From positions 372,683 to 392,144 of the forward strand of contig CP054849.1 in assembly GCA_044358425.1 (NCBI GenBank): a stretch of DNA of 19,462 nt. The letters are read 5' to 3'. This document shows positions 1 through 19,462 of this stretch, piece after piece (the stretch's first letter is position 1; each line of letters starts with the position of its first letter). Source of the DNA: Marine Group I thaumarchaeote. Its GTDB lineage: Archaea; Thermoproteota; Nitrososphaeria; Nitrososphaerales; Nitrosopumilaceae. The position numbers and the translations under genes were made by a program. The notes beneath the pieces were generated by a model, which was not told where the DNA came from, ran no database searches, and saw only the letters and a program-made list of their open reading frames with translations.

Positions 1-291
1 CTCACCAATTACTTCTCCCGTTTCTGCTAACATTTTCAAGTTTTCTAAAGTATTTTTATCAAAATCTTCAAATGCTGTTGCAAGACCCAAGACTCTAACT
101 CCATCATCTTTGTATTTTTCATAAATGTTAATTGCTTCAGGAATTGCATGCATAAAACATCCTGGACAATTAACTTGAAACACCTCTAACAATACAATGT
201 GATCTTTTTCTTGATCAAAATTTGTTGGAGCACCTTGTACCCATTCTGAAACTCCAAAATTTGGTGCTTTTTCACCTATTTTTACAGTCAC
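1..291 (-). CDS. Redoxin / TlpA-like thioredoxin-fold protein (3'-truncated by the window edge; first 97 aa visible)
   Basis: Not in the ORF track. Manual translation from GTG at 291 gives MTVKIGEKAPNFGVSEWVQGAPTNFDQEKDHIVLLEVFQVNCPGCFMHAIPEAINIYEKYKDDGVRVLGLATAFEDF..., open to base 1. It has the 'IGEKAPNF' AhpC/TSA-type N-terminus and a CPGC redox motif. Confidence 0.85.
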   Translation of the reverse strand, partial: MTVKIGEKAPNFGVSEWVQGAPTNFDQEKDHIVLLEVFQVNCPGCFMHAIPEAINIYEKYKDDGVRVLGLATAFEDFDKNTLENLKMLAETGEVIGE

Positions 292-389
292 ATTTTTGAG
301 TCATATTTTTTCCGTTAAATACATACCCCTATTTTTTTTAATTTCTTTTTAAGTAGGCTAATATAGAACACAGAAAATTTCACAGTAAA

Positions 390-878
390 TTGCAAGCAGT
401 AACTGATGAACGATTAGCCCTTTTTGCAGAAATGGAATCAAAATATGAAAATAGTGATGTTGAGTACTTTGTATCTTTACTAGATCATCCTGATTATGTT
501 GTAAGAACACGTGCTACCTGTATTTTGGTTGATTTTGGTGGTGAGGATAAAATTCCCCATATTGCCAAAGTTTTAAAAAATGATGACAATGAATTGGTTA
601 GACATGAGGCAGCTTTTTCATTAGGTCAAATGTCTTATTCTTCAGCTGTTCCGCCATTAATTGATTCAACTCTAAATGATCCTAGCATGTTTGTTCGTCA
701 CGAAGCAGCAATTGCTCTTGGTGTGGTAGGCAATAAGGAAGCCAAAGAAACTTTGCAAAAGGCACTAAATGATCCTGATAAACCCGTAGTAGAATCTGCT
801 GTTGTGGCACTATCTAATATTGAATTTATGGAAACTTTAAGTAAGAATGAAAAATTTGCTAAATTAACAGGTGGATGA
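390..878 (+). CDS. PBS-lyase HEAT-repeat protein resembling one half of deoxyhypusine hydroxylase (DOHH)
   Basis: TTG start; tandem HEAT repeats (VRTRATCIL, VRHEAAFSLGQM, VRHEAAIALG, VVESAVVAL); two HE motifs, H72/E73 and H104/E105. Confidence 0.8.
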   Translation: MQAVTDERLALFAEMESKYENSDVEYFVSLLDHPDYVVRTRATCILVDFGGEDKIPHIAKVLKNDDNELVRHEAAFSLGQMSYSSAVPPLIDSTLNDPSMFVRHEAAIALGVVGNKEAKETLQKALNDPDKPVVESAVVALSNIEFMETLSKNEKFAKLTGG

Positions 879-1680
879 GATGAATCTTACGTATGGTGTA
901 ATTACAGTTGTTGGAATTTGTATTGCAATATCTTTAGCTTTAATTGTTGCTGATCCAAACGAAACACCCGCATCTCGTGAACTTGCAATTTCTGAAAATA
1001 ATATCGCTCAAATTGAAGAAGAACTTAATCAAATTTCAGTAAATCCTAGTTTGCTAACTAGCACAAGTAATGTAGGTGAAGCACTAGTGTTTGAAGTTGA
1101 ATTCATGGATGATGATGGAAACATTGTCGACCATGTAAACTATGATGTCTTTGCAACTCAAAATTCTGATTCAATTCTTTCAGAGACTGCAGCACATCGT
1201 CACCCTGGAAAATACCCAGTTCACGAAAGTAGTGCCTTAAAAGATTCAGTTATTGACATTACAGTTGTTGTTCAAGGTTTAGGTCATGGTGAGGACATTT
1301 ATGGTCCAAAAGGAATTGAAACTGCTTTTACTTTAACTCCTGCAGTTGCAGCACAAACTGCAACAAGTACTGAAATCAGAACTGCTGATAATTCTGGAAT
1401 GAGTATGGATTGTCAGGAATCTTTAGATTGTTACACCCCAAGTATTGTTACAGTCAATGTTGGTGATGTAGTAACTATGATAAATTCTGATTCTACGGCT
1501 GCAATGCACTCCTTTACAGCAGGTACAGTTGATGGATTTACTCCTTCTCCAAGTGGAGTCTTTGATACTGGAATTATGAATGGTGATGATGTTTTTGAAT
1601 GGACTCCAGAAAGTGCTGGTGAAGTACCCTACTATTGTTTACTACACACTTGGATGCAAGGAACAATTATTGTAGAATAA
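871..1680 (+). CDS. Membrane-anchored or secreted blue (type 1) copper / plastocyanin-like protein with an additional N-terminal His-containing beta domain
   Basis: N-terminal hydrophobic helix; C-terminal cupredoxin with 'MHSFT' and 'YYCLLHTWMQG' (H...C-x2-H-x2-M type 1 Cu ligands). The real start may be ATG at 880. Confidence 0.85.
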   Translation: MDEMNLTYGVITVVGICIAISLALIVADPNETPASRELAISENNIAQIEEELNQISVNPSLLTSTSNVGEALVFEVEFMDDDGNIVDHVNYDVFATQNSDSILSETAAHRHPGKYPVHESSALKDSVIDITVVVQGLGHGEDIYGPKGIETAFTLTPAVAAQTATSTEIRTADNSGMSMDCQESLDCYTPSIVTVNVGDVVTMINSDSTAAMHSFTAGTVDGFTPSPSGVFDTGIMNGDDVFEWTPESAGEVPYYCLLHTWMQGTIIVE

Positions 1681-1715
1681 TTTTGTACATTAATTCTAAA
1701 ACTAAATAATTAATT

Positions 1716-2255
1716 TTGTCTAATCAAAAACTTCCAAAGTTTCCTTGTGTTGATTGTCATACTGATTGTTGTAAAGAATATACAATTTTTGTAAATGCCC
1801 ATGATGTTTATCGACTTTCCAATGGTTTGAATTCTAAACCTGAAACTTTTTTGGAGTTAATTGGTGCTAAAGATTATTCTCTTGGAATTAAAGTGGAAGA
1901 AGGTTTAGTAGATCTCGCTTTAAAACAAAAAAATGGAGCATGTGAGTTTCTTGAAGAATTTAATGATGTTTTTAGATGTACGGTAAATGATTTCAAACCT
2001 GGTGTGTGTAAATCATATCCGTTTGAAATGAAAAATGGTGAATTATCTCAAATGAGTGATATTATGTGCCCTACGGATTGGGATCTTACTGGCTTTAAAG
2101 AAATGATGGTACCTCATTTACAAAAAGATGAATCTGAATGGAAGTTTTATGATCAATTAGTAAAGGAATGGAATTTAAGACATGCCGGGCAACCTTTGTC
2201 TGACTTTTTGAGATTTATGATAAATCAGGTTGAAATATCTGTTAAAGTGGAATAA
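1716..2255 (+). CDS. YkgJ / CxxCxxCC family Cys-cluster (Zn/Fe-chelating) protein
   Basis: FPCVDCHTDCC, GACEFL, RCTV..KPGVCKSYPF match the CxxC-x3-CC...C-x-FL...C...P-x2-C-x2-YPF pattern. Confidence 0.85.
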   Translation: MSNQKLPKFPCVDCHTDCCKEYTIFVNAHDVYRLSNGLNSKPETFLELIGAKDYSLGIKVEEGLVDLALKQKNGACEFLEEFNDVFRCTVNDFKPGVCKSYPFEMKNGELSQMSDIMCPTDWDLTGFKEMMVPHLQKDESEWKFYDQLVKEWNLRHAGQPLSDFLRFMINQVEISVKVE

Positions 2256-4311
2256 CTTTACTTCCTTCTTCTTTTGATTCAAATTTGTAAATCTGTTCAA
2301 CGTTTGAATCTTCAAAAATTTCTGCATCGTGAGTGATGATTAAAAATTGCATTGGTGTTTGTGAGTTTGAAATTTCTGTTAATTGAGATAATACTCTGAC
2401 CAATGATTTCTTTCTCTCAGCATCAAGATGTGTTGTCGGTTCATCAAGTATCATCAGATTTAGATTTGATGAGCCTAGCAAACTTGCCATTCCTAACCGT
2501 AATGCCAATGCTACACTTACTTTTTCCCCTCCACTAAGTGATTCTAATTCTAAAACCTCTGTTTTTGAATAACAAGCAATTGATACGTCTCTAGCTTTTT
2601 CTGATAATGCAATTCTCTGAATTTTTGTATTTAGAAATGACAAATACTCTGATGCTTTAACTGAAATTGAATTTAATGCCCATGATCTTAAACTTGTTGC
2701 AACAGCGCCATCTCTGCTGAAAATATTTGTTTGAATTTTATCTAATTTTGAAATGTATTTTTTAACTTTTTTAAGTTCTAAAATTGAATTTTGAATTTTA
2801 TCTATTTGTTTTTCAGCTTTATCTATTTTTTCTAAAATTCCTCCTATATGTTGATGAATTTGAGATAAACTTCTTTGTTTTTCTTCAATTGTGTTTTTTA
2901 GATTTACAAATTCTTTTTCATTAAATCCTTTTGTTTCTAATTCTAATTTTAAAATATTTTCAAAAATTAATTTTGTATGTTCGTCTATTTGTGATATTTG
3001 TTTTAAATCATTATTGTTTATCAATGGTACTTTTTTCTTTTGAATTTGTGTTTCCTTTTGAATTCTAATTAATTCTTCTTTTGTATTAATTGAATGTGCT
3101 TTGAGAGTTGCTTCTGCATCTCTTGTTTTTTGTACCTTTTCGAAAAATTCTTTCTTCTTTTGATTATACATCTCCCGTTCTTTTTCTTTTAATTTGATAT
3201 TTTCCTGTAATTTGATTGTCTCTTCTTTAACATGTTCTATTTGGAAAAATGGATTTAATTTTTCTACAGTTGAATCACATACAGGACATTTATTGTCTTT
3301 TAATTGTAATTTTGATGCTAGAATTTGTTTTTCTTTTAAGGATGCAATTTGGCTTAACATTTCTTGAATTTTATTTGATGAATCTTCTAATGCTTCTTCC
3401 ACTTTTTGGATTTTTGTCTCAAAATCAATTTTTTGTTCAATTACGTCAAAACATCCTTCACAATCTCTTATTTTACGCTCATTTTCACTAATTTTTTCCT
3501 GAATTCCTTTCATTGTATCTTTAGCATATCTTGATAACTCATCTTTTCTTAGTTCTAATTGGTTGATTTTGTCAATTTTGGGTGTTTCAGTTTCTAATTC
3601 TTTTTTTAATTTTTTTAGTTCATCTTGAATTTGTTGTTGTTCTGATTCTAATTGATTCTTCTCAGGTTCCGATTCTTTGATATCTTGTTGGTATTTTTCA
3701 AAATCTCGTTCTAAAATATCAATATGTGTATCATCGTATCCTAAATCTGTTTTAATTTTTTCACGAAATTCTTTAGTCACTTTTTTCATGGATTCTGATG
3801 CAACATCTAATTTGTCTATTCCAATAATTGCATTGAGTAATTCTTTGAATTCTTTTGGTTTTGCATTAATTATTGAATTTAATTCCCCTTGTTGTACAAT
3901 TGATGCTATTTTTAATTTTTCAAAATCCATTCCTATTGTTTTTTCGACTTGCTCTGTCATTGATTCTCCAAATTGTTTTCTTTCTCCTGCTGCAATTTCC
4001 ACTCTACCTTCCTTAGTTATTTCAGAAAATGTTGCAACTAATCCTCCCTTACTATCTATTTTCCTTACTGTTTCATACTGTTTACCATTTATTGAAAATT
4101 CTATTTTTGAATACCCTTGATTAGATCCTCTTTTGATCAATCCTTTGTTTGATTTTCTTGTATGTTGTCCAAATAATGAAAATGTAATTCCATCAATAAT
4201 ACTTGATTTTCCAGCACCGTTTTCTCCTACAAAAATTGTTACTCCTTTTTCAAACTCTAATTTTGTTTCTGAATGTGCTAAAAAATCTCCTAATTCAATT
4301 GAAGTAATCAT
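2242..4311 (-). CDS. rad50: DNA double-strand break repair ATPase Rad50
   Basis: Walker A GENGAGKSS, Q-loop VQQGE, central zinc hook CPVC (aa 342-345), signature LSGGE, Walker B/D-loop ILDEPTTHLD, H-loop ITHD, coiled coils; adjacent to mre11. Confidence 0.95.
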   Translation of the reverse strand: MITSIELGDFLAHSETKLEFEKGVTIFVGENGAGKSSIIDGITFSLFGQHTRKSNKGLIKRGSNQGYSKIEFSINGKQYETVRKIDSKGGLVATFSEITKEGRVEIAAGERKQFGESMTEQVEKTIGMDFEKLKIASIVQQGELNSIINAKPKEFKELLNAIIGIDKLDVASESMKKVTKEFREKIKTDLGYDDTHIDILERDFEKYQQDIKESEPEKNQLESEQQQIQDELKKLKKELETETPKIDKINQLELRKDELSRYAKDTMKGIQEKISENERKIRDCEGCFDVIEQKIDFETKIQKVEEALEDSSNKIQEMLSQIASLKEKQILASKLQLKDNKCPVCDSTVEKLNPFFQIEHVKEETIKLQENIKLKEKEREMYNQKKKEFFEKVQKTRDAEATLKAHSINTKEELIRIQKETQIQKKKVPLINNNDLKQISQIDEHTKLIFENILKLELETKGFNEKEFVNLKNTIEEKQRSLSQIHQHIGGILEKIDKAEKQIDKIQNSILELKKVKKYISKLDKIQTNIFSRDGAVATSLRSWALNSISVKASEYLSFLNTKIQRIALSEKARDVSIACYSKTEVLELESLSGGEKVSVALALRLGMASLLGSSNLNLMILDEPTTHLDAERKKSLVRVLSQLTEISNSQTPMQFLIITHDAEIFEDSNVEQIYKFESKEEGSKVIPL

Positions 4312-5450
4312 TGTTTTTCCTCTTTTTTGAATTTCTCATAATCATGCAAAATTATCTCTAATGCTTCATTCATTCCATCTGCTGTCAGTGTTGGTAGAAG
4401 TTCTTTAATTGCAAAATCTGCATCCTTTTCAGAATCTAATATGCTTGTTGATAGTCTTAACATTTCATCTTCAATTGCACTTGGTCTGTCTAGAAATACT
4501 GATGAATCTGATATTTGCTTTGTAGTAATTTTCCAAAAACATCTTAGTGATAATGTATTTAATCTGGCAATTTGTGCCTGAATTTGGTCTGTTTCTATCT
4601 CTTCACCTTGTATTTTTACTTCAATAATTGGTTTTTTTGTAAGATTTGTGATTTTTTCTATGATTTCATCAATTCTTTTTGATAATTCTTTGTATTCTGT
4701 ATCAAATGAAAACTGAGGTCTAGTATCTAATTCAATCCATTTTGGTATTGCTTCGTCTCCTGAAATATCTACCTCAAAAAATCCTTTTTTGATATCCTTA
4801 ATTCCTTCACTAGTTGTTAATTCAATTGACCCTGGATATGCAATTGGACCTTTCAGATGATTGAATTGTTTAATATCTTTATCATGTAAATGTCCCATCG
4901 CATAATATGTAAAATTTTTTGGTAAATCTGTTGATTGCAATTCTCCTGCAAACTTGTTAAATTCTGTAATTCCTTGATGTAGTACCAATATTTTGTGTCC
5001 TGAAATTTTTTCTACACTTTTATCAAGATTTGAAAATGCTTCTTCATATTGTGACATTTCTGTTTTTCTAATTTTGTCTAATCCTGCTAACATTATTCCT
5101 TTGTATTCTATTGGTTTACCATTACCTATGTATTTTGAAAATCCTAAATTATGATAAATGTATGGAATGGGTGTTGTTCTAATTCTACTAATATCATGTT
5201 CACCTAAAATGAAAAATGAGTCTATGTTGTTTTCTTTTAATCTTTTTAATGCATTTCCCATTTGTACTATTGCAGTTCCATTTGGATTTGGCATATGAAA
5301 AATATCCCCTGCAAATATTACAAAATCTACCTTATCTTCAATTGATTTATCGATTGCTTGATTGAAAACATCATACACATCTTGCTCTCTCTCATTGGAA
5401 CCATATTGAACTAATCCCAAATGTGTGTCTGAAATATGTGAAAATAACAT
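4308..5450 (-). CDS. mre11: DNA double-strand break repair nuclease Mre11
   Basis: Calcineurin-like phosphoesterase motifs SDTHLG, AGDIF, GEHD, LHQG, MGHLH, YPGS; lies between herA and rad50. Confidence 0.95.
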   Translation of the reverse strand: MLFSHISDTHLGLVQYGSNEREQDVYDVFNQAIDKSIEDKVDFVIFAGDIFHMPNPNGTAIVQMGNALKRLKENNIDSFFILGEHDISRIRTTPIPYIYHNLGFSKYIGNGKPIEYKGIMLAGLDKIRKTEMSQYEEAFSNLDKSVEKISGHKILVLHQGITEFNKFAGELQSTDLPKNFTYYAMGHLHDKDIKQFNHLKGPIAYPGSIELTTSEGIKDIKKGFFEVDISGDEAIPKWIELDTRPQFSFDTEYKELSKRIDEIIEKITNLTKKPIIEVKIQGEEIETDQIQAQIARLNTLSLRCFWKITTKQISDSSVFLDRPSAIEDEMLRLSTSILDSEKDADFAIKELLPTLTADGMNEALEIILHDYEKFKKEEKQ

Positions 5451-6982
5451 TAGTCTAATAACAAATCTTTTTGAACTAATCCTTGTGTGGATTCTACTCC
5501 GACATTTTTCATTTTATCTGCCTTTATCCAAGCTTTAGTTGCACTTTGATCTGCTCCCATTTTCTTCTCTTTGACTTCTTCAACGTGAACCATTGATGGC
5601 AAATTAGTCCATTGTCCCACAAGAACTGCATCCCCTACGTTCAATGATGTCAATTGTGATATCAATTCACGACTGGTAGACTCTGTGGCTGAGGCTATCT
5701 GTCTCTGGTCGTCTTCTTGAATGATTTTCATAATTGCAAATGTGCCCATCTGGCTGAGTATATTCAAGTCCACGCTGCGAGGTCTCTGAGATACTATGCC
5801 TAAGCCAACTCCAAATTTTCTTCCTTCTCTAGCAATTTTTGCAGCCCAATATTTTGCCGCAGTATCATGATCTTTTGGAATGAATACGTGTGCTTCTTCA
5901 AGTATTATGAAAACTGGTTCAAAGAATTTGTAATCTTTTTGTTTTTTTGATTTTCCATGTTTTGCTATAGTTGCATTTTTTCTATCTTTTAGTAATTGTT
6001 GCAAATAAAATCCCATTGCTACATTTGCTTGTTTTTCTGATAACTCTGAAATGTTGATGATGTTAGTACATCCCTCTTTAATGTAATCCATTGGATTTCC
6101 AATTTCAGGATCTAAAATATCATCAAATCTTCTTTGTGCATCTTCTATGATGTCTTGCACTCTGTATGCTGATGTTCTAATTTCTTTTAATTTTTTATCT
6201 TCAGAATTTACAAGTAAGTCCACTTCGTATTCTAATTTGTTCCAAAACTCTCCTGCCTCTTTTACTTCTTGAGTAAACGACATTCTTAAAACTCGTTGTT
6301 GCACATCTGCATTTTCTCTAATTTCTAGTACTTCTGAAAACTGATCTGCTTCAAGTAATCTTGGATTAATTTTAGCATCAATTACATTTACGTTTGGAAT
6401 GTTTAGTGTTGTGTAATCGTTATGATAATCAAAAATTATTACTGTGCCTTTTACTTCTGAAATTTTTTTTGTAATTAAGGAAACTAGATTACTTTTACCC
6501 ATTCCTGTCATAGCTAGAATTCCCAGATGTCTTGAAACGATTCTGTCTAGATTGATTTTAGCTTCAATTTTTTTATTTCGTAATAGATTCCCAATTTTTA
6601 ACCAGCCATCTTTTTTTGGACTGAAAATTTCTTCTAAATCTTGATTGGTAGGTTGTGTGATTTTTGTGCCTGGAATTGGTGGAATTGCAGGAATTATTGA
6701 CTGACCTCTACGTAAATTTTCTAAAAACCCTAAAATTCCTATATGTGCTGTGAATGTTTTGTCTCTTTTATTGATGTCTGCAATTTCTGTACTTTCTTCT
6801 GCTTCATGAAAATTTCTGACATCTGTAAATGCTGCACTTGATACTGATGATCTTTCAACTAATCCTAAAATTTCCCCTTCATCAATACTAATTTTGATAT
6901 ATTCTCCAACTGATAATGAACGTGATGTAATTGCTGTCACTGAGGTTGGTTTTGATTCTCCAACAACAAATCCTAAACTCAT
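5450..6982 (-). CDS. herA: HerA bipolar DNA helicase/translocase
   Basis: N-terminal HAS-barrel-like region, Walker A AMTGMGKS, Walker B IILEEAH, arginine-finger AREGRKFG, SQRP; operon context. Confidence 0.95.
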   Translation of the reverse strand: MSLGFVVGESKPTSVTAITSRSLSVGEYIKISIDEGEILGLVERSSVSSAAFTDVRNFHEAEESTEIADINKRDKTFTAHIGILGFLENLRRGQSIIPAIPPIPGTKITQPTNQDLEEIFSPKKDGWLKIGNLLRNKKIEAKINLDRIVSRHLGILAMTGMGKSNLVSLITKKISEVKGTVIIFDYHNDYTTLNIPNVNVIDAKINPRLLEADQFSEVLEIRENADVQQRVLRMSFTQEVKEAGEFWNKLEYEVDLLVNSEDKKLKEIRTSAYRVQDIIEDAQRRFDDILDPEIGNPMDYIKEGCTNIINISELSEKQANVAMGFYLQQLLKDRKNATIAKHGKSKKQKDYKFFEPVFIILEEAHVFIPKDHDTAAKYWAAKIAREGRKFGVGLGIVSQRPRSVDLNILSQMGTFAIMKIIQEDDQRQIASATESTSRELISQLTSLNVGDAVLVGQWTNLPSMVHVEEVKEKKMGADQSATKAWIKADKMKNVGVESTQGLVQKDLLLD

Positions 6983-7815
6983 CCTAATACCTCTCTTGAA
7001 CCAATTTCATTACTCAATCCTAACAAACTAACCATTTTACCAAGTTCTTTGTCTGATATTTTACAGTTGTTGTGTGCAAGCTTTAGTGCATATGGGTATC
7101 CTCCAACACTAGTTTTAAACAGCTTATTCATTATTGATTTTACTTCGTCATTATCGTGTTTTCCTCCTAAAAATTCTAATTTGATTATTGGAGTTGAATC
7201 ACTCAATCTTACAAATGTTGATGATATTATTTTGTCTGGTCCATAATTTCTTTCTACAAATATTTCACTAAAACCTGGACCGTTTGTTACATGATTATAA
7301 TAAAAAATATCTCCTGCAAGTGATCCTAAATTCTCAAATTGTTTTTTTGTGTTTGATGTTTTTGCAATAAAAATAACATTCCTTTTTTTATTCATTGTTC
7401 TAACAACTTGTGCATCCAGTGCTGATTGTCTTGTCATAAATTGGGAGTGTAGTGAACCATCCATTAAAACTAAATCCACTTCGTCCACTGTTTTTTCACA
7501 TGCATCAATCTCCATTTTACTTGCAATTCTTGAAAGATCTGTATCTGATCCTAAACCTGAATCATGAAGATCAACAAGGATGTCTCCATCTGATTTTATT
7601 GAAACTGCTGTAGTTGCCCATAATTCAATTCCTTGAAATTTAGTGTTGTTGAAACTACTGTCAATACCTGCTGTGACTACCTCTTCTTTAGTAGGCGTGA
7701 AATCATTCCAATTTGCTTGTGCTTTATGTAAAATTTGTTCAAATTTGGGACCTTTTAGAATTGATAACATTTTTTCTCTATTGATGATGGCATCTTTGTA
7801 AACTGTATTGAGCAC
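6979..7815 (-). CDS. nurA: NurA 5'-3' nuclease
   Basis: AGIDSS and LMDGSL acidic catalytic motifs, IAKTS, C-terminal GYPYALKLAH; first gene of the nurA-herA-mre11-rad50 operon, overlapping herA by 4 nt. Confidence 0.93.
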   Translation of the reverse strand: MLNTVYKDAIINREKMLSILKGPKFEQILHKAQANWNDFTPTKEEVVTAGIDSSFNNTKFQGIELWATTAVSIKSDGDILVDLHDSGLGSDTDLSRIASKMEIDACEKTVDEVDLVLMDGSLHSQFMTRQSALDAQVVRTMNKKRNVIFIAKTSNTKKQFENLGSLAGDIFYYNHVTNGPGFSEIFVERNYGPDKIISSTFVRLSDSTPIIKLEFLGGKHDNDEVKSIMNKLFKTSVGGYPYALKLAHNNCKISDKELGKMVSLLGLSNEIGSREVLG

Positions 7816-7890
7816 AACAATACTTGGTATGTTTGAATAAAATCTTTAGGTTATGTCGATATTTGACTAAGGTGATCCATTAAAACAACT

Positions 7891-8844
7891 TCATCCAATC
7901 TTACCTTTGAAAACCACTTTTTCATTTGTATTTGATGGAGTGGTTTTATCGATGTATTTTATTTCATACCAATCCCCAATATGGATAGTTTTACCGTCAA
8001 TTTGACGTGGGATTTTGATTTGTACTTCAAAGATGTTTGTGTTAGGTCCTGTTTCAATCAAATAATTTGAGTTGGCATCAAATTTTGGATTAGCAAGAGT
8101 AGTTTTAATTCCTCCTTCACTTTTAAATTCTAATTGACTAATTGAAATTTTATCTTCATCTCTAGAATCTCTATTTGCATCTGGTTCATACAATCTTAGA
8201 ATAAACTCATGTCCAATTCTTGAACCTCCTCCAAAAGTCTCAATTTCAGCAAATGTTTTTGTTAATGGAATTGACTTAAGTTGAATGCTTTGTTCTCCAG
8301 ATTGGTTGGATTTGTCTAGGTATTTTATCAAAACAATATCGTCTTGACTTAGTTGTTTACCATTAATTGTTTCAGGTAATTCTAATTTTAGATAAAATTT
8401 ACCTGTATTGTATCCCGTTTCAATCATTTTTTCAGGCCCTTGAATTGAAATTCCATTTATTGTAAATTCAAAAAGCCCTTCAGTAGATAATACTTCAATC
8501 CCTCGATGTGACAAATTCAAATCATGATCTGTGATGTAAAAATTCACCACAGACATACTTGATGCTGGAACTGTCTCGATATCTGGACCTGATTTTATGA
8601 TTTTTGTAGCAAGTAGAATGCCTCTTTCTTGCATTTTATCAACTGTTTCTGGTTTTACGCATGCAGGCATTCCATTTATTCGAATTACTAACTCTAATCC
8701 TCCTTTGCAGAGAACATTTTCTGCCGCAACACCTTCTTTCATTTGCTTTCTTGGGGAATCTATATCCCCATTTATGGGGCACATAAATGAAAATATTAAA
8801 AAAAATGATATTCCTAAAATTATTTTTTTATTAATTGTCATCAC
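7891..8844 (-). CDS. Secreted protein: SPxKQ...C...PACVKP module plus two tandem S-layer-like Ig-type repeats
   Basis: Signal-like N-terminus (KKIILGISFFLIFSF); two internally similar ~105-aa units, each with D-x-D-x-N, IETGxNTxxF and IKY(L/I)DK. Confidence 0.7.
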   Translation of the reverse strand: MMTINKKIILGISFFLIFSFMCPINGDIDSPRKQMKEGVAAENVLCKGGLELVIRINGMPACVKPETVDKMQERGILLATKIIKSGPDIETVPASSMSVVNFYITDHDLNLSHRGIEVLSTEGLFEFTINGISIQGPEKMIETGYNTGKFYLKLELPETINGKQLSQDDIVLIKYLDKSNQSGEQSIQLKSIPLTKTFAEIETFGGGSRIGHEFILRLYEPDANRDSRDEDKISISQLEFKSEGGIKTTLANPKFDANSNYLIETGPNTNIFEVQIKIPRQIDGKTIHIGDWYEIKYIDKTTPSNTNEKVVFKGKIG

Positions 8845-8908
8845 TTCACTGATTCTATTTTTTATTTTAAACTATCATTAATTAAGAGAACTTTTCTATT
8901 GTCATCAC

Positions 8909-9727
8909 ATGAAAAAAATTGGTTTATTGGGATGTGGTGTTATGGGTACTCAAATTGCACTAGCTATTGATTCTGGTAAAATCCCTGGAATTTTAACACA
9001 TGTTTATGATGATTCTAAAGAAGCATCCTCTTTACTTGTTTCAAAATTAAATAATAAACCTGAAATTGTTGAAAACTCTCATTTACTTTCATCACATTCT
9101 GTTAATATTGTAGTTGAAGCAGCTTCTCAAAATGCGGTAAGAGATGATGGATTAAGCATTTTACAAAATAAACGTGATTTTATGATTATGAGTGTGGGTG
9201 CATTACTGGATGAATCTATTTATGATATTTTGTATGATGCATGTGAACATTTCAAAAAAACAATTTATCTTCCATCTGGAGCAATTGCAGGATTGGATGG
9301 TTTAAAATCCATTAAAGATGAATTAGAATCTGTATCTATTACAACAACAAAACATCCTCGTTCATTAAAGGGAGCACAATTTTTTGAAACTTCTGAAATT
9401 AATTTAGATTCTATAGATTCTTCAACTATTATTTTTGAAGGAACTGCACGTGATGCGGTTTCATTATTTCCTGCAAACATCAATGTAGCAGCACTTGTCT
9501 CTTTATCTGGAATTGGTAGTGATAAGACATCTGTCAAAATTGTTGCTGATCCTGATACTGATAGGAATACTCATCATATTGAGGCAGTAGGTAAATCTGG
9601 TAAAATGACTTTTACTATTGAAAATACTCCTGACCCACAAAATCCAAAAACTAGTAGACTAGCTATTTTATCTGCTATCGAAACTTTGAGACAATATTGT
9701 TCTGATGATATTCAAATTGGAACATAA
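8909..9727 (+). CDS. nadX: L-aspartate dehydrogenase
   Basis: Rossmann motif GLLGCGVMG, EAASQ, SVGAL, PSGAIAGLD, FPANINVAA, NPKTS; lies upstream of nadA. Confidence 0.93.
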   Translation: MKKIGLLGCGVMGTQIALAIDSGKIPGILTHVYDDSKEASSLLVSKLNNKPEIVENSHLLSSHSVNIVVEAASQNAVRDDGLSILQNKRDFMIMSVGALLDESIYDILYDACEHFKKTIYLPSGAIAGLDGLKSIKDELESVSITTTKHPRSLKGAQFFETSEINLDSIDSSTIIFEGTARDAVSLFPANINVAALVSLSGIGSDKTSVKIVADPDTDRNTHHIEAVGKSGKMTFTIENTPDPQNPKTSRLAILSAIETLRQYCSDDIQIGT

Positions 9728-9729
9728 AT

Positions 9730-9748
9730 GGCAAAACTTGCCGCTTTT
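9730..9748 (+). terminator. Short hairpin plus T-tract after the nadX stop (candidate terminator)
   Basis: GGCAA-AAC-TTGCC (9730-9742) followed by GCTTTT. Confidence 0.3.
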
Positions 9749-9785
9749 AGAGATTCTATAGATCATTATAGACTACTTCCTATTC

Positions 9786-9792
9786 TTTAAAT
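9786..9792 (+). promoter_or_regulatory. Candidate archaeal TATA box for nadA
   Basis: TTTAAAT about 28-34 nt upstream of ATG 9820, consistent with a leaderless or short-leader transcript. Confidence 0.45.
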
Positions 9793-9819
9793 TTACACAC
9801 ATTCAATTTTTTGTAAATC

Positions 9820-10776
9820 ATGCAAGTTCAAGATACTTCATTTTTAAAAAATGAAATCATGAGATTAAAAAAAGAAAAAGACGTTGTGATTTTGGCTCAT
9901 AATTATGAAATTCCTGATGTACAGGATGTGGCAGATTTTACTGGTGATTCTCTTGGATTGTCTCGATTGGCTGCTACTGTTCCTCAAAAAACAATACTGT
10001 TTTGTGGTGTTCATTTTATGGCAGAAACTGCTTCAATTATTAGTCCTGAAAAAAGAGTACTTTTGCCTTCATTAGAAGCTGGTTGTTCGTTATCAGATTC
10101 AATTACAGTTGAAGAATTAAGAAATTGGAAAAAACAACATCCAAATGCAATTTCTGTTGGATATGTTAACACTACTGCTGAAATAAAATCTGAACTTGAT
10201 TATTGTTGTACTTCATCAAATGCTGTAAATGTTGTAAAAGCAATTCCTGAAGATAAAGAAATTTTGTTTTTACCTGATATGTTTCTAGGTTCTTATGTTG
10301 CAAAAATGACTGGTAGAAAAAATATGCACATTTGGGCAGGTGAATGTCATGTGCATGCTGGAATAACTCCTGAGGATGTTACTAAAAAATTACAATCTAT
10401 GAAAGATGCAGAATTTGTTATTCATCCTGAATGTAGTTGTACAACACCAATGATGTATGATGTTGCTGATGGAAGTTATGATGATAACAAAGTTTCAATT
10501 CTTTCTACTGAGGGAATGCTAAATCATGTTAGTAAATCTAAATCAAAGAATTTTGTTGTTGCAACTGAAACAGGAATTCTGTATAGAATGAAAAAAGAAA
10601 ATCCTGAGAAAACATTCATTCCAGCTTCAGAAAAGGCTGAATGTGAATATATGAAAATGATTACTCTTGAAAAAGTGTATGATGCCTTGATCAATGAGCG
10701 AAATGTGATTACTGTTCCAAAAAAAATTGCTGATAAAGCTCGTTTAGCCATTGATAGAATGCTTGAAATTAGTTAA
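9820..10776 (+). CDS. nadA: Quinolinate synthase A ([4Fe-4S])
   Basis: ILAHNY, GDSLGLS, FCGVHFMAET, YVNT, HPEC, TETG; three cluster cysteines in AGCS, GECHVH and ECEYMK. Confidence 0.97.
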   Translation: MQVQDTSFLKNEIMRLKKEKDVVILAHNYEIPDVQDVADFTGDSLGLSRLAATVPQKTILFCGVHFMAETASIISPEKRVLLPSLEAGCSLSDSITVEELRNWKKQHPNAISVGYVNTTAEIKSELDYCCTSSNAVNVVKAIPEDKEILFLPDMFLGSYVAKMTGRKNMHIWAGECHVHAGITPEDVTKKLQSMKDAEFVIHPECSCTTPMMYDVADGSYDDNKVSILSTEGMLNHVSKSKSKNFVVATETGILYRMKKENPEKTFIPASEKAECEYMKMITLEKVYDALINERNVITVPKKIADKARLAIDRMLEIS

Positions 10777-10779
10777 CAT

Positions 10780-11181
10780 GTGATTATTTTGGTTGGATTA
10801 TTTAGTAAAACACCTGAAGATATTGCATTCAAAAATAATATTGATCAATTTAAGAAATTCAAAAAACTTGTTAAAAAGAAAAAATATCCTGAAGCCTTGA
10901 AATTAGGTTTAGATTATTTGGAAAAAGTACCTTACAATCATGATGCACTATTTACTATTGGAGGTATCTATTACCTGAAAAATAAATATCGTACTGCAAT
11001 ATCTTATTTTGATAGGGCTCTGGAGACTGGAGACACTGATGTTGAGGTTCTGTTGTTAAAGGCATACACACATCAAAAATTACAAGAAACTGAAATTTCA
11101 ATTGATTGTTGTAAAAAAATTCAAAGCATAGATCCAAAAAATAAATCTATGATTAATTTATTATCGGAACTAAAGTCCTAG
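10780..11181 (+). CDS. Tetratricopeptide repeat protein
   Basis: TPR-like helices (DALFTIGGIYYLKNKYRTAISYFDRALE; EVLLLKAYTHQKL...SIDCCKKIQSIDPKN). The start codon is uncertain. Confidence 0.8.
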   Translation: MIILVGLFSKTPEDIAFKNNIDQFKKFKKLVKKKKYPEALKLGLDYLEKVPYNHDALFTIGGIYYLKNKYRTAISYFDRALETGDTDVEVLLLKAYTHQKLQETEISIDCCKKIQSIDPKNKSMINLLSELKS

Positions 11182-11993
11182 ATTTCTAAACTAAAGTCAA
11201 TTCCTTTAACTGAATTTGTTATACTTCCAATTGAGATGATATCCACATTTGTCTTACCATATTTTGAAATATTTTTAGAATTAATTCCGCCCGATGCTTC
11301 TAACAATACTTTATTTCGTAATTTTTTATTTTTTAATGCTTTGATTGTTCTGGTAATTTGACTTGGAGAGAAGTTATCTAACATGATGATAGTTGCTCCT
11401 TTTTCTGCAGCAAGAACTGCGTCATCTGTATTTTCAACTTCTACTTCGAATTTATTATATTTTTTCTTAGTTTTGTTGATTAATGATGATAATGACTGTT
11501 CTACTGCTATGTGATTATCTTTAATCATTACCATTTCATCCAATCTTAATCTGTGTCTTTCTCCTCCTCCTATCTTTACAGCTTCTTTATCGAAATATCT
11601 TAAGCCTGGTGCTGTTTTTCTAGTTGCATACAATTTTGTTCTTTTTGGAATTTTCTTTACAAGTTCATTTGTCTGTGTTGCAATTCCACTCATTCTTGTT
11701 AGTATGTTTAGTGCAGTCCTTTCACATGTCAAGATTTTATCTGCATTTCCTGTAATTTCTATTACGTCTTGATTGGGTTTTATTTTTGTTCCATCTTTTG
11801 TTATGATTTTTGCTTTGCATCCTTTAATTGCAAAAATTTCTTTTGCATATTTTGTGCCTGCTATAATGGCATTTTCTCTTGAAATTATTTTTACTGTGAT
11901 TTTCTTTTTTGATAATAATTGACTGGTTATGTCCCCTTTACCTATGTCTTCTGCAAGAAATTGTGATAATTGTTTTTTAGGATTAAATGACAA
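11178..11993 (-). CDS. nadC: Nicotinate-nucleotide pyrophosphorylase (quinolinate phosphoribosyltransferase)
   Basis: EDIGKGDIT, ERTALN, SGIAT, TRKTAPG, HRLRLD, IKDNH, EVEVE, MLDN, EASGGI, DFSL. Confidence 0.97.
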   Translation of the reverse strand: MSFNPKKQLSQFLAEDIGKGDITSQLLSKKKITVKIISRENAIIAGTKYAKEIFAIKGCKAKIITKDGTKIKPNQDVIEITGNADKILTCERTALNILTRMSGIATQTNELVKKIPKRTKLYATRKTAPGLRYFDKEAVKIGGGERHRLRLDEMVMIKDNHIAVEQSLSSLINKTKKKYNKFEVEVENTDDAVLAAEKGATIIMLDNFSPSQITRTIKALKNKKLRNKVLLEASGGINSKNISKYGKTNVDIISIGSITNSVKGIDFSLEI

Positions 11994-12015
11994 TATTATG
12001 ATTAATGTTATTATG

Positions 12016-12023
12016 ATTTTAAA
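12016..12023 (-). promoter_or_regulatory. Candidate TATA box for nadC
   Basis: TTTAAAAT on the minus strand, 22 nt upstream of the TTG start at 11993. Confidence 0.4.
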
Positions 12024-12037
12024 GATTTAGAATTTTT

Positions 12038-12226
12038 TTATGTAACTTTAATTGCATACTTGCCTTTTTGTGTTATTGCTAGTGTTTTAGAAATCTCTGA
12101 ATTAGTTGGATCAACTACAAGTACAACTCCGTTCCAATCTGGTGTTAAGTCTGATGATTTACAACCTGGACAAACTTTTTCTGTTGTAACACGTTTACAT
12201 TTTCTGCATGCCATTTCTCGTGCCAT
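12038..12226 (-). CDS. spt4: Transcription elongation factor Spt4 (RpoE'')
   Basis: ACRKC...CPGC zinc ribbon, W-x-G-VVLVVDP-x-x-SEI, GKYAIKV; directly downstream of rpoE'. Confidence 0.95.
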   Translation of the reverse strand: MAREMACRKCKRVTTEKVCPGCKSSDLTPDWNGVVLVVDPTNSEISKTLAITQKGKYAIKVT

Positions 12227-12227
12227 T

Positions 12228-12821
12228 TTAACTAGCCTCTACTTTTTCTTCTTTTGCAGGTTCACTTGAACCTCCGGCTTTTTTAATTTCTTCTTCAATC
12301 CATTCATCTGCACCTAAGAATGGTTGTCTACAAGTAATACCAATTTTACCCATTGCAGCAGCTTTACCTAGTGAAACAGCTGTAATTCTTGCACGCAATG
12401 TTGAACCAACTTTTAATGTTCTTCCACTTTGATTTGCTAAAATTAATCCCATCTTGACATCACTCTTTAGATAATCATCCATAACTTGTGATAAGTGTAG
12501 TAATGCATCTGTTGGGCCAATTCTTACAAATGCTCCAAAGTCTGTAATGTCTACAATTTCACCTTGAACAATTTCTTGTAATTTTGGATAAAATGTTAAA
12601 GCTTCAAATTCTACTTTGTGGAATGTTCCTCCATCCCCTGCAATCATTTTTCCCATTTCGTCTACTTTAGCATCTAAAATCATAATGATGTAGCCCAATT
12701 CTGCATTAATCATACTCTCGTATTTTTCTTTGAGGATGTTGACTGCTGCCTTTTTGAGTGTAGTTCCAAATAAGCTTGGAGGTATCCTAACGACATCAAC
12801 TAGGGTAGATATAGAAAACAA
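12228..12821 (-). CDS. rpo7: DNA-directed RNA polymerase subunit Rpo7 (E')
   Basis: VVRIPPSLFG, GDGGTFH, S1 domain FGAFVRIGPTDALLHLSQV, IGITCRQPFLG. The likely start is TTG at 12821 (MFSISTL...) rather than 12845. Confidence 0.95.
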   Translation of the reverse strand: MFSISTLVDVVRIPPSLFGTTLKKAAVNILKEKYESMINAELGYIIMILDAKVDEMGKMIAGDGGTFHKVEFEALTFYPKLQEIVQGEIVDITDFGAFVRIGPTDALLHLSQVMDDYLKSDVKMGLILANQSGRTLKVGSTLRARITAVSLGKAAAMGKIGITCRQPFLGADEWIEEEIKKAGGSSEPAKEEKVEAS

Positions 12822-12934
12822 CTGTAATTTTTTCTTGAATTTCAATTTATGAATCTTTGGGTGATTTGACTTGAATTTCTAAAGATTTTGATGATTTTTG
12901 AAAAAAATCACAATTTTTTCCATGTCCAACTTAC

Positions 12935-12942
12935 TTTAAATA
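12935..12942 (+). promoter_or_regulatory. Candidate TATA box for mrp/apbC
   Basis: TTTAAATA ending 24 nt before ATG 12966. Confidence 0.5.
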
Positions 12943-12965
12943 TCGTATTTTGATTTTTTTATCCA

Positions 12966-14090
12966 ATGGTTGCCATAGATCAAGTTCTTGAAAAATTAAG
13001 TACTGTTATTGATCCTGATTTGAAAAAAGATATTGTTTCTATGGGAATGATTAAAGATTTAGAACTTAATGATGGAAATCTCAAATTTACTTTAGAACTT
13101 ACTACTCCTGCATGTCCTTTCAATGTAGAAATTGAAGATGATGTGAGAAAAGTAATTGCTGAATTATCTGACTTGAAAGCTTTTGATTTGAATGTAACTG
13201 CCAAAGTAATGGAGGGTCGTTCACTTGAAGCAGACACCCAAATGGCAACTGTCAAGAATATTATCGGTGTTGCCAGCGGTAAAGGTGGTGTAGGCAAATC
13301 TACTGTATCATTAAACTTGGCTCTTGCATTATCTCAAACTGGAGCAAAAGTTGGATTACTTGATGCCGATATCTATGGACCTAGTATTCCGTTAATGTTG
13401 GGAATGGAAGATGGTTCAATGGAAGTTGAAGATAATAAACTTCAACCTGCAGATGTTAATGGATTAAAAGTAGTATCTTTTGGTTTTTTTGCAGATCAAT
13501 CTAAACAAGCTGCAATATATCGTGGCCCTATTATTTCTGGAATTTTAAAACAATTTTTGGTTGACACTAATTGGTCCGAATTAGATTATCTAATTGTTGA
13601 TCTTCCACCTGGAACTGGTGACATTCCATTAACTCTTGCACAAACAATTCCAATTACTGGAATTCTTGTTATCACTACTCCTCAGGATGTTGCAAGTAAT
13701 GTTGCAGTAAAAGCAGTTTCAATGTTTGAAAAACTTAATGTTCCTATTATCGGAGTAATTGAAAATATGAGTCATTTTGTTTGTCCAAAATGTGATGATA
13801 AACATTACATCTTTGGAAATGGTGGAGCTAAAAAAATTAGTGAACAATTCAAAATTCCATTTTTGGGTGAAATCCCATTAAATTATGGAATTATGTCTGG
13901 TTCTGATTCTGGAAAGCCAATCGTGAGCACAAATACTGATTCACCAAGTGCTGAAGCATTTCGTGCTAGTGCAAAAAATGTTGCTGCACAATGTAGTATT
14001 ATTGCATCTAATTTACAAGAAGAAATGGAATCTGAATCTGGTGACTCTGAATCATCTAATGAAGATTCTACAAATAACGGCACTTCTTAA
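12966..14090 (+). CDS. apbC: Mrp/NBP35 (ApbC) Fe-S cluster carrier ATPase with N-terminal MIP18/DUF59 domain
   Basis: N-terminal VIDPDL...TTPACP (DUF59), deviant Walker A GKGGVGKS, DADIYGPS, RGP, DLPPGTGD, ENMS-x2-VCPKC; acidic Ser/Glu tail. Confidence 0.93.
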   Translation: MVAIDQVLEKLSTVIDPDLKKDIVSMGMIKDLELNDGNLKFTLELTTPACPFNVEIEDDVRKVIAELSDLKAFDLNVTAKVMEGRSLEADTQMATVKNIIGVASGKGGVGKSTVSLNLALALSQTGAKVGLLDADIYGPSIPLMLGMEDGSMEVEDNKLQPADVNGLKVVSFGFFADQSKQAAIYRGPIISGILKQFLVDTNWSELDYLIVDLPPGTGDIPLTLAQTIPITGILVITTPQDVASNVAVKAVSMFEKLNVPIIGVIENMSHFVCPKCDDKHYIFGNGGAKKISEQFKIPFLGEIPLNYGIMSGSDSGKPIVSTNTDSPSAEAFRASAKNVAAQCSIIASNLQEEMESESGDSESSNEDSTNNGTS

Positions 14091-14101
14091 TTGAGATTCC
14101 T

Positions 14102-14596
14102 GTGAAATTACCTGATTCTATTAGAGACCAATTCAAAACCCCTTTAGGTATTTTATTGCCAATTGGAGAGGATAATAAAGAAGATATTCAAAAATATCTC
14201 TCAAAAAATTCCTATATCGTAACCGTTGGAGATCAAACTACTGAAAAAATGATTAATTTTGGATTAACTCCTTCTTTGCAAATTATTGATGGTTTTGAAA
14301 AAAGACAAAAACGTGATTTGCCAAAACTTGGAAATGCCACTGAATTGAAAATTGACAATCCTGCATCTGAAATTACTTTAGAAAGTATTGGCTTGATCAA
14401 AAAAGCATTTACTATGACTTCTCCTGTCCGAATAACTGTATTTGGTGAAGAAGATTTGTTAGTACTTCCTGTTTGTATTCATGCTCCTGACAATTCAGTT
14501 GTCTTATATGGCCAGCCAAATGAGGGGCTTGTTTTAGTTGAAATTACTACAGAAATTAGAAATAAAGCACAAACATTACTTGATCTAATGAACTAA
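14102..14596 (+). CDS. GTP-dependent dephospho-CoA kinase (DUF359 family)
   Basis: KxPLG, VTVGD, IIDG, NPAS-x-IT, GEEDLLVLP, YGQPNEG. Confidence 0.88.
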   Translation: MKLPDSIRDQFKTPLGILLPIGEDNKEDIQKYLSKNSYIVTVGDQTTEKMINFGLTPSLQIIDGFEKRQKRDLPKLGNATELKIDNPASEITLESIGLIKKAFTMTSPVRITVFGEEDLLVLPVCIHAPDNSVVLYGQPNEGLVLVEITTEIRNKAQTLLDLMN

Positions 14597-14597
14597 T

Positions 14598-14656
14598 GGG
14601 GTGTGATGAGACGGTGGCTGTATGATTCGTGATTACCCCACATAACCTCTGACCCT
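14598..14656 (+). ncRNA. Archaeal C/D box methylation-guide sRNA
   Basis: Box C GTGATGA (14603-14609); 12-nt guide; D' ATGA (14622-14625); C' GTGATTA (14629-14635); 13-nt guide; box D CTGA (14649-14652); terminal GGG/CCC stem. About 59 nt, locally GC-rich, starting right after a stop codon. Confidence 0.85.
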
Positions 14657-14680
14657 ATTTATTCATAATTTTACGAAATC

Positions 14681-14770
14681 AAAATCAACCAATCGTCTTA
14701 CAGAAATTTGTAAGTTTTTGTTAATGGTTGTTTTTAAGAGTTAACGAAAAGTTGACTCTTTGCTTACAAG
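14681..14770 (+). other. Structured intergenic element (nested and tandem hairpins); terminator, 5' UTR or ncRNA
   Basis: CAACCA/TGGTTG (14686-14691/14725-14730) encloses CTTACAG/TTGTAAG (14697-14703/14708-14714). Then a 10-bp hairpin AAGAGTTAAC-GAAAA-GTTGACTCTT (14736-14760). Both hairpins contain G-U pairs on the + strand. Confidence 0.4.
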
Positions 14771-14813
14771 AATTGACATTTCAAGATAAAGATAGATTGC
14801 TTTACAACAAACT

Positions 14814-15191
14814 ATGAAAATAGATGATGATCTAAAGTTACAAATTTTAGAAAAAGTTGGAATATACTCCCAAAGGTTTTCCATTCCTGAACCTGTGATT
14901 TTGTTAACTACAAAAGAAGTTCTTGATGCTCCCAGAGAAATGACTGAAGGTAGACGAACATCTGCTTACAAATACTATGGTGTTTCTTATTTACAACATA
15001 ATTTGGTTTTTCTTAATGTTAGAAAAATTCCTGATGAAAAAACACTTGAAAACACACTTGTTCATGAATTAATTCATATGCGATTTCCTTATCTTGCACA
15101 TGGAAAAAGATTCAATAAATTAGTTAGACAAGGATTAAAAGGAAAAACCTTCTCTCCTTATAAAAAAAGAAGTAAAATTCCTTCTTTTTGA
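14814..15191 (+). CDS. Small zincin-like metallohydrolase (SprT/YgjP-like HExxH protein)
   Basis: TLVHELIHMRFPYLAHGKRF = HExxH-x7-H; basic and soluble. Confidence 0.75.
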   Translation: MKIDDDLKLQILEKVGIYSQRFSIPEPVILLTTKEVLDAPREMTEGRRTSAYKYYGVSYLQHNLVFLNVRKIPDEKTLENTLVHELIHMRFPYLAHGKRFNKLVRQGLKGKTFSPYKKRSKIPSF

Positions 15192-15226
15192 TTAATACTT
15201 TTAAGATTGAACTAACTCAATATACT

Positions 15227-17266
15227 GTGGATATTTCTGAGGTTCTGCCTTTCATAGCTGGAATTGCATCTTTTCTTGTAGCTGGTGGTTTAGTTGCTTG
15301 GATTACCAAACAACCTTCTGGTAGCAAAGAAATGATGGATATCTCAAATGCTGTAAAAGAAGGAGCTTCTGCATTTTTAAGACGTGAAATGAAAATTATT
15401 GTTCCTGTCGCAATTGCACTTTCAGTCATTATTGGTGCCTTTTTACAACCCTCAAATGGAATAGCATTTGCAGTTGGTGCAGCATTATCTGCAGTTGCAG
15501 GAATTATTTCATTAAAAATTACAGTAAAAGCAGCAGTAAGAGCTGCAAATCTAAGTAGTGAAGGTCTTGGAAAAACATTTGCTATGGCGTTTCGGGGTGG
15601 AGCCACCGTTGGATTAGCAGTACCTGCAATGGCTCTTTTGGCAATTACTGGTTTGTATTTAATTTACCCTGATCCAATTACAATTGCAGGAGTGGGAATT
15701 GGTGCAAGTCTAATTGCATTATTCATCAGGATCGGTGGCGGTATTTTTACAAAGGCTGCTGATATGGGTGCTGATTTAGTTGGTAAAGTTGAAGCAAATA
15801 TTCCTGAAGATGATCCTAGAAATCCTGCTACTATTGCAGATAATGTTGGCGATAATGTTGGTGATGCCGCAGGAATGGGATCTGATGTTTATGAATCTTA
15901 TATTGTTACAATTCTTGCAGCATTGTTAATTGCTGCATTAATTGGTGCACCAAATTATTTCTTATATCCGATTCTAATTGGTTCTTCTGGAATGATTGCA
16001 TCTATAATTGGTGTTGTAATTGTTGGTTCAAAGGGTGTAACTGATGTTATGAAACCTCTTAATCGTTCATTTTATGTTTCAGCTGCAATTGCAATTGGAT
16101 TAAACTATGTCTTTATTACACAATTTATTGAGCAATCCGATGCAGCATATGCTTTGTTTGGAACTACTGTAATTGGTGTGATATTAGTTCCAGTAATTCA
16201 AAAAATCACTGATAATTATACTAGTTACAAAAAAGGCCCAGTTAAAGAAATTGCAGATTCTGCAAAATGGGGTTATGCATCATTGACTTTAATGGGAATA
16301 ATCAAAGGAATGCAATCAACTGGACCATTCATGATTGCACTAGTTGTTGCAATTATAATCTCGTACTCTATTGCTTCTTCTGCAGCTCCTGAAGGTGCAG
16401 ATCCAGTACTTTATGGAATTTTTGGAACTTCTTTGACTGCAATGGCAATGTTGAGTCTTGCTGGAATAGTTCTAAGTATTGATGCATTTGGTCCAATTGC
16501 TGATAATGCAGGAGGAATTGTTGAAATGACTGGAATGGGCGAAGAAAATCGAAAAGTAACTGATGAAATTGATGCTGTTGGAAATACAACTAAAGCTGTT
16601 ACTAAGGGATTTGCGATAGCTAGTGCTGCCCTGGCTGCATTAGCTATGATTCAAGCTTTTCAATTTGAAGCAGCCCATATTTTTGAAGGTGTTTTGGAAT
16701 TAAATTATAGTTTAACAAATCCTGCAATAATTGTTGGATTGTTAGTTGGTGGTCTAATTCCATTTATTATAACTGGTCAATTAATCAATGGTGTTTCTAG
16801 AGCTGCAGGTAAAATGGTGGATGAAGTTAGAAGACAATTCAAAGCTGATCCTGGTATTCTTGCAGGAACTTCAAAACCTGATTATGCAAAATGTGTTGAT
16901 ATTGCAACTGTTGCTTCGATTAGAGAATTATGGAAACCTGCAATTGTTGCAATTATTTCGCCTATAATTTTGGGAATTTTACTGGGCCCTACTGCAGTTG
17001 CTGGTTTGTTAATGGGTGCAGTTGTAACTGGAATTTTACTAGCATATCATTTAGCAAATACTGGTGGTGCATGGGATAATGCAAAGAAATTGGTTGAAAT
17101 GAAAGGTGAGAAAGGTTCTGAAGTCCATAAAGTTGCAGTGGTCGGTGATATTATTGGTGATCCTTACAAAGATACTGCAGGACCTGCACTAAATACTGTA
17201 ATTAAATTACTAAATACTATAGCAATTGTATTTGTATCTGCATTTGTCGCAATTCTTTCAATTTAA
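15227..17266 (+). CDS. hppA: Membrane-bound H+-translocating pyrophosphatase, K+-independent type
   Basis: GGGIFTKAADMGADLVGKVE, EDDPRNPATIADNVGDNVGD, DAFGPIADNAGG, GNTTKA, GGAWDNAKK, GDPYKDTAGP; many TM helices. The likely start is GTG 15227, preceded by TATA-like TTTTAAGA at 15199-15206. Confidence 0.95.
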   Translation: MDISEVLPFIAGIASFLVAGGLVAWITKQPSGSKEMMDISNAVKEGASAFLRREMKIIVPVAIALSVIIGAFLQPSNGIAFAVGAALSAVAGIISLKITVKAAVRAANLSSEGLGKTFAMAFRGGATVGLAVPAMALLAITGLYLIYPDPITIAGVGIGASLIALFIRIGGGIFTKAADMGADLVGKVEANIPEDDPRNPATIADNVGDNVGDAAGMGSDVYESYIVTILAALLIAALIGAPNYFLYPILIGSSGMIASIIGVVIVGSKGVTDVMKPLNRSFYVSAAIAIGLNYVFITQFIEQSDAAYALFGTTVIGVILVPVIQKITDNYTSYKKGPVKEIADSAKWGYASLTLMGIIKGMQSTGPFMIALVVAIIISYSIASSAAPEGADPVLYGIFGTSLTAMAMLSLAGIVLSIDAFGPIADNAGGIVEMTGMGEENRKVTDEIDAVGNTTKAVTKGFAIASAALAALAMIQAFQFEAAHIFEGVLELNYSLTNPAIIVGLLVGGLIPFIITGQLINGVSRAAGKMVDEVRRQFKADPGILAGTSKPDYAKCVDIATVASIRELWKPAIVAIISPIILGILLGPTAVAGLLMGAVVTGILLAYHLANTGGAWDNAKKLVEMKGEKGSEVHKVAVVGDIIGDPYKDTAGPALNTVIKLLNTIAIVFVSAFVAILSI

Positions 17267-17271
17267 AAATT

Positions 17272-17448
17272 TTAATCAATACTCAAAGTCATATCTAATT
17301 CATCAACTTGTGCTTGAATGGCTTTTTGTAATGTTTGATTATGTTTACTACAAAATTTAAAATAATCATCTGCTGTTTGAAAGCAACCACAAATCCATTT
17401 TATTTTTTTATCTCCTTCAATTGTGATTTTTGAATATTTTTTGTTCAT
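17272..17448 (-). CDS. Small (58 aa) putative zinc-binding protein
   Basis: Below the ORF-track cutoff. ATG at 17448, TAA at 17274-17272: MNKKYSKITIEGDKKIKWICGCFQTADDYFKFCSKHNQTLQKAIQAQVDELDMTLSID. It has a W-x-C-G-C...F-C-x2-H motif and fills the gap cleanly. Confidence 0.75.
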   Translation of the reverse strand: MNKKYSKITIEGDKKIKWICGCFQTADDYFKFCSKHNQTLQKAIQAQVDELDMTLSID

Positions 17449-17502
17449 AAATTATCTTGTTATTTCTTCTAAAAATATTTTCTTAAAAAAGAAAAAAAAT
17501 GT

Positions 17503-17760
17503 TTAAGGACAGCCTTCCATTTTTTGAATGAAATAGCCTTTTTCCTTAATTGCCTGCTCTACAGGCTCTGGACAAGATTGTGAGTGGCAAAATGTACATT
17601 CGTTTTGTGTCATTTGTGCTTCTCCTTCTCCTATCTCTTTCAACCATTCTTTGCCATATTCTATGGCTTTAGGATGATCTTTTTCACCCGTAATTACATC
17701 AAAGTGCATTGTGTGACCATCTGCTGCTTTGACATAAGTGTCGTATACGTGAATTTCCAT
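17503..17760 (-). CDS. DUF2024 family protein
   Basis: HVYDTYV, MHFDV, ECTFCHS, GYFIQKMEGC match the DUF2024 pattern. Confidence 0.85.
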   Translation of the reverse strand: MEIHVYDTYVKAADGHTMHFDVITGEKDHPKAIEYGKEWLKEIGEGEAQMTQNECTFCHSQSCPEPVEQAIKEKGYFIQKMEGCP

Positions 17761-17827
17761 ATTTTTTCTTAAAAAAGGGGATATTTAATTCCAAAGATGA
17801 TTCTATATGCTTGAATTTTCTAAATTC

Positions 17828-18232
17828 TTATTTCTCTTCAATTGGGATTTCTACACTATCTGATTCTAGAATAAATGCTCTGAAATTTTTGTTTATTCCT
17901 GAATAGATTATCCAAACATATGGATTATTTTGCATGAATTTTTTATCTGTAGTTGAAGGAAATGCTTCTCCTTTTGGATGTGAATGAAAAATTCCAATAA
18001 TTTCTAAACTCAATTCTTTGCGCTTTTGATCCATTTCCCAAGTCTGTTCAGCTGATAATGTAAATTCTATTGGAGATGGTGTGTCGTTCTTTGTTAACCA
18101 TATTTCTTTCACTGTATTTTCTTCTCCAATTACATTTCCGTATAAAATTGCACATGCCTCATTTGGTTCTTCTTTCCAAGTGTGGTCTAAGAGAATTTTT
18201 TTTTGTAATTTTGAAAGAATAATTTTTTGCAA
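17828..18232 (-). CDS. JAMM/MPN+ (M67) metalloprotease
   Basis: PNEACAILYG and the IFHSHP-x5-PS-x2-D JAMM motif. Confidence 0.92.
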   Translation of the reverse strand: MQKIILSKLQKKILLDHTWKEEPNEACAILYGNVIGEENTVKEIWLTKNDTPSPIEFTLSAEQTWEMDQKRKELSLEIIGIFHSHPKGEAFPSTTDKKFMQNNPYVWIIYSGINKNFRAFILESDSVEIPIEEK

Positions 18233-18234
18233 AT

Positions 18235-19326
18235 CTATTCTACATTAACTGTGCCAATCATCCATGGGTGTAGTATGCAATAATAATCAAAACTACCTGC
18301 TTCACTAAATGTGAATTCATACGTATCTCCTATATTCAATATTTGTGAATCAAATACTCCATCAGCTCCATTATCTGGACTTCCTGAAGTAGCTGTATGC
18401 ATTGCTGGATCTTCATTAACCCATTGAATTGGTGTTCCTACTGAAATGTTAATTGTTTCTGGATCATAGTATATTTGTCCGTCTTCTGGAATTGCTGCAC
18501 CTTCTGGAATGATAATTTTAGTTGCTTCTTTTGGAGCTTCTATAACTAAAGTTGAAATCATCCATGGATGTACAATACACAAGTATTCGTATTCGCCAAC
18601 TTCTAAGTTAGTTGTATCTAAAGTATATGTTTCTCCTTCACTAATTAAACTAGAATCAAATGTCTCTCCATAATCAGATGCACTAGTAACTGTATGTGGT
18701 GCAACATCTACATTTGTCCATACAACTGTATGTCCTTGTGTAACAACAGCTCTGTCTGGTTCGTAATCTGGATTACCTTCTTGTGCAGATTCTTTAAGAA
18801 TTTCAATTTCAAAAATTGGTCCAGCTGGAACATCTTCCATTGCTTCTTCATCAATTAATTCTTCAGCTAACTCTGCTTCACTTTCGCTCATTGAACCAGC
18901 TGTAATCCAAATAACTAATCCACTTGCAACTGCTAATCCTAAAACTAAACCAATTGGTTTAATGCTTCCTGGTTTTTTCATTGCTATCCATGCAACTCCT
19001 GCAGATGGAAGTGCAATTGCTAATATGACAAGAATTAATGAAAATGTGTAATCTGAAGAATTCATTGTACTTAATGCATAAAGTCCAAATCCTATTGAAA
19101 TAGCAACAATAACTAAAGTTGTAATTTTAGCTCTGTTACTAGTTGATACTCCTCCATCTAGAATACCTGCTGCTGTGAAAATTAGTCCTACAAACATTGT
19201 TAGACCTGTTAGTGCGTGCATTCCGTCGATGAATGTGTGTGCAATTCCTGCATATGATAAAATGAGACCCGCTAATCCTACGCCTGTAAGGCCCATGCCT
19301 GGCATTAATAGGTCCCAATTACTCAT
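18235..19326 (-). CDS. Multi-pass membrane protein with two C-terminal type 1 blue copper domains
   Basis: About 5 hydrophobic helices, an acidic linker, then two cupredoxins with ligand sets PHTVT...YLCIVHPWM and MHTAT...YYCILHPWM. Confidence 0.9.
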   Translation of the reverse strand: MSNWDLLMPGMGLTGVGLAGLILSYAGIAHTFIDGMHALTGLTMFVGLIFTAAGILDGGVSTSNRAKITTLVIVAISIGFGLYALSTMNSSDYTFSLILVILAIALPSAGVAWIAMKKPGSIKPIGLVLGLAVASGLVIWITAGSMSESEAELAEELIDEEAMEDVPAGPIFEIEILKESAQEGNPDYEPDRAVVTQGHTVVWTNVDVAPHTVTSASDYGETFDSSLISEGETYTLDTTNLEVGEYEYLCIVHPWMISTLVIEAPKEATKIIIPEGAAIPEDGQIYYDPETINISVGTPIQWVNEDPAMHTATSGSPDNGADGVFDSQILNIGDTYEFTFSEAGSFDYYCILHPWMIGTVNVE

Positions 19327-19462
19327 TAAAATAAGCTGGTAAGAGTGAGATACTTATTCCTTTTGAAATATAATGGATCTACAACAAGGAATAAAACGGC
19401 TTTGAAACTGGGTAGAGTAAATTGGGAATTAATGAAATAATAGAAATATCGAAACCACGAAT

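Follow-up and report, generated by a model that had tools for sequence, protein, structure and literature searches.

Gene Organization of the Locus

The analyzed window is a stretch of 19,462 nucleotides from the genome of a Marine Group I thaumarchaeote (contig CP054849.1, positions 372,683 to 392,144 of the forward strand). Near its start it contains a gene for a short HEAT-repeat protein that resembles one lobe of deoxyhypusine hydroxylase (DOHH), and a second gene follows directly on the same strand. The features of both genes are listed below.

390..878, + strand: gene of the one-lobe DOHH-like HEAT protein; open reading frame of 162 amino acids, stop codon included
405..449, + strand: N-terminal helix, residues 6–20 (a helix in the model); predicted dimer contact
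495..581, + strand: HEAT repeat, residues 36–64; helices 36–49 and 52–64; invariant R39
591..677, + strand: HEAT repeat with the first His-Glu motif and LGQ, residues 68–96; helices 68–81 and 84–96
603..608, + strand: codons of H72/E73, equivalent to human DOHH H56/E57 and H207/E208; in the predicted interface
624..626, + strand: codon of G79 (the G of LGQ); invariant; equivalent to the DOHH LGQ glycine (G214, C lobe)
687..764, + strand: HEAT repeat with the second His-Glu motif (FVRHEAAIALG), residues 100–125; helices 100–113 and 116–125
699..704, + strand: codons of H104/E105, equivalent to the human DOHH iron ligands H89/E90 and H240/E241
780..836, + strand: last long helix, residues 131–149 (VVESAVVALSN); main predicted dimer contact
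855..875, + strand: C-terminal tail FAKLTGG, residues 156–162; conserved; low pLDDT in the monomer model
880..1680, + strand: downstream gene (context), starting at ATG 880 or at GTG 871, which overlaps the HEAT gene

The HEAT gene is present as a single copy in the 1.36-Mb Nitrosopumilus genome. Its translation matches exactly the one used in an earlier note on this DNA, which had described a 162-residue HEAT protein with His-Glu pairs at positions 72/73 and 104/105. Both pairs are present, spaced by 32 residues, and the translated frame contains VRTRA, DFGGED, LVRHEAAFSLGQM, AVPPL, MFVRHEAAIALG, and ALNDPDKPVVESAVVAL. The TTG at which the frame begins is a putative start codon, the alternative being an ATG at codon 15. 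Residues 8–14, located ahead of this ATG, show protein-level conservation across families in an alignment of 29 sequences, the NCBI-named orthologues P0028 and P0082 share the first residue with the HEAT protein in the alignment, and residues 6–20 form a confident helix in the monomer model. Contigs from RNA libraries cover positions 482–1904 (X1) and 482–1574 (X2, from the same study as X1), 947–1547 (X4), and short pieces of the region (X7); none lies on 241–481, and such contigs cannot show transcription or the start site. The product of the downstream gene looks, by eye, like a membrane-anchored cupredoxin and matched no Pfam family at E ≤ 0.001.

Affiliation with Deoxyhypusine Hydroxylase

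DOHH carries a di-iron cofactor, with two Fe per active unit, and catalyzes the O2-dependent hydroxylation of deoxyhypusine on translation factor IF5A, a gain of 16 Da that completes hypusine; for the human enzyme, a blue and long-lived peroxo-diiron(III) species is described. Among solved structures, the human enzyme (4d4z) was the best natural match of the archaeal protein, with 97.8 bits (E 5.8e-27) for the single sequence and 128.5 bits (E 1.8e-36) for the family profile, which covered a whole lobe; the next natural proteins reached at most 46 bits with the same profile (Rpn2, 46; YibA, 43; CpcE, 32; MTH187, 30). All chains that outranked DOHH, in the sequence as well as in the fold searches, were designed proteins. 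Raw scores, by sequence and by Foldseek, were highest for alphaReps such as 3LTJ and 6FSQ and for the trimer 6VEH, since these consist of idealized consensus repeats of the same HEAT type, but they are artificial, display no His-Glu in the alignments shown, and differ in the curvature of their superhelix (rmsd of approximately 7 Å, compared to 4.2 Å for DOHH).

In BLASTP comparisons with yeast Lia1-type DOHH, the protein was 37% identical to the C lobe (residues 20–146) and 38% identical to the N lobe (residues 52–146), and in the alignments with the yeast and the human enzyme both His-Glu motifs and the LGQ glycine were in register with both lobes. The DOHH patterns that the earlier note had quoted occur in the human chain as khelayclgq, mvrheagealg, and vvrescevald. 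An HMM of the yeast DOHH lobes assigned the archaeal family a median of 63.7 bits (n = 29) versus 47.7 bits for the best generic HEAT protein in 213 background rows; this margin is modest, and one divergent member, L047, lies inside the generic range with 37.2 bits. In the calculated tree, DOHH lobes and archaeal proteins grouped apart from generic HEAT segments with a support of 99/91. The monomer model (pLDDT 91.7) consists entirely of helical hairpins in the PBS-lyase-type HEAT fold of DOHH, and its superposition on 4d4z_A (TM 0.73, 139 columns) had, with 4.2 Å, the lowest rmsd of all fold matches with more than 120 columns. Sequence, profile, HMM, and fold agree with the original proposal that the protein corresponds to one DOHH half, and place it closer to the DOHH lobes than to CpcE/F-type and generic HEAT proteins. 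Some copies of the family already bear the name “deoxyhypusine monooxygenase” at JGI.

The likeness to eukaryotic DOHH (human, PDB 4D4Z/4D50; yeast Lia1; EC 1.14.99.29) comprises the HEAT_PBS-type fold, two His-Glu motifs per lobe in consecutive repeats 32–33 residues apart, the LGQ glycine, an R-x-RA in the first repeat, the pattern VV(R/E)-S-x-x-V-A-L in the last helix, and the co-occurrence with IF5A and deoxyhypusine synthase. In the alignments, residues 36–64 form the counterpart of the R-x-RA repeat in both DOHH lobes (ERYRAMFRLRD in yeast DOHH), and the repeat with the first His-Glu motif reads LVRHEAAFSLGQ. According to sections of a review, two strictly conserved His-Glu motifs in consecutive repeats define a DOHH lobe, mutagenesis of human DOHH tied the His-Glu residues and the LGQ glycine to iron and substrate binding, and the glycine of the C lobe, G214, is implicated in binding the deoxyhypusine side chain (PMC9117371). 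The archaeal protein differs from DOHH by consisting of one lobe of 162 amino acids, whereas DOHH combines two lobes and eight HEAT repeats in one chain of approximately 300 amino acids; open frames among the matches listed for 301 genomes of the class ranged from 162 to 253 amino acids. Further differences are an extra conserved N-terminal helix and the FAKLTGG tail, which are both part of the predicted interface. Since the chain has one lobe, a set of four His-Glu motifs would require a homodimer, as is predicted below.

Conservation of the His-Glu Motifs

The residues H72, E73, H104, and E105 are invariant in 29 of 29 orthologues from ammonia-oxidizing archaea and their relatives at 35–91% identity, and the same holds for G79 and R39 as well as for M15 and E16 of the N-terminal helix. 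The tail follows the pattern F(A/T)x(L/M/K)TGG in 23 of the 29 aligned sequences, five sequences end in APRP, and L047 ends differently. A degenerate-looking protein, P0310 (VHHGTAF, IRPEAV), was contained in alignment A1 and left out of A2. A search of 1.84 billion representative sequences returned mainly very long HEAT proteins, which accumulate score over their many repeats; it served as a hard background set and as the source of the short relatives P0287 and P0333. Motifs were counted in a generic background of 144 long HEAT proteins, the highest-scoring ones for the query. His-Glu was found at the respective repeat position in 6 of 1113 repeats and in both members of 2 of 423 adjacent repeat pairs, which both belong to one protein; a conserved His-Glu pair was absent from these 1113 generic repeats. 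The motif exceeds chance.

These counts bear on one alternative, an ordinary HEAT/PBS-lyase-type scaffold that has no metal site and whose His-Glu pairs are structural. It would account for the Pfam matches to the generic families HEAT_2 (2.7e-26) and HEAT_PBS (1.1e-14), which the protein shares with CpcE/CpcF, NblB, and short HEAT proteins of the YibA/MTH187 type, for the weak NCBIfam matches to NblB, CpcE, and CpcF, and for the names “PBS lyase” and “HEAT repeat domain-containing protein” given to orthologues by NCBI. However, the NCBIfam scores are all far under the respective cut-offs (NblB, 39.5 of 300 bits; CpcE, 34.5 of 330; CpcF, 19.6 of 220; CpeY, 25.4 of 600), so that the protein falls outside the equivalogs of phycobilin lyases and NblB, the family profile favors DOHH over CpcE by 128.5 to 32 bits, and a motif as rare in generic repeats as His-Glu is invariant in the family. 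A plain scaffold is highly improbable. Ammonia-oxidizing archaea are not known to make phycobiliproteins.

Predicted Homodimer and a Natural Tandem Fusion

Structure prediction for two copies of the chain yielded homodimer scores of 0.91, 0.92, and 0.91 compared to 0.01 for the best control, with at least 98% of the contacts in common among the runs and a partner pLDDT of at least 94. In calibration, 20 of the 30 proteins with a structure solved as a pair of identical chains, and 1 of the 23 solved as single chains, had reached the mark applied to such scores. The predicted interface includes residues 72–73, 76, 99, 101, and 104, with residue 104 contacting residue 101 of the other copy, together with N-terminal residues 3–4, 8–10, 12–13, 15–16, and 19–20 and tail residues 156–157 and 159–162; the least expected error was obtained for the pairs 139–37, 69–136, 142–37, and 12–146. 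The homodimerization put forward in the earlier note is thus predicted as a symmetric arrangement with the His-Glu motifs at the interface, and in the model the packed lobes turn all four motifs toward one cleft, although this result may stem from the predictor's memory of, or likeness to, the solved two-lobe DOHH and is no demonstration of binding. In the proposed mechanism, two identical chains would pack as a symmetric pair, held together by the N-terminal helix, the last long helix, and the FAKLTGG tail. In this pair, H72/E73 and H104/E105 from both chains would give four His-Glu motifs that line a single cleft, and the di-iron site that the eukaryotic enzyme forms with its two lobes would thereby be rebuilt.

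A natural tandem fusion of 363 amino acids, P0121, is known as one sequence from one metagenome contig. It retains all four RHE motifs, both of its halves belong to the archaeal family, being 57% identical to each other and 53–58% identical to the Nitrosopumilaceae proteins, and it is colinear with full-length yeast DOHH. It represents a separate, lineage-specific duplication, as its halves group together with a support of 91/91. The model of P0121, in which the first 44 residues are disordered, fits over the whole human DOHH with a TMt of 0.83 as compared to 0.3–0.5 for alphaReps, but its lobe arrangement is not independent evidence because the alignment underlying the model contained yeast DOHHs.

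Distribution and the Archaeal Hypusine Pathway

The literature on hypusine (2016, 2018, 2021) agrees with the starting premise that no archaeal hydroxylase is established: according to these papers, a DOHH orthologue has yet to be identified in archaea, which leaves archaeal hypusine formation unexplained. Literature on hypusine in Nitrosopumilus or on DOHH in Thaumarchaeota was not found. Deoxyhypusine alone is made by, for example, Haloferax volcanii and a yeast lia1 deletion strain. The presence of aIF5A and deoxyhypusine synthase, likewise presupposed for archaea, applies to the genome studied here, which encodes two homologues of deoxyhypusine synthase and an aIF5A whose lysine loop reads KPGKHG.

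Among the families sampled, strong matches to the HEAT protein were confined to the order of the ammonia oxidizers, families f4, f7, and f9 of the same class, and two families of another class, and were absent from most families of the phylum sample (e.g., 0 of 32 genomes in f22 and 0 of 24 in f30). Sulfolobus acidocaldarius, whose genus has documented hypusine according to the hypusine literature, has no HEAT_2 protein at all. The protein thus is not a general archaeal hydroxylase, and the earlier designation as “the” missing archaeal DOHH was too broad. The lack of the gene in Sulfolobus and most sampled families further implies that hypusine-containing archaea must use another hydroxylase, which might also be the case in the ammonia oxidizers. 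Within the class, all seven gene-bearing families possess a haem-copper oxidase, and the gene was found in 0 of 41 genomes from the seven families whose oxidase matches were weak or absent; in family f8, an oxidase is present in 11 of 14 genomes and the gene in 0 of 14. The co-occurrence with the oxidase is indirect evidence bearing on a putative di-iron cofactor and O2 dependence. Because related genomes are not independent, it may go back to one or two gain events.

Gene Neighborhood and Alternative Functions

A genomic link to hypusine was found in genome G475 of family f24, which belongs to another class of the phylum. Here the orthologue and a deoxyhypusine synthase gene are divergently oriented and separated by 78 bp; a second synthase gene adjoins, an SLOG/LOG-like gene is a further neighbor, and ferritin-like and SCO1/SenC genes are found nearby. 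In three genomes of one genus, the distance between the orthologue and a synthase gene is about 5 kb. All 11 loci examined in the gene's own class lacked genes of deoxyhypusine synthase and aIF5A within approximately 10 kb, their neighbors vary by family, no conserved functional neighbor was detected, and linkage to aIF5A occurred in none of the 17 loci examined.

This neighborhood is also compatible with a homodimeric HEAT oxygenase with a di-iron site whose target is not aIF5A but another amine or lysine-derived substrate, for example a free polyamine from the second deoxyhypusine synthase-like enzyme or another protein. Such an enzyme would match the metal ligands and the predicted dimer equally well, the genome holds two synthase paralogues, and the linkage in G475, where both synthase paralogues and the SLOG/LOG-like gene flank the orthologue, could for that reason concern polyamine chemistry; the missing aIF5A linkage (0 of 17 loci) points in the same direction. 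In addition, relatives hold a second, divergent family of half-size His-Glu paralogues, which suggests functional diversification and hence possibly more than one function for modules of this type. On the other hand, no hydroxylated polyamine of ammonia oxidizers was met in the literature, which was not searched with this specific aim, and DOHH is the sole characterized enzyme of the fold type mentioned in the sections of the review considered (PMC9117371). A substrate other than aIF5A is, on balance, rather unlikely.

A search of genome contigs for related loci yielded 80 loci, all of the Nitrosopumilus type and none from other phyla, and in 73 of these a cupredoxin-like homologue directly follows the HEAT gene and starts within a few bases of its stop codon, while a redoxin gene is located upstream in 75. 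The cupredoxin-like partner has no link to translation, an observation that counts against a function as DOHH. It would suit a HEAT protein that binds metal without being a catalyst and that, for instance, senses iron or oxygen or acts as a metal chaperone or assembly factor; in Nitrosopumilus, such a protein would serve the co-transcribed cupredoxin-like membrane protein. The RNA-library contigs X1 and X2 cross the junction of both genes, and the ferritin-like and SCO1/SenC genes near the G475 orthologue also are consistent with a role of this kind. However, a contig that runs across two genes is no proof of a common transcript, none of the 17 loci of other families has the cupredoxin linkage although protein and motifs are conserved there, and the full DOHH ligand set together with the substrate-site glycine exceeds the needs of simple metal binding. 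Such a non-catalytic role is considered improbable.

Implications for Hypusine Formation in Archaea

The fold of the protein, its homology to DOHH, and the conservation of the iron- and substrate-holding residues of DOHH are shown here. The reading of the gene product as a one-lobe DOHH homologue (EC 1.14.99.29) whose dimer rebuilds the eukaryotic di-iron site has, in our estimate, an about even chance of being correct. The more far-reaching scenario is that ammonia-oxidizing archaea and some of their relatives make true hypusine by means of a homodimeric one-lobe DOHH that represents the ancestral state before the internal duplication that gave rise to the two-lobe enzyme of eukaryotes, with P0121 as an independent repeat of the duplication; we regard this as plausible, with its probability somewhat below one half. 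The idea of a pre-duplication ancestor fits one tree, which includes yeast as the only source of DOHHs and has long branches.

The protein is a concrete candidate for the enzyme reported missing in archaea. Since Sulfolobus and most of the sampled families are without the gene, archaea must have yet another hydroxylase that is unrelated to it. For one large and ecologically dominant archaeal group, the gene now provides a defined candidate hydroxylase. If it is active, it would show that two identical HEAT modules of four repeats can form a di-iron site between them, and the origin of the eukaryotic enzyme would be tied to the archaea.

A half-size homolog of deoxyhypusine hydroxylase

The HEAT gene is an open reading frame of 162 codons with a TTG start, which occurs in one copy in the 1.36-Mb genome. 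All sequence strings and His-Glu (HE) positions quoted in the earlier note were found in its translation.

390–878, + strand: HEAT gene
603–608, + strand: codons of H72/E73, the first HE motif
699–704, + strand: codons of H104/E105, the second HE motif, 32 residues from the first

Pfam assigned the protein to generic repeat families only (HEAT_2, 2.7e-26; HEAT, 3.5e-15; HEAT_PBS, 1.1e-14), and the NCBIfam matches to NblB, CpcE, CpcF, and CpeY were weak and all far below the cut-offs (e.g., 39.5 vs. 300 bits). When all solved structures were searched with the single sequence, designed alphaRep chains ranked above everything, and the best natural protein was human deoxyhypusine hydroxylase (DOHH; 4d4z, 97.8 bits, E = 5.8e-27). 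With the family profile, DOHH reached up to 128.5 bits (E = 1.8e-36), profile positions 36–152 being aligned to DOHH chain positions 24–140, which is an entire lobe. Behind DOHH, the highest-scoring natural proteins were Rpn2 (46 bits), YibA (43 bits), CpcE (32 bits), and MTH187 (30 bits), and the protein thus proved closer to DOHH (128.5 bits) than to CpcE/F.

A search for longer proteins retrieved P0134 (319 amino acids), which according to the names of close relatives belongs to the yeast Lia1/DOHH family and whose alignment to human DOHH spans the whole length. In BLASTP, residues 20–146 of the HEAT protein matched the C lobe of P0134 at 37% identity and residues 52–146 the N lobe at 38%, both HE motifs being in register in each case. 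The combined alignments provided a residue mapping onto human DOHH: H72/E73 correspond to H56/E57 and H207/E208, H104/E105 to H89/E90 and H240/E241, and G79 to the glycine of the LGQ motif. The review PMC9117371 describes the di-iron center of human DOHH as anchored by H56, H89, E90, H207, H240, and E241, and the deoxyhypusine side chain as bound by the Glu residues and two glycines. Judged from these alignments, the HEAT protein is a one-lobe DOHH homolog with a complete ligand set, as the earlier note had proposed on the grounds of its half size and HE motifs.

The frequency of the motif was determined in the 144 top-scoring long HEAT proteins among 1.84 billion representatives searched with the HEAT protein. 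Of 1113 repeats, 6 had HE at the position that the motif occupies within a repeat, and of 423 pairs of neighboring repeats, 2 had it in each member; these two pairs are both from P0324. This long HEAT protein (1029 amino acids) carries five (R/K)HE motifs at the DOHH position (residues 523, 706, 736, 767, and 981), three of them in consecutive repeats, and may be a multi-site metal-binding protein. An HMM of both lobes (N and C) from 20 yeast DOHHs was also applied to 29 family members (median 63.7 bits, range 37.2–72.7) and 213 background rows, among which the best truly generic HEAT protein reached 47.7 bits; rows above this value (P0273, P0287, P0333, and the fusion protein P0121) are family members or fragments. 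By this measure the family stands above generic HEAT proteins by a genuine though modest margin, with its most divergent member (L047) scoring inside the generic range.

Predicted pairing and a natural fusion

The monomer was modeled as helical hairpins with a low-confidence tail (pLDDT 91.7, pTM 0.86). Foldseek searches with this model placed designed repeat proteins on top, human DOHH as the best natural match (TM 0.73), and CpcE/F next (E = 1.1e-3); the rmsd was 4.2 Å to DOHH over 139 columns vs. ~7 Å to designed proteins of similar aligned length.

The earlier note had also suggested that two chains could rebuild the four-HE di-iron site as a homodimer, and a dimer with HE residues at the interface was indeed predicted. 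Runs with two iron ions scored 0.91, 0.92, and 0.91, compared to 0.01 for the best of three controls, with at least 98% of contacts in common and a partner pLDDT of at least 94. In the calibration the mark was reached by 20 of 30 proteins with homodimer structures and 1 of 23 with monomer structures, counts that are only rough here owing to the custom alignment and ligand. The predicted interface is symmetric and comprises residues 72–73, 76, 99, 101, and 104, along with the conserved helix at the N-terminus, the last helix, and the C-terminal tail. This outcome supports binding rather than demonstrating it, and memory of the two-lobe DOHH structure may have contributed. Eukaryotic DOHH contains two lobes in one chain, whereas two of the half-size, one-lobe chains would pair, as predicted, into a DOHH-like dyad with the full ligand set.

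A natural fusion, P0121 (363 amino acids), was found on a single metagenome contig. It consists of two modules of the archaeal HEAT family joined head-to-tail, retains all four RHE motifs, and aligns colinearly with yeast DOHH over the full length of the latter. The two halves share 57% identity with one another and 53–58% with Nitrosopumilaceae proteins. The P0121 model (pLDDT 76.4) matched whole human DOHH with a TMt of 0.83 (rmsd 5.1 Å, 299 columns) vs. 0.3–0.5 for alphaReps, but since its alignment included yeast DOHHs the modeled lobe arrangement is non-independent evidence.

Phylogeny and distribution

A tree of 65 lobe-sized sequences (LG+C20), with DOHHs from yeast only, separated the DOHH lobes and archaeal proteins from eight generic HEAT segments (support 99/91). 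The yeast N and C lobes clustered together (100/97) opposite the archaeal group (96/81), and the halves of P0121 clustered with each other (91/91) beside Nitrosopumilus. This topology, which contains long branches and flagged long-branch joins and whose root depends on the chosen outgroup, agrees with a duplication in eukaryotes that postdates the divergence from the one-lobe archaeal proteins.

The HEAT protein has more than 2400 close homologs, which where named belong to Nitrosopumilus; loci from named genomes were of Nitrosopumilus or Nitrosomarinus origin. At E ≤ 1e-5, 235 of 301 genomes of the class had a match, distributed over the sampled families as follows: f1, 179/180; f2, 9/9; f3, 34/39; f4, 3/3; f5, 3/4; f7, 5/9; f9, 1/1; f6, f8, and f10–f15, 0/55. 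Among the genomes counted under f1 are G132, G231, and G283, which are unpublished and whose sequence was left out of the analysis; a few class matches are weak (e.g., G064, 2.2e-6; G104, 1e-7; neither matched by the family profile). In an alignment of 29 sequences including divergent orthologs (35–91% identity), H72, E73, H104, E105, G79, R39, M15, and E16 were invariant. The HE motifs are thus kept across orthologs, and the protein is under strong purifying selection.

Two types of C-terminal tail were observed: F(A/T)x(L/M/K)TGG (window 855–875; f1, f2, f3, f5, f9, f24, and f43) and RAPRP, paired with an MYTS N-terminus (f4 and f7; two copies in genome G001). The di-glycine end of the HEAT protein recalls ubiquitin-like C-termini, to which we know of no link.

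When 401 genomes of the phylum were searched, scores over 200 bits were confined to the families of ammonia oxidizers and to two families that belong to another class, f24 (9 strong and 1 partial among 17 genomes) and f43 (2 genomes). Large families such as f22 (0/32), f30 (0/24), and f17 (0/16) had none, and a few others had only 50-bit matches to long HEAT proteins. Searched with Pfam HEAT_2, the genomes of Sulfolobus acidocaldarius and Methanocaldococcus jannaschii, which served as controls, gave no match. As hypusine was detected in S. acidocaldarius, among other archaea, according to Prunetti (2016; PMC5178350), the HEAT protein is excluded as a general archaeal hydroxylase. Its designation as "the missing archaeal DOHH" was therefore too broad, most sampled families of the phylum also lacking a strong match, and hypusine formation in Sulfolobus-type archaea is not solved by it.

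A second, divergent half-size paralog family occurs in other Nitrosopumilaceae and one Nitrososphaeraceae-level genome.

L159:374–907, + strand: second paralog
L160:478–1005, − strand: second paralog
L161:490–999, − strand: second paralog
L162:421–939, + strand: second paralog
L047:1306–1803, + strand: second paralog

These proteins contain two (K/R)HE motifs 32 residues apart (VVKHEAxxQIA ... KHE(A/S)IExLG) and form a long-branch clade (support 100/100); none was found in the window's genome, which is 91% complete. Two different half-size modules could form heterodimers in one cell.

Heme-copper oxidase (PF00115) was sought in the same 301 genomes. All seven families with the HEAT gene also have the oxidase, and f6 and f10–f15 (7 families, 41 genomes), with no or only weak oxidase matches, have no HEAT match; f8 is an exception (oxidase 11/14, HEAT gene 0/14). 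This pattern is compatible with an O2-dependent enzyme, but a single gain could also have produced it, and the related genomes are non-independent.

Hypusine pathway genes and genomic context

The genome encodes, as the earlier note had stated for archaea, both aIF5A (one gene, KPGKHG loop) and deoxyhypusine synthase (two homologs), all three far from the HEAT gene.

G000:C1:342751–343605, + strand: synthase homolog, locus L002
G000:C1:595772–596665, − strand: synthase homolog, locus L003

Their Pfam DS scores are 331.5 and 281.9 bits, respectively, and either is a candidate for modifying aIF5A. No synthase or aIF5A gene lies within ~10 kb of the HEAT gene in 11 loci from seven class families, among which its neighbors vary. 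In the f24 genome G475 the order is synthase (+), synthase (−), 78 bp, HEAT gene (+). The two synthase genes (L153:7926–8846 and 8832–9863) are side by side, score above 300 bits on Pfam DS, and represent the same two types as in the window's genome. In a different f24 genus, a synthase gene lies ~5 kb from the HEAT gene in three genomes; in f43, the 10 kb around the HEAT gene held no synthase gene in either of two genomes. The f24 linkages amount to two independent arrangements at most. Genes for SLOG cluster-4 (LOG-like), ferritin-like, and SCO1/SenC proteins follow the HEAT gene of G475 on the opposite strand (L153:10439–12654), so that iron- and copper-handling genes lie beside both synthase genes.

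In the window, the HEAT gene has a divergent redoxin-like gene on one side and the following genes downstream.

871/880–1680, + strand: downstream gene, 2-base gap (ATG at 880) or 8-base overlap with the HEAT gene
1716–2255, + strand: CxxCxxCC protein (PF03692, 9.9e-8), two genes downstream of the HEAT gene
2242–4311, − strand: Rad50-like ORF, 689 amino acids

The product of the first gene, which had no Pfam match at E ≤ 0.001, shows a hydrophobic segment at its N-terminus and, toward the C-terminus, a C-x2-H-x2-M string resembling a type-1 copper site, and by eye looks like a membrane-anchored cupredoxin. Coupling of the HEAT and cupredoxin-like genes was found in 73 of 80 Nitrosopumilus-type loci and in none of 17 from other families; a CxxCxxCC protein homolog was within 3 kb in only 12 of the 80. 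By eye, ORFs adjoining the second paralog (L159:964–1401, − strand; L162:943–1401, + strand) have a similar cysteine pattern. The Rad50-like ORF is the only neighbor common beyond genus-level loci, its f5 homolog (36% identity, Pfam SMC_N/AAA_23) lying ~0.6 kb from the HEAT gene of that f5 genome.

Upstream, ~25–30 bases before the TTG start codon (390), the A/T-rich string aatataga (360–367) resembles by eye an archaeal TATA box that would serve a transcript with a short leader or none. RNA-library contigs X1 and X2 (two libraries of one study) both stop exactly at 482, inside the HEAT gene, and none of the four RNA runs had a contig at 241–481. Either strain variation where the assembly breaks or the end of a transcript could explain this, and contigs do not allow the two to be told apart.

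Novelty and likely function

Prunetti (2016; PMC5178350), Bassani (2018; PMC6105217), and a 2021 review (PMC8153317) report no DOHH ortholog in archaea, in agreement with the earlier note that no archaeal hydroxylase is established. A search of the literature on hypusine or DOHH in archaea, Thaumarchaeota, Nitrosopumilus, and Asgard, covering few subscription journals, yielded no archaeal DOHH by name, and one paper retrieved for deoxyhypusine in ammonia-oxidizing archaea mentions the synthase alone. NCBI names the homologs "HEAT repeat domain-containing protein" or "PBS lyase." Since JGI names some "deoxyhypusine monooxygenase" (8 of 120 homologs listed, plus 2 of the 15 given for another cluster), the DOHH idea is not new at the database level.

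The HEAT gene occurs only in lineages that carry the oxidase, and one relative has it next to the gene for the enzyme of the preceding step. The chances that its product is a working deoxyhypusine hydroxylase appear about even; it is quite probable that the product is a DOHH-type dimer with a two-metal site, irrespective of the substrate on which it acts. What is new would be a homodimeric, half-size form of DOHH, as suggested by the structural models.
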